A DNA stretch of 64,000 nucleotides from assembly GCA_029776155.1 (NCBI GenBank), contig JAKOTU010000040.1:46484-110483 (forward strand), in the 5' to 3' direction. Of the stretch, positions 1 through 64,000 are shown piece after piece. The notes beneath the pieces were generated by a model. That model searched no databases, was not told the DNA's origin, and was given only the letters and a program-made list of their open reading frames with translations. Numbering within the stretch: the stretch's first letter is position 1; each line of letters begins with the position of its first letter. A program made the translations under genes and the position numbers. Source of the stretch: Bacillota bacterium. Lineage in GTDB: Bacteria; Bacillota; Limnochordia; Darwinibacteriales; Darwinibacteriaceae.

Positions 1-692
1 AGCAGGGTGCCCAAGCGCACCAGATCTAGATGGCTCTGGGGCAGCGTCAAAAAAGCGGCACTGTTGGCGGCATGCCAAAGGACGTTAGGGGCTTGGGTGT
101 GGGTTTGGAACTGCTCCCGCAGAGCGAGAAAGGTCTGCAGTTGTTTTCTGGTGAAGCGGCGATCCCAGGCAGCCGCGGAGAAATGGGTGAACACGCCTCC
201 CAACTTAAGGTGGGAGGCGTTGGCGATCAGTTCTACCACAGATAAAAAGTCCTGGGGAGCTACCCCGAGCCGCCCGAAGCCTGTATCCACTTTAACCTGT
301 ACGCTAAGGCGCCGCTGCCCCTTTTCGGCCAGTCGGTTGAGTTCCCCAACCAGGTGAGGGGAGGTGATGGTGGGGGTCAGGCTGTGCTCGACCACCGCCG
401 GGAGCTGATCGGGCAGGGGCGGGGTGAGCAGCATGATCTGGGGCTTGGTCCAGGCTAGGATATCCAGGGCTTCTTCCACCGTGCTTACTGCGATGGTGGA
501 GCAGCCCCGGCTGCGCAGGAAGGCGGCCACAACGGGCGCCCCGTGTCCGTAGGCATCGCCCTTAAGGATGGGGAGGATCGGTACCGCACTCAGCTTCTGG
601 AGCAGCCGCAGGTTGTGTTCCAGGGCGGAGAGGTTAACCTCCACCCAAGCGGAAAAAGCTAATGGCCTTCCCTTTTCCGGCTGCGCAGCCAA
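1..692 (-). CDS. alr: alanine racemase (3' end runs off the window; start codon uncertain)
   Basis: Not in the ORF track; manual translation gives AWVEVNLSALEHN...PILKGDAYGHG (PLP lysine motif) and DLVRLGTL at the window edge. Nearest in-frame upstream start is TTG at 692. Confidence 0.9.
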   Translation of the reverse strand, partial: MAAQPEKGRPLAFSAWVEVNLSALEHNLRLLQKLSAVPILPILKGDAYGHGAPVVAAFLRSRGCSTIAVSTVEEALDILAWTKPQIMLLTPPLPDQLPAVVEHSLTPTITSPHLVGELNRLAEKGQRRLSVQVKVDTGFGRLGVAPQDFLSVVELIANASHLKLGGVFTHFSAAAWDRRFTRKQLQTFLALREQFQTHTQAPNVLWHAANSAAFLTLPQSHLDLVRLGTL

Positions 693-1711
693 TTGTGCAG
701 TTTTAGTCCAGCCAGCCACAGGGCATACCCTCCTCGTCGAACGGGCAGGTCAAACTCGCCTACGTACGTTTCCAACTGGGCACCAAACCCTTCCTTGAAT
801 CGGTAGAGCCCGTAGAGGGGATGTTCGGGTCGCAGATCACCGGAGACTCCCCGAAAATTGTAAATGGTGCAGCCCGCGCCCTTAGCCCAGCGGATCATCT
901 CCCACTGGAGGAGGTGAGGGGCTTGGAGGTTGCGCTGTTCGCTGCTGGAGGCACCGTATACATACCAAGCCCGCTGTCCCAAGCGGAAGCAGATGGCCCC
1001 CGCAAGGGGCTTTCCTTCGTGGTAGGCCAGGAACACTCTGGCCAGTCCCCCTAGGACCAGATGATCCCAGAGGGCTTCGAAATAGCTTAGGTCTCGAATG
1101 GTGAAATGGTCCCGCTGCGCAGTCTCCTGGAGCAGGCAGTAAAACACGCCCAGCTGGCCCTTTTCCCTTATCTGCTGCACCTGGACGCCCTTGCGCTGGG
1201 CGTAGCGGATGTTGTAGCGAGTTTTGCTCTTCATGCCGCCTAAGAGCGTATCTAGGGAGGGATGGAGATCCAAAACCATCACATGGCGGGGTTGGACGCT
1301 GTCAAAGTCCAATCCCGTTTCCACTGGCCTCAGCCCCAGGGAGGACGTAGTTTCAAGCCAGATCTGGTCTCCCTGGGGTATGGCCGGATCCATCTTCCAG
1401 ACCAAGGCTCCTTTGGCCTTCAGGAAGGCAGCCCCTTCCGTGAGCAGGCAGCGTAAGGCCTCCGGTGAGGAGTAGAGTGGTCCCCGGGGGGAATAGGCTG
1501 CGTACCCGGGGATCAGGGGGAGCCTTTTGGTCAAAACGAGCGCCGAGGCCACCAACGCTCCCCTTTCCAGGACCCCCAAGGGGTAAGCCTCCCAGCCTGT
1601 ACTAGCTTTTACCCTGCCCCAGGCTGTGGTTTGGAGTACGTCCCCCCGGGGATGGGAGGCCACATAGTGGTCAAACAGGGCCGGCCGTTCCAGGAAGAGC
1701 TTGATCTCCAT
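659..1711 (-). CDS. FemAB/FemX-family peptidoglycan aminoacyltransferase
   Basis: LQTTAWGRVK, SPRGP, KSKTRYNIR, GLYRFKEGFG and YVGEFD motifs typical of FemABX/MurM proteins. Confidence 0.9.
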   Translation of the reverse strand: MEIKLFLERPALFDHYVASHPRGDVLQTTAWGRVKASTGWEAYPLGVLERGALVASALVLTKRLPLIPGYAAYSPRGPLYSSPEALRCLLTEGAAFLKAKGALVWKMDPAIPQGDQIWLETTSSLGLRPVETGLDFDSVQPRHVMVLDLHPSLDTLLGGMKSKTRYNIRYAQRKGVQVQQIREKGQLGVFYCLLQETAQRDHFTIRDLSYFEALWDHLVLGGLARVFLAYHEGKPLAGAICFRLGQRAWYVYGASSSEQRNLQAPHLLQWEMIRWAKGAGCTIYNFRGVSGDLRPEHPLYGLYRFKEGFGAQLETYVGEFDLPVRRGGYALWLAGLKLHNWLRSRKREGH

Positions 1712-1798
1712 ATTCTTCCTCCTTCCGCACCACCATAGTATATGTACTAATTACTCCCGGTGCCGCGTAATTATTCTTAGGAAGGAAGGGGGAAGCCC

Positions 1799-2953
1799 AT
1801 GCGGTCATGGCAAGGGGCAGTTTTGGCGGCTGTGGCTGTGCTGTGTTGGGTAGGCGCTCCTTTGGCAGCGGGGAGTGTTTCTGCCCCGCCGGAGCTCAGC
1901 GCCATCGCCTATGCGGTCTATGATGCCGACTATGACTATCTGGTCTTGGAAAAAAACGCCCACCAGCGCCGCTCCATCGCCAGCATTACCAAGGTGATGA
2001 CCCTGCTTGTCGCGGCGGAACTGGTGGAGGCGGGCAAGATCGGCCTCGGAGATGAGGTCACGGTCAGTGCCCGGGCCGCCAGCCGGGAAGGGACCCAGAT
2101 CAACCTCAAGGCGGGGGATCGCTTAACGGTGGAAGAACTGTTGTATGCTTCCGCTCTGCAGTCGGCCAATGATGCCGCGGTAGCCCTGGCTGAATACGTG
2201 GCGGGGTCAGAGGCGGAGTTTGCTAAGCTCATGAATGCCAAAGCTCAAGAGCTGGGACTGCGGGACACCCACTATGTGGACTGCACGGGGCTTTTGTCCA
2301 TGTCCAGCAACAACTATTCCACAGCCTCCGACCAAGCGAGGCTGCTTGCCGCGGCCCTAAACTCGCAGCTAGTGCGGGAAATCCTGCGCGCCCCCGATTA
2401 CTTCCTCAAAAGCCAGAACCGCAAGATTACCAATTCCCATCCCCTCTTGGACTCTCCAGGGGTAGAGGGGGGCAAGACCGGAGCCACTACTCCCGCGGGA
2501 CATACCCTGATCACATCTTGCGTGCGCCACGGCCGCAGGCTGATCGCGGTTGTTTTAGGGGCGCGCACTCGGGAAATCAGGAATTCCGAAAACGAAGCGC
2601 TTTTGGAGTGGGCCTTTGGCAACTTACGCACTCTCATCTCCACAGAGGAGGTGCAGGCGCGCCTGATCGTGCCCGATGGGGTGCACCACCAGGTTGATGC
2701 CGTTTTGGCCAGGGAGTTTTCCGTAGTAGTGAGGGACGACCAGGATCGCGAGTTTACTGCGGAGGTGGAGCTGAAACCTAAGCTGCGAGCGCCCATCGAC
2801 GCCGGGGATAAGGTGGGGGAGCTGGTGGTGCGGCGTGCTGATGGGGTGACCGTACGTTTGGATCTTGTGGCGCGCCAGAGCACGGGCCTGGCGACCTGGC
2901 TGCGGCGGCTTTTCAATCATCTCCGCCATTTTTTCGGCCGATTGGGTGAATGA
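1799..2953 (+). CDS. D-alanyl-D-alanine carboxypeptidase (peptidase S11, DacA/DacF-like)
   Basis: Signal peptide; SITK, SAN and KTG motifs; PBP5 C-terminal domain; amphipathic C-terminal helix. Confidence 0.92.
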   Translation: MRSWQGAVLAAVAVLCWVGAPLAAGSVSAPPELSAIAYAVYDADYDYLVLEKNAHQRRSIASITKVMTLLVAAELVEAGKIGLGDEVTVSARAASREGTQINLKAGDRLTVEELLYASALQSANDAAVALAEYVAGSEAEFAKLMNAKAQELGLRDTHYVDCTGLLSMSSNNYSTASDQARLLAAALNSQLVREILRAPDYFLKSQNRKITNSHPLLDSPGVEGGKTGATTPAGHTLITSCVRHGRRLIAVVLGARTREIRNSENEALLEWAFGNLRTLISTEEVQARLIVPDGVHHQVDAVLAREFSVVVRDDQDREFTAEVELKPKLRAPIDAGDKVGELVVRRADGVTVRLDLVARQSTGLATWLRRLFNHLRHFFGRLGE

Positions 2954-4896
2954 CCATGACCGGTATTTCCACCGCAATGGTACAGAGGAGAATCTTATTT
3001 ATGCTTTTGGTGCTCATTGCCGCGGCTGGCCTGCTCGCTCTGCGCCTCGCCTACCTCCAATTGTGGCAGAACGAGTTTTTCCAGGCCAAAGCGCTGGAAC
3101 AGCGCCTGCAGCGCATACCCATTGAGGGGCTGCGGGGTGGGATCTACGACCGCAATGGAGTGCCGCTGGCTGTGAGCGTAAGTGCCCATACCGCCTATGC
3201 CATCCCCGCGGAGGTTCTGGACAAGGAAGGTACCGCCCGAAAATTGGCTAGCATTCTCAATCTCGACGAGGGATTCATCCTGCAGCGTCTGCAGAAGCAT
3301 TCCGCGGTGGAATGGCTGAAAAAAAAGATCACTGACCAAGAGGCCAGGGCCATTATCGCCGCGGGCCTGCCCGGGATCGGTGTGGTCCCCTCTTCAACCA
3401 GGGTGTACCCCTTCGGTTCGGTGGCGCCTCAGGTCTTGGGCTTTGTGGGCATCGATAATCAAGGTCTGGAGGGGCTCGAACTCTACTATGACGAGTTCCT
3501 CAGGGGTACCCCAGGGCAGACCGTCTTTGAACGGGATGCCCAGGGCAGGGCTTTAGAAGATGGGGTGCGGGGCTATCTCCCGGGAAAAAAGGGCGGCGAC
3601 CTCATCCTGACCATTGACATTTTCATTCAGCGTATTGCCGAGGAAGAGGTGCGCCGGGCCACTTTGGAAACGGGATCCCGCTTGGGGTTGATCCTGGTCA
3701 GTGATCCGAAAACGGGTGAAATCCTGGCCACGGCCATCTACCCCACCTTTGATCTGGAAAACTTTGCCGCCTACCCGGCGGCCAACCGCAGAAACATTGC
3801 CGTGACCGATACCTATGAACCGGGTTCCACCTTTAAAGCCGTCACCGCGGCTTTGGCCCTCCAGGAGGGAGTGACCACACTCCACTCTGGGTTTTTCGAT
3901 CCGGGATACATTAGGGTCTCGGGTTGGACGGTACGCTGCTGGAACCGGGGCGGCCACGGTCCCCAGTCCTTTGTGGAGACCATGCAAAACTCCTGCAATC
4001 CCTACTACGCCAAACTGGCCCTGGACTTGGGGCCCGAACGCTTCCATCAAGGACTGCTGCGCTTCAATTTGGGGCAGAAGACCGGCGTTGACTTTCCGGG
4101 GGAAATGGGGGGCGTACTTAAGGCACCTTCACCTAGTGTGCCCTTGGTCACCTGGGCCAACATTGGTTTCGGCCAAGGACTCACCGTAACGCCCGTTCAG
4201 CTGTTGGCCTGTTTTGGGGCAATTGCTAACAAGGGGATTTATACGCCGCTGCGCTATGTTAAGGAGATGGTGACGGAGGAAGGCAGTTTTCCCCCCGATG
4301 TACCTGAACCCAGACAGATCATCTCCAGCGAGGTAGCTGAGACCACCGCCTACGTGCTGCGCATGGCGGTGGAGCGAGGGTCTGGGAAACGGGCGGAAGT
4401 GCCGGGGTACGACGTGGCGGGCAAAACAGGAACAGCCCAGTTGGTTGAGAACGGCCGCTACTCCCACTCCAAAATGGTCACTTCCTTCGCCGGTTTTGCC
4501 CCCAAAGATGACCCAAAAATGGCGGCCCTTTTGGTGCTCTGGGAACCCCAGGGAGCTTTCTACGGGGGGATCATCGCTTCTCCCGTGTTTGCCCGCCTTG
4601 CGGAACGGGTGCTCACCTACATGGGCGTGGAACGTAAGCCGACTGCCCGTGCCAGCACGGTTCGGCAGGTTAGTGTTCCCGATGTGGGGGGCATGGAGGC
4701 GGCTGAAGCCCAAGGGGTTTTGCAGCGGCAGGGGTTTAGGGTAGAAGTGGTGGGGCCGGGAACGAGGATTATCGGCCAGGTCCCCGCCCCTGGGGCCCAG
4801 ATCGATGCGGGGTCTTTGATCTACATCTACACGGAGATCCCCCCCGATGCCGAGCTGGAGACTTTAGCCGACCAGCCCAATCCTTACGGGGCGTAG
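2950..4896 (+). CDS. class B penicillin-binding protein with PASTA domain (SpoVD/FtsI-like)
   Basis: N-terminal TM; RGGIYDRNG, EPGSTFK, SCN and KTGTAQ motifs; C-terminal PASTA. Confidence 0.92.
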   Translation: MTMTGISTAMVQRRILFMLLVLIAAAGLLALRLAYLQLWQNEFFQAKALEQRLQRIPIEGLRGGIYDRNGVPLAVSVSAHTAYAIPAEVLDKEGTARKLASILNLDEGFILQRLQKHSAVEWLKKKITDQEARAIIAAGLPGIGVVPSSTRVYPFGSVAPQVLGFVGIDNQGLEGLELYYDEFLRGTPGQTVFERDAQGRALEDGVRGYLPGKKGGDLILTIDIFIQRIAEEEVRRATLETGSRLGLILVSDPKTGEILATAIYPTFDLENFAAYPAANRRNIAVTDTYEPGSTFKAVTAALALQEGVTTLHSGFFDPGYIRVSGWTVRCWNRGGHGPQSFVETMQNSCNPYYAKLALDLGPERFHQGLLRFNLGQKTGVDFPGEMGGVLKAPSPSVPLVTWANIGFGQGLTVTPVQLLACFGAIANKGIYTPLRYVKEMVTEEGSFPPDVPEPRQIISSEVAETTAYVLRMAVERGSGKRAEVPGYDVAGKTGTAQLVENGRYSHSKMVTSFAGFAPKDDPKMAALLVLWEPQGAFYGGIIASPVFARLAERVLTYMGVERKPTARASTVRQVSVPDVGGMEAAEAQGVLQRQGFRVEVVGPGTRIIGQVPAPGAQIDAGSLIYIYTEIPPDAELETLADQPNPYGA

Positions 4897-4941
4897 TTGG
4901 GCGGCAGGAAGCAAGCAGCAGGGAGTAGAAGTACCTCCCTG

Positions 4942-5571
4942 CTAATTTCTTTTGTTCTGCATGTTTTGGTAGTGGCGGCAGCGGCTTTGGAGGGGACATT
5001 GGTTGCAGAGGGGCTGGCGGGCCTTGCACAGGGCCCTGCCGTGGCGGATCAGCCAGTGGTGGGCATCGATCCACTTCTCCTGGGGGATCACCTCCATGAG
5101 CTGCTGCTCTGTCTGGAGGGGGGTGGAGGCAGTGGACAGGCCCAGGCGGTTGGCCACCCGGAACACGTGGGTATCCACGGCAATGGCCGGGATTCCAAAG
5201 GCGTTGGCCAGCACCACGTTGGCCGTCTTGCGGCCTACACCCGGCAGTGCCTCTAAATCTTCCCGGGTGCGCGGCACTTCGCCGCCGTATTTCTCCACCA
5301 GGATCTTGGCTGTCCCTATCAGATTGCTGGCCTTGCTGCGCCAAAGCCCGGCACTGCGGATATAGGAGGCCACTTCCTCAAAGCTGGCCTGGGCCAAGTG
5401 GTGGGGCGTGGGAAAAGCGGGGAAGAGCTCCTTGGTGATCTCGTTCACCCGTTCATCGGTGCACTGGGCAGAGAGGATGGTGGCCACCAAGAGCTGGAAG
5501 GGGCTGCTGTGGTTTAGTGCCGTTTTAGAGTTGGGATACATGGATTCCAGGATCTGAAGGATCTCTAACAT
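4942..5571 (-). CDS. nth: endonuclease III
   Basis: LLVATILSAQCTD, LPGVGRKTANVV, VDTHV and the C-x6-C-x2-C-x5-C Fe-S motif; ATG at 5571 follows a GGTGAG RBS. Confidence 0.95.
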   Translation of the reverse strand: MLEILQILESMYPNSKTALNHSSPFQLLVATILSAQCTDERVNEITKELFPAFPTPHHLAQASFEEVASYIRSAGLWRSKASNLIGTAKILVEKYGGEVPRTREDLEALPGVGRKTANVVLANAFGIPAIAVDTHVFRVANRLGLSTASTPLQTEQQLMEVIPQEKWIDAHHWLIRHGRALCKARQPLCNQCPLQSRCRHYQNMQNKRN

Positions 5572-5587
5572 GGACTCACCTGCTGGC

Positions 5588-6508
5588 TTAATAGTCGAGG
5601 AAGTGCTGCTCCTCCGGGGGCAGGGCATGGTCTCCGCCCCGGTCCCGGCAGTGCACGCAGCCCCGGCAGTCCCGGGTTACCCTAACCAGGCCGTCTTCAT
5701 CCATAATCAGTCCGTAAGGACAGGCCGTGTGGGGGTCCGGGCTGAACAGACTGGTGATCAAATCCTTGAGCTGTTCGGCCAAGGTTTTGTCGGGTTTGGG
5801 CACTTTAAAGTCGGCCAGGGCTTCTTTGTAGCTCACTTTCCGCTTGGTCAAGCGGCTCTTGGCCACCTTATGATAAGAGGCGTACAAAAACAGGTCCGCT
5901 TCGGTGCGGCCTGGAAACTCGTGAAGCAGGCCCTGCTCCCGGATTAACTGGCAGACGGGTTTGTAGATTTCCTGTTCCCAACTGGCAGCGGCATTGTGCA
6001 GCGTGAGCTCGATGCCCAAAGCCTCTGATTCTTCCTGGCGGTACTGCTCGATCTGCATGAGCAGCTTGTCGTAGGCCCCAAGCTCCGTCAGTTCGATGCC
6101 GCTCAAACCCGTTTTGTGTTCAAAGATGGAACGCTCCCGCCAGAGCAGGTTGAGTTCGCTGTCCGGGGGAGGGAAGAACTCCACGACTTCGGCGTCGATA
6201 TACGTTTGGCCAACTTCCTTGGCCGCTGCCACCCTGTGGTTGCCGTCCACCACGTAGTATTTGTCGCCAACCTTATACAGCGAGACTGGGGGGAGGGTGG
6301 CACCCCTTTCTACAGCCTGTTTGATCTGTTGGTAGCGGTACATCGTGGCCCGGTTCTTGATCCGAAAGCGGGCATCAAAATCCCGCCAGCGGTTAACCGA
6401 GCCTACAATCTGGTCCACAGGGACTGTACGCAGTCCCAGGTACAGCGAATCGGTAAGACCTAGTTCTTCCTTGGCAGTGTGAAACGCTGCAGCATGTCGT
6501 CCTCGCAT
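5588..6508 (-). CDS. ParB/Srx-like domain + DUF4032-like domain protein with C-terminal Cys cluster
   Basis: IVGSV-R-DFD...LPPV-LYKVG--YYVVDGNHRV (ParB/Srx-like); IYKPVC..FPGRTEADLFL (DUF4032-like); terminal CP...CxxCxxC. Confidence 0.75.
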   Translation of the reverse strand: MRGRHAAAFHTAKEELGLTDSLYLGLRTVPVDQIVGSVNRWRDFDARFRIKNRATMYRYQQIKQAVERGATLPPVSLYKVGDKYYVVDGNHRVAAAKEVGQTYIDAEVVEFFPPPDSELNLLWRERSIFEHKTGLSGIELTELGAYDKLLMQIEQYRQEESEALGIELTLHNAAASWEQEIYKPVCQLIREQGLLHEFPGRTEADLFLYASYHKVAKSRLTKRKVSYKEALADFKVPKPDKTLAEQLKDLITSLFSPDPHTACPYGLIMDEDGLVRVTRDCRGCVHCRDRGGDHALPPEEQHFLDY

Positions 6509-6515
6509 TGGACAC

Positions 6516-7127
6516 TCACTCCACCGGCGGTTCTATTTCCAAAATGTGAAAGCCATAGCCGTTGATGACCACAGTATCGTTTACTACATCAATGCGGTTC
6601 TGTTTTAGTCCGTAATTGAGATGGGTATGTCCGTGGATGAAATAGCGGGGCTTGTACTTGTGTATGATGTGGGAAAAGGTCAAAAAGCCCTTATGGCATT
6701 GGTCTTCTGCGTCGTGAATGCCGAAAGGGGGAGCATGGGTGAGCACGATGTCGATTCTGCGTCCCGTGAGAAAGCGCCAGGCCATGCGGCGCCAAATGGC
6801 CCGCATCTGCCGCTCGGTATACTGCACAGCGGAAGGGTGATGGTAAAACATGGATCCTTCAAAGCCAATAATGGTCAGGCCCTTGAAGGAGACCACTTTT
6901 CCGTGGATATTTTCACCGCCATCGGGGGGATTGTGGGCGTAGTTGTCGTCATGGTTGCCGCGAACATAGTAGAGGGGTGCGTTGAATACCGACATGAGGT
7001 AGGAAAGATACCAGGGGGGTAAATCACCAACGGAGAGGATGGCGTCGATGGACTCTGGAAAGCGTTCACGCCTGAAATGGTCGTACAACTGGGGATCAAC
7101 CGTATCGCCAACGATGAGAAAAGTCAA
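6516..7127 (-). CDS. calcineurin-like metallophosphoesterase
   Basis: GD, GDL, GNHD, THAPP and HGHTH motifs; TTG start after a GGGAGG RBS. Confidence 0.9.
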   Translation of the reverse strand: MTFLIVGDTVDPQLYDHFRRERFPESIDAILSVGDLPPWYLSYLMSVFNAPLYYVRGNHDDNYAHNPPDGGENIHGKVVSFKGLTIIGFEGSMFYHHPSAVQYTERQMRAIWRRMAWRFLTGRRIDIVLTHAPPFGIHDAEDQCHKGFLTFSHIIHKYKPRYFIHGHTHLNYGLKQNRIDVVNDTVVINGYGFHILEIEPPVE

Positions 7128-7205
7128 GCTAGAACCTCCCAACCTAAATCACCTCAGTCAGAAAGCGAAGCTGTCTAGACACCCTGCGCCATCTGGCACC
7201 GGCGC

Positions 7206-7538
7206 CTATGCCATATCTCCGCGGAGACGGGCGTTTTCTTCTTGGGCTACGAGGCGTTTTTCGTGCACGGCTGACATGATCTTGCTTTCCAGGGTTACGC
7301 CTTTGAGCCTTTCCCAAAACTTGGGAGGGCGGATGATGGAGCAGTAGCGCTCAGGAGCCTTGTACCACGCCGTATCGGGGCCATCAACTGCCTCAACTTT
7401 GGCGCAATCCTCCATGAGCGTGACCCGGATCCCCCACTGATCCCCCGGGGCGATCTCAAGATAAACGGCAGACTTGTCGGTGGGGCGACTCCATTGGCCT
7501 CGATTGAGTTCGTTCAGCATGCTTTCATCCTTTCCCAC
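7206..7538 (-). CDS. hypothetical protein (start may be ATG 7520)
   Basis: Protein-like ORF filling the gap; AAGGA RBS before ATG 7520; no family recognised. Confidence 0.65.
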   Translation of the reverse strand: MGKDESMLNELNRGQWSRPTDKSAVYLEIAPGDQWGIRVTLMEDCAKVEAVDGPDTAWYKAPERYCSIIRPPKFWERLKGVTLESKIMSAVHEKRLVAQEENARLRGDMA

Positions 7539-7585
7539 TTGTAAGTATTACACATCGGGTCCCCAAATCCTAGTCTGATTGGGAG

Positions 7586-8065
7586 ATGGTTGTGTTGGTG
7601 TTGTTAACGATATGTATCTTTTTGTCTCTGCTCTGTCCCCAACCGGTTTGGGCTGGGGAGGAATCGGTACCTGGTCTGCACCTCGCTAAAGCCGAGTGGG
7701 CCTGTGAAGTTAGGGGGGAGGATGACTACGATCCCAATCCCGAAGGGCGTTTTCCCCGTGGTCAGCGGGGATACGCTTATCTGGTAGTGGAGGGTTTCCA
7801 GGTGGACAGGCTAGGAGAGTACTACGTTTTGCAGTTGAATGTGGATGTGGCCTTGGAAACCCGGCGGGGCCTGCGGCTCTTTACCCAGAAAGATGTACTG
7901 GAACTGGAAGAGTGGTACCTGGAGCCCCCTGCTAATACATGGTTCTACATCTATGTGGACGTTCCCTGGTGGGCCCCCCGGGGTACATACGTGGCGGTGA
8001 TCACAGTGCGGGATGTGCTGGCAGGCAGCGTACTGGAGGAAAAACGGGAGGTTGTGGTGTACTAA
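7586..8065 (+). CDS. exported hypothetical protein (beta-rich)
   Basis: Hydrophobic signal peptide ending VWA, followed by a beta-strand-rich sequence. Confidence 0.65.
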   Translation: MVVLVLLTICIFLSLLCPQPVWAGEESVPGLHLAKAEWACEVRGEDDYDPNPEGRFPRGQRGYAYLVVEGFQVDRLGEYYVLQLNVDVALETRRGLRLFTQKDVLELEEWYLEPPANTWFYIYVDVPWWAPRGTYVAVITVRDVLAGSVLEEKREVVVY

Positions 8066-8071
8066 TTCGCC

Positions 8072-8089
8072 TTGTGAAAAGGGATACAA
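8072..8089 (+). promoter_or_regulatory. putative Rex operator upstream of rex (autoregulation)
   Basis: TTGTGAA-AAGG-GATACAA versus consensus TTGTGAA-n4-TTCACAA; left half perfect, right half degenerate. Confidence 0.5.
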
Positions 8090-8138
8090 GGTTTGCTTGT
8101 CGTAGTATGAACAAGCAGACCATTTTTCAAGGGGGAAT

Positions 8139-8807
8139 ATGATGACAGCACGAGGGAGGAAAAAGCGCGACGCAATCCCCCAAGGGGTTGTGGGCCGCTT
8201 ACCCGTTTATTTTCGCTATCTCACGGAACTAGCAGCCCAGGGGGTGGACAAGGTTTCCTCAGCCCAACTGGGTGAAGCTTTGGACTTTACCGCAGCCCAA
8301 ATCCGCTCGGACCTCAGCTACTTCGGGTCCTTTGGCCAGCAGGGATACGGTTATAACGTTGGGGAGCTCCTGCAGCAGGTGCGGAACATCTTAGGGCTGG
8401 ACAAAAGGCACTCGCTGGTTCTGGTGGGGGCTGGCAATATCGGAAAGGCCATTGGTAGTTACAGCTGGTTTCGGGCGGAGGGGTTTATTATCGAAGCTAT
8501 TTTCGATATTGATCCCCACTTGATCGGCAACATACATGGGGGCTGTGCCATTCGCCACGTGGATGAACTCAGGCAGTACCTACGCAATCATCCCACCGAC
8601 ATTGGCATCATCGCTACGCCAAAAGAAGCGGCCCAGGCCATCTGCGACCTTCTGGTGGAAGGCGGCGTGCGGGGGATTTGGAACTTCTCCCCGGCACAGC
8701 TCGATGTACCGGACGAGGTGATCTTGGAAAACATCCACCTCACGGACAGCCTGCTGAGATTGTCCTTCCGCTTGAGCGAAAGGGAGCAGCGCGCCGAAGG
8801 CGAGTGA
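8139..8807 (+). CDS. rex: redox-sensing transcriptional repressor Rex
   Basis: RLPVYFRYL, QIRSDLSYFGSFGQQGYGY, GAGNIG Rossmann motif, GIWNF. Confidence 0.96.
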   Translation: MMTARGRKKRDAIPQGVVGRLPVYFRYLTELAAQGVDKVSSAQLGEALDFTAAQIRSDLSYFGSFGQQGYGYNVGELLQQVRNILGLDKRHSLVLVGAGNIGKAIGSYSWFRAEGFIIEAIFDIDPHLIGNIHGGCAIRHVDELRQYLRNHPTDIGIIATPKEAAQAICDLLVEGGVRGIWNFSPAQLDVPDEVILENIHLTDSLLRLSFRLSEREQRAEGE

Positions 8808-8822
8808 TCTGAATAGGAAAGC

Positions 8823-8855
8823 AAAAGCACCTGACTGGGCGTCAGGTGCTTTTTT
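8823..8855. terminator. bidirectional intrinsic terminator
   Basis: AAAAGCACCTGAC-tgggc-GTCAGGTGCTTTT between convergent genes. Confidence 0.85.
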
Positions 8856-8870
8856 GGGCATGTTGGTGAG

Positions 8871-9560
8871 TTACTTGTCGATGCGGGCCTTATCTAAAGC
8901 ATCACGGACCGCCAGGTTGGACATGAGGGTCAAACCAGTAGCTCCGCTGATGGTATCAACGTAACCAGGTTCGGAGTTGATAGCAGCCTGCTTGTAAGCT
9001 TCTCGAGCCTGCTCCAGGGGCCAGCCATACTCGGCGGGATCCTGGATGCTGCCGTCAGCAAGCACGCGCTGTGCTTTGTAGTCAACAATTTTGTCGTCTT
9101 TGATGGTGACCCATACTACTTTGTAGTAGCCGCGGCTGGCCACATCAGAACGACCCATGAACACGCCATCGAAGTACTTGTTGCTCGGTTTGTCGGGGCT
9201 GGCTTTAATGAGGGCCCTTTCTACAGCTTTGATATAGCCTACGCAGCTGCCGGTGGCCCCAGTGATGATATCCGCTTCGGCAGCTTGATTCTCTACAAAC
9301 TGCAGACCCAAGGTGCGGGCAGCTTCAGCAGCTTGAGGCCAGGGGTAGGTGGTCCAGTCCTTTTCCACCATTCTGTCATTAAACTCACGGAGAATAACGC
9401 CAACGATTTTCCCATCTTCGATGAATACTTTGGCGTAGCAGATGCTCTTGTCACCGGCATCGCCCCAGCCTTCATATGTACCATCGATGTACTGGGCATG
9501 GGAGATTACGCTCAACGACAAAACCAAGACGACAGCGAGGAGCAGCGAAAGCCTTTTCAT
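8871..9560 (-). CDS. exported protein with two FMN-binding (flavinylation) domains
   Basis: Signal peptide; two repeats (DGTYEG / DGVFMG) each carrying a flavinylation motif, DIITGAT and DTISGAT; GGAGG RBS. Confidence 0.85.
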   Translation of the reverse strand: MKRLSLLLAVVLVLSLSVISHAQYIDGTYEGWGDAGDKSICYAKVFIEDGKIVGVILREFNDRMVEKDWTTYPWPQAAEAARTLGLQFVENQAAEADIITGATGSCVGYIKAVERALIKASPDKPSNKYFDGVFMGRSDVASRGYYKVVWVTIKDDKIVDYKAQRVLADGSIQDPAEYGWPLEQAREAYKQAAINSEPGYVDTISGATGLTLMSNLAVRDALDKARIDK

Positions 9561-9588
9561 GTACTCAAACCTCCAATTCAATTTGTTC

Positions 9589-9606
9589 TAGTGAATTCTT
9601 TCACCA
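9589..9606 (-). promoter_or_regulatory. Rex operator
   Basis: TAGTGAA-TTCT-TTCACCA, two mismatches to the Rex consensus, lying between the promoter and RBS of the FMN-binding gene. Confidence 0.75.
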
Positions 9607-9621
9607 ACCGGGCCCAGCTTT

Positions 9622-9650
9622 AGATTAACAAATTAAACGGAGGTAGTCAA
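9622..9650 (-). promoter_or_regulatory. sigma-A promoter of the FMN-binding gene
   Basis: TTGACT-17 nt-TAATCT with extended -10 TG. Confidence 0.7.
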
Positions 9651-9718
9651 GATGTTTAATCAAGAATATTCTATGCGTTTTGTGCGGCTGTTTAGCAACT
9701 CGCAGAAGGCGCGGCAGT

Positions 9719-9967
9719 TCAGTTGTGCTGCGTAATGGTGGTGACCATCACCACATCATGTCCCTGCCTGCAGTTTTCTTGAAAGAGGTGGCGCAAGGCA
9801 CTCCAGACTTCATCGGCACTCCCTGTGATTGTCGTATCAAGGGAGGTGCTGCTCTGGCGAAAATCGTAATCCAGGGCGTGCTCCGCCAGGAACTTGGTGG
9901 GCAGCCCTGTAAGGGTCTTCAGTCCCTCCTGGTCAACGGGGTATAAGGAAACCTGTGCTTTGAGCAT
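9719..9967 (-). CDS. thiamine-binding/YkoF-like (DUF77-type) small protein
   Basis: N-terminal AQVSLYP and T-I-G..D-V pattern; AGGAGG RBS. Confidence 0.6.
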   Translation of the reverse strand: MLKAQVSLYPVDQEGLKTLTGLPTKFLAEHALDYDFRQSSTSLDTTITGSADEVWSALRHLFQENCRQGHDVVMVTTITQHN

Positions 9968-10022
9968 AAAAAGCCTACACCTCCTGTGCATATTATGGCC
10001 AGAAGGTGCAGGCTTCAGTCAC

Positions 10023-10952
10023 TTAGCGATTGGGTACACACACAATCTGCCCTGGTCTGATCTGATTGGGATTGGGGATTTGGGGGTTGGCACGGATTAG
10101 GGCATCCAGTGATACCCCAAATCTGCGGGCGATGTTGAACATGGTATCGCCGGGCTTTACGGTATAGGCAAAGGTCCCAGCGGGGCACTGGCTAGGTGGT
10201 GTCTGGGAGACGATGGGTACGCATACGATCTGCCCTGGGAAGATCAGATTGGGGTTGGGGATCTGGGGATTGGCGGCAATGAGGGCGTTGAGGGAGACCC
10301 CGAAACGTTGGGCAATCAGGAACATGCTGTCCCCTGGCTGGACTGTATAGGCGAAGGTTCCAGGCGGGCAGCGGCCATCTGTTCTGGGTACACACACAAT
10401 CTGTCCCGGGAAGATGAGGTTGGGATTGGTGATCTGGGGATTGGCCGCGATCAGTGCGTTGAGGGATACCCCAAACCTCTGGGCAATGGAGAACATGCTA
10501 TCGCCAGGCTGTACCGTATAGCTGAACGTATTGGGCGGGCAGGTGAACTCGGGAACACACACGATCTGCCCCGGGAAGATCAGGTTAGGATTGGGAATCT
10601 GGGGATTGGCGGCGATCAGGGCGTCTAAAGAAACTCCAAACTTCTGGGCGATGGAGAACATGGTATCACCTGGCTGCACTGTGTAGCGGAAGGTGCCGGG
10701 GGGGCAGGTCACCTGTGAACGGGGAATGCAGACAATCTGTCCGGGGCGGAGCTGGCTGGGATCCGGGATCTGGGGATTGGCGGCGATTAAGGCGTCAAGG
10801 CTTACCCCAAATTGCCGGGCAATGGAAAACATGGTATCTCCAGGGCGAACGACATAGGGGAAGGTATTAGGTCCGCAGACTTGGGCAGCTTCTGGATTAG
10901 CCTGGGGTTCCGTTTGGGCCTGCTCGGTGGCAAGTTTTTCTTGGTCTTCCAA
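10023..10952 (-). CDS. five-LysM repeat protein (SafA/ExsA-like spore coat assembly protein)
   Basis: Five YxVxPGDxMFxIAxxFGVSLxALIxANPQI repeats; TTG start after AAAGGAGG; the longer ORF-track start overlaps a tRNA. Confidence 0.85.
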   Translation of the reverse strand: MEDQEKLATEQAQTEPQANPEAAQVCGPNTFPYVVRPGDTMFSIARQFGVSLDALIAANPQIPDPSQLRPGQIVCIPRSQVTCPPGTFRYTVQPGDTMFSIAQKFGVSLDALIAANPQIPNPNLIFPGQIVCVPEFTCPPNTFSYTVQPGDSMFSIAQRFGVSLNALIAANPQITNPNLIFPGQIVCVPRTDGRCPPGTFAYTVQPGDSMFLIAQRFGVSLNALIAANPQIPNPNLIFPGQIVCVPIVSQTPPSQCPAGTFAYTVKPGDTMFNIARRFGVSLDALIRANPQIPNPNQIRPGQIVCVPNR

Positions 10953-11058
10953 CGTGAATCCTCCTTTACACATCAATACCGCGGGGACGGGAGGAGCGCG
11001 CCTGGTCCCCATTTGCGGTTCATACCAGGATATGAGTGGAAAGGAGGATGTGTTCCTC

Positions 11059-11087
11059 TTGACACGAGCAAAAAGCTGTGCTAAAGT
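11059..11087 (+). promoter_or_regulatory. sigma-A promoter of tRNA-Asn
   Basis: TTGACA-17 nt-TAAAGT with extended -10 TG. Confidence 0.75.
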
Positions 11088-11098
11088 GTACTTAGTGT

Positions 11099-11173
<75 letters not shown>

Positions 11174-11177
11174 GCAT

Positions 11178-11208
11178 GAAAGCGACTAGGTCAATCCTAG
11201 TCGCTTTC
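11178..11208. terminator. hairpin terminator between tRNA-Asn and pspC
   Basis: GAAAGCGACTAGG-tcaat-CCTAGTCGCTTTC. Confidence 0.75.
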
Positions 11209-11227
11209 TCCAGTCCTGGGGTCCTTT

Positions 11228-11413
11228 TCAGCGTTGTTCGGGGATAATGATCCAGGCGAGGATGTAAGCTAAGATACCGGTGCCATAGAAGAGGGCCAAA
11301 ACAGCCCAGATCAGGCGGACAATGGTGGGATCAACGTTCAGATATTCTGCTATCCCACCGCAGACACCGCCGATTTTTCTGTCTCTGGAACGGTACAGGC
11401 GCTTGCTCATCAA
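11228..11413 (-). CDS. PspC domain protein
   Basis: KRLYRSRDRKIGGVCGGIAEYLNVDPTIVR followed by a TM segment. Confidence 0.9.
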   Translation of the reverse strand: MMSKRLYRSRDRKIGGVCGGIAEYLNVDPTIVRLIWAVLALFYGTGILAYILAWIIIPEQR

Positions 11414-12393
11414 CTGCCCTCCCTTTGCCAGACTTCTGGATTGACCAAGTTGCGGGGACGTCTGCCCCCGAGAACCGCCAACACGTCATCTACAACAAGA
11501 TCCACCATGCGCAGGCGGGTCTCCATTCCCGCGCTGCCTATGTGGGGCGCGAGCACGACGTTGGACAGTCCCCCAAGCCCCGGATGCAGGGCCGGCTCGT
11601 CCTCAAACACATCTAAGCCGGCGGCAAAGATCTGACCTGTCTGCAGGGCCTGCACTAAAGCAGCCTCATCCACCACCGGCCCCCGGGCCGTGTTGATGAG
11701 TACTGCCGTGGGTTTCATCAATTTGAACTCTTCCGTTCCGATCAGGTGCCTGGTCTGGGGTGTGAGGGGGCAGTGAAGGGAGATGAAATCGGCCTCTTGC
11801 AGGAGCGTTTTGAGGTCAGCATATTCCAGGTTTAAGTCCCGTTCCACCTTCTCCGGGAGCCTGGTGCGGTTGTAGTACATAAGCCGCATGCCGAAACCCA
11901 ACGCCCTGCGGGCTACCGCTTGGCCGATACGGCCTGCGCCGATGATGCCCAAGGTCTTGCCGTGGACCTCCACTCCCAAAAGCAGCTCAGGCGCCCAGCC
12001 TTGGAAGCGCCCGGCCCGCACTAAGGCGTCCCCTTCCACCAAACGGCGCGCCGCGGCTAGAAGGAGTGCCCAGGCAAAATCTGCTGTGGCATCGGTGAGC
12101 ACATCGGGGGTGTTCACCACGGCAATGCCTTGGGCTGTGGCCGCGGCCAGATCAATATTGTTGAAGCCCACAGCATAGTTGGCGATTACCTTGAGTCTCT
12201 GACCCGCCCCGATCACCTCGGCATCCAGGGGATTGGCCAGCATGGTGATGATGGCATCCTGCTCAGGAATGACCGCCAGCAGTTCCTGCTTGGTCATGTT
12301 GCGATCTTCGGGGAAGACGGTGACCTGACAGATATCCTTCAGCCGCTCCAGGGCTTGGCCAGGTAGTCTTCTGGTGACAAATACGCGGTACAT
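11410..12393 (-). CDS. D-2-hydroxyacid dehydrogenase (glyoxylate/D-glycerate reductase, GyaR-like)
   Basis: GIIGAGRIG, INTARG, LDVFE, PHIGSA. Confidence 0.9.
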   Translation of the reverse strand: MYRVFVTRRLPGQALERLKDICQVTVFPEDRNMTKQELLAVIPEQDAIITMLANPLDAEVIGAGQRLKVIANYAVGFNNIDLAAATAQGIAVVNTPDVLTDATADFAWALLLAAARRLVEGDALVRAGRFQGWAPELLLGVEVHGKTLGIIGAGRIGQAVARRALGFGMRLMYYNRTRLPEKVERDLNLEYADLKTLLQEADFISLHCPLTPQTRHLIGTEEFKLMKPTAVLINTARGPVVDEAALVQALQTGQIFAAGLDVFEDEPALHPGLGGLSNVVLAPHIGSAGMETRLRMVDLVVDDVLAVLGGRRPRNLVNPEVWQREGS

Positions 12394-12416
12394 AGTTACA
12401 CTCCTTTCATCGTATT

Positions 12417-12443
12417 ATTCTTGCCCTTGGGCGGAGATCCTTT
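12417..12443 (-). promoter_or_regulatory. sigma-H-type promoter
   Basis: AAAGGA-17 nt-GAAT upstream of the dehydrogenase. Confidence 0.6.
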
Positions 12444-12523
12444 TCAGTTTGCAAAGAGTTCAAAAGACCCGGCAGGGTTTCGCCTTAGAGTCGTTGAACT
12501 AACCCTCTAAGCCAAGGGAGGGA

Positions 12524-13291
12524 GTGCGCGTGGCAGCAGTCATAGCCCTAGCTAATCAAAAAGGGGGAGTGGGCAAGACCACTTCAACCTATAACCTGGG
12601 TGTGGCCCTGGCCGATGTAGGTCAAAGGGTACTGCTTTTGGACCTAGATCCCCAAGGAGGGCTCACCTATTACTCCGGTTTTGAACCAGAGGAGCTGGGA
12701 AAGACTATTTATCACTGTTTGGTGCGCAATACCCCTGCGCGGGAAGTCATGCTCAAGAACGACTATGGAGTGGACCTGCTGCCAGCCAATATTGACCTTT
12801 CCTTAGCCGAGTTCCAATTGGTGAGCGCGCCCGCTAGGGAGCGGCGCATCACCCGCATCATCAACGAGCTGAGGGACGAATACGATTTTATACTCATTGA
12901 CTGCCAACCTTCGTTGGGGCTGTTGACCATTAACGCGTTGGCGGCTGCGGATGAGGTGATTATCCCGGTCTCCTGCGAGTTCTTGAGTATCAGGGGAACA
13001 CGGGCCCTGCTCAAGCTAATAGCTAAGGTAAGGGGGTCCCTCAACAGCAAGCTGCAGATTGCCGGGATCCTGCCTACTTTGTTTGATAACCGTACTCGGC
13101 ACGGCCGGGAAGTGCTGGCCCGTTTGGTTGAAGAGTTCCCCAACATCTACCTCTATCCCCACGCGGTGCCCCGCAGCATCCGCTTTGCAGAGTCTGCGGC
13201 CAGTCAAAAACCAATCTATGAAGGGAAATTCCAGGTACCCGGAGCATTGGCCTACCGGGAGCTGGCCAGAGAGTTAGTGAGGAAGAAATAG
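12524..13291 (+). CDS. ParA/Soj-family ATPase
   Basis: NQKGGVGKTT, DLDPQ, IDCQPSLG motifs. Confidence 0.92.
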   Translation: MRVAAVIALANQKGGVGKTTSTYNLGVALADVGQRVLLLDLDPQGGLTYYSGFEPEELGKTIYHCLVRNTPAREVMLKNDYGVDLLPANIDLSLAEFQLVSAPARERRITRIINELRDEYDFILIDCQPSLGLLTINALAAADEVIIPVSCEFLSIRGTRALLKLIAKVRGSLNSKLQIAGILPTLFDNRTRHGREVLARLVEEFPNIYLYPHAVPRSIRFAESAASQKPIYEGKFQVPGALAYRELARELVRKK

Positions 13292-13313
13292 AAGAGGCAT
13301 TGGAGGAGTAGTA

Positions 13314-14789
13314 GTGATGAACACAGTCCGTGTACGTTTTGCACCGAGCCCCACAGGGTATCTCCACGTGGGCGGAGCCAGGACCGCTTTGTTTAATTGG
13401 TTGTATGCCAGGCAGCACCAAGGCGTTTTTGTGCTGCGCATTGAGGATACGGATCTGGCCCGTTCCACAGAAGAATCGGTGCAGGTTATTCTTGATGCCC
13501 TGGAGTACCTTGGCCTAGATTGGGATGAGGGGCCCAGGAAAGGGGGCAGTTACGGACCGTATTTCCAAAGTGAACGCCTGGATCTCTACAGGCAGTATGT
13601 TCAGAAGCTGATGGACATGGGCCGGGCTTACAAATGCTACTGCACCCCGGAAGAACTGGATAAAAAGCGGGAAGAGCAGATCAAGCGGGGCGAGTCCACC
13701 AAATACGACCGGCACTGCCTCAACCTCACCCCAGAAGAGGAAGCTAAATACCAAGCAGAAGGGCGCATTCCTGTGATCCGTTTTAGGTCCTTGGATGAAG
13801 GGACAACGGAAGTGGATGACCTGATCCGGGGTAAGGTGCGCTTTGATAACGTGGCCCAGGTGGACGACTTTGTGATCATGAAATCTGATGGCATGCCCAC
13901 CTACAACTTCGCAGTGGTGATCGATGATGCCCTCATGCGCATTACCCATGTCATCAGGGGTGAAGACCACCTGTCCAATACACCCAAGCAGATTCAGATT
14001 TACGAGGCCTTGGGCTTTCCCGTGCCCCGGTTTGCCCACATCCCCATGATCCTTGGGCCCGATAAGGCCTTGCTCAGCAAGCGCCATGGCGCCACATCGG
14101 TGCTCCAGTTTAAGGAAAACGGCTATTTGCCGGCGGCCATGGTGAACTACTTGGCCCTGCTGGGTTGGAGTTATGACGATTCCCAAACCTTGTTCTCCGT
14201 TGAAGAACTGGTGGAGAAGTTCAGTTTGGACAAGGTGTCGAAGAATCCAGCTGTGTTTGATCTTCAGAAGCTGGACTGGATGAACGGAGTTTATATCCGG
14301 GAGCTGCCTGTGGAAGAGCTGTTTGCCCATGTGCTTCCTTACTGGCAGCGCGCTGGGCTTATGCCCTTAGAAGTGAACCAGGAACTGAGGGAGTACAGCC
14401 TGCGCATCCTCAAGGAGCTCCAGCCCCGCATGAAGCTGTTGGCTGAGGCGGTGGAGCTGGCCCGTTACTTCTTTGATGATCAATACGAGTACAATCCAGA
14501 GGCGGTGGACAGGATTCTCACCAAACCCCAGACCATAGAGATTCTGCGCTATCTGGCAGATGTGGTAGCGGAGGCACCCCAGCTCGACGAGGAACACCTC
14601 AAGCCCCAGTTTAAGGCGGGGATGGAGAAGTTCGGAGTGAAAATGGGTGATCTGATGCAGCCGCTGCGCGTTGCCATCACCGGGACTAATGTGAGCCCCG
14701 GTATCTACGAAGTGCTGGATTTGGTGGGGCGGGAGAGAACTCTAAAGAGGATTGAACGGACTGTCCAGATGCTGGCAGAAAGGGGTTGA
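13314..14789 (+). CDS. gltX: glutamate--tRNA ligase
   Basis: RFAPSPTGYLHVGG, LRIEDTD, IRGEDH, LSKRHG. Confidence 0.97.
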   Translation: MMNTVRVRFAPSPTGYLHVGGARTALFNWLYARQHQGVFVLRIEDTDLARSTEESVQVILDALEYLGLDWDEGPRKGGSYGPYFQSERLDLYRQYVQKLMDMGRAYKCYCTPEELDKKREEQIKRGESTKYDRHCLNLTPEEEAKYQAEGRIPVIRFRSLDEGTTEVDDLIRGKVRFDNVAQVDDFVIMKSDGMPTYNFAVVIDDALMRITHVIRGEDHLSNTPKQIQIYEALGFPVPRFAHIPMILGPDKALLSKRHGATSVLQFKENGYLPAAMVNYLALLGWSYDDSQTLFSVEELVEKFSLDKVSKNPAVFDLQKLDWMNGVYIRELPVEELFAHVLPYWQRAGLMPLEVNQELREYSLRILKELQPRMKLLAEAVELARYFFDDQYEYNPEAVDRILTKPQTIEILRYLADVVAEAPQLDEEHLKPQFKAGMEKFGVKMGDLMQPLRVAITGTNVSPGIYEVLDLVGRERTLKRIERTVQMLAERG

Positions 14790-14793
14790 CGCC

Positions 14794-15210
14794 ATGGTTC
14801 AGGCGCAAGTACGCTGGAACGGTAAAATGGGTTTTGTGGGTGTTTCTGGCTCTAACCATGCCGTGGTAATGGATGTACGCAAGGAAAACGGCGGCGACGG
14901 AACTGCCCCCAGCCCCATGGAGCTGGTCCTCATGGCCTTGGCAGGGTGCTCTGGGGTGGATGTGGCCCAGATCGTGAAAAAGAAGCGCCTTAAGGTCAGG
15001 GACTTCCAGGTTTTCGTGGAAGGGGAGCGGGCAGAGGAGCACCCCCGGGTGTTTACCAGGGTGCAGCTCACTTTTGTCTTTGCAGGAGAGGATCTCACCC
15101 GCAAACCCTTGGAAGATGCGGTGCGCCTTTCCCTGGAGAAGTACTGCTCGGTCGCGGGCATGGTGGGCAAAACCGCAGAGATTGACTGGCAGGTCCAGAT
15201 CAAGGAGTAG
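14794..15210 (+). CDS. OsmC-family protein (YhfA-like)
   Basis: PSPMELVLMALAGC and LSLEKYCSV conserved cysteines. Confidence 0.88.
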   Translation: MVQAQVRWNGKMGFVGVSGSNHAVVMDVRKENGGDGTAPSPMELVLMALAGCSGVDVAQIVKKKRLKVRDFQVFVEGERAEEHPRVFTRVQLTFVFAGEDLTRKPLEDAVRLSLEKYCSVAGMVGKTAEIDWQVQIKE

Positions 15211-15217
15211 GCCGAAT

Positions 15218-15757
15218 ATGAAGATTTACACCGGAGCGGGGGATGGGGGACAGACCAGATTGGGCACAGGCTTACCTGTGCCCAAGGGCGACCCTACTGT
15301 GGACGCTTATGGAACGGTAGATGAGTTGTCTAGCTTCATTGGTTTGGCCCTAACTGCGGTCCATGATGAGGATCTGGTCCAGGAGCTGATCTGGGTGCAG
15401 CAGAGACTGCACCTTCTGGGGGCTATCTTGGCCTTTCCTGGGCGCACCGAAAGCAGTTGGGGCGAACTTACCGGGGAGGACGTGAAGCATCTGGAGGCCG
15501 CCATCGATGCCCTCAGCCAAGGGCTGCCTGCGCTCCGGGGTTTTGTGCTCCCCGGAGGAACCCCGGGTGCGGCTTTTCTCCACTGTGCCCGCAGCATTGC
15601 CCGGCGGGCGGAGCGGGCGGTAAGCCGCCTAAACCCACAGGATTATCCACTGGGCGGCTGGATCTTGCCCTTTTTGAATAGGCTCAGCGACTACCTCTTC
15701 TGCGCGGCCAGGGTGGTAAACCACCGCCACGGTTCAGGAGATCGGTTGGTGGACTAA
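15218..15757 (+). CDS. ATP:cob(I)alamin adenosyltransferase (PduO type)
   Basis: KIYTGAGDGGQT, AYGTVDELSS, ARRAER, NRLSDYLF. Confidence 0.92.
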   Translation: MKIYTGAGDGGQTRLGTGLPVPKGDPTVDAYGTVDELSSFIGLALTAVHDEDLVQELIWVQQRLHLLGAILAFPGRTESSWGELTGEDVKHLEAAIDALSQGLPALRGFVLPGGTPGAAFLHCARSIARRAERAVSRLNPQDYPLGGWILPFLNRLSDYLFCAARVVNHRHGSGDRLVD

Positions 15758-15778
15758 CAAGAAAATGCGGCAAAACCC

Positions 15779-15807
15779 TTGCCATTTTTCCGAGCGTGTG
15801 GTATATT
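15779..15807 (+). promoter_or_regulatory. sigma-A promoter of tRNA-Gln
   Basis: TTGCCA-17 nt-TATATT with extended -10 TG. Confidence 0.7.
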
Positions 15808-15821
15808 AAGTTTCAGAGTGC

Positions 15822-15895
15822 TGGGGGATCGTCTAACGGCAGGACGGAGGACTCTGACTCCTCTAGTCTAGGTTCGAATCCTAGTCCCCCAGCCA
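15822..15895 (+). tRNA. tRNA-Gln(CTG)
   Basis: TGGGGGA...TCCCCCA-G-CCA acceptor; anticodon arm GAGGA-CT-CTG-AC-TCCTC; GTTCGAATC. Confidence 0.96.
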
Positions 15896-15910
15896 TTTCT
15901 GTGAGTATAG

Positions 15911-15990
15911 GGAGACCGCTGTGGCGGTCTTTTTTTCTTGGCACCGCCAACTGGGGTCCTAAAGAAAAGAGACCGCGTGTCGCGGTCTCT
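15911..15990. terminator. two back-to-back intrinsic terminators (tRNA-Gln on +, lipoprotein gene on -)
   Basis: AGACCGC-tgtg-GCGGTCT+T6, and A-tract+AGAGACCGCG-tgt-CGCGGTCTCT. Confidence 0.75.
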
Positions 15991-16457
15991 TAGTCGACTA
16001 TGCCTATCTGCTCGTCCTTGTAAATTCCCCACTTGCCTTCTGCTTTGCGCAGTTCCAGCCTCCGGTATTCTTCATACACGTCCTCGGGGCCTCCGAAGCG
16101 GGAGCGGTCTTTGACATAGGCTGTCAGTTCGGCCACAGCTTCGTCCTTACCTAGGTTGATTTCCCGTTCGAGAACTCGATAGTCTAGGACCTCTGCGATC
16201 TGGAACAATTGGTTATACTCCCAGCGAACATTGGCGCGGTCCATGAGTTCCAGGCCAAGTGACCCGACGAAAGGCAGGTTGGCAAGGTCCGCTAACGCGT
16301 CCGCACTGTTGCCTCGCATGCCTTGCTCGTAGCGATTGATCAACTCGTTGATCGCCTTCTTGTCAGAGGCGGAACCGGTGAGGTTCGGTACACAGCCCGT
16401 CAACAGCAGCGCAGCAGTAAGTACCGCAACCAGAATACCAAGAGTTTTTCCTTTCAT
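15990..16457 (-). CDS. lipoprotein, NTF2-like fold likely
   Basis: Lipobox LTGC; helix-then-strand pattern ending LRKAEGKWGI. Confidence 0.75.
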   Translation of the reverse strand: MKGKTLGILVAVLTAALLLTGCVPNLTGSASDKKAINELINRYEQGMRGNSADALADLANLPFVGSLGLELMDRANVRWEYNQLFQIAEVLDYRVLEREINLGKDEAVAELTAYVKDRSRFGGPEDVYEEYRRLELRKAEGKWGIYKDEQIGIVD

Positions 16458-16752
16458 ACAGACTCCCCCGTTTGTCTAGTCTAGGTTTTCAGCGTTGACT
16501 ACCCGTATGCCTGGATCTAAGTTTTTTGGGGTTCACCTTCCTTCGTGATAGGGTGTTTGGCCTGTTGTTTTCCTGTAATTTCCATTAATTGTAACATAAA
16601 AGGCGGGGAGTCACAAAGTATTTTCAAGATTTACTGAGGGGGAGTTAGGTTATTTTTTTGTTGCCTCTGGCAGTTTTGACCACTGGTGGGCGCAGGTATT
16701 GGCAGGACAATGGCCCTGGGTCCAGAAGATAAACTGCTGGACAAGGGAAGAC

Positions 16753-17796
16753 TTAGAACCGGAGGATCTGGGCTGCTGGCTGCCACGAGGGTGGTGCTGG
16801 TTTAAAGGTGTGCAGCACCAGTTTGTACAGCGCGACCGTTTTGGCTGCCATCTCTGAGCTGGACAGGTGGCTTACCGCATAACTTCTTCCCCAGTTCTGG
16901 AGCTTTTTTAAGCGGTGAGGTCTGTGCAGCAGGGCATGGAGATCGTACTTCAGATCCGCAAGTTCATAGCGGCCCAGATTGCCGCTGAAATCGAAATCGT
17001 CCTGTTTGACCAAGCGGGGGGAGATCACTCCATCATAGGCCTGCTGCATGAGCAGCACGGCATTTCCACAGCTCAAAGCTTCCCGGGCTGTGCGCCCACA
17101 GGCCGCCACGATGCCTGAACTCTGGAGATGGGGCACCAGATTTACCTGCCAAGGCAGGTAAACGGTACCAGGGATTTCGGGATCGAAGTTAGAAATAATC
17201 TTCAAAGGTGTGCCCACCAGAAGGGAGTTGGCTTCAGCCAAGTACCTGAGGGGCTCGAGACGCTTTTTCTCCAAGCGTCCTACATACAAAAGGGCTCGCC
17301 GGGGTCCGCTTCTGCCCGGGGGCGGGGCGAACACATCGGTGTCTATGCCGTTGGGAATGATGTGCACCTTCTGCCGAAACTCACTGAGCTGCTCAGCGAC
17401 CTTGGGTCCGATGGCGATAATGGCACTGGCCGAAGCCAGGAAGTGGCGGAAGCGGGGCTGGTTAAAGCCCAGTCCGTGGCAGGTGACGAGGTAGGGTATT
17501 TTGAGGTGATGGGACAGCACCTGGGCCTGTTGAAACAAGGTTGAGCTCTGGGCGTGAATGAGATCCGGTGCCAACAGGCGCCCTTCGACGAGCATGGCCT
17601 TAAGGCCCCCGCTGCGGGAGAAGGAGATTCTGTGCCGCTGTAAGTAAGGGACATAATCGCTCCAAAAGAGCTTGGTATGGATAGTGCCGAAGGCAATATG
17701 CGGTTCGATTCCCAGTTTTTTCAACTGTTTGGCCAGCTCCAGGACGTGGGTCGTTTGGCCGCTTAAAAAGAAATCGGACAACAGCAGGACCTTCAA
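16753..17796 (-). CDS. glycosyltransferase family 4
   Basis: SGQTTHV-ELA, DLIHAQS, VTCHG, IPNGIDT, LYVGRL, EALSCG. Confidence 0.85.
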   Translation of the reverse strand: MKVLLLSDFFLSGQTTHVLELAKQLKKLGIEPHIAFGTIHTKLFWSDYVPYLQRHRISFSRSGGLKAMLVEGRLLAPDLIHAQSSTLFQQAQVLSHHLKIPYLVTCHGLGFNQPRFRHFLASASAIIAIGPKVAEQLSEFRQKVHIIPNGIDTDVFAPPPGRSGPRRALLYVGRLEKKRLEPLRYLAEANSLLVGTPLKIISNFDPEIPGTVYLPWQVNLVPHLQSSGIVAACGRTAREALSCGNAVLLMQQAYDGVISPRLVKQDDFDFSGNLGRYELADLKYDLHALLHRPHRLKKLQNWGRSYAVSHLSSSEMAAKTVALYKLVLHTFKPAPPSWQPAAQILRF

Positions 17797-17879
17797 GCAT
17801 AATCCCCCCAAGTTCCGCTTCTACATAATGTATGCGTTCGGTGGGAAAGGGTACTAAACTCAGCATAAGGGGTGCGGGC

Positions 17880-19496
17880 ATGACTTCAGGTGTGCAGGTG
17901 GTAGTCCAGCTTTTTGGCGGTTTGGGCATCTTTTTCTTGGGGATGCACTTGATGTCCGATGGCCTGCAAAAGGCCGCGGGCGAGCGCATGCGGCGCATTT
18001 TGGAGCTGTTCACTTCACGGCCCCTCAAGGCTGTGTTAACAGGAGCGGGAGTTACGGCCGTACTTCAGTCCAGTTCCACGGTCACGGTCATGATTGTTGG
18101 TTTTGTCAACTCGGGATTGATGAACCTGACCCAAGCCCTGGGAACCATCATGGGGGCCAACATCGGTACCACCATCACCGCGCAGATCGTTTCCTTTAAC
18201 ATCTACTCCTTGGCCCTGCCCTTCATCGGTTTGGGCGCGCTCCTTTACTTCTTCACCCAAAAGAAGCTGCCCCGTTACGGGGGGAAAAGCACCTTGGGGT
18301 TTGGACTTCTGCTCCTGGGCCTTTCCACCATGAGCGGCGCCGTGGATCCCCTCAAGACCTATCAGCCCTTTTTGGACCTGCTGGTGCTGTTAGGCAGGCG
18401 CCCTTTGTTGGGTGTTCTCGCCGGTGCGGTGTTCACCGCCATTGTTCAAAGCTCCAGCGCCACCACCGGTCTGGCCATCGCCCTGGCATGGCAGGGAATA
18501 ATCGATCTGCCAGCGGGTCTAGCAATTGCCGTGGGCGCCAATATCGGTACCTGCGTCACCGCCCTGCTGGCTTCGGTAACCGCTGGGACTGCGGCCCGCC
18601 GGGCTGGTATCGGGCATCTACTTTTCAACGTGTTAGGTACCATTATGTTCATGGTGCTGCGGATTCCCTTCACGAATCTAGTGGAGCTCACTGGTACTAC
18701 AGTACCCAGACAGCTAGCCAATGCCCATACGCTGTTTAACGTGGGTACCACCCTAATTCTCTTCCCGTTCTTCCCCTTTTTTGTGAAGCTTGTCACCTCC
18801 CTGGTGCCGGGTGAAGATGAACTGATTGACCTGAAACCCATGTATCTAGATGAGCGCATGATTGGCACTCCAGGCGCTCTTCTGGCAGCCCAGAAGGAAG
18901 TTCTGCGCATGACCAGACTCTCTACGGACATGGTGGACCAGGCGGTGGCGGCTTTTAAAAATGGGGATGTGGCCCAACTGCGCCAGCTTGAACAGCGGGA
19001 AGAAGTGGTGAACACCTTGGAGAAAGCCATCACCGCTTACTTGGCCAAAGCAAATCAGGAGTCGATGAACGTGGAACAGGCCAGGCGGGTGATCAACCTC
19101 ATGCACATTGTGAACGATGTGGAGAGGATTGGGGACCACGCGGTGAACATCGCGGAGCTGGCCCAAATACGCGCAGGCGAGAACCTGGAGCTGAGCGAGA
19201 CCGCGGTGAAAGACTTAGAGCAGATGCATGGTGAAGTGATGCGCATGTGCCGCGGCGTGCTTGAGGCTTTGGAACAGGATAATCCGCGCCAGGCTGAGGA
19301 TATAATTGTTTTAGATGATGTAGTGGATGACCTGGAGAAGATCTACCGGGCCAATCACATTCAACGGCTCAATTTAGGTGTGTGCGATCCCGAAATTGGA
19401 GTGCTGTTCTTAGATGCCTTGAGCAACTTGGAGCGTGTGGCTGACCATGCCACCAACATCGCCGAGGCCGTGGCCGACATTGCCTTTGCAAAATAG
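17880..19496 (+). CDS. Na+/phosphate cotransporter with PhoU domains
   Basis: Two QSSS / GANIGT repeats; C-terminal ERIGDHA / ERVADHA PhoU repeats. Confidence 0.93.
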   Translation: MTSGVQVVVQLFGGLGIFFLGMHLMSDGLQKAAGERMRRILELFTSRPLKAVLTGAGVTAVLQSSSTVTVMIVGFVNSGLMNLTQALGTIMGANIGTTITAQIVSFNIYSLALPFIGLGALLYFFTQKKLPRYGGKSTLGFGLLLLGLSTMSGAVDPLKTYQPFLDLLVLLGRRPLLGVLAGAVFTAIVQSSSATTGLAIALAWQGIIDLPAGLAIAVGANIGTCVTALLASVTAGTAARRAGIGHLLFNVLGTIMFMVLRIPFTNLVELTGTTVPRQLANAHTLFNVGTTLILFPFFPFFVKLVTSLVPGEDELIDLKPMYLDERMIGTPGALLAAQKEVLRMTRLSTDMVDQAVAAFKNGDVAQLRQLEQREEVVNTLEKAITAYLAKANQESMNVEQARRVINLMHIVNDVERIGDHAVNIAELAQIRAGENLELSETAVKDLEQMHGEVMRMCRGVLEALEQDNPRQAEDIIVLDDVVDDLEKIYRANHIQRLNLGVCDPEIGVLFLDALSNLERVADHATNIAEAVADIAFAK

Positions 19497-19571
19497 GGCA
19501 GCGGTCAGGGATGGGCAAAGCAGGGCGAATTCTTTAGACGGTCCCATTTACTAAGAGGGAGGACTAGGCAG

Positions 19572-19829
19572 ATGGAAGCATCCGATCAAACGAGAATGTA
19601 TACTGCCATAGACAAAGAACAGGTAGATACGCGAGACATCCTAACCCGGGTTTGGGCTGCATTGGAAGAAAAGGGCTATGAGCCCCTGGATCAAATCGTG
19701 GGCTATTTGGTTTCCGGCGACCCGTCGTACATTACGGCCCACGGTGATGCACGCCGCCTTATACAAAACCTGGAACGTACCGATCTGCTGGAAGAGATCG
19801 TAGCTGATTACTTCAAGAACTTGGCTTAA
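19572..19829 (+). CDS. IreB/ReoM-family (UPF0297) regulatory protein
   Basis: ALEEKGY-P--QIVGYL-SGDP-YIT signature. Confidence 0.92.
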   Translation: MEASDQTRMYTAIDKEQVDTRDILTRVWAALEEKGYEPLDQIVGYLVSGDPSYITAHGDARRLIQNLERTDLLEEIVADYFKNLA

Positions 19830-19841
19830 GGAGGGGTTTGA

Positions 19842-21125
19842 GTGTCGCGCTTAATCATTGAAGGTGGTAGACCCCTCCGCGGAGCGGTGGACATCAGCGG
19901 GGCCAAGAACAGTGCCCTGGCTATAATAGTGGCTGCGGCTTTGGCTACGGAGGGAGAGTCTGTCTTAGAAAACATTCCCCAGGGTAGTGATGTAACCACG
20001 ATCTGCCAGATTCTCCAAGATCTGGGGGTGGAGATCTGGTACGATGGGGAGCGGCGCCTGCATGTGCGGGGCCAGACTTTGAGCAAACACCAAGCGTCCT
20101 ACGAGCTCGTACGCAGAATGCGGGCTTCTTTCTACAGCGCCGGCCTGCTCTTGGCCCGCTTGGGCAAGGCGGAAGTGCCCCTGCCCGGCGGGTGCGCCAT
20201 CGGTTCGCGTCCAGTGGATTACCATATCAAAGGGTTTCAGCAGCTGGGAGCGGAAGTGGTGATCGAGCACGGCTATATGAAAGCGGAGGCCGCCAAGCTG
20301 AAAGGTGCCCATATCTACATAAACCGCTCCAGCGTAGGCACCACCATCAACTTGATGATTGCCGCCTCTTTGGCCGAGGGAACCACGGTACTGGAGAACG
20401 CGGCCAAAGAGCCTGAGGTTGTGGACCTGGCTATTTTCCTCAACGGCATGGGAGCTAAGGTGCGGGGGGCAGGTACGGACAGCATCCGCATTGATGGTGT
20501 GGAAAAGCTGCGGGGCATCGAGTATTCCATTATCCCGGATCGCATCGAGGCCGGCACTTTTATGCTGGCCGCGGCCATCACCGGCGGTGATGTTGTACTC
20601 AGGAACGTTGTGGCTGAACACCTGAGGGTGCCCATTGTGAAGATGGAAGAGGCCGGCGTGCAAGTTATCCGCAGCGGTACAGAATTGCGGGTGGTTGCTC
20701 CCAAACGTCTCAAATCGGTGGATGTGGAAACCCTGCCCTATCCCGGTTTCCCCACAGATCTGCAGCAGCCTTTTGTGGCCGCCATGTGCCTGGCCGATGG
20801 CACCAGTGTGGTGCGGGAGACCATCTTCGACCGCTTTCGTTATGTAGATGAGCTGCGCAGGATGGGGGCGGATATCAAGACGGAGCAGAATACGGCCATC
20901 GTGCGCGGCGTTCCGCAACTCACGGGTGCTCCCGTGGAGATCACGGATCTGCGGGCAGGTGCGGCATTGGCCCTGGCCGCCCTGGCTGCCCAGGGCCGTA
21001 CCGAGCTGTACGGAGTTGAGATCATCGACCGGGGTTACGAGTTTTTCGAGGAGAAACTGCGCCTGCTTGGGGCCAATATCTACAGAGAGCAGCTCACCTC
21101 CCCACATGAACTGGCAACTAGATAG
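19842..21125 (+). CDS. murA: UDP-N-acetylglucosamine 1-carboxyvinyltransferase
   Basis: SGAKN, MRAS, LPGGCAIGSRP, PGFPTDLQ, DLRAGA. Confidence 0.96.
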   Translation: MSRLIIEGGRPLRGAVDISGAKNSALAIIVAAALATEGESVLENIPQGSDVTTICQILQDLGVEIWYDGERRLHVRGQTLSKHQASYELVRRMRASFYSAGLLLARLGKAEVPLPGGCAIGSRPVDYHIKGFQQLGAEVVIEHGYMKAEAAKLKGAHIYINRSSVGTTINLMIAASLAEGTTVLENAAKEPEVVDLAIFLNGMGAKVRGAGTDSIRIDGVEKLRGIEYSIIPDRIEAGTFMLAAAITGGDVVLRNVVAEHLRVPIVKMEEAGVQVIRSGTELRVVAPKRLKSVDVETLPYPGFPTDLQQPFVAAMCLADGTSVVRETIFDRFRYVDELRRMGADIKTEQNTAIVRGVPQLTGAPVEITDLRAGAALALAALAAQGRTELYGVEIIDRGYEFFEEKLRLLGANIYREQLTSPHELATR

Positions 21126-21133
21126 TTGAGCCG

Positions 21134-21154
21134 AGGGCCGCAAGGCCCTTTTTT
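21134..21154 (+). terminator. intrinsic terminator after murA
   Basis: AGGGCC-gcaa-GGCCCT+T5. Confidence 0.8.
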
Positions 21155-21165
21155 CTCCTTGCCGT

Positions 21166-21192
21166 ACAGGATTTTCGGAAGAGTAACCGAAG
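21166..21192 (+). promoter_or_regulatory. sigma-H-type promoter upstream of dnaE
   Basis: ACAGGA-TTT...(17 nt)-GAAG. Confidence 0.5.
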
Positions 21193-21220
21193 ATTGGAAC
21201 TGAAACGGGGGGTGAGTTGG

Positions 21221-24136
21221 TTGGCTGTGCAGCTGTATACCCACAGCGACTTTTCTCTGCTCGAGTCAGTGCTCACTGTGGAACAACTGGTTAAGCAGGC
21301 TGCTCGCCTGGGTTTCAGTGCGCTGGCCCTCACCGACCACAACAACACAGGAGGCCACTGGGAGTTTCAGCGCCACTGCCGCGCTGCGGACATCAAACCC
21401 ATCTTTGGAGTGGAGTTGGATGTGCGTTTCGGGAACAGGTCCAAGACGCGGCAGCTTGTGTTTTTGGCCTTGGATAATGCCGGATACGGCAACCTTTTGC
21501 GTCTGGCTTCCCTTTCCTCCCCAGTTTCCTGGGATGTCCTTCCCCAGTTCAAAGGAGGGCTGGCCCTCTTGGAAGGGGGCAGCACGGGGCAGCTCACGGC
21601 ACTGGTGGCCGAAGGGAGGATCGCAGAGGCCCAGGAGCTGCACAGGTGGTATACCGGGCAGTTTGGGGAGGACTACTTCCTCCGCCTGGAAGCTGGCGGG
21701 GAAGGAGTGCTGCAGCGTGTGTTCCCTGGCGCACCCTTTGTCCTCTGCCAGGATGTGCGCTATCTGCAACCTGGGGCAGCAGATGCCCTGCGGGTTTTGG
21801 CATCCCTGAAAGGGACGGATCCGTGCATCCCTCCTTATCCCATGCTCGATTGGGAAGAGCTCTGCCGGAGGGCAGGAGCTTCTGCAGAGCTGGTGGAGCG
21901 CACTTTGGGGTTGGCGGAACGGTGCCGGGTGCAGCTGCCTAAAGAGCAGGGCTTTCCCCCAGTGGACGGCCCGAGTCTGGAGGAGCTGGCCTGGCAGGGG
22001 GCTCGGAAGCGCTTCGGCCAGATCACCCCTGAGGTGAGGGCTCGCCTGGACTATGAGCTCGCAGTAATCACCGAGCTCGGCTTTGCCGACTATTTCCTTA
22101 TAGTGGCAGATCTGGTGCGCTTCGCCAAAGCGTCGGGAATCCCAGTGGGACCGGGGCGGGGCAGTGCCGCCGGAAGCCTGACTGCCTATGTCCTTGGGAT
22201 CACAGAAGTAAACCCGCTGGAGTGGGGCCTGGTGTTTGAGCGTTTCCTCAACCCGGAGCGCCAAAGCAAGCCCGATATTGACGTAGACTTCTGCTATGAA
22301 CGGCGCGCCGAAGTTCTGGCCTATGCAGTGGAGCGTTTTGGGAGGGAGCATGTGGCCCAGATCGGCACCTACGGTACCTTCGGCCCCAAAGGTTCCGCTC
22401 AGGAAGTGCGGCGCATCTTAGGCCGCGAGGATCCCAAGATAGCGGCGGAGCTGCGGCAGCTAAAGCGCAACCGCTCCACCCACGCGGCGGGTATTATCGT
22501 AAGCAGAAGTCCCGTACAAGCCTTCAGCGCGGTGTACAGCGACCGCACCGTACCTGTGACTCATCTGGATATGTATGCCCTGGAGGAACTGGGGGCGCTG
22601 AAGATCGACCTCTTAGGGTTAAAGACCCTTACTCTGCTCCGGGCCATGGAGCAGGAGGTGCAGAAGCGCCAGCCCCGTTTTTCCCGGGAGCAGATCCCCC
22701 TGCAAGATACTAAGACTTTTGAGCTCTTGGGAGAGGGGAAGACCTTGGGGGTATTCCAGCTGGAAAGCGAACTTTTCCAGGATCTTCTAAAGCAGCTCCA
22801 GCCGCAAACCTTTGGGGATCTAGTGGCCCTTTTGGCCCTGGGCAGGCCCGGTCCTTTAAGCATGTTCCGGGAGTTTGTGGCCAGGCGGAAGGATCCCGAA
22901 AGGGTTACCTACCTCCATCCTGAACTAGAGCCCATCCTGGGCGAGACCTACGGACTCATTCTTTACCAGGAACAGGTGATGACCATTGCCCACCGCCTAG
23001 GGGGACTGTCCTTGGGTGAAGCGGACCTTCTGCGCCGGGATCTGGCCCAAGGAAAGGCCGCAAGTGTCGAGCTGTGGCGGAACCGCTTTGTGCAGGGGGC
23101 ACAAAGGAAGGGCCTCAGCAGCCACCTGGCCCAAAAGCTCTTTGCCAGCATAGCCCAGTTCAGCGGATATGCCTTTAACAAAGCCCATTCCGTGAGTTAT
23201 GCCCTGCTTTCTTGGCAGGCTGCCTACTTTAAGGCCCATTATCCCGAGGTGTTTTGCGCCGTGCTGCTCAATGCCGGCGGCAGCGGCAGGGGACAGCGCG
23301 CTCTCCTTGCCGAAGCAAAGTCCCTGGGGGTTGACCTTCTGCCCCCTAGCGTGCTCCACTCCCAGGTGAAAAGCTCCCTGGAGGGCAGGGCTCTGCGGCT
23401 GGGACTTGCCGTTACTCCACAGCTTCCTGCCCACGCGGCCCAGGAAATCGCGGCGCGGCGCGGGAGAAGGCCTTGGGCTAGCCTGGCCCAGCTGAAAGGG
23501 GACTTACAGCTGCCGCCTCCAGTGCTGGAGACCCTCATCCTCATGGGGGCCCTGGATGAGCTGGGCGAGCGCAATCAGCACCTAGCTGAGCTGGGGTTAG
23601 CGCCCCGCACGGGCTTAGAGCTGCTGCACGCGGAGAAGGAACTTTTGGGCATTTATGTTAGTTCCCATCCCTGCAGTCCCTTTTGGCCCCTGGTCGAGAA
23701 GCTCCAGGGAGACCTTGATGCAGTGGTTGGTGAGGTAGTGGACCTAACGGTGCAGGGCAAAACCGTGCAGGTACGCTTAGATACTCCCCAGGGGCCCTTG
23801 GCCCTTAGGGGCAGGGTCAGTCAGTTTGGTTGGAAGCTCAAGCCCGGCTGCCGCGCCGGGGTGTTCGGGCGCCAAGCGGGCGACCTGCTGGAAGTGGAGT
23901 GGGCCCTGCCTTTGGGTCCTACACTTTTGATCACCCCGAAAGCGGAGGATCTTGAACCCCTGAAGGGGATCCTCCATGGTAAGGGGGGCAGTAAGCCGGC
24001 TATCCTCCTTTTAGGCGAGGCTTACCATGTCCTGCCTCCCCAGTATTGGGTGGGCGCGAGCACAGAGGTGAACCGGGCCCTGCAGGCCCAGGGGATTGTG
24101 TACACCTGGTTTGATCCCTGGAAAGAAAATAGTTAG
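21221..24136 (+). CDS. dnaE: DNA polymerase III alpha subunit (compact DnaE)
   Basis: GPGRGSAAGS, FERFLNPER, PDIDVDF, KIDLLGL, YQEQVM, YAFNKAH, EKELLG; TTG start after GGGGTGAG. Confidence 0.93.
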   Translation: MAVQLYTHSDFSLLESVLTVEQLVKQAARLGFSALALTDHNNTGGHWEFQRHCRAADIKPIFGVELDVRFGNRSKTRQLVFLALDNAGYGNLLRLASLSSPVSWDVLPQFKGGLALLEGGSTGQLTALVAEGRIAEAQELHRWYTGQFGEDYFLRLEAGGEGVLQRVFPGAPFVLCQDVRYLQPGAADALRVLASLKGTDPCIPPYPMLDWEELCRRAGASAELVERTLGLAERCRVQLPKEQGFPPVDGPSLEELAWQGARKRFGQITPEVRARLDYELAVITELGFADYFLIVADLVRFAKASGIPVGPGRGSAAGSLTAYVLGITEVNPLEWGLVFERFLNPERQSKPDIDVDFCYERRAEVLAYAVERFGREHVAQIGTYGTFGPKGSAQEVRRILGREDPKIAAELRQLKRNRSTHAAGIIVSRSPVQAFSAVYSDRTVPVTHLDMYALEELGALKIDLLGLKTLTLLRAMEQEVQKRQPRFSREQIPLQDTKTFELLGEGKTLGVFQLESELFQDLLKQLQPQTFGDLVALLALGRPGPLSMFREFVARRKDPERVTYLHPELEPILGETYGLILYQEQVMTIAHRLGGLSLGEADLLRRDLAQGKAASVELWRNRFVQGAQRKGLSSHLAQKLFASIAQFSGYAFNKAHSVSYALLSWQAAYFKAHYPEVFCAVLLNAGGSGRGQRALLAEAKSLGVDLLPPSVLHSQVKSSLEGRALRLGLAVTPQLPAHAAQEIAARRGRRPWASLAQLKGDLQLPPPVLETLILMGALDELGERNQHLAELGLAPRTGLELLHAEKELLGIYVSSHPCSPFWPLVEKLQGDLDAVVGEVVDLTVQGKTVQVRLDTPQGPLALRGRVSQFGWKLKPGCRAGVFGRQAGDLLEVEWALPLGPTLLITPKAEDLEPLKGILHGKGGSKPAILLLGEAYHVLPPQYWVGASTEVNRALQAQGIVYTWFDPWKENS

Positions 24137-24193
24137 CGGCAGGGAACTGCCTGCCCGTTGAGAAAGAATGCAGCGTGTGGGGAGGTGCTGGTT

Positions 24194-24409
24194 GTGAAGA
24201 CAGGAGATGGGTACATCATGGTCCAGGCCCTGGAAGATGGGGTGACCGTTATCGGCCTGACTAGGGGTGCAAGTACCAAGTTCCATCATACTGAGAAGCT
24301 GGATAAGGGCGAGATTCTGCTTGCCCAGTTTACAGAACACACTTCTGCGATTAAAATAAGGGGGAAAGCAAAGGTTTTCACTGACTTGGGCGTAGCGGAG
24401 TCAGAGTGA
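24194..24409 (+). CDS. mtrB: trp RNA-binding attenuation protein TRAP
   Basis: ALEDGVTVIGLTRG..TKFHHTEKLDKGE..AQFTEHTSAIKIRGKA. Confidence 0.96.
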   Translation: MKTGDGYIMVQALEDGVTVIGLTRGASTKFHHTEKLDKGEILLAQFTEHTSAIKIRGKAKVFTDLGVAESE

Positions 24410-24429
24410 GTAAAGGAGGACCGTTGACG

Positions 24430-24627
24430 ATGTGGAAAGTGGTGTACATTGCCCCCAACCGACCCATTGCCGAGATGCTGCAGGGGCTGTTAAGGGACAG
24501 CGGAATCCTAACTATGCTGCGTCCCATTGGTGCACCGCATTTGGGGGATTCCGCGAGCGTGGAAGTATTGGTACCAGAATCGGAGGCCGAAGAGGCCAGT
24601 GAAATCATCGCTGCTTCCTTCAGTTAG
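24430..24627 (+). CDS. DUF2007-like small protein
   Basis: WKVVYIA...AEML--LL---GI...EVLVPESEAEEA; AAAGGAGG RBS. Confidence 0.7.
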   Translation: MWKVVYIAPNRPIAEMLQGLLRDSGILTMLRPIGAPHLGDSASVEVLVPESEAEEASEIIAASFS

Positions 24628-24645
24628 CAGTCAAGGTGGATTTTG

Positions 24646-25473
24646 ATGTTCAACGTTTTGCGGGGCAAGCCCAAGTTCATGACGGTCAAGCAGGTGGAGG
24701 CGCCGGGCAGTCTGTGGACTCGCTGCGATGGCTGCGGCAGAATGGTCTTTTGCAACGAGTTAGAGAAAACCCGTTTTATCTGTCCTGCCTGCGGTTATCA
24801 TTTCAGGATCGGAGCAGCCGAGCGCCTGGCCATGCTGGCCGATGAGGGCAGCTTCACACCCTTTCCTCCTCTCGTTACCGCCAATCCTCTGGACTTTCCC
24901 GGATACGCAGAAAAACTCAAGCAGGCCCAGGAAGAGACGGGCCTAGATGATGCGGTCTTAATTGGAAAGGCCGCGATCCTGGGAGTGCCGTGCGTGCTGG
25001 CCATCATCGATTTCTCCTTCATGGGTGGCAGCATGGGCTCGGTGGTGGGTGAACAGCTGGTGCGAGGTTTTGAACTGGCCCTCCAGGAGCGCCTACCCGT
25101 TGTGGTGGTGTCTGGCGGAGGCGGTGGAGCCCGCATGCAGGAAGGGATTTTCAGCTTAATGCAGATGGCTAAGACAGCGCAAGCGGTGGGCAGGCACAGC
25201 CGGGCCGGCCTGCTGTTTGTTTCCATCTTGACCCATCCCACCATGGGTGGTGTCTATGCCAGCTTCGCCTCCTTGGGCGACATCATCCTGGCCGAACCTG
25301 GGGCGCTGATCGGTTTTGCCGGGCCCAGGATCGTTGAAGAAACGACGCGCCAGAAACTGCCCAGTGGTTTTCAGAGCGCGGAATTTGCCCTGGAGCACGG
25401 CATGATCGATGCCATTGTACCCCGGCCCGAGCTCACCGCATATGTGGGCCGGCTCCTGGCATGGCACAGGTAG
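24646..25473 (+). CDS. accD: acetyl-CoA carboxylase carboxyltransferase beta subunit
   Basis: N-terminal Zn finger; FMGGSMGSVVGE, GARMQEG, IGFAGPR. Confidence 0.95.
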   Translation: MFNVLRGKPKFMTVKQVEAPGSLWTRCDGCGRMVFCNELEKTRFICPACGYHFRIGAAERLAMLADEGSFTPFPPLVTANPLDFPGYAEKLKQAQEETGLDDAVLIGKAAILGVPCVLAIIDFSFMGGSMGSVVGEQLVRGFELALQERLPVVVVSGGGGGARMQEGIFSLMQMAKTAQAVGRHSRAGLLFVSILTHPTMGGVYASFASLGDIILAEPGALIGFAGPRIVEETTRQKLPSGFQSAEFALEHGMIDAIVPRPELTAYVGRLLAWHR

Positions 25474-26451
25474 GTGAGTAGGATGCAGGCCTTTGAGTGG
25501 GAAAAGCCCTTGGTGGAGCTGGAAGAGCGCATCAAAGAGCTGAAGCAATTCTGCGCCCGGACCCGGATGGATTTCAGTGAGGAGCTGGCCACTCTGGAGC
25601 GCAAGGCTTGGGCGCTGCGCCGGGAGATCTATGCCAACCTCACACCCTACCAGCGGGTGCTCATGGCCAGGCATCCCAAGCGTCCTACCACGTTAGATTA
25701 CATCCGCCTTGTCTTCGAAGATTTTGTGGAGCTCCACGGGGATCGGACCTTTCGCGACGATGGGGCTATTGTGGGCGGCCTAGCCCTATTCGAGGGTCAG
25801 CCGGTAACGGTAATTGGCCCCCAAAAGGGCAGGGATACCAAGGAAAACCTAGCCAGGAACTTCGGCTTGCCCCATCCCGAGGGCTACCGCAAGGCCCTGC
25901 GTTTGATGAAGCAGGCGGAGAAGTTTGGCCGGCCCATTGTTACCTTCATTGACCTGGTGGGTGCCTATCCGGGCATAGAGGCTGAAGAGCGGGGGCAGGG
26001 CCTGGTGATTGCGGAGTGCATCGAGGCCATGTCTTTCCTCCAGACCCCTATTGTCGCCGTTATTACAGGCGAAGGAGGTTCAGGGGGAGCGCTGGCTTTG
26101 GGCGTGGCTGACCGCATTTTGATGTTGGAGAACGCCTGGTATTCAGTGATCTCCCCTGAGATGTGTGCCGCCATCCTCTGGCGGGATCCGGCCCGGGCCC
26201 CAGAGGCGGCGGAGGTCTTGCGCTTAACCCCCACGGATCTGTTGAAGTTTGGTATTATAGATGATGTGATTACCGAGCCTTTGGGGGGAGCTCACCGGGA
26301 TCATGCTTTTACGGGCCTGCAGGTGCGGGCCTTTCTCCGGCGCTATCTGGCGGTGGTGAAGAGAATACCAGTCGAGCAGTTAGTGGAGGAAAGGCTGGCT
26401 CGATTTCGCCGCGTGGGCCAGTTTCAGGAACAGCGGCTGTCCGAAATCTGA
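25474..26451 (+). CDS. accA: acetyl-CoA carboxylase carboxyltransferase alpha subunit
   Basis: ELHGDR, PEGYRKA, AEERGQ, GEGGSGGAL. Confidence 0.95.
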   Translation: MSRMQAFEWEKPLVELEERIKELKQFCARTRMDFSEELATLERKAWALRREIYANLTPYQRVLMARHPKRPTTLDYIRLVFEDFVELHGDRTFRDDGAIVGGLALFEGQPVTVIGPQKGRDTKENLARNFGLPHPEGYRKALRLMKQAEKFGRPIVTFIDLVGAYPGIEAEERGQGLVIAECIEAMSFLQTPIVAVITGEGGSGGALALGVADRILMLENAWYSVISPEMCAAILWRDPARAPEAAEVLRLTPTDLLKFGIIDDVITEPLGGAHRDHAFTGLQVRAFLRRYLAVVKRIPVEQLVEERLARFRRVGQFQEQRLSEI

Positions 26452-26472
26452 ACTAAGAAAGCGGGATGTGCA

Positions 26473-27468
26473 GTGGTACGAAGAGTGGGAATCCTAACCA
26501 GCGGCGGCGATGCCCCAGGCATGAACGCTGCCATCAGAACCGCAGTGCGCACGGCATTGCACTACAACTTGGAGCCTTGGGCCATCTACCGCGGCTACCA
26601 CGGTCTGATTCATGGGGAACTCGAGCCCATGGGCAGTAGGGACGTTTCCGGAATTATCCAGCGGGGAGGCACGGTGCTGAAAAGCGCCCGTTCCGAAGAG
26701 TTCATGACCCCGGAAGGGCGTGACCGGGCAGTGGACATGCTGCGCCAGCACGACATTGATTCCCTGGTGGTTATTGGCGGAGACGGGTCTTTCCGCGGGG
26801 CCCTGAGCCTGCAGGAACAGGGAGTCAATGTGGTGTGCATTCCAGCCACCATCGACAACGATATCCCCTGCACAGATTACTCCATCGGCTTTGATACCGC
26901 GGTGAATACGGTGATGGATGCGGTGAACAAGATTCGAGACACAGCCAGCAGCCATGACCGGGTGTATTTGGTGGAAGTGATGGGTAGGCACTCTGGGTAC
27001 ATAGCCCTTTACTCAGGTCTGGCCTGTGGTGCAGATGTGATCTTGATCCCAGAGGTTCCCTACAATCTGGACGATGTATGTGAGAAGCTCCGTCAGGCAG
27101 CAAAGCTGGATAAGACCTACAACATAATCGTAGTGGCCGAAGGAGTGCGGCGCCTGGATGATAGTGATGGGAGCGCCAGCCCGGCCATGCAGATCGGCCG
27201 TTATATAGCCAACCAGGTGGGCTTGGAGACCCGGATCACCATCTTAGGCCACATTCAAAGGGGAGGGGATCCCACGGTGCGGGACCGCCTCCTGGCCAGC
27301 CGTTTGGCCTATCATGCCGTTGAGCTGGTGGCCCGCGGTCGAGGCGGCAAGATGCTGGGCGAGGTGAACCAGCAGATCACCTCCTTTGACCTAGCCTATG
27401 CTTTAGCCCAAGAGAAACAGCTTAATATGGACTACTACCGCCTATACAACATCCTGTCATCCATCTAG
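26473..27468 (+). CDS. pfkA: 6-phosphofructokinase
   Basis: TSGGDAPGMN, GGDGS, TIDND, EVMGR, LGHIQRGG. Confidence 0.96.
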   Translation: MVRRVGILTSGGDAPGMNAAIRTAVRTALHYNLEPWAIYRGYHGLIHGELEPMGSRDVSGIIQRGGTVLKSARSEEFMTPEGRDRAVDMLRQHDIDSLVVIGGDGSFRGALSLQEQGVNVVCIPATIDNDIPCTDYSIGFDTAVNTVMDAVNKIRDTASSHDRVYLVEVMGRHSGYIALYSGLACGADVILIPEVPYNLDDVCEKLRQAAKLDKTYNIIVVAEGVRRLDDSDGSASPAMQIGRYIANQVGLETRITILGHIQRGGDPTVRDRLLASRLAYHAVELVARGRGGKMLGEVNQQITSFDLAYALAQEKQLNMDYYRLYNILSSI

Positions 27469-27487
27469 GCGAAGAGGAGGTTCAGCC

Positions 27488-28903
27488 ATGCGCAAAACTA
27501 AGATCGTCTGTACCATCGGCCCCGCCAGTGAAAGCCCCGAAGCCATCCGGGCACTGCTGCGGGCCGGCATGGATGTGGCCAGGCTCAACTTCTCCCATGG
27601 TACCCTCGACGAGCATTTGAGACGCATCACAAACTTACGGGAGGCTGCCCAGGAACTGGGAGTTAATCTGGCCTTGCTCCTGGATATCCAGGGGCCCAAG
27701 ATCAGAGTGGGTAAGCTGACCTGCGGCCCCATTGAGCTGGTGCCCGGGCAGCAGTACATATTGACTTCTGAGCCCTGCGACGGGGATGAGCACAGGATCC
27801 ATGTGGACTATCCTTATCTGCACAGGGATTTGCGGCCCGGAGCCGTGATCTACATAGATGACGGGCTCTTGGAGTTGAAGGTAGCGGAGATCAAGGGAAC
27901 GGATGTGGTCTGCCGGGTGATTATTGGGGGTCAGCTCAGTTCCCGCAAGGGGTTGTCTCTGCCTGGGGTAGATGTGGATTTGCCTCCTTTGACTAAAGAA
28001 GATGTGGAGCACATCCGCTTTGGCGTGCGGCACGGAGTGGATTTCATCGCCGCCTCCTTTGTGCGCAAAGCCGAACATGTGGAAGCGGTGCGCCGCATCA
28101 TCCGGGAGGCAGGAGGCACCCAGCAGGTGATCTCCAAGATCGAAAGCAATGAGGGCCTGCGCAACATTGATGAGATTATCGCCGCTTCAGACGGTATTAT
28201 GGTAGCCCGGGGCGATCTGGGTGTGGAGATCGCCGCGGAAGAAGTACCCTTGGCCCAAAAGATGTTGATCCGTAAGTGTAATCTAGCGGGCAAACCAGTG
28301 ATTACCGCAACCCAGATGCTTGATTCCATGATCCGCAATCCCACCCCCACCAGGGCTGAAGTGACCGATGTGGCCAACGCCATTTTTGAGGGTACAGATG
28401 CGGTCATGCTCTCGGGAGAGACTGCCGTGGGTAAATACCCGGTCCGGGCCGTGCAGGTGATGGACAAGATTGCCCGGAGGATGGAAGAAGTCATTGACTA
28501 CCAGTCCATTCTGCGGGAAAAGGCCTCGGAAGGCCGCACCGCTGTGGATCAGGCCGTATCTTTGGCTGCCTGCCAGGTGAGTCAGGATCTAGGTGTGGGT
28601 GTGATGATCTGTTCCACCTTCTCCGGAGCCACGGCGCGCTTTTTGTCGCAGAAGAGGCCCAAGGCGGTTATTTTTGCCACCTCCCCCAACGAACATGTGG
28701 TTAGGCAGCTCGCCCTGTCCTGGGGGGTATGCGCCGTGCACATGGAACGGCCTTCTGAGCTGGAAGCACTGGTCCAGCAATCCATTGACCAGGCGAAGGG
28801 CCGGGGCTTGGTGCAAAGTGGTGATATCGTCACAGTGATCACCGGGCTCGCGGGCGGCACCGCAGGTTCAACCAACATGCTGCGGGTAGTGAGAGTGGAC
28901 TGA
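27488..28903 (+). CDS. pyk: pyruvate kinase
   Basis: KTKIVCTIGP, ARLNFSHG, MVARGDLG, ATQMLDSM, MLSGETA. Confidence 0.97.
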   Translation: MRKTKIVCTIGPASESPEAIRALLRAGMDVARLNFSHGTLDEHLRRITNLREAAQELGVNLALLLDIQGPKIRVGKLTCGPIELVPGQQYILTSEPCDGDEHRIHVDYPYLHRDLRPGAVIYIDDGLLELKVAEIKGTDVVCRVIIGGQLSSRKGLSLPGVDVDLPPLTKEDVEHIRFGVRHGVDFIAASFVRKAEHVEAVRRIIREAGGTQQVISKIESNEGLRNIDEIIAASDGIMVARGDLGVEIAAEEVPLAQKMLIRKCNLAGKPVITATQMLDSMIRNPTPTRAEVTDVANAIFEGTDAVMLSGETAVGKYPVRAVQVMDKIARRMEEVIDYQSILREKASEGRTAVDQAVSLAACQVSQDLGVGVMICSTFSGATARFLSQKRPKAVIFATSPNEHVVRQLALSWGVCAVHMERPSELEALVQQSIDQAKGRGLVQSGDIVTVITGLAGGTAGSTNMLRVVRVD

Positions 28904-28928
28904 ATCTGATCATGGAGTAGGTGGGCCT

Positions 28929-29924
28929 TTGAAAGCGGGAAAACTATCGGGCGAACTCTTAGAGCGCATGGTCCTCTCGGCCCTGCGGTTTAAGCGGGAC
29001 GACGTGCTGGTCCACGCAGGCCTCGGCGAGGACTGCGCGGTAATCGACTTTGGAGAAGAAGTATGCCTGGTTACTAGTGACCCCATCACCGGGGCGGTGG
29101 AAGGCTTAGGGGAGTTGGCGGTACACGTGGCCTGCAACGATCTGGCGGCCAATGGCGGAACCCCCGTGGGGGTACAGGTAGTTTTGCTTGTGCCCGAGGG
29201 GACAAACGAGGAGTATATCCGGACGGTCATGGAAGATGTTCATGCCACCGCTGCCGCCTTGGGCGTGGAGGTGATCGGTGGTCACACGGAAGTGACCAGC
29301 CGGGTGCGGGAGTGTGTGGTTTCCATCACCGCCATCGGACGGGCCCCCAAAGGCAGATACGTCACCAGCCACGGGGCCCAGCCCGGCGATGACCTACTAA
29401 TTACCAAGGGTGTGGGTATTGAAGCCACCGCCATTTTGGCCCGTGACTTTGGGCAGCTTCTGCCCTTTGAGGTCACGCCTGAACAGATTGCGCAGTTTAC
29501 CAGGAGCCTTTCGGTGGTGCCGGAAGGACTTTTAGCGGCTGAGTTTGGCGTCCACGCCATGCATGATGTAACCGAAGGGGGCCTTTTGGGCGCGGCGCGG
29601 GAGATCTGCCTGGCCTCTGGCGTGGGGGCAGAGATCTGGGAACAAGAAGTATTTGTGCCCGAGTTGACCCTGAGGATCTGCCAGCATTTGGGGCTGGATC
29701 CCCTGGCCCTGCTCTCTTCAGGGGCCATGCTCATTGCCACCCCCAAAGGTCAAGAGCTGAAAGGGCACCTGGGGGCAGCGGGGATTCCCGCCTTCATTGT
29801 GGGCCGGATCACCGCAGGCAGTTGCCCTGTATTGATCCGGGCAGATGGGGAAGGGGTGCCTATCCAAGAACACGTGGAAGATGAGTTGTGGAGGTTTTTT
29901 GCCAGATTAGAAGAGGGGAAATGA
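28929..29924 (+). CDS. AIR synthase-related (PurM/HypE/ThiL-like) protein
   Basis: GEDCAV, TSDPITG, NDLA, GGHTE, HDVTEGG. Confidence 0.85.
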   Translation: MKAGKLSGELLERMVLSALRFKRDDVLVHAGLGEDCAVIDFGEEVCLVTSDPITGAVEGLGELAVHVACNDLAANGGTPVGVQVVLLVPEGTNEEYIRTVMEDVHATAAALGVEVIGGHTEVTSRVRECVVSITAIGRAPKGRYVTSHGAQPGDDLLITKGVGIEATAILARDFGQLLPFEVTPEQIAQFTRSLSVVPEGLLAAEFGVHAMHDVTEGGLLGAAREICLASGVGAEIWEQEVFVPELTLRICQHLGLDPLALLSSGAMLIATPKGQELKGHLGAAGIPAFIVGRITAGSCPVLIRADGEGVPIQEHVEDELWRFFARLEEGK

Positions 29925-29925
29925 C

Positions 29926-30663
29926 ATGGAAGCGAAGTTATGGGAACCGAATCCAGGCAAGCAATTAGAGAAGCAAGTGGGGGAACAGGTGTATCTGCGG
30001 ATCCCCGTGAAGACCAAAGTGATTGGCGCCACCGATGAGATTACGGACGTGGCCCGGGAGTATGTTGCCCCTCTGCTGGAGCCCGATGATGTGGTGGTGG
30101 TAAGTGAAAAGGTGGTAGCCATCACCCAGGGGCGTTTTTACCATGTGGATGAGGTGAAACCCTCGCTGCTGGCACGCTTTTTGAGCAGATTTGTGTATAA
30201 TTCGCCCCATGGGGCCAACCTGCGCTGCCCCAAGGCCATGGAGCTCACCCTCCGGGAAGTTGGGCGGCTGCGGGTGTTGGTGGCGGCCATTGTGGGCGGT
30301 ATAGGTAAGCTGTTTGGCATCCGCGGCCTCTTCTACCGCATCTGCGGCCCTAAAGCCAGATCGGTGGATGGCGCTTGGGAAGGGACTATCCCGCCTTACC
30401 AGAAGTGCATCGTGCTGGCGCCGGAAAACCCAGGAGCGGTGGCAGAAAGGCTCAGCGCCGCCCTGCAGTGCCAGGCGGCGGTGATCGATGCCAACGATCT
30501 GGGAGTGGATATCCTGGGATTGTCGCCAGGCGGCATGGATGCGGACCTGCTGGTGGAGATCATGCGGGATAACCCGCTGGGCCAATCGGCGGAGCAGACG
30601 CCCTTTGGGATCATCCGTTTGGCCCGGGAAGAACAGGCGGAAGTTGGTTGGTCCGCAAGCTGA
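29926..30663 (+). CDS. F420-0:gamma-glutamyl ligase-like (CofE family) protein
   Basis: VVSEKVVAITQG, IDANDLG, DNPLGQ..EQTP. Confidence 0.8.
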   Translation: MEAKLWEPNPGKQLEKQVGEQVYLRIPVKTKVIGATDEITDVAREYVAPLLEPDDVVVVSEKVVAITQGRFYHVDEVKPSLLARFLSRFVYNSPHGANLRCPKAMELTLREVGRLRVLVAAIVGGIGKLFGIRGLFYRICGPKARSVDGAWEGTIPPYQKCIVLAPENPGAVAERLSAALQCQAAVIDANDLGVDILGLSPGGMDADLLVEIMRDNPLGQSAEQTPFGIIRLAREEQAEVGWSAS

Positions 30664-30714
30664 GTTGTGGACAAAAAGCAAAACCCCAGCCTCTCTGGGG
30701 TCTAAAGTCACTAG

Positions 30715-30801
30715 TGGTGCCGAAGGAGGGAGTCGAACCCTCATGGGACTAAGCCCACACGATTTTGAGTCGTGCGTGTCTGCCAATTCCACCACTTCGG
30801 C
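30715..30801 (-). tRNA. tRNA-Leu(CAA)
   Basis: Reverse complement GCCGAAG...CTTCGGC-A-CCA; anticodon CT-CAA-AA; long variable arm. Confidence 0.96.
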
Positions 30802-30825
30802 CTGCTTGTGCCGCTGACATCATTT

Positions 30826-30854
30826 ATGTTACCACGGGGCCGTGATTTTTGCAA
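30826..30854 (-). promoter_or_regulatory. sigma-A promoter of tRNA-Leu
   Basis: TTGCAA-17 nt-TAACAT with extended -10 TG. Confidence 0.6.
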
Positions 30855-30883
30855 CCACTTTTTCCTGTTGTTGTGCCCCAGTC

Positions 30884-30946
30884 TTGACTCGGATCGTGCA
30901 CTTGAGGTACAATCATACTAAGAATCCTTAATCATGATTATTATCA
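30884..30946 (+). promoter_or_regulatory. sigma-A promoter plus Fur-type 7-1-7 box upstream of the Fur-family gene
   Basis: TTGACT-18 nt-TACAAT; TCATGAT-T-ATTATCA at 30932-30946 versus TGATAAT-n-ATTATCA. Confidence 0.6.
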
Positions 30947-30962
30947 TTTTGGAGGAATCATC

Positions 30963-31379
30963 GTGAAGCCCAAAGGTTTTGTCCGCCGCACCAGGCAGAG
31001 GGAAGTGATCCTAGAAGTCTTACGGGGTACCAAAAGCCACCCAACCGCCGATTGGGTCTACCAAGAGGTGCGCAAGACCATGCCCCATGTAAGCCTAGGT
31101 ACGATATACCGTAATTTGAAGACCCTAAGCGAACATGGGGAGATTCAGGAACTCGCCTTTGGCAGCACCCATTCGCGCTTTGATGCCAACAAGGAAATCC
31201 ACTATCATTTTGTCTGCGAGCAGTGCGGCCTGATAGAAGATCTGGATATGCCGGTCTTGGCAGGGATCGAAGGGGAAGTTGAGGGGCGCGGCTACAAGGT
31301 GAATTCCCATCGTTTGGAGTTTTACGGGGTCTGTCCCGAGTGTGCAGAAGATGAAGAGGCCGTAAGCCAAGCTAACTAA
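30963..31379 (+). CDS. Fur-family transcriptional repressor (PerR-like)
   Basis: HPTADWVY, SLGTIYRNL, HYHFVCEQC, YGVCPEC. Confidence 0.92.
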   Translation: MKPKGFVRRTRQREVILEVLRGTKSHPTADWVYQEVRKTMPHVSLGTIYRNLKTLSEHGEIQELAFGSTHSRFDANKEIHYHFVCEQCGLIEDLDMPVLAGIEGEVEGRGYKVNSHRLEFYGVCPECAEDEEAVSQAN

Positions 31380-31393
31380 TTTTTGTTCCGACT

Positions 31394-31432
31394 CTGAGTA
31401 CCTGGTTTCGCAGCAGGTACTCAGTTTTTTTT
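31394..31432 (+). terminator. intrinsic terminator
   Basis: CTGAGTACCTG...CAGGTACTCAG+T8. Confidence 0.85.
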
Positions 31433-31442
31433 GACCCCGTCA

Positions 31443-31471
31443 TTTACATCAAGTACCACATGTAGTATAAT
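31443..31471 (+). promoter_or_regulatory. sigma-A promoter of nrdJ with an NrdR-box-like site in the spacer
   Basis: TTTACA-17 nt-TATAAT; the spacer contains taCCACATGTAGta, resembling acaCwAtATaTwGtg. Confidence 0.7.
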
Positions 31472-31508
31472 GTACACGCAGATGTTACAATTGCTTGTAG
31501 GAAGGAAG

Positions 31509-33749
31509 ATGCAGGTGCAAATCTCTGATAACGCCAGAATAGTACTCGAACGACGCTACTTAGCCAAGGCGGGCGATGAGATAATTGAGACCCCTGAGGA
31601 TATGCTGCGCAGGGTGGCCAAGAACATAGCACAGTTGGAGAAGGACCCCATCTGGGAAGAACGATTCTTTGAAATCATGGATAATCTTGAGTTTTTGCCT
31701 AACAGCCCCACGCTGATGAACGCCGGTAGAGAACTGCAGCAGCTCTCGGCATGTTTTGTCCTGCCCATCGAAGATTCCATGGAGGGTATTTTTGAGACTC
31801 TGAAGAACACAGCGTTGATCCAAAAGTCCGGTGGCGGGACAGGCTTTAGTTTTTCGCGCCTGCGTCCAAGTTTTGATGTGGTAAGCACAACTGGCGGCGT
31901 GGCCAGCGGCCCCGTTTCCTTCATGCGCTGTTATAACGCGGCCACCGATGCCATTAAGCAGGGGGGGACCCGTCGCGGCGCCAACATGGGTATCCTGCGG
32001 GTGGACCATCCCGATATTCTCCAGTTCATCCAGTGTAAAGCTGATCCCAACGAGATCACCAACTTCAATATCTCGGTTGCGATCACAGAAGAGTTCATGG
32101 AAGCGGTCTTCGCAGACCAGACCTACCCCCTGATCAACCCCCGCACTAAGCAGTCCGTGGGGGAACTGCGGGCCAGGGAAGTGTTTGAGCTCATTGTGGA
32201 GATGGCCTGGCGCAACGGTGAGCCGGGGATTATTTTCCTAGACCGCATCAACCGCTTCAACCCCACACCTCAGGTGGGTGTTATTGAAGCCACTAACCCC
32301 TGCGGTGAACAGCCTCTCCTGCCCAACGAGAGCTGTAATCTGGGCTCCATCAACTTGGTCAAGATGGTCCAGCGCACGGCAGAAGGGTGGACCATTGACT
32401 GGGAGCGCTTGGGCGAAGTGGTGGAGATTGCCGTACGCTTCCTGGATAACGTGATCGACGTAAACCGCTATCCCCTCAAGGAAATTGAGGAAATGACCCA
32501 GGCCAACCGCAAGATCGGTCTTGGGGTAATGGGTTTTGCCGATCTCTTGATCCGCCTCGGGGTTCCCTACAACAGTCCGGAAGGGGTGGAGCTGGGCCGG
32601 GAGATCATGAAGTTTATCCAGACCAAAGGCCATGAGGCTTCCTCCAAGCTGGCGGAGGAGAGGGGTTCCTTCCCCAATTATGCCGGCAGTATCTGGGAGA
32701 AAACGGGCAGGCCCATGCGCAATGCTACCGTGACCACCATTGCCCCGACTGGAACCATTTCCATAATTGCTGGCTGTTCCAGCGGGATTGAGCCCCTGTT
32801 CGCCCTGGCGTTTACCCGCAATGTGCTGGACAATGACCGCTTGATCGAGGTCAACCCCCAATTCGAGGCCATTCTCCGGGAGCGGGATCTGTACTCGTCT
32901 GAGCTCATCGAGGAAGTGGCCAAAACGGGAAGTGTGCAGCATCTGCAGGACTTTCCCGAAGATCTTAAGCGCATTTTGGTCACAGCCTACGATGTCACCC
33001 CCGAGTGGCACATCCGCATGCAGGCGGCCTTCCAGGAGTTTACCGACAATGCGGTGAGTAAGACGGTGAACTTCCCCCAAGAAGCCACAAAAGATGATAT
33101 TAGGGAAGTATATGAGTTGGCCTACAAACTGGGCTGCAAGGGCGTGACCGTCTACCGGGCCGGCTCCCGGGAAGGTGAAGTGCTCACGGTGGGCCACAAA
33201 AAGGAGGACAAGGCCCAACAAGAGCAGCCGGCTCCCGCCCGGCGTCCAGCACCGCGCAAAAGGCCTAGGGTGACCAGGGGGGAGACAGTGCGCATCAAAA
33301 CCGGCTGTGGAACGCTGTATGTAACCATTAACTCCGATGAACAAGGTATCTGTGAAGTGTTCACCACCATTGGCAAGGCCGGCGGCTGCGCGGGTGCTTT
33401 CTCCGAAGCTACGGCCAGGTTGGCCTCTCTGGCCCTGCGTTCTGGCGTGGAGCCCACCCAGATCGTAAAACAGCTCAAGGGTATCCGCTGCCCGCACCCC
33501 ATCTGGCAGGATGGCCAGCAGGTACTTTCCTGCCCGGATGCCATTGCCCAGGTGCTGGATGAATACATTAAGAACAACGGCGTAAACGGCAGCGGCTCAC
33601 TCCCACGGGTCCAAAGCGGAGCCGCCGCCCCCAGCAGCAACCCGGGGCAGGCGTTCTCCAACGAGGCCTGTCCAGACTGCGGCGGAGCCATGGTGCAGGA
33701 AAGCGGCTGCGCCACCTGCGTCCAGTGTGGTTTTAGCAGGTGCAGCTGA
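31509..33749 (+). CDS. nrdJ: adenosylcobalamin-dependent (class II) ribonucleotide reductase with C-terminal TSCPD and Zn ribbon
   Basis: [42 protein letters not shown], terminal CxxC..CxxC. Confidence 0.93.
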
Positions 33750-33764
33750 TGGCAAGCTGAAAAC

Positions 33765-33805
33765 AGAATCTCCTCTCCCGCTTTTTCGGCGGGGGAGGAG
33801 ATTCT
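33765..33805. terminator. hairpin between convergent nrdJ and SLH genes
   Basis: AGAATCTCCTC...GAGGAGATTCT inverted repeat. Confidence 0.7.
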
Positions 33806-33821
33806 TAGTATTGTTAAAACC

Positions 33822-34979
33822 TTAGTTATCCAACACATTCTGCAGCCACTCGCTGGTGAGCAGCCTTTGGGCCAGTTCCACCTGCGCGTACTGCAATACC
33901 TTGGACCAGTTCTGGTCCAGGGCGGCGCTGATCAGCTCAGGGGCCACATCCAGGTACTCCGCCGTTTCCGCAGTGAGCCGCTCTTTGAGCATGAGCTGCA
34001 GGCTGCTCCAATCCTGGTTGATGGCTGCTTCCGCCTCCCAAGGGGCAACGCCGCGATCTACAAGCTCTTGGTACAGCTCATAGCGCACCTCTTCGCCGAG
34101 CTGATCCCAATCACCGGTGATCAGGGCGTTGATCTGGGCTGGAGTAAGCAGATCCGCGAGCACCTTGGTTGCTTTGTTGAGGCCCTCCAGGAGTACCTGC
34201 ATCCGTCCCGCTTCCTGGAGACGGACCAGCAGGACCTGGCTATCGCGTACGAGGACCACCACTTCTTGTCCCGCACTGAGCTTCTCCCCCTTGCTTATAG
34301 GTTCCCGCATCAGGCTGCCCGGGGAGATGAACAGGGTTTCGCCCAGCAGGGTAAGGGAGATGGGCTCTTCTGCACCTTCCACCTGGAGCACGATTTCTCT
34401 GCCTTCACCCAATACGTCCGCGACTTGGCCCTTGAGCTCAGTTAGCTTCAAGGCCTGGTCTAGGATGTAGGCAGCCTCTGCCCTGGTGATCAGCCGGTAG
34501 GGCTCAAAGCGTCCCACCATATGGGTGGGCAGCAGGGCCAAACGCTGCAGAACCTCGATGCCGAGAAAACCAGGGTAATCAATGTTCAGATCGGAGAAAG
34601 AGGGATAAAAGCCCTTGGGTGCTTCCGTGTGTTCTCCTAAGCCCAACAGGTTACCCAACAAGGCGGCGAACTCTCCCCTAGTGATCCCTTCCGGGTGGGC
34701 GACCAGGAGCTGATTCAGCCACTGGGCCAGGTTTTCACCTTCCTCTTCAGTTAGGTTAAAGGCTGCGGCCAACAGCGCCAGGGCCTGGTCATGCCTAAGG
34801 CTTTGGGAAGGCGCGAATTGATCCTCCCAGAGTCCCTGGAAGAGGCCCTTTTCCTCCAGGGCGGTAATGGCGCTTTCCGCCCAGATCCCTTCAATATCGG
34901 CAAAGGCCGCCCAAGCGGCTACGCTGGGCAGGGTTATAAGCAGGATCAGTAGTACACTGACAAGTTTTGCAGGTCGCAT
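33822..34979 (-). CDS. exported S-layer homology (SLH) domain protein
   Basis: Signal peptide; FADI..WA..AI..L, ITRGEF and ITRAEAA SLH motifs; helical C-terminal repeats. Confidence 0.8.
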   Translation of the reverse strand: MRPAKLVSVLLILLITLPSVAAWAAFADIEGIWAESAITALEEKGLFQGLWEDQFAPSQSLRHDQALALLAAAFNLTEEEGENLAQWLNQLLVAHPEGITRGEFAALLGNLLGLGEHTEAPKGFYPSFSDLNIDYPGFLGIEVLQRLALLPTHMVGRFEPYRLITRAEAAYILDQALKLTELKGQVADVLGEGREIVLQVEGAEEPISLTLLGETLFISPGSLMREPISKGEKLSAGQEVVVLVRDSQVLLVRLQEAGRMQVLLEGLNKATKVLADLLTPAQINALITGDWDQLGEEVRYELYQELVDRGVAPWEAEAAINQDWSSLQLMLKERLTAETAEYLDVAPELISAALDQNWSKVLQYAQVELAQRLLTSEWLQNVLDN

Positions 34980-35095
34980 CTGCATACCCCTTTTCTGGTT
35001 CAAACTGAGTCTTATCTTATACCCCCCAATTCGCCCCTGACAAGGGAAGCCCTTTATGTAAAGTTGGGCAGAGGCGGTGCCTTTCCCCAACAACA

Positions 35096-35122
35096 GCAGG
35101 TTTTTACAGGCTGGCGTGGAAT
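35096..35122 (+). promoter_or_regulatory. sigma-H-type promoter upstream of polA
   Basis: GCAGGT-TTTTACAGGCTGGCGTG-GAAT (17-nt spacer). Confidence 0.6.
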
Positions 35123-35149
35123 AGACAAGGAAGAAATGAGGGATGTGCT

Positions 35150-37735
35150 GTGGAAAAACGTCTGTTTCTTCTGGACGGCAACAGCTTGATCAACCGGGCC
35201 TTTTACGCCCTGCCGCCCTTAACCAGCCGCAGGGGAGAGCCCACTAATGCCGTGTACGGGCTGACCACTATGCTGTTGCGTCTGCAGGAAGACTACCAGC
35301 CGGACCAGATTTTGGTGGCCTTTGATGTGTCGGGCCCCACTTTTCGGCACGTGCAGTTCACCGAGTATAAGGCCCAGCGCAGACCCATGCCCGATGATCT
35401 GCGCAGCCAAATCCCCTTGATGAAAGAGCTGTTGGATAAAATGGGCATCCAGCGCCTGGAACTGGAAGGCTTCGAAGCAGATGATCTCATCGGCACCGCG
35501 GCCAAGCAGGCGGAGCAAGCCGGTTACAGAGTGTTCATCGTGACAGGTGATCGGGATGCTTTCCAGCTCATCTCACCCCAGACCACGGTGCTTTTTACCA
35601 GGAGGGGCATTACCGAGACGGAAGTGGTGGATGAGGACGCCCTGCGCAAGCACTACGGGCTCAGCCCCCAGCAGATTATTGATCTAAAGGGCCTGATGGG
35701 CGATAGTTCCGATAACATTCCAGGTGTGCCAGGGGTGGGGGAAAAGACCGCACTCAAACTTCTGGAAACCTACGGTTCCTTGGAAGAAGTGTACGCCCAT
35801 CTCGATGAAATCAAAGGCAAACTGCAGAGCCGTCTGCGGGAATATAAGGATCAGGCCTTTTTGAGCAAGGAGCTGGCCACCATTCGTTGCTCGGCACCAA
35901 TCGCCATCGATTTAGACCGCAAGCAGACCATGGATGACGCTGCCGTGCGGGAGATGTTCCAAGACCTGGACTTTAAAAGCCTCCTGGCAAGACTCCCCCA
36001 AGGGGAGCGTCAGGCCCCTGCGGTAATTTCTGTAAAGACTGGCTGGGATCTAGATTTGACCCGCCTGGGGGCGGGAGACTGGGAGGAATTCCTCTCTGAG
36101 CTCAAGGCCCACCAGGATGTGTATCTAAACTGCCCTGAAGGCCGGGCAGAGCTGCTGGTGAGGACAGGGGAAAAGAACTGGGCCGTACCGAAAGGTCTCC
36201 TCCTGGAACGGCGGGAAGAGCTCATCACTGCTTTGGCCGCGCCCAGGATCTATGCCGTGGGCAGCAAGGAGATTCTCCACCTCCTTGGTCCTGAAAGTCC
36301 CGTGGACATTGGCTTCGATTTGGAGCTAGCCCTGTACTGCTTGGATCCAGAAAAACGCTGGGACTTAGCCTCTATCGCGCACTACTTCCAGTTAGAGGCC
36401 CCCGCCGTGGAGCCACCAGCCCCGGATTATCAGGCAGCCATGCTCCAGGTGCTGCAGAGGATCGCACCTTTGGTAGAAGAGCGCCTCAAAACGGATGACC
36501 TCTGGTTTGTGTACCGGGAGATTGAGCTGCCCCTGGCAAAAGTATTGGCGGAAATGGAAGCCCACGGCGTTTTGGTAGACCGGGGGAAGCTGAAGACCAT
36601 CTCCCATGATCTCCAGGTAGCCTTGGATCAGCTCTCGGGACTTATCTACGCAGAAGCGGGGGAGGAGTTCAATATCAACTCGCCAAAGCAGCTGGGGACC
36701 ATCCTCTTTGACAAGTTGGGTCTGCCGGTGCTCAAACGCACCAAAACGGGCCCTTCTACCAGCGCTGAGGTGCTTGAGGAGTTGAGCGATCATCCCATTG
36801 TGGCCCATGTGCTGGAGTACCGGCAGGTGGCCAAACTCAAATCCACCTACGCGGATGCCTTGGGCGAGCTCATCTCCCCGGCAACGGGACGCCTGCACAC
36901 CACCTTTAACCAGACAGTGACGGCCACGGGCAGGTTGAGCAGCACACATCCTAATCTGCAGAACATCCCCGTGCGCACCGAGGCGGGCCGGCGCATCCGG
37001 GAAGCCTTTGTGGTTCCGGACGGGTTCTACCTGGTGAGCGCGGACTACTCCCAGATTGAGCTCAGGCTCCTTGCCCACCTATCCAGGGATGAGGCCCTGT
37101 GCGAAGCGTTCCGCAGCGGAGCCGACATTCACATCCAGACCGCCTCGGAAGTCTTTGGAGTGCCCAAGGAGGAAGTGACCGACGAGCAGCGCAGTGCGGC
37201 CAAGGCCATTAATTTTGGCATTGTGTACGGCATCAGCAGTTTTGGCTTGGCCAAGGGTATCAACCTAACCCGTGCTCAAGCCCAGGAGTATATCGACTCT
37301 TATTTCCTGCGCTATCCAGGGGTGAAAAAGTTCCTAGACGGCGCGGTGGAGCAGGGCCGCAGAGAGGGTTATGTGCAAACCCTCTTTGGCCGCAGGCGCT
37401 ATCTGCCCAACCTGAAGAGCCGCAACTTCGCGCTGCGCAGTTTTGCTGCGCGTACCGCCATGAACTCGCCCATTCAGGGCAGTGCCGCGGACATCATCAA
37501 GCTGGCCATGCTCAGAGTACGCCGGGCCCTAAAGGAAGAGGGCCTGCAGAGTAGACTCCTGCTCCAAGTCCATGACGAGCTGGTGTTGGAGGTGCTCGAA
37601 GGTGAACTGGAAGCAACGGCGCGGCTGTTGAAACGGGAAATGGAGCAGGTCTGGGAGCTTGCCGTACCCCTAGTTGTGGATGTATATTATGGGAAGAACT
37701 GGCGCGATGTCCAGGAGTTTGAGTTAAAGGAGTAG
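35150..37735 (+). CDS. polA: DNA polymerase I
   Basis: 5'-3' exonuclease (LLDGNS, EADD, GDSSDNIPGV); DYSQIELR, KAINFGIVYG, QVHDE. Confidence 0.97.
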   Translation: MEKRLFLLDGNSLINRAFYALPPLTSRRGEPTNAVYGLTTMLLRLQEDYQPDQILVAFDVSGPTFRHVQFTEYKAQRRPMPDDLRSQIPLMKELLDKMGIQRLELEGFEADDLIGTAAKQAEQAGYRVFIVTGDRDAFQLISPQTTVLFTRRGITETEVVDEDALRKHYGLSPQQIIDLKGLMGDSSDNIPGVPGVGEKTALKLLETYGSLEEVYAHLDEIKGKLQSRLREYKDQAFLSKELATIRCSAPIAIDLDRKQTMDDAAVREMFQDLDFKSLLARLPQGERQAPAVISVKTGWDLDLTRLGAGDWEEFLSELKAHQDVYLNCPEGRAELLVRTGEKNWAVPKGLLLERREELITALAAPRIYAVGSKEILHLLGPESPVDIGFDLELALYCLDPEKRWDLASIAHYFQLEAPAVEPPAPDYQAAMLQVLQRIAPLVEERLKTDDLWFVYREIELPLAKVLAEMEAHGVLVDRGKLKTISHDLQVALDQLSGLIYAEAGEEFNINSPKQLGTILFDKLGLPVLKRTKTGPSTSAEVLEELSDHPIVAHVLEYRQVAKLKSTYADALGELISPATGRLHTTFNQTVTATGRLSSTHPNLQNIPVRTEAGRRIREAFVVPDGFYLVSADYSQIELRLLAHLSRDEALCEAFRSGADIHIQTASEVFGVPKEEVTDEQRSAAKAINFGIVYGISSFGLAKGINLTRAQAQEYIDSYFLRYPGVKKFLDGAVEQGRREGYVQTLFGRRRYLPNLKSRNFALRSFAARTAMNSPIQGSAADIIKLAMLRVRRALKEEGLQSRLLLQVHDELVLEVLEGELEATARLLKREMEQVWELAVPLVVDVYYGKNWRDVQEFELKE

Positions 37736-37738
37736 GCC

Positions 37739-38575
37739 ATGCCCGAGTTACCTGAAGTGGAAACAGTCAGGCGCACTTTGCTCCCTGTTGTCCTGCATAA
37801 ACCAATTACTGCCGTTAGCGTTTTCACCCACCGCATCGTCCAAAACAGGCCCCTTGAGCAGTTTCAAGAGCTCTTGGTGGGCAGGAGTTTTACGGATCTT
37901 ATCCGGCGCGGCAAATACTTGATCTTTTCCGTGGAGGGTGGATTGGAGCTCATAGCCCATCTGCGCATGACGGGCCGCCTGATCTACTACTCCAGCCCAG
38001 ATCTTCCCCTGGCCAAACACACGTCCGCAGTGTTCAGCTTTGGCGAAGGGGGCGAGCTGCGTTTTGAGGATGTGCGCAAGTTCGGGACTCTGGATTTGGT
38101 GCCCCAAGGGGAGTACCAGAGCGTGAAAGGGCTTTATACTCTGGGTGTGGAACCCCTCTCTGACGAGTTTTCCCTGGGCTTTTTCCAGGAACTGCTCCTG
38201 GGGCGCAAAACCAAGATCAAAGCTTTGCTCCTCGATCAAACCAAGATCGCGGGTTTGGGCAACATCTACGCGGATGAGAGCCTCTTCCAAGCTGGGATTC
38301 ACCCCGAACGCAGCGCCCATTCTTTAACTGCTGAAGAGGTGCAGCGGCTGCATGCAGCCATTAAAGAGGTCTTGGAGCTGGCCATTGCCCATCAGGGGAC
38401 CACTTTTCGCGATTACCGCACGGGGTACGGCCGCGAAGGGTCGTTCCAAAACCAGCTGCGGATTTACGGCAAGAAGGGTGCAGACTGCCCCCGCTGCGGC
38501 GTACAGTTAGAGTATAGAAAAGTGGCGGGGCGCACCAGTCATTTCTGTCCCGCCTGTCAGAGGGAACAGCCATGA
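37739..38575 (+). CDS. mutM: formamidopyrimidine-DNA glycosylase
   Basis: PELPEVE N-terminus, HLRMTG, GLGNIYADE, C-terminal Zn finger. Confidence 0.96.
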   Translation: MPELPEVETVRRTLLPVVLHKPITAVSVFTHRIVQNRPLEQFQELLVGRSFTDLIRRGKYLIFSVEGGLELIAHLRMTGRLIYYSSPDLPLAKHTSAVFSFGEGGELRFEDVRKFGTLDLVPQGEYQSVKGLYTLGVEPLSDEFSLGFFQELLLGRKTKIKALLLDQTKIAGLGNIYADESLFQAGIHPERSAHSLTAEEVQRLHAAIKEVLELAIAHQGTTFRDYRTGYGREGSFQNQLRIYGKKGADCPRCGVQLEYRKVAGRTSHFCPACQREQP

Positions 38576-39153
38576 TCGGCCTTACAGGAGGAATTGCCAG
38601 CGGCAAATCCACCGTGGCCCAGCGCCTGCGGGCCCTGGGCGCGGTGGTTTTGGATGCGGACCTTTTGGCCCGGGAAGCAGTAAAACCCCATACTCCTGGC
38701 TGGCACAAGGTGCAGGAAGCCTTCCCTGACGTGATCCGCGCCGACGGGGCTATAGATCGGCGCCTTCTGGGTCAGATCGTCTTTGCTGATCCGGAAAAGA
38801 GAAGGGTTCTGGAAAGCATTATCCATCCCGAGGTGCTCAAAATGCTCGTTGCAGAGGCGGCGCGGGCGGAAGGGGAAGGGCGTGTCGTTGTTGCCGAGGT
38901 CCCTTTGTTATATGAAGTGGGCTGGGATGGGCTCATGGAGCAAGTTTGGGTGGTATATGTCCCTTATGAGGTGCAGCTGAGGCGCCTCATGGAGCGCAGC
39001 GGAGTAAGCCAAGGGGATGCGGAGCGCATGATTGGCAGCCAGATGCCCCTGGCCAGAAAGGTGGAGCTCGCCCATCGGGTCATTGACAACAGCGGGCCGC
39101 TGGAGAAAACGTGGGAGCAGGTTGATGCTCTTTGGAAGGAGTTTGCAGGGTGA
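38572..39153 (+). CDS. coaE: dephospho-CoA kinase
   Basis: [26 protein letters not shown]. Confidence 0.95.
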
Positions 39154-39548
39154 GGATCGCATTGATTGCCCATGATCAGAAAAAGAAGGCCATGATCGAG
39201 TTTGTCCACTGTCATCTCGAGGATCTCCGGGGCCATGAACTCTACGCCACCGGCACCACGGGGCGCTTGATCCAGGAGGCCACCGGGTTGGAGGTGCAGC
39301 GCGTGCAGTCGGGTCCCATGGGGGGCGACCAGCAGATCGGAGCCTTGGTGGCCAGCGGCGAGTTGGATGCCGTGATCTTCCTTAGGGATCCCCTCACCGC
39401 GCAGCCCCATGAGCCAGACATTACGGCTTTGCTGAGGGTGTGCGATGTGCACAATGTGCCCCTGGCCACCAACGAAGCCACAGCGGAGCTGGTGCTGCAC
39501 TGGTTGAGGGAGAACAGTGCCCAAGCGGCCCCAGAAGGCGAGGAATGA
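39150..39548 (+). CDS. mgsA: methylglyoxal synthase
   Basis: [31 protein letters not shown]. Confidence 0.95.
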
Positions 39549-39553
39549 ACTAA

Positions 39554-40111
39554 GTGCGTCTGCTCACTTTTGTGCTCTTGGGCGCGGCCGCTTTAGGACT
39601 GATCTTCCTCCCGGAAATCCTCCAGGAGGTGTTTCCCCTTGGTTATCCGGACGTGATCAGCACGGCTGGTGAGCGCCACGGGGTGGATTGGGCCCTTATT
39701 GCAGCCATCATCCACGTGGAAAGCGGATTTAGTCCGGGTGTAGTGTCGAAGAAAGGGGCTGTGGGGCTCATGCAGATCATGCCCGATACCGCCGATTGGA
39801 TCGGGGCGCGCTTGGGTGAAAGGGTGAGCCGGGAGGACCTGTTCGATCCCCAGGTTAACATTCACCTGGGAACCTACTACCTGCGCTATCTGCTGGATCG
39901 GTTCGCCAGCGAACAGGCAGCCCTGGCCGCCTATAACGGAGGGCCAGCCAATGTGACCCGCTGGCTGGAAGAAGGGATCTGGGATGGTTCCTATGAAAAC
40001 GCCCAGAGCATCCCCTTTGCGGAAACCAGGTCTTATGTGCGCAAAGTGTCCATGATGCGGCGCTTGTATAAATTCATGTATCCCCAGGGAATTCAGGAGT
40101 TGGAGCATTGA
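39554..40111 (+). CDS. lytic transglycosylase (SLT domain)
   Basis: ES, GLMQ, AAYNGG, IPF-ETR-YV. Confidence 0.92.
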   Translation: MRLLTFVLLGAAALGLIFLPEILQEVFPLGYPDVISTAGERHGVDWALIAAIIHVESGFSPGVVSKKGAVGLMQIMPDTADWIGARLGERVSREDLFDPQVNIHLGTYYLRYLLDRFASEQAALAAYNGGPANVTRWLEEGIWDGSYENAQSIPFAETRSYVRKVSMMRRLYKFMYPQGIQELEH

Positions 40112-40126
40112 GAGGAGCCAGGTAGG

Positions 40127-41161
40127 ATGGTCAAGCAGATTGAGACTGTGCAGCAGGTAAGCGACCTGCAGGTGGAAGCAAAGCGGTTGTTTTCCGCCAC
40201 CCATGATGAGATCAAGCAGGGACTGACCACGGACATCTACTTCGTGAAGACGAAGGAAATCCTCCAGAAAATGGGCCGGGATCAGGCGGAGGTGGTCGCG
40301 GAGATCTTCGGGCGGCGCCCCGGGGTGTTCGCCGGCCTGCCCGAGGTGAAGCTTCTGCTGGAGGGCCTGGGTCTAGAGGTGTGGAGTCTGGAGGAAGGGG
40401 ATTCTTTCCAGGCCAAGGAAGTGGTGATGCGTATCCACGGCCGTTACAGCCAGTTCGGCATTTACGAGACAGCCATCTTGGGCATGCTGGCCAGTTCCAG
40501 CGGGTGGGCCACGGCCGCCCGGGCCGCCAAAGAGGCTGCCGGGGGCAAGCCCGTGCTCTGCTTTGGGGCCAGACACGTGCATCCAGCAGTGGCGCCGGTG
40601 ATGGAACGGGCTGCCATTGTGGGGGGCGCGGACGGTGCTTCCTGTATCCTCGGCGCCAAGCTTGCGGGACTTGAACCTTCTGGTACGGTGCCCCATGCCC
40701 TGTTCCTGATCGTGGGTGATACCCTTGAGGCGGCGAAAGCGTACCACAAGTTTATGCCCCCCGAATCGGTGCGCTCCATGCTGGTGGACACCTTCAAAGA
40801 TGAAGTGGAGGAGAGCCTGCGCCTTGCGGCCTGCCCAGAAACTGGCCTAGAATCCGTGCGTTTGGATACGCCCAGTGAGCGGGGGGGAGTGACCCCTGGA
40901 CTCATCCAAGAGCTGAGGGCAAGACTGGATCTGGCGGGGTTCCAGCACATTAAGATCTTTGTCTCTGGGGGCTTGGATCCTGAACGGATCAAAATCCTCT
41001 CCGAAGCGGGCGCCGATGCCTTTGGAGTGGGCAGTTACATCTCCAGTGCCGCGGCCATTGACATGACCATGGACCTTAAGATCGTGGATGGACAGGCCAC
41101 CAGCAAGCGGGGGCGGATTCCGGGCTTGATCCCCAGTCCGCGCCTGAAAAGGGTGCTCTAA
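40127..41161 (+). CDS. pncB: nicotinate phosphoribosyltransferase
   Basis: TDIYF, FGARH, GTVPH, LVDT, VRLDT, SGG, FGVGS. Confidence 0.85.
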   Translation: MVKQIETVQQVSDLQVEAKRLFSATHDEIKQGLTTDIYFVKTKEILQKMGRDQAEVVAEIFGRRPGVFAGLPEVKLLLEGLGLEVWSLEEGDSFQAKEVVMRIHGRYSQFGIYETAILGMLASSSGWATAARAAKEAAGGKPVLCFGARHVHPAVAPVMERAAIVGGADGASCILGAKLAGLEPSGTVPHALFLIVGDTLEAAKAYHKFMPPESVRSMLVDTFKDEVEESLRLAACPETGLESVRLDTPSERGGVTPGLIQELRARLDLAGFQHIKIFVSGGLDPERIKILSEAGADAFGVGSYISSAAAIDMTMDLKIVDGQATSKRGRIPGLIPSPRLKRVL

Positions 41162-41218
41162 GCCGGGAAAAAGAGGGCTTAGGCGCCCAGACTATCGGAT
41201 CTTTCCAAGGCCTTTTGG

Positions 41219-41245
41219 GCAGGAGATTCGCGCCTAGTGGAGAAT
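41219..41245 (+). promoter_or_regulatory. sigma-H-type promoter upstream of oppD
   Basis: GCAGGA-17 nt-GAAT. Confidence 0.65.
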
Positions 41246-41339
41246 GATTGATAAATATTCTTTTCGCTGAACTCTGTTGGGCTCGTTTGCTGGCGAGTCC
41301 GCTCCCGCGTTCAGCTGGGAAAAAGAGAGGGAGGGTGTT

Positions 41340-42350
41340 ATGTCTGATATTCTATTGTCAGTTAGGGACTTAAAAACCTATTTTTATACAGATGACGGAG
41401 TAGTCCCTGCCGTAGATGGCGTCAGCTTTGAGCTGGAACGGGGGGGAACCCTGGGGATCGTGGGTGAATCGGGCTGCGGCAAGAGCGTGACATCCCTGAC
41501 CATTATGGGCCTCATTCCCCAGCCGCCGGGGAAAATTGAAGGCGGTGTGATTGAGTTCGAAGGCAGGGATCTGCTCAAGCTGTCCGAAGCCGAAATGCGC
41601 CATATCCGGGGCAACGAGATCTCCATGATCTTCCAAGAGCCCATGACTTCGTTGAACCCTGTGTTCACCGTTGGGAACCAGATTATGGAAGCGATCATGC
41701 TGCACCAGAATGCCAGCAAAACAGAGGCGCGGGAAAAGGCCATTGAGATGCTGCGCCTGGTGGGGATTCCTTCCCCAGAAAAGCGCATAGACGATTATCC
41801 CCACCAGATGAGCGGCGGCATGCGCCAGAGGGTGATGATCGCCATGGCCCTTTCCTGCAATCCCAAGCTGCTCATCGCTGACGAGCCCACCACCGCTTTG
41901 GATGTGACCATCCAGGCCCAGATTTTGGACTTGATGCGGGAACTCCAGCGGGAACTGGGCACCGCGATTATGATGATCACCCACGACCTGGGAGTGATTG
42001 CCGAGTTGGTGGACAAGGTCGTGGTTATGTATACGGGCAGGATTGTGGAAGCGGCCGATACCTACACCATTTTCAAGAACCCCAAGCACCCATACACCAT
42101 CGGGCTTCTGGCTTCCATTCCCCGTCTGGACAGTGATGGTTCCAGACTGCAGGCCATTCCGGGCACTGTGCCCACGCCTGGGAACTTCCCCAAAGGCTGC
42201 GGTTTCCATCCCCGCTGTGCCTTCGCCAGGGACCTGTGCACCCGCACCAGCCCGCCATCCTTTGACCTAGGAAACGGTCACCAGGTGGCCTGCTGGCGAG
42301 TTGTGGACTACGATGAGAGTGCTGGTATCGATCAAAGGGAGGTGGGCTAA
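41340..42350 (+). CDS. oppD: oligopeptide/dipeptide ABC transporter ATP-binding protein (OppD/DppD)
   Basis: [25 protein letters not shown]-terminal Cys motif. Confidence 0.92.
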
Positions 42351-42353
42351 GCA

Positions 42354-43376
42354 ATGGCAAGAGAAGCAGCAGTAAAAACCGGACAGCAGGAAGTACTGCT
42401 CGAGGTGCGTCATCTAGTGAAGCATTTCCCCATCCGCCAGGGCATTATCTTCTCCCGGCAGGTAGGTGCTGTGCAGGCGGTTGATGACATCAGCTTCACC
42501 GTGCACAAGGGGGAAACCCTCGGTTTGGTGGGGGAAAGCGGCTGCGGGAAGACCACAACTGGTCGTTTGATCCTGCGCCTGATTGAGCCCACCTCAGGTG
42601 ATATCATCTTCGATGGCAAGAACATTCCGCAGCTGTCCAAGGATGAACTGCGGGAGCTGCGCAAAGATATGCAGATCATCTTCCAGGACCCCTACGGTTC
42701 CCTCAACCCCCGCATGACCGTGGGCGACATTATTGGTGAGCCCCTGCACATCCATAAGCTAGCCCGGGGTGCGGAGCGGGAAAAAAGGGTGCGGGAGCTT
42801 TTGGAAGTTGTGGGCTTGAGCGCTTTCCATGCCCGCCGTTTCCCCCACGAGTTCTCCGGGGGTCAGAGGCAGAGGATCGGCATTGCCCGGGCTTTGGCGG
42901 TGCGGCCCAGGCTGATTATCTGCGATGAGCCCGTATCGGCCCTGGACGTATCTATCCAGGCTCAGGTGATCAACCTGCTCCAGGATCTCCAGGCAGAGTT
43001 TGATCTCACCTACATCTTCATTGCCCATGACTTGAGTGTTGTGAAGCATATCTCTGATCGGGTGGCCGTCATGTACCTGGGCAAGATTGTGGAGCTTACG
43101 GACAAAAACGAGCTTTACCGCAACCCCAAGCATCCCTACACCCAGGCTCTGCTCTCGGCCATCCCCGAGGCGGATCCCACCATCAAGAAGGAGCGGATTT
43201 TGCTCAAGGGCGATGTGCCCAGCCCCATCAACCCGCCCAAGGGCTGCCGTTTCCACACCAGATGCCCCAAGGTTATGGACATCTGCCGGGTGGAGGAGCC
43301 CAAGTTCGTGGATTCGGGCGGCGGCCACTTTGTGGCCTGCCACCTGGTGCCGGCAGCCGAAGAGAAGGGCGCGTAA
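42354..43376 (+). CDS. oppF: oligopeptide/dipeptide ABC transporter ATP-binding protein (OppF/DppF)
   Basis: [28 protein letters not shown]. Confidence 0.92.
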
Positions 43377-43394
43377 GATTTTCACAAGGAAGAG

Positions 43395-43428
43395 AAAGTC
43401 CTCCGCTGTTGTGTGCGGAGGACTTTTT
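43395..43428. terminator. bidirectional intrinsic terminator
   Basis: AAAGTCCTCCGC...GCGGAGGACTTTTT between convergent genes. Confidence 0.8.
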
Positions 43429-43435
43429 GCCTTGC

Positions 43436-45484
43436 CTAACTTTCAGCCTGGTCCTGGAAGCTGGAGATGATCTCCTGGAGCTGCTGGGCCAGTTCGGCCA
43501 GATTCTGGGCGGCCGCAGCCGTCTCTTCGGTTCCGGCGGCGGTCTGCTCTGTGATATCGCCGATGGACTGGAACAGTGCCACCGCTTCCCGGGTTCGGCT
43601 GGTTTGGGCCGACGCCTCATCGGCGATTTCCTGCACCAGCGCTTCCGTTTCCTTGGTGGCCTTGGTAATCTCTTGGAGGGCAGCGCGCACATCATGCACC
43701 TCTTTCTGACCTTTAGCCACGCTGTCCAGGGAACGGAGCGTTTCGCTTTGGATCCGCTTCAAGGCCTGTTCGATTTCTTCAGTGGCCTTCTGGGAACGGA
43801 TAGCCAGTTCGCCAACTTCCTGGGCCACCACCGCGAAGCTGCGGCCTTGTTCGCCTGCACGGGCGGCTTCGATGGCGGCATTGAGGGATAAGAGGTTGGT
43901 CTGCTCGGCAATCTCCCGAATCAGAGCTAGGATCTTGGCGATCTCCTGGGTCTGCTGGGTGAGGCTGTCCACCGACTGCTTGATCGTGTCCATGCCCTCT
44001 ACCGCCTCCAGAGCCTGGGCTTCGCCCTTGGCCGCAGCGGAGGTGGCGTTCTGGGAGAGCATGACCGCTTCCTGAGCCCGCTTTTCCATGGCAGCCATGG
44101 CTTCATCCATCTCTTCGATCTGCCTTGTTCCCCTGTGCACATCTTCGCTCTGGGTTTGGGCGCCCGCGGCCATTTCTTCCATACCAGCACTAATCTCCTG
44201 ACTGGAGGTGCTTAGGGCCTCACTGGCACTGCGCACCCGGTGGAGCAGGCGGGCTAACTGTGCAGTCATCTCGTTGAAAGCGGCGGTGAGCTCGCCCGCT
44301 TCATCGCGGCGGCTGTGCTTGGGCTTATACTGGCGCAACCGCCCCCGGGCCACATCTCTAGCGTGGGCCGTTAGCTCGATCAAGGGCTGGGCAATACGCC
44401 GGGTAAGGACAATGGCTATTACCACCACCACAAGTCCCGTCACTGCAATGCCCACATAGCCCAGCAAACTCAACCTGTGGACCAAAGTGAGGGCGTAGCG
44501 GGTGGGTTGGGCCATGCGGATTTCCCAGTTGTGACCAAAGGCCGCCAGTTCAGCCAGGGCCACCTGGGCTCCCGCGGTCAGGGCTTCTTCTCCCGAGCTG
44601 GTCTGGCCTAACCTCTGGGACTCCCCTTCTGCCACGGCGATGGGAGCAGGGGGGGTGTTCTCCAAGAAGATGGTAACTTGGGGGCCTGCAGCCTCGTTTT
44701 TCACCTCGAGGATCACCTGGCCTGAGCTGAGCAGCTGCAGTTCTCCCCCTGGTATTTCAGCCACGATGGGCAGCATGGGAGCGGTGAAGAAGGTAAGGGG
44801 CACAAGCCCCCGCACGGCCCCCGCCGGCCTTGCCGAACCGCTGGCCAGGGATGAAGACCTGTAGATGACGGCTGCTAAGACCAGCCCGGCTTCTTCTTTG
44901 TCGGGCAGTCTCTGAATGTCGCTGATATACAGCTGGGAGTTGAGGGCCTCCCGGAACCAGTGCTCATTGGCGTGGATGAAGCGATCGGGGCGCTCTGTTG
45001 CCCCCAGCACCATTCCATCGGTATTCACCACAATGAGCTGGGAGAATCTTTTGTATTCAGCCACCGTATTTTCCAAAAACGCTTGAGTGCGGGTATTGGC
45101 CTCCAGGTTGCGGGTTTCAGCCATGGCTATTTCCATTTCTTCGGGGGACTTGCCCTCTAGGCCCAGCTCCCGGAGGGCGCTGGTTGGCCTGATTACAGCC
45201 ATCTGCTCAATGGAGGGATTCACCGTCAGGTTCTGCAGGTCATAGGTGAGCTGCTGCAGGGATGAGGCTATGGAATCGGCTATGCGCTTGGCCTGGTCGG
45301 TAAGGGTGGCTTCCACCATGGAAGTGATCGACTGCTGGGTCTGCGAGATAACCACCAGCGTAAGCAGGGTGAGCGGTACGAGAGCGATGAGTGCAAAGGC
45401 CAGGATCAGCCGAGCCTTCAGGCGCAGGTTAAGGCGCGCCCTTGACTTTTCCTTGTTTGCTTTTTTTCTACTGCGGCTGCTCAT
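43436..45484 (-). CDS. methyl-accepting chemotaxis protein (TM, Cache-like sensor, TM, HAMP, MCP signal)
   Basis: [30 protein letters not shown] hairpin tip; HAMP (DEAGEL..AFN-M). Confidence 0.95.
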
Positions 45485-45570
45485 GGGGTCACTCCTTCAC
45501 CGGTTTTGGTTGTCTATAGTTCCGCTTTCATGGGCAATTATCCTGCCCTCTACGTGTAAATTAGTCTGTT

Positions 45571-45599
45571 TTGCCATTGGAGGCGTTTTGTGGTAAAAT
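45571..45599 (+). promoter_or_regulatory. sigma-A promoter of scfA
   Basis: TTGCCA-17 nt-TAAAAT with extended -10 TG. Confidence 0.75.
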
Positions 45600-45629
45600 G
45601 CAGATATAGTACTGCGAGGAGGCGGGAGC

Positions 45630-45770
45630 ATGAAGAAGCATATCAAGACGCTCAGCGGCACCCCCTTAAAAAACACCCTGCTTCACGGGGGCTGCGGCGA
45701 GTGCCAGACCTCATGCCAGTCGGCATGCAAAACCTCTTGCACCGTTGGCAACCAAGCTTGCGAACGGTAG
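45630..45770 (+). CDS. scfA: SCIFF six-cysteine ranthipeptide precursor
   Basis: Not in the ORF track; manual translation MKKHIKTLSGTPLKNTLLHGGCGECQTSCQSACKTSCTVGNQACER; GAGGAGG RBS. Confidence 0.96.
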   Translation: MKKHIKTLSGTPLKNTLLHGGCGECQTSCQSACKTSCTVGNQACER

Positions 45771-45842
45771 GAATCCAAGCAACCTTCTCGCTTCTGGGAG
45801 GTTGCTTTTGGATTTTCAATTACACTTCGGGAGTGAAACCTT

Positions 45843-47249
45843 TTGCTGGATAAAACCTGTGTGCACACCTACAGTCAAGGTGGGCTGCATTTTGTGGTAG
45901 ATGGCAATTCGGGAGCAGTACATGTGGTGGATGATGCGGCCCTAGAGCTGATTGCTCTCCTAAAAAGCCGGGATGATTTGGAGACCAGGGAGGATCTGGC
46001 GCGTTTTCTGGAGCAGCATCCCCGCTTTCGGGAAGTGGGCAGTGAAATTTTGGACTTGGTGGATGCGGGGATGCTGTTCAGTGAGGACCTCCCTGAGGCC
46101 CCACCCAGGCCCGAAACGGTGGTCAAGGCCCTGTGCCTGAATGTGGCCCATGACTGCAACTTGCGCTGCACCTATTGCTTTGCCTCCACGGGCGATTTCA
46201 AGGGTGAACGGGAGCTCATGCCCTTTGAAGTTGCCCAGGCCGCGGTGGGGTTTCTGCTGCGGGCCTCCCAACACCGCCGCCAACTGGAGATTGATTTTTT
46301 CGGGGGAGAACCCCTCTTGAACTGGGAGGTTGTCCGCCGTACGGTGGAGTATGCCCAGGCCCGGGCAGCGGAACAGGGTAAGAGCTTCCGTTTTACCATT
46401 ACCACCAATGGCCTGGGGCTCACCCCTGAGATCGAGGATTTCATTAATGAGCATATGTACAACGTGGTGCTCAGTCTAGATGGACGCCGGGAGATCAACG
46501 ACCGGGTGCGCCAGACCGTGACCGGAAATGGTTCGGTGTACGAGCTTGTGGTGCCCAAGTACCAGCGCCTGCTTCAAGGAAGAAGGGGCAAAAGCTACTA
46601 CGTACGGGGCACCTTCACCGCTTTGAACTTGGATTTTGCCCAGGATGTTGCCCATTTGAGCGATCTGGGTTTTTCCCAGATCTCCATGGAACCTGTGGTT
46701 ACGCCAGAAGATGAGGCCTGGGCACTGCAGCCTAGTCATCTCCCCCAGATCCTAAAAGAATATGAACGCCTCGCGGAACTTGTCTTGGCGCGGCGCGACA
46801 CGGAGCGGGCCTTTAACTTCTTCCACTTTAACGTGGAACTGAAAAAGGGCCCCTGCCTGTACAAACGGCTGTCGGGGTGCGGTGCGGGTTATGAGTATTT
46901 AGCCGTTACCCCCAAGGGAGAACTCTATCCCTGTCATCAGTTTGTTGGTTATGACAGCTTCCTTCTGGGCAGTGTGTGGGATGGTATTGTCAATCAGGAT
47001 CTGCCCCGGCAGTTTAAGGATGCCCACGTGCTGAACAGCCCCGCCTGCCGCAGCTGTTGGGCCAAGTATTATTGCAGCGGCGGCTGCATAAAAAACAACT
47101 GGGAAAAGGCAGGAAATTTCCAGGGGGTTGACGAATTGTCCTGCATCATGGAGAAGAAGCGTTTGGAATGTGCTTTTTACATTCAGGCTTGTTCGGCTAT
47201 GGGTACTGAGGAAATGATGGCTGTTCTTAACGCTTTTCAGATACGATGA
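45843..47249 (+). CDS. scfB: SCIFF radical SAM/SPASM thioether maturase
   Basis: CNLRCTYC, DFFGGEP, SPASM cysteines (CGAG, YPCHQF, CxxCW..CSGGC); adjacent to scfA. Confidence 0.93.
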   Translation: MLDKTCVHTYSQGGLHFVVDGNSGAVHVVDDAALELIALLKSRDDLETREDLARFLEQHPRFREVGSEILDLVDAGMLFSEDLPEAPPRPETVVKALCLNVAHDCNLRCTYCFASTGDFKGERELMPFEVAQAAVGFLLRASQHRRQLEIDFFGGEPLLNWEVVRRTVEYAQARAAEQGKSFRFTITTNGLGLTPEIEDFINEHMYNVVLSLDGRREINDRVRQTVTGNGSVYELVVPKYQRLLQGRRGKSYYVRGTFTALNLDFAQDVAHLSDLGFSQISMEPVVTPEDEAWALQPSHLPQILKEYERLAELVLARRDTERAFNFFHFNVELKKGPCLYKRLSGCGAGYEYLAVTPKGELYPCHQFVGYDSFLLGSVWDGIVNQDLPRQFKDAHVLNSPACRSCWAKYYCSGGCIKNNWEKAGNFQGVDELSCIMEKKRLECAFYIQACSAMGTEEMMAVLNAFQIR

Positions 47250-47310
47250 AGGACAGACTGTACGTGGGCACTTGGCTTGTTTGGAGTTGGTAGTGCAACC
47301 GGCTGAAAGC
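47232..47310 (+). ncRNA. c-di-GMP-II riboswitch aptamer
   Basis: Signature GATGAA...TGGGCACTT...GGAGTTGGTAGTGCAACCGGC; pseudoknot GCACT(47268-72)/AGTGC(47292-96); closing stem CTTTTCAG/CTGAAAG. Confidence 0.85.
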
Positions 47311-47331
47311 TCTGCTTTCTGCCGGTTTTTT
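47297..47331 (+). terminator. riboswitch expression-platform terminator
   Basis: AACCGGCtGAAAGC-tct-GCTTTCtGCCGGTT+TTTT; the 5' arm overlaps the aptamer 3' end. Confidence 0.8.
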
Positions 47332-47356
47332 CATTGGAAGGGATGAGAGAGGGGCA

Positions 47357-49045
47357 ATGCGCAAACGCCTTGGCGACATTCTCCAAGAAAAGGGTTTGCT
47401 TACCCAGGAGCAGCTGGCTGCTGCCCTGGAGGACCAGCGCACCACGGGCCATCGCCTGGGCGAGAGCTTGGTGAAGCTGGGGTTTGTCACAGCAGATCAA
47501 GTGGCCGATGCCCTCAGTGAGCATCTGCGCATTGAGCGGGTGGATTTCTCCCGGCGCTATTTGGCGCCGGAAATCGTGGAGCTCGTGCCCGCTTCCATGA
47601 TTACCTCCCACCATGTGCTTCCCCTGGATATTGAGGACGGGATTCTGGTGGTGGCCATGGCGGACCCCCTGGACATTAATGTGGTTGATGATCTGCAGCG
47701 TCTGACGGGGAGAATCATCCGCCCCGTGGTGGCTACAGAAGAGGAGATCAGTGAAGCTTTTCAGCGCACGCGCAACATCGCCCAAAGTGCCCGGGAACTT
47801 TTGGACGATTACCGGGCGGAAGAAAAAGAAGAAGCAGAGGAACCCACCCAGCAGTACTTGGGGGATGCCCCCGGTGTGCGCCTGGCCAATCTCATCTTGG
47901 AGCAGGCCATCATGCAGAAAGCCAGTGATATTCACCTAGAGCCCCACGAGGCCCGGATGAAGGTGCGTTATCGGATTGATGGGCTGTTGAGGGACATTAT
48001 GGAGATTCCCCGCCACCTCCAGGGCGATGTGAACTCCCGGATTAAGGTCATGGCGGGGCTGGATATTACCGAGCGGCGGAAACCCCAAGATGGGAGAATC
48101 CAGCTGAATTTCAATGGTTACGATGTGGACCTGCGCATCTCTACTCTGCCCACCGTCTACGGCGAGAAAATCGTGGCCAGGGTACTGCAGCGGGCCAGCC
48201 ATTTGATGGATCTCCAGGAGTTCGGCTTTAGTCCAGGCAACTTGGAGAAAATCGAGCGTATGCTGCGTCTGAATCAAGGTTTGATCTTGGTTACTGGCCC
48301 CACGGGGAGCGGCAAGACGACAACCCTCTATGCCTTTTTGAACCGGCTCAACTCACCGGAAAAGAATATTGTGACCGTGGAAGATCCTGTGGAATACCGC
48401 CTGGATGGAGTTAACCACGTCCAGGTTAATCCCAGGGTTGGTCTGACCTTTGCCGCGGGACTGCGCACCGTGCTGCGCCAGGATCCCGATGTGATCATGG
48501 TGGGGGAGATCAGGGATGAGGAAACGGCCGAGATCGCGGTGCGCTCTGCGTTAACGGGCCATCTGGTCCTTTCCACGCTCCATACCAACAGTGCTGTGGC
48601 TACCATATCGAGGCTGTTCAATATGGGTTTGGAGCCATATATTCTCAGCTCCACCATCATCGGTGTTGTGGCCCAGCGCCTGGTGCGCAGGATCTGCCCC
48701 GACTGCCGGGAGCAGGTTGAGCTGACCAATCCCGTGATGATTAGATATATCCGCTCCCTGGGCTTGGAGCCGCCCAAGGTGGTGTACCGGGGCAAGGGGT
48801 GCCCCCTCTGCGGGAACACCGGTTACCGGGGCCGAACTGCCCTGGGGGAAGTTATGGTTTTCAACAAGGAGCTGCGCCAAGCCGTGGAGCGGCGGGCGGG
48901 GGAGGATGAGTTGTTGGAGCTTGCCCTGCGCTCTGGGATGACTACCCTGCAGCAGTCAGCCATTGCCAAGTTGACTGCTGGTGTTACCACAGTGGACGAG
49001 ATCATCAGAACCGTGTACAGCGTTGAGATGGAGGATGATCTGTAG
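47357..49045 (+). CDS. pilB: type IV pilus assembly ATPase
   Basis: N-terminal RLG-L repeats (MshEN-like), ASDIHLEP, PQDG, GPTGSGKT, LRQDPD, tetra-Cys motif. Confidence 0.93.
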   Translation: MRKRLGDILQEKGLLTQEQLAAALEDQRTTGHRLGESLVKLGFVTADQVADALSEHLRIERVDFSRRYLAPEIVELVPASMITSHHVLPLDIEDGILVVAMADPLDINVVDDLQRLTGRIIRPVVATEEEISEAFQRTRNIAQSARELLDDYRAEEKEEAEEPTQQYLGDAPGVRLANLILEQAIMQKASDIHLEPHEARMKVRYRIDGLLRDIMEIPRHLQGDVNSRIKVMAGLDITERRKPQDGRIQLNFNGYDVDLRISTLPTVYGEKIVARVLQRASHLMDLQEFGFSPGNLEKIERMLRLNQGLILVTGPTGSGKTTTLYAFLNRLNSPEKNIVTVEDPVEYRLDGVNHVQVNPRVGLTFAAGLRTVLRQDPDVIMVGEIRDEETAEIAVRSALTGHLVLSTLHTNSAVATISRLFNMGLEPYILSSTIIGVVAQRLVRRICPDCREQVELTNPVMIRYIRSLGLEPPKVVYRGKGCPLCGNTGYRGRTALGEVMVFNKELRQAVERRAGEDELLELALRSGMTTLQQSAIAKLTAGVTTVDEIIRTVYSVEMEDDL

Positions 49046-50088
49046 TGCTTGTTCCTGCCCAGATTCGCTCCCTTGTGGAGTTTGCCATAGCTGCCCAAGC
49101 TTCTGACCTGCACCTATCTGCGGGCGTCCCGCCCATTGTACGAGTTTTCGGGTCCAGTAGGGCGGTCCCGGGGTGGGACAAGCTTGCCCCCGACGACATT
49201 AAGGCCATGCTCAGTCCCCTGCTCACTGACACCCAGCGCAGTCAGCTGGAAGAAAGGGGGCAGGTGGATCTCTCCTTTGGGGTGCAGGGTTTGGGGCGTT
49301 TTCGCTGCAATATCTCCAAACAGCGGGGCTCCTGGGCCCTTGCGCTGCGGGTGATCAGCTCTACCATCAGATCCTTGGAGGAGTTGGGGCTGCCGGAGAT
49401 TCTCCATGATCTAGCCCACCTGCGTGATGGCTTGATCCTGGTTACCGGCCCCACGGGCAGCGGCAAATCCACCACCCTAGCGGCCATGATCGACATCATC
49501 AACCGGGAGCGCCAGGGAGTGATCATTACCTTAGAAGACCCCATCGAGTTTCTCCACCACCACAAAAAATGTGTGGTGAACCAGCGGGAGGTGGGTACTG
49601 ACACTACCTCCTTTGCGGACGGTCTCCGGGCGGCACTGCGCTCGGACCCCGATGTGATTCTAGTGGGGGAAATGCGGGATCTGGAGACCATTGCCATTGC
49701 CCTTACCGCGGCGGAGACGGGCCATTTGGTCCTCTCCACCTTACATACCCGGGGGGCGGCCAAGACCATTGATCGGATCATCGATGTGTTTCCCCCAGAA
49801 AGCCGGCACCAAATCAGGGTGCAGCTGAGCACGGTTCTGGAGGCGGTCATCTCCCAGCAGCTGCTGCCCCGAAAGGACGCCAGAGGCATGGTGCCTGCGG
49901 TGGAGGTGATGGTAGGTACTCCCGCCATCCGCAACATGATCCGGGAGGAAAAGGTGCATCAGATCCCGGCCATGATTGAAACTGGAGCCCGCTTTGGGAT
50001 GCAGACCATGAAGGCAGCGGTGGAAGAGCTCATTAGGAAAGGCTTGGTGGATGAATCTGCCCTGTTTCGCCGGGAGAACTTCAGCTAG
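49045..50088 (+). CDS. pilT: type IV pilus retraction ATPase
   Basis: SDLHL, GPTGSGKST, EDPIE, GEMRD, AIRNMIRE motif. Confidence 0.94.
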   Translation: MLVPAQIRSLVEFAIAAQASDLHLSAGVPPIVRVFGSSRAVPGWDKLAPDDIKAMLSPLLTDTQRSQLEERGQVDLSFGVQGLGRFRCNISKQRGSWALALRVISSTIRSLEELGLPEILHDLAHLRDGLILVTGPTGSGKSTTLAAMIDIINRERQGVIITLEDPIEFLHHHKKCVVNQREVGTDTTSFADGLRAALRSDPDVILVGEMRDLETIAIALTAAETGHLVLSTLHTRGAAKTIDRIIDVFPPESRHQIRVQLSTVLEAVISQQLLPRKDARGMVPAVEVMVGTPAIRNMIREEKVHQIPAMIETGARFGMQTMKAAVEELIRKGLVDESALFRRENFS

Positions 50089-50105
50089 GGACAGGGGGGA
50101 AGCTT

Positions 50106-51305
50106 GTGATCCGCTACGCGTATACGGGGCGCAGCAGGGCTGGAAAGCAGATCAAAGGCATCGTAGTCGCCGAAGACGAAGCCGCCGCTCGGCTGCAGCT
50201 GCGGGAGCAGGGACATATTATCACCTCCCTCAAGCCCGTGAAAGAGCCGCGAGTTCTGTTTGAACGGCCGGTCAAACTCAAGGCCAAACACATGGCCATC
50301 TTCTGCCGCCAGTTCGCGATAATGCTCCATACCGGTGTGTCCTTGGTGAAGGCCCGGGAGATTTTAGAAGGACAAGCCCTGGATCCCGCCTTCGGGAAGG
50401 TGCTGCAGGTTGTGCGTCTTGATGTGGCCAGCGGGATAGCGTTCACGAAAGCCTTGGAAAAGCACAAAGGGGTTTTTCCCAATGTGTTCATCCACTTGGT
50501 TGAGGCTGGAGAGATCGCGGGCGCCCTAGCTGAGGTGCTGGACCGTTTGGCGGTCTATTACGAACGGGAAGATGAGCTGCGTAAAAAGGTATCAGAAGCG
50601 CTTATGTACCCAACGATAGTGAGCGTCCTCTCCTTGGCGATGGTTGTCGTGCTGCTCTTTGTGGTTCTGCCCATGCTGGCGGCGAACTTCGCCAGTCTAG
50701 GAGTACCCACGCCCCCGTTAACCCAGGCCGTACTCAATGCCAGGGACTGGATGGTGCGGCACTGGTATGTGGTCTTGGGAGTCCTTGCCGGTTTGGTGTT
50801 TGGCTGCCGGTTTACGGTGAGCACCAGACCAGGCCGCTGGGTGCGGGATTCTCTGCTCCTGGCCCTGCCTGTTTTGGGCGAACTGCAGAAAATGGTCATT
50901 TTCTCCAGGTTCTGCCGTACCTTGGCACTCCTGTTGAACAGCGGCATCGCCATGCTGCCTACTCTGCACATTTTGGAGCGTTTGATGGATAACGTGGTTG
51001 TGAAGAAGGCGGTGCAGAGGGCAACCCGGGGAGTGGAACGGGGCGAGGGGATCAGTGCTCCCTTGGGTGAGCACAAGGTTTTCCCTGCCATGCTGGTGCA
51101 GATGGTCTCGGTTGGCGAAGAGACTGGTAGTCTAGAAACCGTGTTGGTGCAGCTGGCCGACTTCTACGATCGGGAAGTGAACTTCGCGGTGGCTAGTTTC
51201 ACCAAGCTTATCGAACCAGCTATTATGCTTGTTTTGGCTGTGGTAGTACTGTTCATTCTCATTTCCGTGTATCTGCCCATGATGCAGATGGTCACAGCAA
51301 TTTAG
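50106..51305 (+). CDS. pilC: type IV pilus inner-membrane platform protein (T2SS F family)
   Basis: Two T2SSF repeats (GE-AG-L, GEETG-L), ALMYP, LIEP. Confidence 0.93.
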   Translation: MIRYAYTGRSRAGKQIKGIVVAEDEAAARLQLREQGHIITSLKPVKEPRVLFERPVKLKAKHMAIFCRQFAIMLHTGVSLVKAREILEGQALDPAFGKVLQVVRLDVASGIAFTKALEKHKGVFPNVFIHLVEAGEIAGALAEVLDRLAVYYEREDELRKKVSEALMYPTIVSVLSLAMVVVLLFVVLPMLAANFASLGVPTPPLTQAVLNARDWMVRHWYVVLGVLAGLVFGCRFTVSTRPGRWVRDSLLLALPVLGELQKMVIFSRFCRTLALLLNSGIAMLPTLHILERLMDNVVVKKAVQRATRGVERGEGISAPLGEHKVFPAMLVQMVSVGEETGSLETVLVQLADFYDREVNFAVASFTKLIEPAIMLVLAVVVLFILISVYLPMMQMVTAI

Positions 51306-51316
51306 GGGGTTGGGGA

Positions 51317-52345
51317 ATGGCTAAAAAGGCCATTGGCCTTGATCTGGATTACTCCACTATCAAGGCCGCAGAAGTCGTGCGCAAAGGCCGCGCCCGTGTG
51401 GTCTCTAAGCTCGTTGAGCTTCCGCTCGCACCGGGAACTATTGCCGATGGGAAACTGCTTAATCCCAGTGAACTGGTGCGCGGCTTGGAGACCTTGGTGC
51501 AAGCTGAAGGCTTTACTGCGCAGTCCACCGTTTTAGGGGTACGCAGCTCGTGGGTGACGGTGAAGGTTCACCGCCTGCCCAGCATGTCTAAACGCGAATT
51601 GGACCGAGCGTTGGAGTTTGAGGTACCCGATCTTTTCTCCTTCCCCATCGAATCCCCCAAAGACATCTGCTACGACTACTTCATCAACTTCCGCGGCGAA
51701 GACGAGGTTGAGGTGGTGGTGGCTGCCTGTGCCAGGCAGCATATCGAGCCCTTCATCCGTGCCTTTCGCGAGCTGGATTTGAGCCTGGAAGTGGTTGATG
51801 TGCCCGCGTTGGGCTGGCCTGCCCTGTTGACCCAGGAGGGCAGAAGGGCCTTTGTGGAGGTTAGTGCGCATCAAACCACCATCCTAGTGCTGTTTGGTCA
51901 GCTCTTCAAAGTCCTCCGCATTGTTCCCATCGGAAGTCTCCATATCATACAAGGCATCCAAGAAGCCTTTGCCTGTTTGCCGCAGGAGGCGGTAGCGCTC
52001 ATGGCCGAGCAGGATCTAGATTACCTGCTGGTGGAGGGACAGGGCAGCAAAAGGGTACTGCGGGCGGCGGTGCAGCAGTTTGTGGGGTCTGTCCTGCAGA
52101 CTTTGGACTTTGTACGCGCCCAGGAACGGGCCGCCAACTTCCGGGCCATGCTGGAGGAGGTAGTCCTCTTGGGCGAGCTGGCCGAACTACCTGGCCTTGG
52201 CGAGCTGCTGGCCAAGGAAATTGAGCTGCCGACGTATCCCCTGGGTACTATGGATTTATCCGTGTCCTGGTCAATGCCCAGGCCAGAGCGGCTCAGCTCC
52301 TTTGCTTCAGCGTTGGCCCTGGGCGTAAGGGGGGTTGCAGAATGA
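51317..52345 (+). CDS. pilM: pilus assembly protein PilM
   Basis: Actin-like N-terminus IGLDL..IKAAE; terminal ALALG; position in the operon. Confidence 0.85.
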   Translation: MAKKAIGLDLDYSTIKAAEVVRKGRARVVSKLVELPLAPGTIADGKLLNPSELVRGLETLVQAEGFTAQSTVLGVRSSWVTVKVHRLPSMSKRELDRALEFEVPDLFSFPIESPKDICYDYFINFRGEDEVEVVVAACARQHIEPFIRAFRELDLSLEVVDVPALGWPALLTQEGRRAFVEVSAHQTTILVLFGQLFKVLRIVPIGSLHIIQGIQEAFACLPQEAVALMAEQDLDYLLVEGQGSKRVLRAAVQQFVGSVLQTLDFVRAQERAANFRAMLEEVVLLGELAELPGLGELLAKEIELPTYPLGTMDLSVSWSMPRPERLSSFASALALGVRGVAE

Positions 52346-52890
52346 AAATCAACCTACTCCCCAAAGAAGAACGGCCCCTGAAACACTCCCAGGTGCGCTG
52401 GGAATTTCTAGTTGGTCTTTTGGGCCTTGTGGCCTTGGCGGCTGCCCTCTCCTTTTCGTGGTTGGAAGGAGTGCGGGTAGAGTCCCTGGAGGCTGCGCTC
52501 CGGGATGCCCAAGTGAGGGAAGCGAGGCTGCAGGTGCAGGTGCGGGATGTCAACGCACTGCGCCAGGAGATTGCAGCCCTGGAGGCCCAAGAAGATCTGC
52601 TCCAGGGACTTCTAGGAGGGACAGGGCATGCCGCGGCTGCTCTGGGCGCCGTGGGCAGTTTCTCCTTGGAGCGCCTGTGGATTGAAGAGGTGGCCTACAC
52701 TCCCCAGGCCACCACGGTTACCGGTTACACCAGGGATGTCACTTCCCTTTCCGCCTATCTAAGCCGGCTGCAGGCTTTGGGTGAAGGGGCTGAGCTCAAG
52801 CAGGCTCAGCCCATGGATAGCAGTGATTTCCAGGTGTTTGTCATTGAGGTCAAGGGGGTGCCCCGCGTTGCTGCGGTTGAGCAGAATTAG
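52342..52890 (+). CDS. pilN: pilus assembly protein PilN
   Basis: INLLP motif, TM, coiled coil. Confidence 0.85.
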   Translation: MKINLLPKEERPLKHSQVRWEFLVGLLGLVALAAALSFSWLEGVRVESLEAALRDAQVREARLQVQVRDVNALRQEIAALEAQEDLLQGLLGGTGHAAAALGAVGSFSLERLWIEEVAYTPQATTVTGYTRDVTSLSAYLSRLQALGEGAELKQAQPMDSSDFQVFVIEVKGVPRVAAVEQN

Positions 52891-53719
52891 GGAGAGGATC
52901 ACATGGCAGGTGGTGGTGGCCTTTGCCTTGTACGTGGCGGCGGCTGTGGTTCTGGCAGCGCGGTTTCTGCCCCTGCGCCTTAAGGCCGGGCGCCTCGAGG
53001 GCGAGCTCAATCAGCTGGCCAAAACCGAACAGCAGCTGGGCCGGCTTTTGGACCAGGCCTCGGGGCTGGAAGCCAGGTTGGCAGAGCTGCAGGCACGTTT
53101 AGATGATTATGCCGGGAGCATCCCGTCGCAGTATGATCTGCAAAAAGCGCTGACTGGAATTGAAAGGCTCGCCGCCTACTACGACCTTTCCGTGCAGACC
53201 CTGAGCGCCGCGCCGCTCCAAGTCTACCAGGATGGTAAGGCGGGGCAGGTGACCTTGTGGCTGGAGGTGGCAGGGGGTAGTCTGCTCCCCAGCTATCTGG
53301 ACCATCTTCAAGAGCTCGTTCCCTCCCTGCATGTACAGGAGCTGAACCTCAGTTATCTTGGCGAGGGGCGTTTTGCGCTGAGCCTTGCGGGGAATATGCA
53401 CGTGGTGCTGGTGCCGTCCGCGGAGCAGTCCAGCTACGAACTGCCTTCCTTTGGTGCCAGGAAGACCAGAGAATTGGGGGCACAGGCCTTCGGCCTTCCC
53501 TTTGACTCCATCTGGAAATTCCTCCAGGGTGGTGTGCGGGTCCTGGGGATTGTCACGGCGGGAAACGAGAAGGCGGTGTTGGTTCAGGAAAATGGTGAGG
53601 CGGGGCGCTGGCTCAGAGTGGGGGATCGCTTGAACCAGGCAGTTGTCATTGATATCTCCCACAATGGGTTATGGCTGGATTTAGATGGTGTGGAGCTGAG
53701 ATTGACCATAGGGGGCTGA
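52868..53719 (+). CDS. pilO: PilO-like protein with C-terminal PilP/GspC-HR-like domain
   Basis: TM, coiled coil, IP motif, ferredoxin-like PilO body; then VLGIV..AVLV..LRVGDRL..VIDI beta domain; TTG after AAGGGGG. Confidence 0.7.
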   Translation: MLRLSRIRERITWQVVVAFALYVAAAVVLAARFLPLRLKAGRLEGELNQLAKTEQQLGRLLDQASGLEARLAELQARLDDYAGSIPSQYDLQKALTGIERLAAYYDLSVQTLSAAPLQVYQDGKAGQVTLWLEVAGGSLLPSYLDHLQELVPSLHVQELNLSYLGEGRFALSLAGNMHVVLVPSAEQSSYELPSFGARKTRELGAQAFGLPFDSIWKFLQGGVRVLGIVTAGNEKAVLVQENGEAGRWLRVGDRLNQAVVIDISHNGLWLDLDGVELRLTIGG

Positions 53720-53723
53720 GAGG

Positions 53724-54653
53724 ATGCGGAGGAAAGGCATTGTAATTGCGGCTGTGCTGATAGCGGCTTTAGCTTCACAGGCGCTGGGCGCTGAGCTTGT
53801 GAACATGGAGTTCAAACAGGCGCCTTTAGGAGAAGTGCTGCAGATTTTGGGCCAGCTGGGGGGGTATAACGTCCTGGTGGATTCGTCGGTGCGGGGTGAA
53901 GTGAGCTTCGTGCTGAAAGACCTGTCGGTGCAAGAGGCTTTGGACCTAGTTACCAAAACCACGGGGTACGGGTACCAATTGGTGGGCAACACCTTGGTGT
54001 TTGCCAGTGAGGAGAGGCTGAGAAGCGAGTTCGGCAGTGAAGGGGTACGTTTTGTCTCCATTGCCCATGTTGCCGCGGATGATGCCCGTGCTTTGGTCAG
54101 TATGGTTGTACCCAATGTGCGCAGCTTTGTAGATGCCAAGCACAACTTAGTGGTGCTGTATGGCCCGGAAAAGGACCTGGAGGTGGCAGAGCGGGTGCTG
54201 AGGCAGTACGACCAGCAAGCCGGAGGAAAGGCCGTGCCTGCGCAGGCTCTTCCTCAGGAAACGCCCCTCAAGGCAGGGGAAGAGCAGCTATCCTTCTACG
54301 CGGTGCCCATTGAGTACGCGGATGGGCAGGGGATTTTGACCATGCTGCGCCACTTGCTGCCCCAGCGTGAGTTCGCCTTTCATCCTGAAAGCGGTCTACT
54401 CAGCGCTAGAACCACCCCTGAAGAATGGGAAACCCTGAAAGTGGTCATTGCCCGGCACGATCTGCCGGAGTTGGCCCTGAAAGGAATCCTGCGCAGCGCG
54501 GATCAGGCTGTGGCGCTGGTGGAACATGAAGGGGTCTCCCATTTCCTGAAACTAGGCGATGAGCTTGTGGGCTGGACGCTGACCGAGGTGGGGGACGGCA
54601 CAGCACAGTTCACCCAGGGTGAACGGAGCTTTGTAGTGAGATTGGGGAGGTAG
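53724..54653 (+). CDS. exported secretin N-terminal (N0/N) domain protein with C-terminal PilP-like domain, no secretin core
   Basis: Signal peptide; MEFKQAPL-EVL..NVLVD--V-G-V-F-L (N0/STN); N-domain repeats; LKGIL..ALVE..LKLGDEL-GW-L-EV. Confidence 0.7.
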   Translation: MRRKGIVIAAVLIAALASQALGAELVNMEFKQAPLGEVLQILGQLGGYNVLVDSSVRGEVSFVLKDLSVQEALDLVTKTTGYGYQLVGNTLVFASEERLRSEFGSEGVRFVSIAHVAADDARALVSMVVPNVRSFVDAKHNLVVLYGPEKDLEVAERVLRQYDQQAGGKAVPAQALPQETPLKAGEEQLSFYAVPIEYADGQGILTMLRHLLPQREFAFHPESGLLSARTTPEEWETLKVVIARHDLPELALKGILRSADQAVALVEHEGVSHFLKLGDELVGWTLTEVGDGTAQFTQGERSFVVRLGR

Positions 54654-54657
54654 CCGC

Positions 54658-56265
54658 ATGACAGCGCAGCAGAGGTTCCGATTGTCCGTGATACTGTTTT
54701 TGCTGCTGACGGGCTGCCTGGTCCTCAGCACCCCCAGTCTTGCCCAGACCTTGGATTTGGCCTTTCAAGAGGTGGATTACAGCCAAATCTTCATGGCCCT
54801 TGGGGCAAGCCAGGGCTTGAATGTGGTGGTGGATCCGGCCGTAACAGGGCAGGGTACCTTTCAGTTAAAAGGAGTCACCTTCGAAGAAGCCCTGGAGTTG
54901 GTTGCTCAGGTGAGCGGCTGCACTTACCGCATCAGCGGGAACACCCTTCTCGTTTCTTCCGGCCAATCCACTGCCGAGCTGAATAGGACGGATGTGCGGT
55001 ATGTGCCGGTGGAGAACTTGACCCGGGAAGAAATCTTTGAGGCTTTGAACCTGGTCATGCCCCCTTCCAGCATTTACGTGCCCCCCCAGGGAGGCCTGGT
55101 GGTGCTGCAGGGAACCAGCACTGTGCTGGACCAGGCGGAGGAGCTGCTCTTCACGCTTGATGCGAGCAAGACCGGTACAGGCGAGCAGAAGGCCAAATCG
55201 CTTTTGGAGATCTTCGCGGATCTCAGCGCTGCCCTCCAACTAGACTTGGTGGCTGATCCGGCCCTGGAGGACATTAAGCTCCACGTTCAGCTGCGCAGCC
55301 AGGATCCCTACGCGCTGATCAAGCAGATTCAGCTGCTGGTTCCCCTCAAGGTGGAGATCACCGAAACTACATTGGTGGTGGGCAGTTTAGCTGCTTCTTC
55401 TTTGGAGCGTGTGAAGGTTTACCGCCTGAATTACGCGGAACCGGAAGCGGCTAGGCAGGCCTTGACAGCGTTAATCAACGAGGAGCAGATCCGCATCGAT
55501 CAGGACCGCAAAAGCATTATCGTGCGCGGCACGGAACTGGAATTGGCCGAGATCGACTTGTTCCTGAGCGAGTTTGACCAGCCGCTACCCCAAGTTGTGC
55601 TGGAGGTCTGGGTTCAGGAGATGACCAGCAATGCCCTGAAGGATTTGGGGATCGAATGGCGCGGCGTGCCCAGTGTTTCCGGCGGCGATGCTCCCGTCTT
55701 TCTGGAGCTGGAATGGACTCCCTGGGATTTGATCTTGGCCCTGAGGGTCTTGGAAGAGAAGGGCGAAGCCAAGCTCTTGGCCAATCCCAAAATCTCTACC
55801 CTCAGCGGGCAGTCGGCGAGGATCTTTGTTGGGGACAGGGTACCGGTGGTGTTGAAAAACGAAGACGGAAGCTCCTTTGTGAGCTTCTTGGAGTCGGGCA
55901 TCAACCTCCGAGTCACCCCCCGCATCTCCGATGACGAGTACGTCACCATCCTGGTGCAGCCCGAGGTGAGCACGTTTGTGTGGCGCATGGAAACGGACTA
56001 TCCCCAGATCAGAACAAGGGAAGCGGAGACCACGGTGCGGGTCAAGGATGGCCAGCCCTTTGTACTGGGGGGCCTGCTCCAGGACGAGGAGCATGAGCTG
56101 GTTTCGGGTATTCCCTTCCTGTCGCAGCTTCCCGTCTTGGGCAAGCTCTTCCAGTGGCGGGATACCAAGCAGTCCCAGACAGAAATGACCATTATCGTGA
56201 TTCCCCGCATCATAGATGAGGGACAAGATGTGGTGGATCAGAGTTTTTTTACCGCAGCCCAGTAA
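54658..56265 (+). CDS. pilQ: secretin (PilQ/GspD family)
   Basis: N0 and N domains; QVVLEV, LANPKISTLSGQ-A-I-VG, GINL-VTPRI, V-VKDG--FVLGGL, IPFLSQLPVLGKLF, IPRI. Confidence 0.92.
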   Translation: MTAQQRFRLSVILFLLLTGCLVLSTPSLAQTLDLAFQEVDYSQIFMALGASQGLNVVVDPAVTGQGTFQLKGVTFEEALELVAQVSGCTYRISGNTLLVSSGQSTAELNRTDVRYVPVENLTREEIFEALNLVMPPSSIYVPPQGGLVVLQGTSTVLDQAEELLFTLDASKTGTGEQKAKSLLEIFADLSAALQLDLVADPALEDIKLHVQLRSQDPYALIKQIQLLVPLKVEITETTLVVGSLAASSLERVKVYRLNYAEPEAARQALTALINEEQIRIDQDRKSIIVRGTELELAEIDLFLSEFDQPLPQVVLEVWVQEMTSNALKDLGIEWRGVPSVSGGDAPVFLELEWTPWDLILALRVLEEKGEAKLLANPKISTLSGQSARIFVGDRVPVVLKNEDGSSFVSFLESGINLRVTPRISDDEYVTILVQPEVSTFVWRMETDYPQIRTREAETTVRVKDGQPFVLGGLLQDEEHELVSGIPFLSQLPVLGKLFQWRDTKQSQTEMTIIVIPRIIDEGQDVVDQSFFTAAQ

Positions 56266-56314
56266 CCCGAACGGAAAGACGAGGGGAACCAACCTTTGAG
56301 CGCGGTTACTGGGT
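56244..56314 (+). other. candidate -1 frameshift/slippage signal (U UUU UUU plus downstream stem)
   Basis: T7 at 56244-56250 read as AGT TTT TTT; 6-7 nt spacer; perfect stem CCCAGTAACC(56258-67)/GGTTACTGGG(56304-13). Confidence 0.55.
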
Positions 56315-56621
56315 AGAGTTCACAACACAACGGGTAGCCGGGGGGGTGAGTACTGAAGCGCAGAGCTTTGAAGTGGGGTTGGGGGCGGTTTACACTGCAC
56401 AGGAGTTGGGATTGACAGGCTACATGCAGTATTCCCTCACATTTCTTCGAGGACGTTTGCAGCTGGATCTATTGGCCGATCGCAGCTGGAATCCGCAGTT
56501 TACCCTGGGGGTACCATTGACCATCAAGGACTTGAGTCTGGAACCGCATCTGGTGTGGTCGGCGGCTAACAACCAGTGGTTCCTGCCCAACATGGGGCTG
56601 CGGGTGCAGTATCAGTTTTGA
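56250..56621 (+). CDS. outer-membrane beta-barrel-like domain in the -1 frame of the secretin (ORF track starts it at GTG 56346)
   Basis: Frame open from 56220 with no start codon before 56346; about 8 alternating amphipathic strands; ends GLRVQYQF; no signal peptide. Confidence 0.6.
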   Translation, partial: YRSPVTRTERRGEPTFERGYWVEFTTQRVAGGVSTEAQSFEVGLGAVYTAQELGLTGYMQYSLTFLRGRLQLDLLADRSWNPQFTLGVPLTIKDLSLEPHLVWSAANNQWFLPNMGLRVQYQF

Positions 56622-56664
56622 CAGACAGTAGGTCATAAATGTCTCAGGACAAGGAGGATTTGAG

Positions 56665-57093
56665 ATGCTGAGGAAAATCAGAAAAATGCTCAAACAAGAA
56701 GAGGGTTTTACCCTTATGGAGTTGATGATCGCGGTTGCGATCATCGGCATCCTCGGCGGTATTGCCATTCCCGTATACAACGGAGTGCAAGAACGGGCCA
56801 AGTATGCGGTGGGTGAAGCTAATGCGCAGATGTTGAACAGAAGCATTGTGCATTGGATCGCTTTAGGAATGCCCGACGAGAATGGCAAACCAAAACCTCA
56901 AGATGAACTCATAGAAGAGAACAAATACGACCATAAGACGCATGGTGCGGGTCTGTTCGCTTGGCTAGGCTTAGACGAAGTCGAGTACGTAAACTGGGAC
57001 CCAGAAAAACGGCAGTATTATCCCGATACATCGGTAGAAGGAGGAAAGTTGCCAAAACCGGAACCGGACGAAACAGGGGGAGACGATGAGTAA
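56665..57093 (+). CDS. pilA: type IV pilin (likely major pilin)
   Basis: Prepilin site EEG|FTLMELMIAVAIIGIL...IP; strong AAGGAGG RBS. Confidence 0.88.
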   Translation: MLRKIRKMLKQEEGFTLMELMIAVAIIGILGGIAIPVYNGVQERAKYAVGEANAQMLNRSIVHWIALGMPDENGKPKPQDELIEENKYDHKTHGAGLFAWLGLDEVEYVNWDPEKRQYYPDTSVEGGKLPKPEPDETGGDDE

Positions 57094-57111
57094 TACTCTC
57101 CTGCTCCTTCT

Positions 57112-57141
57112 GATGAGTCGCGCATTTTTGCGCGGCTCATC
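57112..57141 (+). other. strong hairpin after the pilin gene (no U tract; likely mRNA stabiliser)
   Basis: GATGAGTCGCGCA-tttt-TGCGCGGCTCATC. Confidence 0.55.
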
Positions 57142-57194
57142 GGGGATCGCTGCGCTGGCAGGTTCCAGAGTCTAGAATCGGGTGGTGCTGAAGA

Positions 57195-57557
57195 GTGCTG
57201 AAACGGGAACGGGGCTTCACCATGGTGGAGGTTGTTGTAGCGCTTGTGGTTTTGTCCATTATGGGCGCAGCCGTTGTTGCGGTGTACAACAGCAATGTTT
57301 CTGCGCTGGTTAGGGCTGGCAAGACCACAGTTGAGCTTTACAGCATTCAAGCTGATATAGAGACGGCACTGGGCCAAGATCCGGATACATGGGATGGGGG
57401 CAAGATGGAAGACTCCTTTCTGCTCATATCTTTTCCGCACCTCCACGAACCTTTGAAAATTCACGGTTGGGTGTTGACTGAGCAGGTGGAGTCCAATGGG
57501 TACAAAGAGGTTGTCACCGTTTTCATTCCCCAGGGCAGCGGCGGGGCCAGGCCCTGA
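57195..57557 (+). CDS. minor pilin (PilV-like)
   Basis: ERG|FTMVEVVVAL prepilin motif. Confidence 0.85.
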   Translation: MLKRERGFTMVEVVVALVVLSIMGAAVVAVYNSNVSALVRAGKTTVELYSIQADIETALGQDPDTWDGGKMEDSFLLISFPHLHEPLKIHGWVLTEQVESNGYKEVVTVFIPQGSGGARP

Positions 57558-57644
57558 ATTAGGTTTTCGTCAGCTGTGTTTTTCGACCGAAGCTGAGATC
57601 TGAAAAGCAACAAGAATGTTGTTTGCCTATTAGGTGGTGAGAGA

Positions 57645-58166
57645 GTGGGTTGTTTCCGGAAGCATCTTAAATCCCAACGTGGCTTTACCTTGCTGGAGCT
57701 ACTCATCGCTCTTTCACTGCTGGGTGGAATAGTAGGTGTCATCTACTCCATACAGTCATTCACGATGAAGACTTTTGCCCAAGGGGCGCAATATGCCGCC
57801 ATGCAGCTTGAGGCGAGGTTCATCTCAGCGTATCTTTCGGGGGAGATGCGTTTTGCCCAAGAACTGCGCATCTTGGGTGATGTTCCAGATGATCTGGCAG
57901 ATGGTATTGCGGTTTTTGTGGATCGGGACGGTAGGGTTGTGAGAAAGTCGGCTTCACAAACTACGGTGTTGAGCAGCGGTGCCGGTTTTGAGGGTGGCTC
58001 TTCACTACACTTTGCAATACGGGAAGATAGGGGCCGCAGAGTAGTTGATGTAACCATGACCTTCGCGGGGAAACTTGGGACATACGAAGTTACCACCGCT
58101 ATCCTGGCCCTCAATGTATCTGAAGTACAGGGTTCAGCTGGCCCTGTGCTGTGGTACCGGAGTTAA
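57645..58166 (+). CDS. minor pilin (PilW-like)
   Basis: QRG|FTLLELLIAL prepilin motif. Confidence 0.85.
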   Translation: MGCFRKHLKSQRGFTLLELLIALSLLGGIVGVIYSIQSFTMKTFAQGAQYAAMQLEARFISAYLSGEMRFAQELRILGDVPDDLADGIAVFVDRDGRVVRKSASQTTVLSSGAGFEGGSSLHFAIREDRGRRVVDVTMTFAGKLGTYEVTTAILALNVSEVQGSAGPVLWYRS

Positions 58167-58191
58167 TCTCTAGAAGGGAGGCAGACCCCCT

Positions 58192-59508
58192 ATGTTGAGT
58201 GAAAAGGGGTCGGCTTTGATACTGACCATCCTTGTGTTGATGGTTGTGATGATCTTGGGCAGCGGCCTCGTTATGACTAGCATTTCCAACTCACGGCAGG
58301 CGACGGAGCAGGTCTATGATCTGCAGGCCTACTATATCGCCAGGTCTGGCGCGGATGCGGTGGCACAGAGCATTGTTGATGACCCTTCCAGACTAGAGAG
58401 CTTGAAGGGTGCGGTGTCTGCTGCTACGCCGCTGGGCAAGGGTCATTTCACCGTTGAGGTGCAGGATCGCGGCGATCACATCAAACTGATATCCACTGGT
58501 GTTGTGAAGGACACAAAACGGGTGGTGGAGCTTACGCTGCTGCCTCAGGAGGCCGCTCCCTCACCGTTGCCGCGAATCGATAAGGCGATTTTTGCCACAA
58601 CCAACGGAGGTACTTCTCACAAAGCCATTGATCTCGGCGGGAATGCCCAGATCATGGGAAGCGGCGCAACGAATGCCGTGAGAGCGAGTGCTGTTGAGTT
58701 GACCGGTAATGCTGTCATAAAGGGCAACTTGTGGATCGGGCCAGGAGCCGATGCCAAGACCGTGGTCAATGACCGCAGCAGAATCACCGGCGCCATTACG
58801 TCTTTGGCGGAGGAAGTTACATATCCCCTTCCACTGTTTCCCGAGTTCCCAAGTTGGACGAAACCGTCTACACCGGCTAAATCGGGGTCGGATTTCATAA
58901 TCAACAGCGATGGCGACTATGGCACCATTTCTCTCAGTGGCAACGACAAGCTTGTCATCGATCTGGGGGGCGGCGAACGGCGGATCCGGGTGAAGAGTCT
59001 AACCATGAGGGGCAACGCTGAACTTACAGTGACCAACGCGGGTAGAGATGGAAAGCTGTTCCTCTATGTCGATCAAGAGTTCTCCATGAGCGGAAACAGC
59101 GCGCTCAAGTCTGGAGCCGATCCCAACACGGTTGTCATCTACTACGCGGGGACAAAGGAACTTGGTAACCAACTAGAGGCTAACTGCATTCTCATCGTCA
59201 AGGAAGCGGATATCAAGCTTACCGGGAATTCTACTTTTAAGGGAAGCATTTTCTCGGGTGGCAGAAACGTTGAGTTGGCTGGAAATGCGGAAGTGAAGTT
59301 GGGCTTGCTTTATGCACCACGGGCGGCCGTGGATATGGCTGGAAACAGTGAAACCGAAGCGATGGTGGCTTGGCGAGTTACGGCGTCTGGCAACGCCAAA
59401 ATCGTCTACAAAGGAGACCTTACGGAGTTCGCGAGCAGGTATGTCCAAGGAGGTTCTCCAAGCGATCAGCTGACGTGGACACGCGGGCAGTGGGCATCCG
59501 TAGAGTAG
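58192..59508 (+). CDS. PilX-like pilin with repetitive xGN beta-helix-like C-terminal domain
   Basis: EKG|SALIL (no Glu5); QAYYIARSG; nine xxGN(A/S/D) repeats. Confidence 0.75.
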   Translation: MLSEKGSALILTILVLMVVMILGSGLVMTSISNSRQATEQVYDLQAYYIARSGADAVAQSIVDDPSRLESLKGAVSAATPLGKGHFTVEVQDRGDHIKLISTGVVKDTKRVVELTLLPQEAAPSPLPRIDKAIFATTNGGTSHKAIDLGGNAQIMGSGATNAVRASAVELTGNAVIKGNLWIGPGADAKTVVNDRSRITGAITSLAEEVTYPLPLFPEFPSWTKPSTPAKSGSDFIINSDGDYGTISLSGNDKLVIDLGGGERRIRVKSLTMRGNAELTVTNAGRDGKLFLYVDQEFSMSGNSALKSGADPNTVVIYYAGTKELGNQLEANCILIVKEADIKLTGNSTFKGSIFSGGRNVELAGNAEVKLGLLYAPRAAVDMAGNSETEAMVAWRVTASGNAKIVYKGDLTEFASRYVQGGSPSDQLTWTRGQWASVE

Positions 59509-59604
59509 GTTCCTGTCTACAGTCTTTGGTTTCCTTGCCATTGTGTGTCATATTCGGCGGCTGTTGCGGATAACCTAGGGCAAAAGCTCTAGGGGGAGTG
59601 TTGG

Positions 59605-59919
59605 TTGCCGCTCTCGAAATCGTCTGGTCGCAGGTTGTTCTGGCCCCTATTGTTCATTGGGGTGTGCAACAGCTTGGACTTCTTGGCGACGCGCCATCTT
59701 GTGGTTTATGGAGATCATCTTGAACTTAACCCTTTCATGTGTTTGCTGGTAGGCACGCCTTTTTTCGCCGCCTACAAGTTAGTACTGGTTCCGCTGGGGC
59801 TGCTCTTTCTGTGGCGGGAGCGCAGTACAGTTTTGCTGAAGTACATGGGTGCCCTCCGGTTTACATGTGCGGCCTATGGATTACTGATGCTTTACCTGTT
59901 GACGGTGTTCTATGCCTAG
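59605..59919 (+). CDS. small membrane protein (DUF5658-like)
   Basis: N-LDFLAT, ELNPFM, YKL motif with three hydrophobic segments. Confidence 0.65.
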   Translation: MPLSKSSGRRLFWPLLFIGVCNSLDFLATRHLVVYGDHLELNPFMCLLVGTPFFAAYKLVLVPLGLLFLWRERSTVLLKYMGALRFTCAAYGLLMLYLLTVFYA

Positions 59920-59946
59920 TTCGGTGCAGTGTACAAGGAGGTAACT

Positions 59947-60654
59947 GTGGCTGTCCTCTCCTTTTTTGCCGGCCTTATCTTAGGGAGTTTCTTCAACGTA
60001 GTCATCTACCGCCTGCCCCGCGGCCTATCCATAGTAAAGCCCGGTTCCGCTTGCACCCACTGCGGGCACCGGCTCACCGCGGCGGAGTTGATCCCCCTGT
60101 TTAGTTTTGCGCGGCAGCGGGGGAAGTGCAGGGTCTGCGGCGGGAGGATCTCCTGGCGTTATCCCGTGGTGGAACTGCTTACGGGTTTGGGTTGCGCGCT
60201 GGATGCTGGGACAAGCTCTGATTGGGCTGAGTTCGTTGTTGGAGTTAGCTTCTTTTCTTTTCTCCTGGTTTTGGCGTTGATCGATTTGGAGCACCAGGTT
60301 CTGCCGAACAAGTTGACTGTTTTGGGGTTAGGGTGTGGGCTGTTGTTTTCTCTATTCGGTTGGACCCTTCCGTTCCCCCGCAGCTTGCTGGGGGCTTTGG
60401 TGGGATTTGGCCTTGTTTTTGTTATTGTGGTCATCTCCAGGGGTGGTATGGGCATGGGTGATGCTAAACTCTTGGCATTGATTGGAGCATTTCTGGGCTG
60501 GAAGGCGGTCTTCTATGTGCTTTTCTGGGCATCGGTTCTGGGTGCCCTTGGCGGGCTTCTGTACTTGTACATCACCAAACAGGACCGCAAAACGCCCATT
60601 CCCTTTGGACCAAGTTTAGCCGCAGCAGCCATGGTGCTTTATTTTTTCCTGTAG
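59947..60654 (+). CDS. pilD: prepilin peptidase
   Basis: GSFFNVVIYRLP, CxxC pairs, ALID, GMGDAKL, IPFGP; GTG after AAGGAGG. Confidence 0.93.
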   Translation: MAVLSFFAGLILGSFFNVVIYRLPRGLSIVKPGSACTHCGHRLTAAELIPLFSFARQRGKCRVCGGRISWRYPVVELLTGLGCALDAGTSSDWAEFVVGVSFFSFLLVLALIDLEHQVLPNKLTVLGLGCGLLFSLFGWTLPFPRSLLGALVGFGLVFVIVVISRGGMGMGDAKLLALIGAFLGWKAVFYVLFWASVLGALGGLLYLYITKQDRKTPIPFGPSLAAAAMVLYFFL

Positions 60655-60684
60655 TGCGGTTCTAGCTGAAGAGGGGGAACTAGA

Positions 60685-61269
60685 ATGGAGCGGAGTGTGG
60701 GCTGGATCGGTTTAGTGGTAATCTGTCTGTTCTTGGCGGGCTGTATTGGCATCAAAACGCCGGATGTGTACGTCTCAGGTATCGTTATTGATGCCGATAG
60801 CGAGGAGGGCGTTGGCGGTGTGGAGATCGCCGCTGCTCCGGGCGGCATAACGGTGACCACAGCGGATGGCACTTGGAGCTTATTGCGGGCCAAAAAGGGC
60901 TCGGAAGTTGTGGCCAAGAAGGATGGATGGGAGTTTCACCCTGAAGCTCAACGGGTCACAGGCGAGGGAGAGATCCTCGCCTTCCAGGGCAGACGCCTGC
61001 CCTATGAGGTCAGGGGACTTGTGGTTGATGAGAGCGGGACTGGCCTCGCTGGAGTGTTGATCGCGTTTGCCAATGAACGGGGTGAAGTAGTGGCCGCGGT
61101 GCCCGCCCAAGCGGATGGTTCCTTCGAAAAGGCAGGCCTCAAAGGCACGTACACCGTGGCTGCTTATAAGGTAGGCTGGTCTTTCGCACCGGCCGAGTAC
61201 ACTGTGAGCGGTTTCAATGAGGATATCCGGTTCTACGCTGCTCCCATGGGTGGGCCAGATGAAGATTGA
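60685..61269 (+). CDS. lipoprotein with two carboxypeptidase-regulatory-like (transthyretin-like) repeats
   Basis: Lipobox LAGC; G-V-D...G--GV...ADG...K-GW-F-P occurs twice. Confidence 0.75.
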   Translation: MERSVGWIGLVVICLFLAGCIGIKTPDVYVSGIVIDADSEEGVGGVEIAAAPGGITVTTADGTWSLLRAKKGSEVVAKKDGWEFHPEAQRVTGEGEILAFQGRRLPYEVRGLVVDESGTGLAGVLIAFANERGEVVAAVPAQADGSFEKAGLKGTYTVAAYKVGWSFAPAEYTVSGFNEDIRFYAAPMGGPDED

Positions 61270-61289
61270 GTGAGAGGCGTACTTGACTA

Positions 61290-61316
61290 GGGGTCCCTGG
61301 TGGGGACCTCTTTTTT
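61290..61316 (+). terminator. intrinsic terminator closing the pilus locus
   Basis: GGGGTCCC-tggtg-GGGACCTC+T6. Confidence 0.7.
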
Positions 61317-61381
61317 CTGCTTTCCAGCACACCTTCCTGGCACTGGAATACTATACAGGGTAAATGAAGGGAGGAGTTGAT

Positions 61382-62386
61382 TTGGAAAGAAGCAGATGGA
61401 TCGCGCTGATTGGGGCGGTAGTTGTGGTGGCCGTGCTGCTGGGGGCTACCGCTTCTGCCCAAGGGTTGCAGAAAGTACGCCTTTCGGAGGTGGTTCGTTC
61501 CGTATTCTATGCGCCCCAATACGTGGCCTTAGCCCTCGGATTCTTTGAGGAAGAGGGGCTGGAGATCGAGCTTAGCACCGCTTGGGGCGCTGATAAGGGT
61601 GCCGCAGCTCTGATTGCGGGCGCAGTGGATGTGGGCTTTTTCGGCCCGGAGGCCGCGGTGTACATCTACCAGCAGGGGGCCGTGGACCACATCGTGGGGT
61701 TCGCCCAGCTCACGGCTAGAGATGGCTCGTTTTTCATGACCAGGGACGTGAACGAAGAGTTCGAGTGGGACAACGTGCGGGGCAAAACCATTGTGGGTGC
61801 CCGCATCGGCGGTGTACCCCAGATGACCCTGGAGTGGGTTTTGAAGCAAAATGGGATCAAACCCTTTGAGGATGTGGAGATCATCACCAGTCTCGCCTTT
61901 GAGGCCGCCGTAGGCGCCTTTGAAGCCGGGCTTGGGGACTACATCGCCCAGTTTGAGCCGGCCCTGAGCGAGCTGGAAGCCCGGGGAAGGGGTAAGATTG
62001 TGGCTTCCCTAGGGGCTGAGGCGGGTCCCGTGAGTTACACGGTGTACCATGCCCGCAAAAGCGTTTTGGAGCAGAACCCTGACCTTTTCGTACGCTTCAC
62101 CAGGGCCATCTATCGGGGGCAGCTCTGGGTGAATGAGCATACTGCCGAAGAAGTCGCGGAAGTGATCGCTCCCTTTTTCCCACTGATTGATCACCACATT
62201 CTCGTGCGCAGTATGGGTCTTTACCAGTCCATTAACGCCTGGAACCCGTGGCCGGTCATCTCCGAGGAACATTTCCGGCATCTGCAGGAAATCATGATCG
62301 AAGCGGGTGAGCTGGAGGACTTCGTACCCTTCTCCGAGCTGATGAACACCACCATCGCCCGCAAGGCAGTGGGCGAACTGGACTAA
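61382..62386 (+). CDS. ABC transporter substrate-binding protein (NMT1/THI5-like, YtlA-like)
   Basis: SEVVRSVFYAPQYVA..GFFEEEGL, GPE, LTARDGSF; signal peptide. Confidence 0.88.
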   Translation: MERSRWIALIGAVVVVAVLLGATASAQGLQKVRLSEVVRSVFYAPQYVALALGFFEEEGLEIELSTAWGADKGAAALIAGAVDVGFFGPEAAVYIYQQGAVDHIVGFAQLTARDGSFFMTRDVNEEFEWDNVRGKTIVGARIGGVPQMTLEWVLKQNGIKPFEDVEIITSLAFEAAVGAFEAGLGDYIAQFEPALSELEARGRGKIVASLGAEAGPVSYTVYHARKSVLEQNPDLFVRFTRAIYRGQLWVNEHTAEEVAEVIAPFFPLIDHHILVRSMGLYQSINAWNPWPVISEEHFRHLQEIMIEAGELEDFVPFSELMNTTIARKAVGELD

Positions 62387-62430
62387 GCCCTTCGCAGCTC
62401 CGATGACCTGCTGGAAAAGGGGGGAAGAAC

Positions 62431-63195
62431 GTGGCTCGCGTGGAGCTAAGCCATGTTAGTCTGAACTATCATACCCTCGCGGGTGAAGTGAAAGCCCTAG
62501 AGGATGTCAGTTTAGTTGTGGAAGACCAGGAGTTCGTGGCCATTGTGGGACAAAGCGGTTGCGGCAAGAGCACGCTGCTTTCCCTCGTCAGCGGTCTGCT
62601 CAAGCCCACCCGGGGCTCTGTGTTCATTGACGATGAAGAAGTACAGGGCCCCAGCAGACGGGTGGGGTATATGCTCCAAAATGACTATCTGTTCGAATGG
62701 CGCACTATCTTGGAAAATGCCCTCTTGGGCCTGGAGATTCAAAGGGAGAAGACGCCGGAAGCGGTGGAAGAAGTGCAAGCCATGCTCAAAGCCTACGGGC
62801 TAGGGGGTTTTGAGCACTACTATCCCCCTCAGCTCAGCGGAGGCATGCGCCAGCGGGTGGCCCTGATCCGCACCCTCGCCATGAGGCCTGATGTACTGCT
62901 CTTGGATGAACCTTTTTCCGCCTTGGATTACCAAAACCGCCTGGCTGTGGGGGAGGAAGTGGTCAAGATCCTGCGGGAGCGCAAAAAGACGGTTATCATG
63001 GTCACCCACGACATTCCCGAAGCGGTGAGCATGGCCAACCGGGTCGTGGTCATGACGCCGCGGCCCGGCCGAATCCGCAGCGTGCACCGGATCACAATGT
63101 GTGATCAAGGCCTCACTCCCCTGCAGACCAGGGAGATGCCCCAGTTCCGGGAGTACTTCACTACCATCTGGAAGGAGCTGAACCGGGATGACTGA
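62431..63195 (+). CDS. ABC transporter ATP-binding protein (NitT/TauT family, YtlC-like)
   Basis: GQSGCGKST, LSGGMRQR, LLDEPF, VTHD. Confidence 0.92.
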   Translation: MARVELSHVSLNYHTLAGEVKALEDVSLVVEDQEFVAIVGQSGCGKSTLLSLVSGLLKPTRGSVFIDDEEVQGPSRRVGYMLQNDYLFEWRTILENALLGLEIQREKTPEAVEEVQAMLKAYGLGGFEHYYPPQLSGGMRQRVALIRTLAMRPDVLLLDEPFSALDYQNRLAVGEEVVKILRERKKTVIMVTHDIPEAVSMANRVVVMTPRPGRIRSVHRITMCDQGLTPLQTREMPQFREYFTTIWKELNRDD

Positions 63196-63994
63196 GGACC
63201 ACATCTCCCCAGAACACCTTGCTTATCTGCGCAGTCTGCGTCTGCGGCAGGCTTTAATCCGCACCACCCAGTTTCTGCTGCTTGTGGGCCTGTTTGTGCT
63301 GTGGGAACTGGCCGCGTCCCGGGGATGGATCAACGCCTTCATCTTTTCCCAGCCCACCAGGATCTGGGCCGCCCTGGTACGTCTCTATCGGGAAGGGGAT
63401 CTCTGGCGGCATTTGGGCTGGACGGTGGGGGAGACCGTCCTGGGCTTCACCGTGGGCACTGCCGCGGGGATTGTGATTGCGGTGATCCTGTGGTGGTCGG
63501 AGTTTTTCTCCCAGGTGATGGATCCCTATATTGTCGTGCTCAACAGCATCCCCAAAGTGGCTCTGGGACCCATTTTCGTGGTCTGGTTGGGTACCACCAT
63601 TACCGCGGTTGTGGCCATGGCCATTGCCGTTTCCATTATCGTAACCATCATGATGATGCACACCGGTTTTAAGGAAGTGGATCCCAATAAAGTGAGGCTG
63701 GTGCGCACCTTTGGGGCCAGCAAAGGGCAGGTGCTGTGGAAAGTAATCATCCCCGCGAGCATCCCCACCATGATCGCGGCCTTGAAGGTGAATGTGGGGC
63801 TCTCCTTGGTGGGTACTATCGTGGGTGAATTCTTGGCTTCCAAGGCTGGCTTGGGCTACCTTATCGTGTACGGCGGTCAGGTGTTTAACATGTCCTTGGT
63901 GATGGCCAGCGTGCTTTTGCTCTTGGTAGTCTCCGTGATCTTGTATTACGCCGTGACCATTTTGGAAGAAAGGGTGACCAAAGGCAGGCAGTAA
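63188..63994 (+). CDS. ABC transporter permease (NitT/TauT family, YtlD-like)
   Basis: IPKVALGP, EAA-like loop, GE..ASKAGLG; multiple TMs. Confidence 0.92.
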   Translation: MTEDHISPEHLAYLRSLRLRQALIRTTQFLLLVGLFVLWELAASRGWINAFIFSQPTRIWAALVRLYREGDLWRHLGWTVGETVLGFTVGTAAGIVIAVILWWSEFFSQVMDPYIVVLNSIPKVALGPIFVVWLGTTITAVVAMAIAVSIIVTIMMMHTGFKEVDPNKVRLVRTFGASKGQVLWKVIIPASIPTMIAALKVNVGLSLVGTIVGEFLASKAGLGYLIVYGGQVFNMSLVMASVLLLLVVSVILYYAVTILEERVTKGRQ

Positions 63995-64000
63995 TGCGTG

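Follow-up and report, generated by a model that had tools for sequence, protein, structure and literature searches.

A secretin gene located in a 64,000-nucleotide stretch of bacterial genomic DNA (hereafter, the window) probably gives rise to two proteins, a secretin of 535 aa and a 654-aa fusion of this secretin with a C-terminal beta-barrel, by way of a conserved programmed -1 ribosomal frameshift. The initial annotation had proposed a secretin-barrel fusion made by a -1 frameshift, and the proposal is supported by the frame offset and the run of seven T (T7) in 16 of 16 related loci, a downstream stem, the lack of an own start for the barrel, the predicted barrel fold, and a relative, G029, in which secretin and barrel are fused in frame. 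The elements of the locus are as follows.

54658-56265, + strand: secretin gene, 0 frame, 535 aa, defined by its ORF and a Pfam search
56244-56250, + strand: slippery heptamer T_TTT_TTT in 0-frame register; AGT TTT TTT re-pairs as TTT TTT in the -1 frame
56250-56303, + strand: hydrophilic linker of 18 residues (YRSPVTRTERRGEPTFER), -1 frame, no start codon; GRAVY -1.88
56251-56256, + strand: spacer ACCGCA, 6 nt, from the heptamer to the first paired base
56257-56314, + strand: predicted stimulatory stem-loop, 11 bp, with a 36-nt loop containing a small inner hairpin
56257-56267, + strand: stem 5' arm, CCCAGTAACC (56258-56267) plus G56257; includes the 0-frame stop
56263-56265, + strand: 0-frame stop TAA, inside the stem 5' arm, four codons past the heptamer
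56304-56314, + strand: stem 3' arm, GGTTACTGGG (56304-56313) plus U56314; encodes G-Y-W
56304-56621, + strand: predicted 8-stranded beta-barrel domain, 105 aa, -1 frame, ending in QYQF; stop TGA at 56619-56621
56340-56350, + strand: conserved G7 run plus TGAG (GGGGGGGTGAG), Shine-Dalgarno-like; encodes G-G-V-S of barrel strand 2

Secretin gene and its surroundings

The secretin matched PF00263 (Secretin; E 7e-45), PF03958 (E 3e-11), and PF07660 (E 3e-7) in Pfam. Its architecture comprised an SPase-I type signal peptide, STN and Secretin_N domains, and a secretin C-domain; the signal peptide was read by eye from the sequence, and the relatives carry one of the same type. The best NCBIfam matches were PilQ and GspD, both of which fell under their own cut-offs (TIGR02515, 176.8 bits versus a cut-off of 284.35; TIGR02517, 172.4 bits versus a cut-off of 351.35). 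By sequence, the protein represents a divergent secretin subfamily. Downstream of the secretin, a pilin with an N_methyl motif was identified by family search, and PilB/T/C/M/N-like and prepilin-peptidase-like ORFs were recognized near the secretin by reading translations, suggesting a possible type IV pilus gene neighborhood.

The signal peptide of the window's secretin contains a lipobox-like LTGC, and a liposecretin reading was considered; it was dropped because this N-terminal Cys is not conserved in the relatives. The host is an uncultured biogas-reactor bacterium from a diderm Bacillota lineage. An Omp85/BamA gene is present in the same genome (E 3e-57), and LpxC was not found in the host genome, which is 97% complete.

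Slippery heptamer and predicted downstream stem-loop in related loci

The 0-frame codons at the end of the secretin are CAG AGT TTT TTT ACC GCA GCC CAG TAA. All coordinates given by the initial annotation, namely those of T7 and its register, the stem arms, the open -1 frame, and the GTG at 56346, were reproduced from the sequence. In this window, T7 is not unusual alone (9 matches versus 8.05 expected), and the significance of the site therefore comes from comparison with relatives rather than from the single sequence. A homologue of the -1 peptide was found by search in 16 of 95 genomes of the class, and in each of the 16 it lies in the -1 frame behind an orthologous secretin with 42-64% identity to that of the window, so that the frame offset first noticed in the window recurs at every related locus. 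The sequence TTTTTTT stands 19 nt ahead of the secretin stop, in the same T_TTT_TTT register, in 16 of 16 loci, counts that overstate independence because the genomes compared are related. The 0-frame stop is likewise invariant in its place across the 16 loci, its codon being TAA, TGA, or TAG.

A metagenome scan tolerating T6 to T8 yielded T7 in all 26 contigs (21 distinct junctions), and four independent assemblies of this organism (contigs from four runs of four studies) that span 55900-56700 carried T7 with no indel. The initial annotation had raised the possibility of a T8 or mixed run; the run was T7, and never T8, in the 16 species-level genomes, the 26 metagenome contigs, and the 4 assemblies. 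A related-locus search with a single protein as query found no locus. A general pattern scan of genome contigs was unspecific: of the 80 loci listed, 4 hold the secretin and the others are chance matches, and these 4 were not added because they may be genomes already counted.

The heptamer signal is conserved at synonymous sites among diverged relatives. Among 68 invariant residues other than Met and Trp in the 16 secretins, the only columns with a single codon were the two Phe TTT of the heptamer; seven other conserved Phe columns were mixed TTT and TTC. Third-position conservation from the heptamer onward was 16, 16, 16, 13, 8, 16, 16, and 13 of 16, and most upstream sites reached 6-10 of 16, two sites reaching 12 and 15. 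The probability of T7, given the residues and each gene's own codon usage, ranged from 0.016 to 0.34 across genes. At locus L006, the -1 frame opens 3 nt 5' of the heptamer, and on metagenome contig L200 it opens at the heptamer; therefore, the shift must fall within 19 nt.

A 3' stimulatory structure is predicted at frameshift-type spacing (5-9 nt). The 10-bp arms and the additional G-U pair that had been described were confirmed, the pair G56257-U56314 closing the stem to make 11 bp and the first pair lying 6 nt past the heptamer. The CCCAGT arm lies 7 nt from the heptamer in 16 of 16 loci and 26 of 26 metagenome contigs. The 80 nt downstream of the heptamer folded with an MFE of -25.9 kcal/mol (z -3.0), and 1 of 200 shuffles was as good. 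The initial annotation had pointed to stem covariation in relatives as a check: pairing was kept in 97.7% of cells versus 17-50% in slid controls, and double-sided compensatory changes were absent among the relatives (0 of 11 pairs). The stem was the sole consensus structure returned by RNAalifold (13 sequences), and the long stem was part of the MFE structure of 12 of 16 loci, being absent from that of the other 4.

The 3' arm of the stem doubles as a conserved coding motif, with the codons GGT TAC TGG in 14 of 16 loci, and nearly all changes observed in the stem are transitions, which would preserve G-U pairing regardless. A Tyr-to-Cys change at locus L004 retains a U-G pair. At locus L005, the long stem is broken and a local GCCCGG/CCGGGC hairpin occupies the same place. 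Loop length in the relatives ranged from 27 to 102 nt, with 102 nt in L013 and 60 nt in L044. We rejected an outer helix between the heptamer and spacer (UUACCCC) and the conserved G-run, which occurred in some single-sequence MFE structures and was absent from the RNAalifold consensus. An Rfam search gave no family at the frameshift site.

The main rival explanation is transcriptional slippage, in which RNA polymerase would add one U at T7 and the resulting U8 mRNAs would encode the same fusion. A homopolymer is the element needed for this process, and one inserted U leads exactly to the -1 frame. Work by Penno in 2005 and 2006 reportedly found transcriptional slippage to control genes of the Shigella type III secretion apparatus. 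The comparative T7 evidence fits slippage equally well, and in the available text of PMC4066793, Sharma et al. tie the avoidance of UUUUUUU in genes partly to it. However, the run is exactly 7 and in register in the 16 genomes and 26 contigs, and never longer. Efficient transcriptional slippage sites usually have runs of 9 or more, or are helped by an upstream hairpin. No consensus hairpin was found upstream of the T-run among the aligned relatives; what is conserved is a stem on the 3' side, spaced as at frameshift sites. T7 is also carried by contigs from two libraries labelled as RNA, which is weak evidence, since minor variants are lost in contigs and the contigs may be of DNA origin. We consider slippage of the polymerase unlikely and infer that the slip is probably ribosomal rather than transcriptional.

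The -1 frame and the predicted barrel domain

The open -1 frame spans 56220-56621 and contains no canonical start before the GTG at 56346. The -1 peptide has no conserved start: in 6 of 16 loci, neither ATG, GTG, nor TTG occurs between the upstream -1 stop and the conserved GYW, and a GTG overlapping the secretin stop is found only where the stop is TGA (7 of 16 loci), the other 9 having GTA there. Coding conservation was present 5' of 56346, a region singled out by the initial annotation as informative in this respect; P-V-T and G-Y-W-V-E are conserved upstream of this position, and loop and linker lengths in the relatives are always multiples of 3. The linkers of the relatives are all hydrophilic (GRAVY -0.38 to -2.21).

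A search of 1.84 billion representative proteins returned 15 matches to the barrel, all truncated calls of 79-148 aa with ragged starts, and standard annotation thus misses the barrel domain. A search for longer homologues found no fused form, and one for near homologues gave the 91-aa call of the window and no other protein. The 15 called proteins, as judged by reading, and the 16 loci show no hydrophobic signal peptide at the N-terminus. The suggestion that the barrel has neither an own start nor a signal peptide, which would make independent export implausible, is in line with these results, as no relative supplies the barrel with either. Fusion would be needed for export of the barrel because it has no N-terminal signal peptide of its own.

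The GTG that overlaps the TGA stop in 7 of 16 loci, the proteins of 79-148 aa that gene callers report in the -1 frame, and the Shine-Dalgarno-like G-run ahead of the GTG at 56346 would all suit a separate small gene, with the barrel made unfused, either through termination-reinitiation at the GTGA overlap or through initiation elsewhere, at a start that is internal or non-canonical. The G-run site (56340-56350) includes the GTG used as start by gene callers (P0002, 91 aa), and GCAGGGGGGGTGAG or a close variant occurs at a fixed distance past the stem 3' arm in 11 of 16 loci; the G-run is not part of the RNAalifold consensus structure. A separate gene is nevertheless very improbable. GTA replaces the GTG at the overlap in 9 of 16 loci, 6 of 16 lack any canonical start ahead of the conserved GYW, and the starts chosen by gene callers fall downstream of P-V-T, G-Y-W-V-E, and barrel strand 1. 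Because no version has a signal peptide, a barrel made separately could not reach the outer membrane. Moreover, a separate gene leaves unexplained both the invariant T7 at synonymous sites and the in-frame fusion of G029.

Structural prediction of the window's -1 peptide with AF2 gave a pLDDT of 90.2 and a pTM of 0.79. The model is that of a closed antiparallel 8-stranded transmembrane barrel, and the barrel fold read from the strands in the initial annotation was thus recovered at a pLDDT of 90. The strands alternate between hydrophobic and polar residues, as read from the translation and the AF2 model. The top Foldseek matches were 6x1k and 6x9z, which are 8-stranded transmembrane barrels (TM 0.6), and OmpA, OmpX, NspA, and OprF-N were also returned. 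Linker and barrel together form a 123-aa extension, giving a predicted trans-frame product of 531 + 123 = 654 aa. Of the two strands that had been placed upstream of the GTG, strand 1 lies there entirely and strand 2 only about half, according to the AF2 model. The terminal aromatic beta-signal also noted earlier is present in the window (QYQF) and is not universal among relatives: 10 of the 14 with the barrel end on the contig have a C-terminal F, and 4 end in a non-aromatic residue.

Pfam and NCBIfam searches at E up to 0.1 gave no match to the barrel. With Pfam at E up to 10, no match was obtained for the window's peptide or for the G029 extension, and two unrelated chance-level matches were obtained for the extensions of G039 and G028. 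The protein Atlas provided leads only for the barrel, Phage_OMP and DUF7840. As far as Pfam and NCBIfam profiles indicate, the barrel falls outside any described outer-membrane protein family. Its coding sequence is constrained, with 30-52% identity among relatives and no stops.

The orthologous secretins amount to a natural experiment, in which shifted, in-frame, lost, and decayed states are represented. In G029, the barrel is fused in frame within a 665-aa ORF (called protein P0017) that has neither T7 nor the stop. The AF2 model of its extension had a pLDDT of 86.5, and its Foldseek matches were the same as those of the window's barrel (6x9z, 6x1k, OmpX, NspA, and OprF-N). Comparison of the G029 extension with the barrel by hhalign gave a modest score (probability 72%, E 3.5e-5, 42 columns), and the homology of the two rests on this score together with the alignment and the shared predicted fold. 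As a query, the G029 extension retrieved only itself in the 95 genomes and in the protein collection. Both the barrel and T7 are missing from G027 (TCG TTT ATT), and G035 has T6, a GGTTACTGG relic, and stops in a decayed barrel. The G039 secretin carries a 173-aa in-frame extension that did not match the barrel profile significantly (E 0.094), and it was not counted.

Homopolymer runs are hot spots of mutation and error, and G035 is decayed, with T6 and stops. Even so, it is scarcely credible here that a constitutive fusion was misassembled, that the T-run varies in phase between T7 (off) and T8 (on), or that the locus is a pseudogene in decay. No allele with T8 or T6 appeared in the 16 species-level genomes, the 26 contigs from metagenomes, or the 4 assemblies, the barrel is constrained (30-52% identity, no stops), and linker indels are always multiples of 3.

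Proposed mechanism and likeness to known systems

In the programmed ribosomal frameshift that we favor, ribosomes on the secretin mRNA would meet U_UUU_UUU with the 11-bp stem at the mRNA entrance, and a fraction of them would slip back one base with both tRNA-Phe re-paired. The shifted ribosomes would read the -1 frame through the 18-residue linker and then the 105-residue barrel, and the unshifted ribosomes would stop four codons past the heptamer, producing the 535-aa secretin. The 654-aa fusion would be exported via the secretin's own signal peptide. Only a fraction of the subunits would carry the barrel, which the BAM machinery would presumably insert, thereby anchoring or targeting the multimer in the outer membrane. 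According to the available text of PMC4066793, heptamers of the form H_HH.U_UU.Y, U_UUU_UUU included, rank with the most efficient motifs for -1 shifting in E. coli when combined with a 3' stimulator; with synthetic constructs in E. coli, A_AAA_AAG promoted far more shifting than U_UUU_UUU did (PMC5009743, in the part available).

We tentatively suggest, as a possibility that we would not yet favor, that recoding sets the stoichiometry of the anchor, a minority of the 12-15 subunits carrying a BAM-inserted barrel that would pin or nucleate the pilus channel and replace a pilotin. Secretin multimers need help in reaching or staying in the outer membrane, and the known solutions are a lipoprotein pilotin that binds the S domain or an N-terminal lipid anchor, as in liposecretins. 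Pilotin-dependent secretins resemble the present case in having an extra element at or near the secretin C-terminus; in contrast to the pilotin and liposecretin solutions, the candidate here is a covalent transmembrane beta-barrel added via recoding.

In the article text covered, a literature search found no earlier description of a frameshifted secretin-barrel fusion, and the word "secretin" has no occurrence in the first 300,000 characters of PMC5009743 or in the available text of PMC3711429 and bioRxiv 2025.10.02.679949. The locus most likely represents a two-products-from-one-gene device that has not been described for secretins. To our knowledge, few non-mobile bacterial genes have a conserved programmed -1 frameshift. 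If true, our reading would add a conserved -1 frameshift in a cell-envelope machine, and secretins that carry an integral barrel would offer a new solution to targeting or anchoring in cases where no pilotin is known. Frameshift-appended outer-membrane barrels may even be a recurrent device. Its small size would make the site readily accessible to reporter assays.

Among known frameshift systems, E. coli dnaX (tau/gamma) is similar in that it is a chromosomal non-mobile gene with an X_XXY_YYZ heptamer and a 3' stem-loop, and in that its two products share their N-terminal part. In dnaX, an upstream Shine-Dalgarno element is present and the shifted product is the shorter one. Unlike dnaX, whose slippery site is A_AAA_AAG (PMC5009743, in the part available), the secretin gene has U_UUU_UUU, no conserved Shine-Dalgarno-like element was seen 5' of the heptamer among the aligned relatives, and shifting would add an entire folded domain to the product.

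In IS3/IS1-family orfA-orfB transposase fusions and phage G/GT, as proposed for the secretin gene, ribosomes shifting by -1 pass from an upstream ORF into an overlapping ORF that lacks a start, and the outcome is a minor, C-terminally extended protein. For the phage tail-assembly chaperone G/GT, this shift determines a ratio inside an assembly machine. These systems differ in belonging to mobile elements and phages. The secretin is part of a machine of the cell envelope, and what the shift would add to it is an integral membrane barrel. Heptamers of IS elements include U_UU.U_UU.C (PMC4066793, in the part available). The HIV-1 gag-pol site, U_UUU_UUA with a stem-loop (PMC4373837, in the part available), shares a near-identical U-rich heptamer and a simple stem-loop a few nucleotides downstream. 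It differs in being eukaryotic and viral, whereas the present site has its 0-frame stop inside the stem and a long loop (27-102 nt in relatives).

On the protein side, autotransporters have a C-terminal barrel after an exported passenger that supplies the signal peptide, an arrangement shared by the fusion, with the secretin as the exported part; unlike in autotransporters, the "passenger" here is itself an outer-membrane channel. The predicted barrel resembles the N-terminal domain of OmpA (OmpA-N), OmpX, NspA, and OprF-N in its 8-stranded fold, short loops, and aromatic C-terminus, and differs from these small outer-membrane proteins in having no match to a Pfam outer-membrane family. Its length of 105 aa matches that of de novo minimal barrels.

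The secretin junction in the window

The initial annotation had described a secretin ORF running into a start-less −1 frame over a slippery run and a stem, and its description of the junction agreed with the window sequence. The features are as follows.

54658-56265, + strand: secretin ORF, 535 aa, ending CAG AGT TTT TTT ACC GCA GCC CAG TAA
56244-56250, + strand: heptamer T7 in the register T_TTT_TTT
56258-56267 and 56304-56313, + strand: stem arms CCCAGTAACC and GGTTACTGGG, perfectly paired
56220-56621, + strand: −1 open frame, in which the first ATG/GTG/TTG is the GTG at 56346

The stem was lengthened by an additional pair, G56257-U56314. The secretin identity of the upstream protein was given by Pfam (Secretin, E 7e-45, plus Secretin_N and STN); its best NCBIfam matches, PilQ and GspD, were both under the curated cut-offs. 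The −1 peptide matched no family in Pfam or NCBIfam. Judged from the window alone, the site was only mildly unusual: nine T7 runs were observed versus 8.05 expected, and the 80 nt 3′ of the heptamer had a folding energy of −25.9 kcal/mol (z −3.0), which was matched by 1 of 200 shuffles.

The region 55900-56700 was present in one piece in contigs of four sequencing runs from four studies (two labelled RNA and two DNA), with two substitutions and no indel relative to the window; in such assembled contigs, minor variants are invisible and transcription is not provable. Assembly error, raised in the initial annotation, was ruled out by these indel-free T7 contigs.

Two observations concern the 5′ side of the locus. 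A lipobox-like L-T-G-C was found inside the secretin signal peptide (54658-54750), and its Cys was not conserved in 17 orthologues, all with SPase-I type signal peptides. Directly 5′ of the secretin, a separate 309-aa exported protein (53724-54653, + strand) carries STN, Secretin_N, and GspD-N0 domains without the secretin C-domain, and resembles a free-standing version of the periplasmic portion of the secretin.

Conservation of the frame, the heptamer, and the stem

Searched in six frames, 13 of the 41 related genomes gave a homologue of the −1 peptide; with the profile built from these homologues (A1), 16 of 95 genomes from the class did.

Genomes with A1 matches among those scored, by family (window's genome left out)
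Family f1: 12 of 26
Family f5: 2 of 3
Family f3: 1 of 9
13 other families: 0 of 56

In all 16 junctions, the barrel homologue lay in the −1 frame behind an orthologous secretin (42-64% identity to that of the window). Every locus had TTTTTTT in an unchanged register, its first base 19 nt ahead of the secretin stop, and the CCCAGT arm at a distance of 7 nt from the heptamer; the stop codon itself was TAA, TGA, or TAG. The loop between the stem arms ranged from 27 to 102 nt and was always a multiple of three. Metagenomes were scanned with a pattern open to T6, T7, or T8 and to loops between 25 and 45 nt long. The 26 contigs retrieved comprised 21 different junctions, and some may come from species already counted among the genomes; all 26 had T7, the 7-nt spacer, and the −1 offset. 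Because the −1 frame becomes open 3 nt ahead of the heptamer in locus L006 and right at it in metagenome contig L200, the frame change is confined to the 19 nt between the heptamer and the 0-frame stop.

Given the residues X-F-F and each gene's own codon usage, the probability of T7 was 0.016-0.34 per gene. When the 16 secretins were aligned over their last 460 residues, only two of 68 invariant non-M/W columns used a single codon throughout, and both were the TTT codons of the heptamer; seven other conserved Phe columns mixed TTT and TTC. At most sites of the 75 nt preceding the heptamer, 6-10 of 16 loci shared the commonest third-position base; from the heptamer onward, the counts were 16, 16, 16, 13, 8, 16, 16, and 13. 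The 3′ arm codons were GGT TAC TGG in 14 of 16 loci. These alignments argue strongly for selection on nucleotides, beyond residues, in the heptamer region. Three of the four sequencing runs described above (X2, X9, and X4) each held a second, deeper contig of another organism that matched the window only at 56229-56264, 36 nt comprising the heptamer, spacer, and 5′ arm between unlike flanks, which points to a sharp peak of nucleotide conservation at the putative signal.

The predicted stem was paired in 97.7% of cells across 12 aligned sequences, compared with 17-50% when the 3′ partner was slid by 1-3 columns. RNAalifold of 13 sequences gave the 11-bp helix as the sole consensus structure, and this helix was within the single-sequence MFE of 12 of 16 loci. 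Changes in the stem were all one-sided (A-U to G-U and C-G to U-G), and the helix is not proven by covariation because no pair carried a compensatory double change among the aligned relatives. In L004, an A-to-G change replaced the conserved Tyr with Cys and retained a U-G pair; in L005, the long helix was broken and a local GCCCGG/CCGGGC hairpin began at equal distance. Both details are consistent with a structural role of the stem. No Rfam family was found at the site.

The barrel and its fused, lost, and decayed states

AlphaFold2 modeling of the window −1 peptide with a 13-row alignment (pLDDT 90.2, pTM 0.79) predicted nine DSSP strand segments in one antiparallel sheet. Foldseek matched this model best to the de novo 8-stranded transmembrane barrels 6x1k and 6x9z (TM 0.6), followed by the OmpA transmembrane domain, NspA, OmpX, and OprF-N. 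Read from the sequence, the predicted strands alternate hydrophobic and polar residues in the manner typical of membrane barrels (F40-V42-L44-A46-Y48, L95-L97-P99-L101-W103, and M115-L117-V119-Y121-F123 in peptide numbering). The window's genome encodes Omp85/BamA (G000:C88:14486-15376, E 3e-57); LpxC was not found in this genome (97% complete), and its outer membrane may be without classical lipid A.

When the secretin's C-terminal 221 residues were used to look for orthologs in the 41 related genomes, 18 gave full-length matches at ≥51% identity; a nineteenth match, in G034, was cut by the contig end and is outside the 18 scored.

Junction states
T7 and a −1 frame barrel: 15 of 18 genomes; a sixteenth, G069, came from the 95-genome profile search
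In-frame barrel fusion without T7: G029
Neither barrel nor T7: G027
T6 with a decayed barrel: G035

The G029 junction reads TCT ATG TTT ACT AGT GAC CCA in frame, without T7 or stop, into a 135-aa extension of a 665-aa ORF that is also a called protein (P0017). This extension was alignable with the barrel family, matched A1 in hhalign (probability 72%, E 3.5e-5, last 42 columns), was predicted to have the same fold (pLDDT 86.5), and shared its top Foldseek matches with the window barrel (6x9z, E 8e-6, then 6x1k, OmpX, and NspA). The secretin-barrel fusion is therefore an ordinary gene product in one lineage, showing that all subunits can carry a barrel without harm to the lineage. In G027, the site is TCG TTT ATT with the next gene directly after it, showing that the barrel can be lost. 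G035 retains T6 (CCT TTT TTC) and a GGTTACTGG relic, followed by three −1 frame stops and a pilin gene, which looks like recent barrel loss. Across these states, T7 is therefore retained only in loci whose barrel requires a change of frame.

A more distant secretin of the class (G039, L048, oriented 472-2700; 32% identical) has a 173-aa in-frame, beta-rich C-terminal extension ending in GIRLGWRY. The extension matched neither the barrel profile significantly (E 0.094) nor any Pfam family convincingly; the protein may be a second, independent secretin-barrel fusion.

Probable expression of the barrel by recoding

In 6 of 16 loci, the stretch from the closest preceding −1 frame stop to the conserved G-Y-W held no ATG, GTG, or TTG. 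A GTG overlapping the secretin stop occurred only in the loci with TGA (7 of 16), the remaining loci having GTA. P-V-T, G-Y-W-V-E, and the first predicted strand all lie 5′ of the window's GTG, and the linkers were hydrophilic in all 16 loci (GRAVY −0.38 to −2.21). When 1.84 billion representative proteins were searched exhaustively with the profile, 15 matches of 79-148 aa were returned, with starts scattered over profile positions 6-47; none was a fused form, and none had a hydrophobic N-terminus when the sequences were read. These data leave the barrel with no evident expression route of its own.

At the level of sequence, the secretin junction conforms to a −1 frameshift site and is, by all indications, a real, conserved recoding site. 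The best reading, and probably the correct one, is −1 ribosomal frameshifting at U_UUU_UUU, where the stem, with its first pair 6 nt 3′ of the heptamer, would stimulate the slip. Two products would result: the 535-aa secretin and a 654-aa fusion of 531 codons (through the second TTT) and 123 codons. Most economically, the secretin's signal peptide would export the fusion, BAM would insert the barrel, and the barrel would anchor or target the secretin multimer; we infer this role, as well as the efficiency of the shift. Were the slip on T7 transcriptional, an identical fusion protein would result; this is the less likely mechanism in view of the exact run length and register, the conservation of the 3′ stem, and the absence of any consensus hairpin upstream of the run in the relatives' alignment.

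Ribosomal frameshifting at the secretin junction would operate as in dnaX, the IS3 orfAB fusion, and the phage G/GT frameshift. H_HH.U_UU.Y heptamers rank among the most efficient in E. coli given a 3′ stimulator (PMC4066793); in synthetic constructs, however, U_UUU_UUU was far less shifty than A_AAA_AAG (PMC5009743). We found no published case of a secretin gene subject to recoding, nor of a secretin that carries an appended barrel; "secretin" occurred 0 times in the main texts of PMC5009743 (first 300,000 characters), PMC3711429, and bioRxiv 2025.10.02.679949.

Separately, a G7 run with TGAG (GCAGGGGGGGTGAG, Shine-Dalgarno-like) was located at 56340-56350. Runs of this type lay at a fixed distance 3′ of the 3′ arm in 11 of 16 loci, those sharing it with the window being L002-L005, L007-L009, L011, L012, and L021. 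The run supplies two Gly codons (GGG GGG), lies outside the consensus RNA structure, and contains the GTG used as a start by gene callers; it may act in pausing, take part in another RNA contact, or be coincidental.
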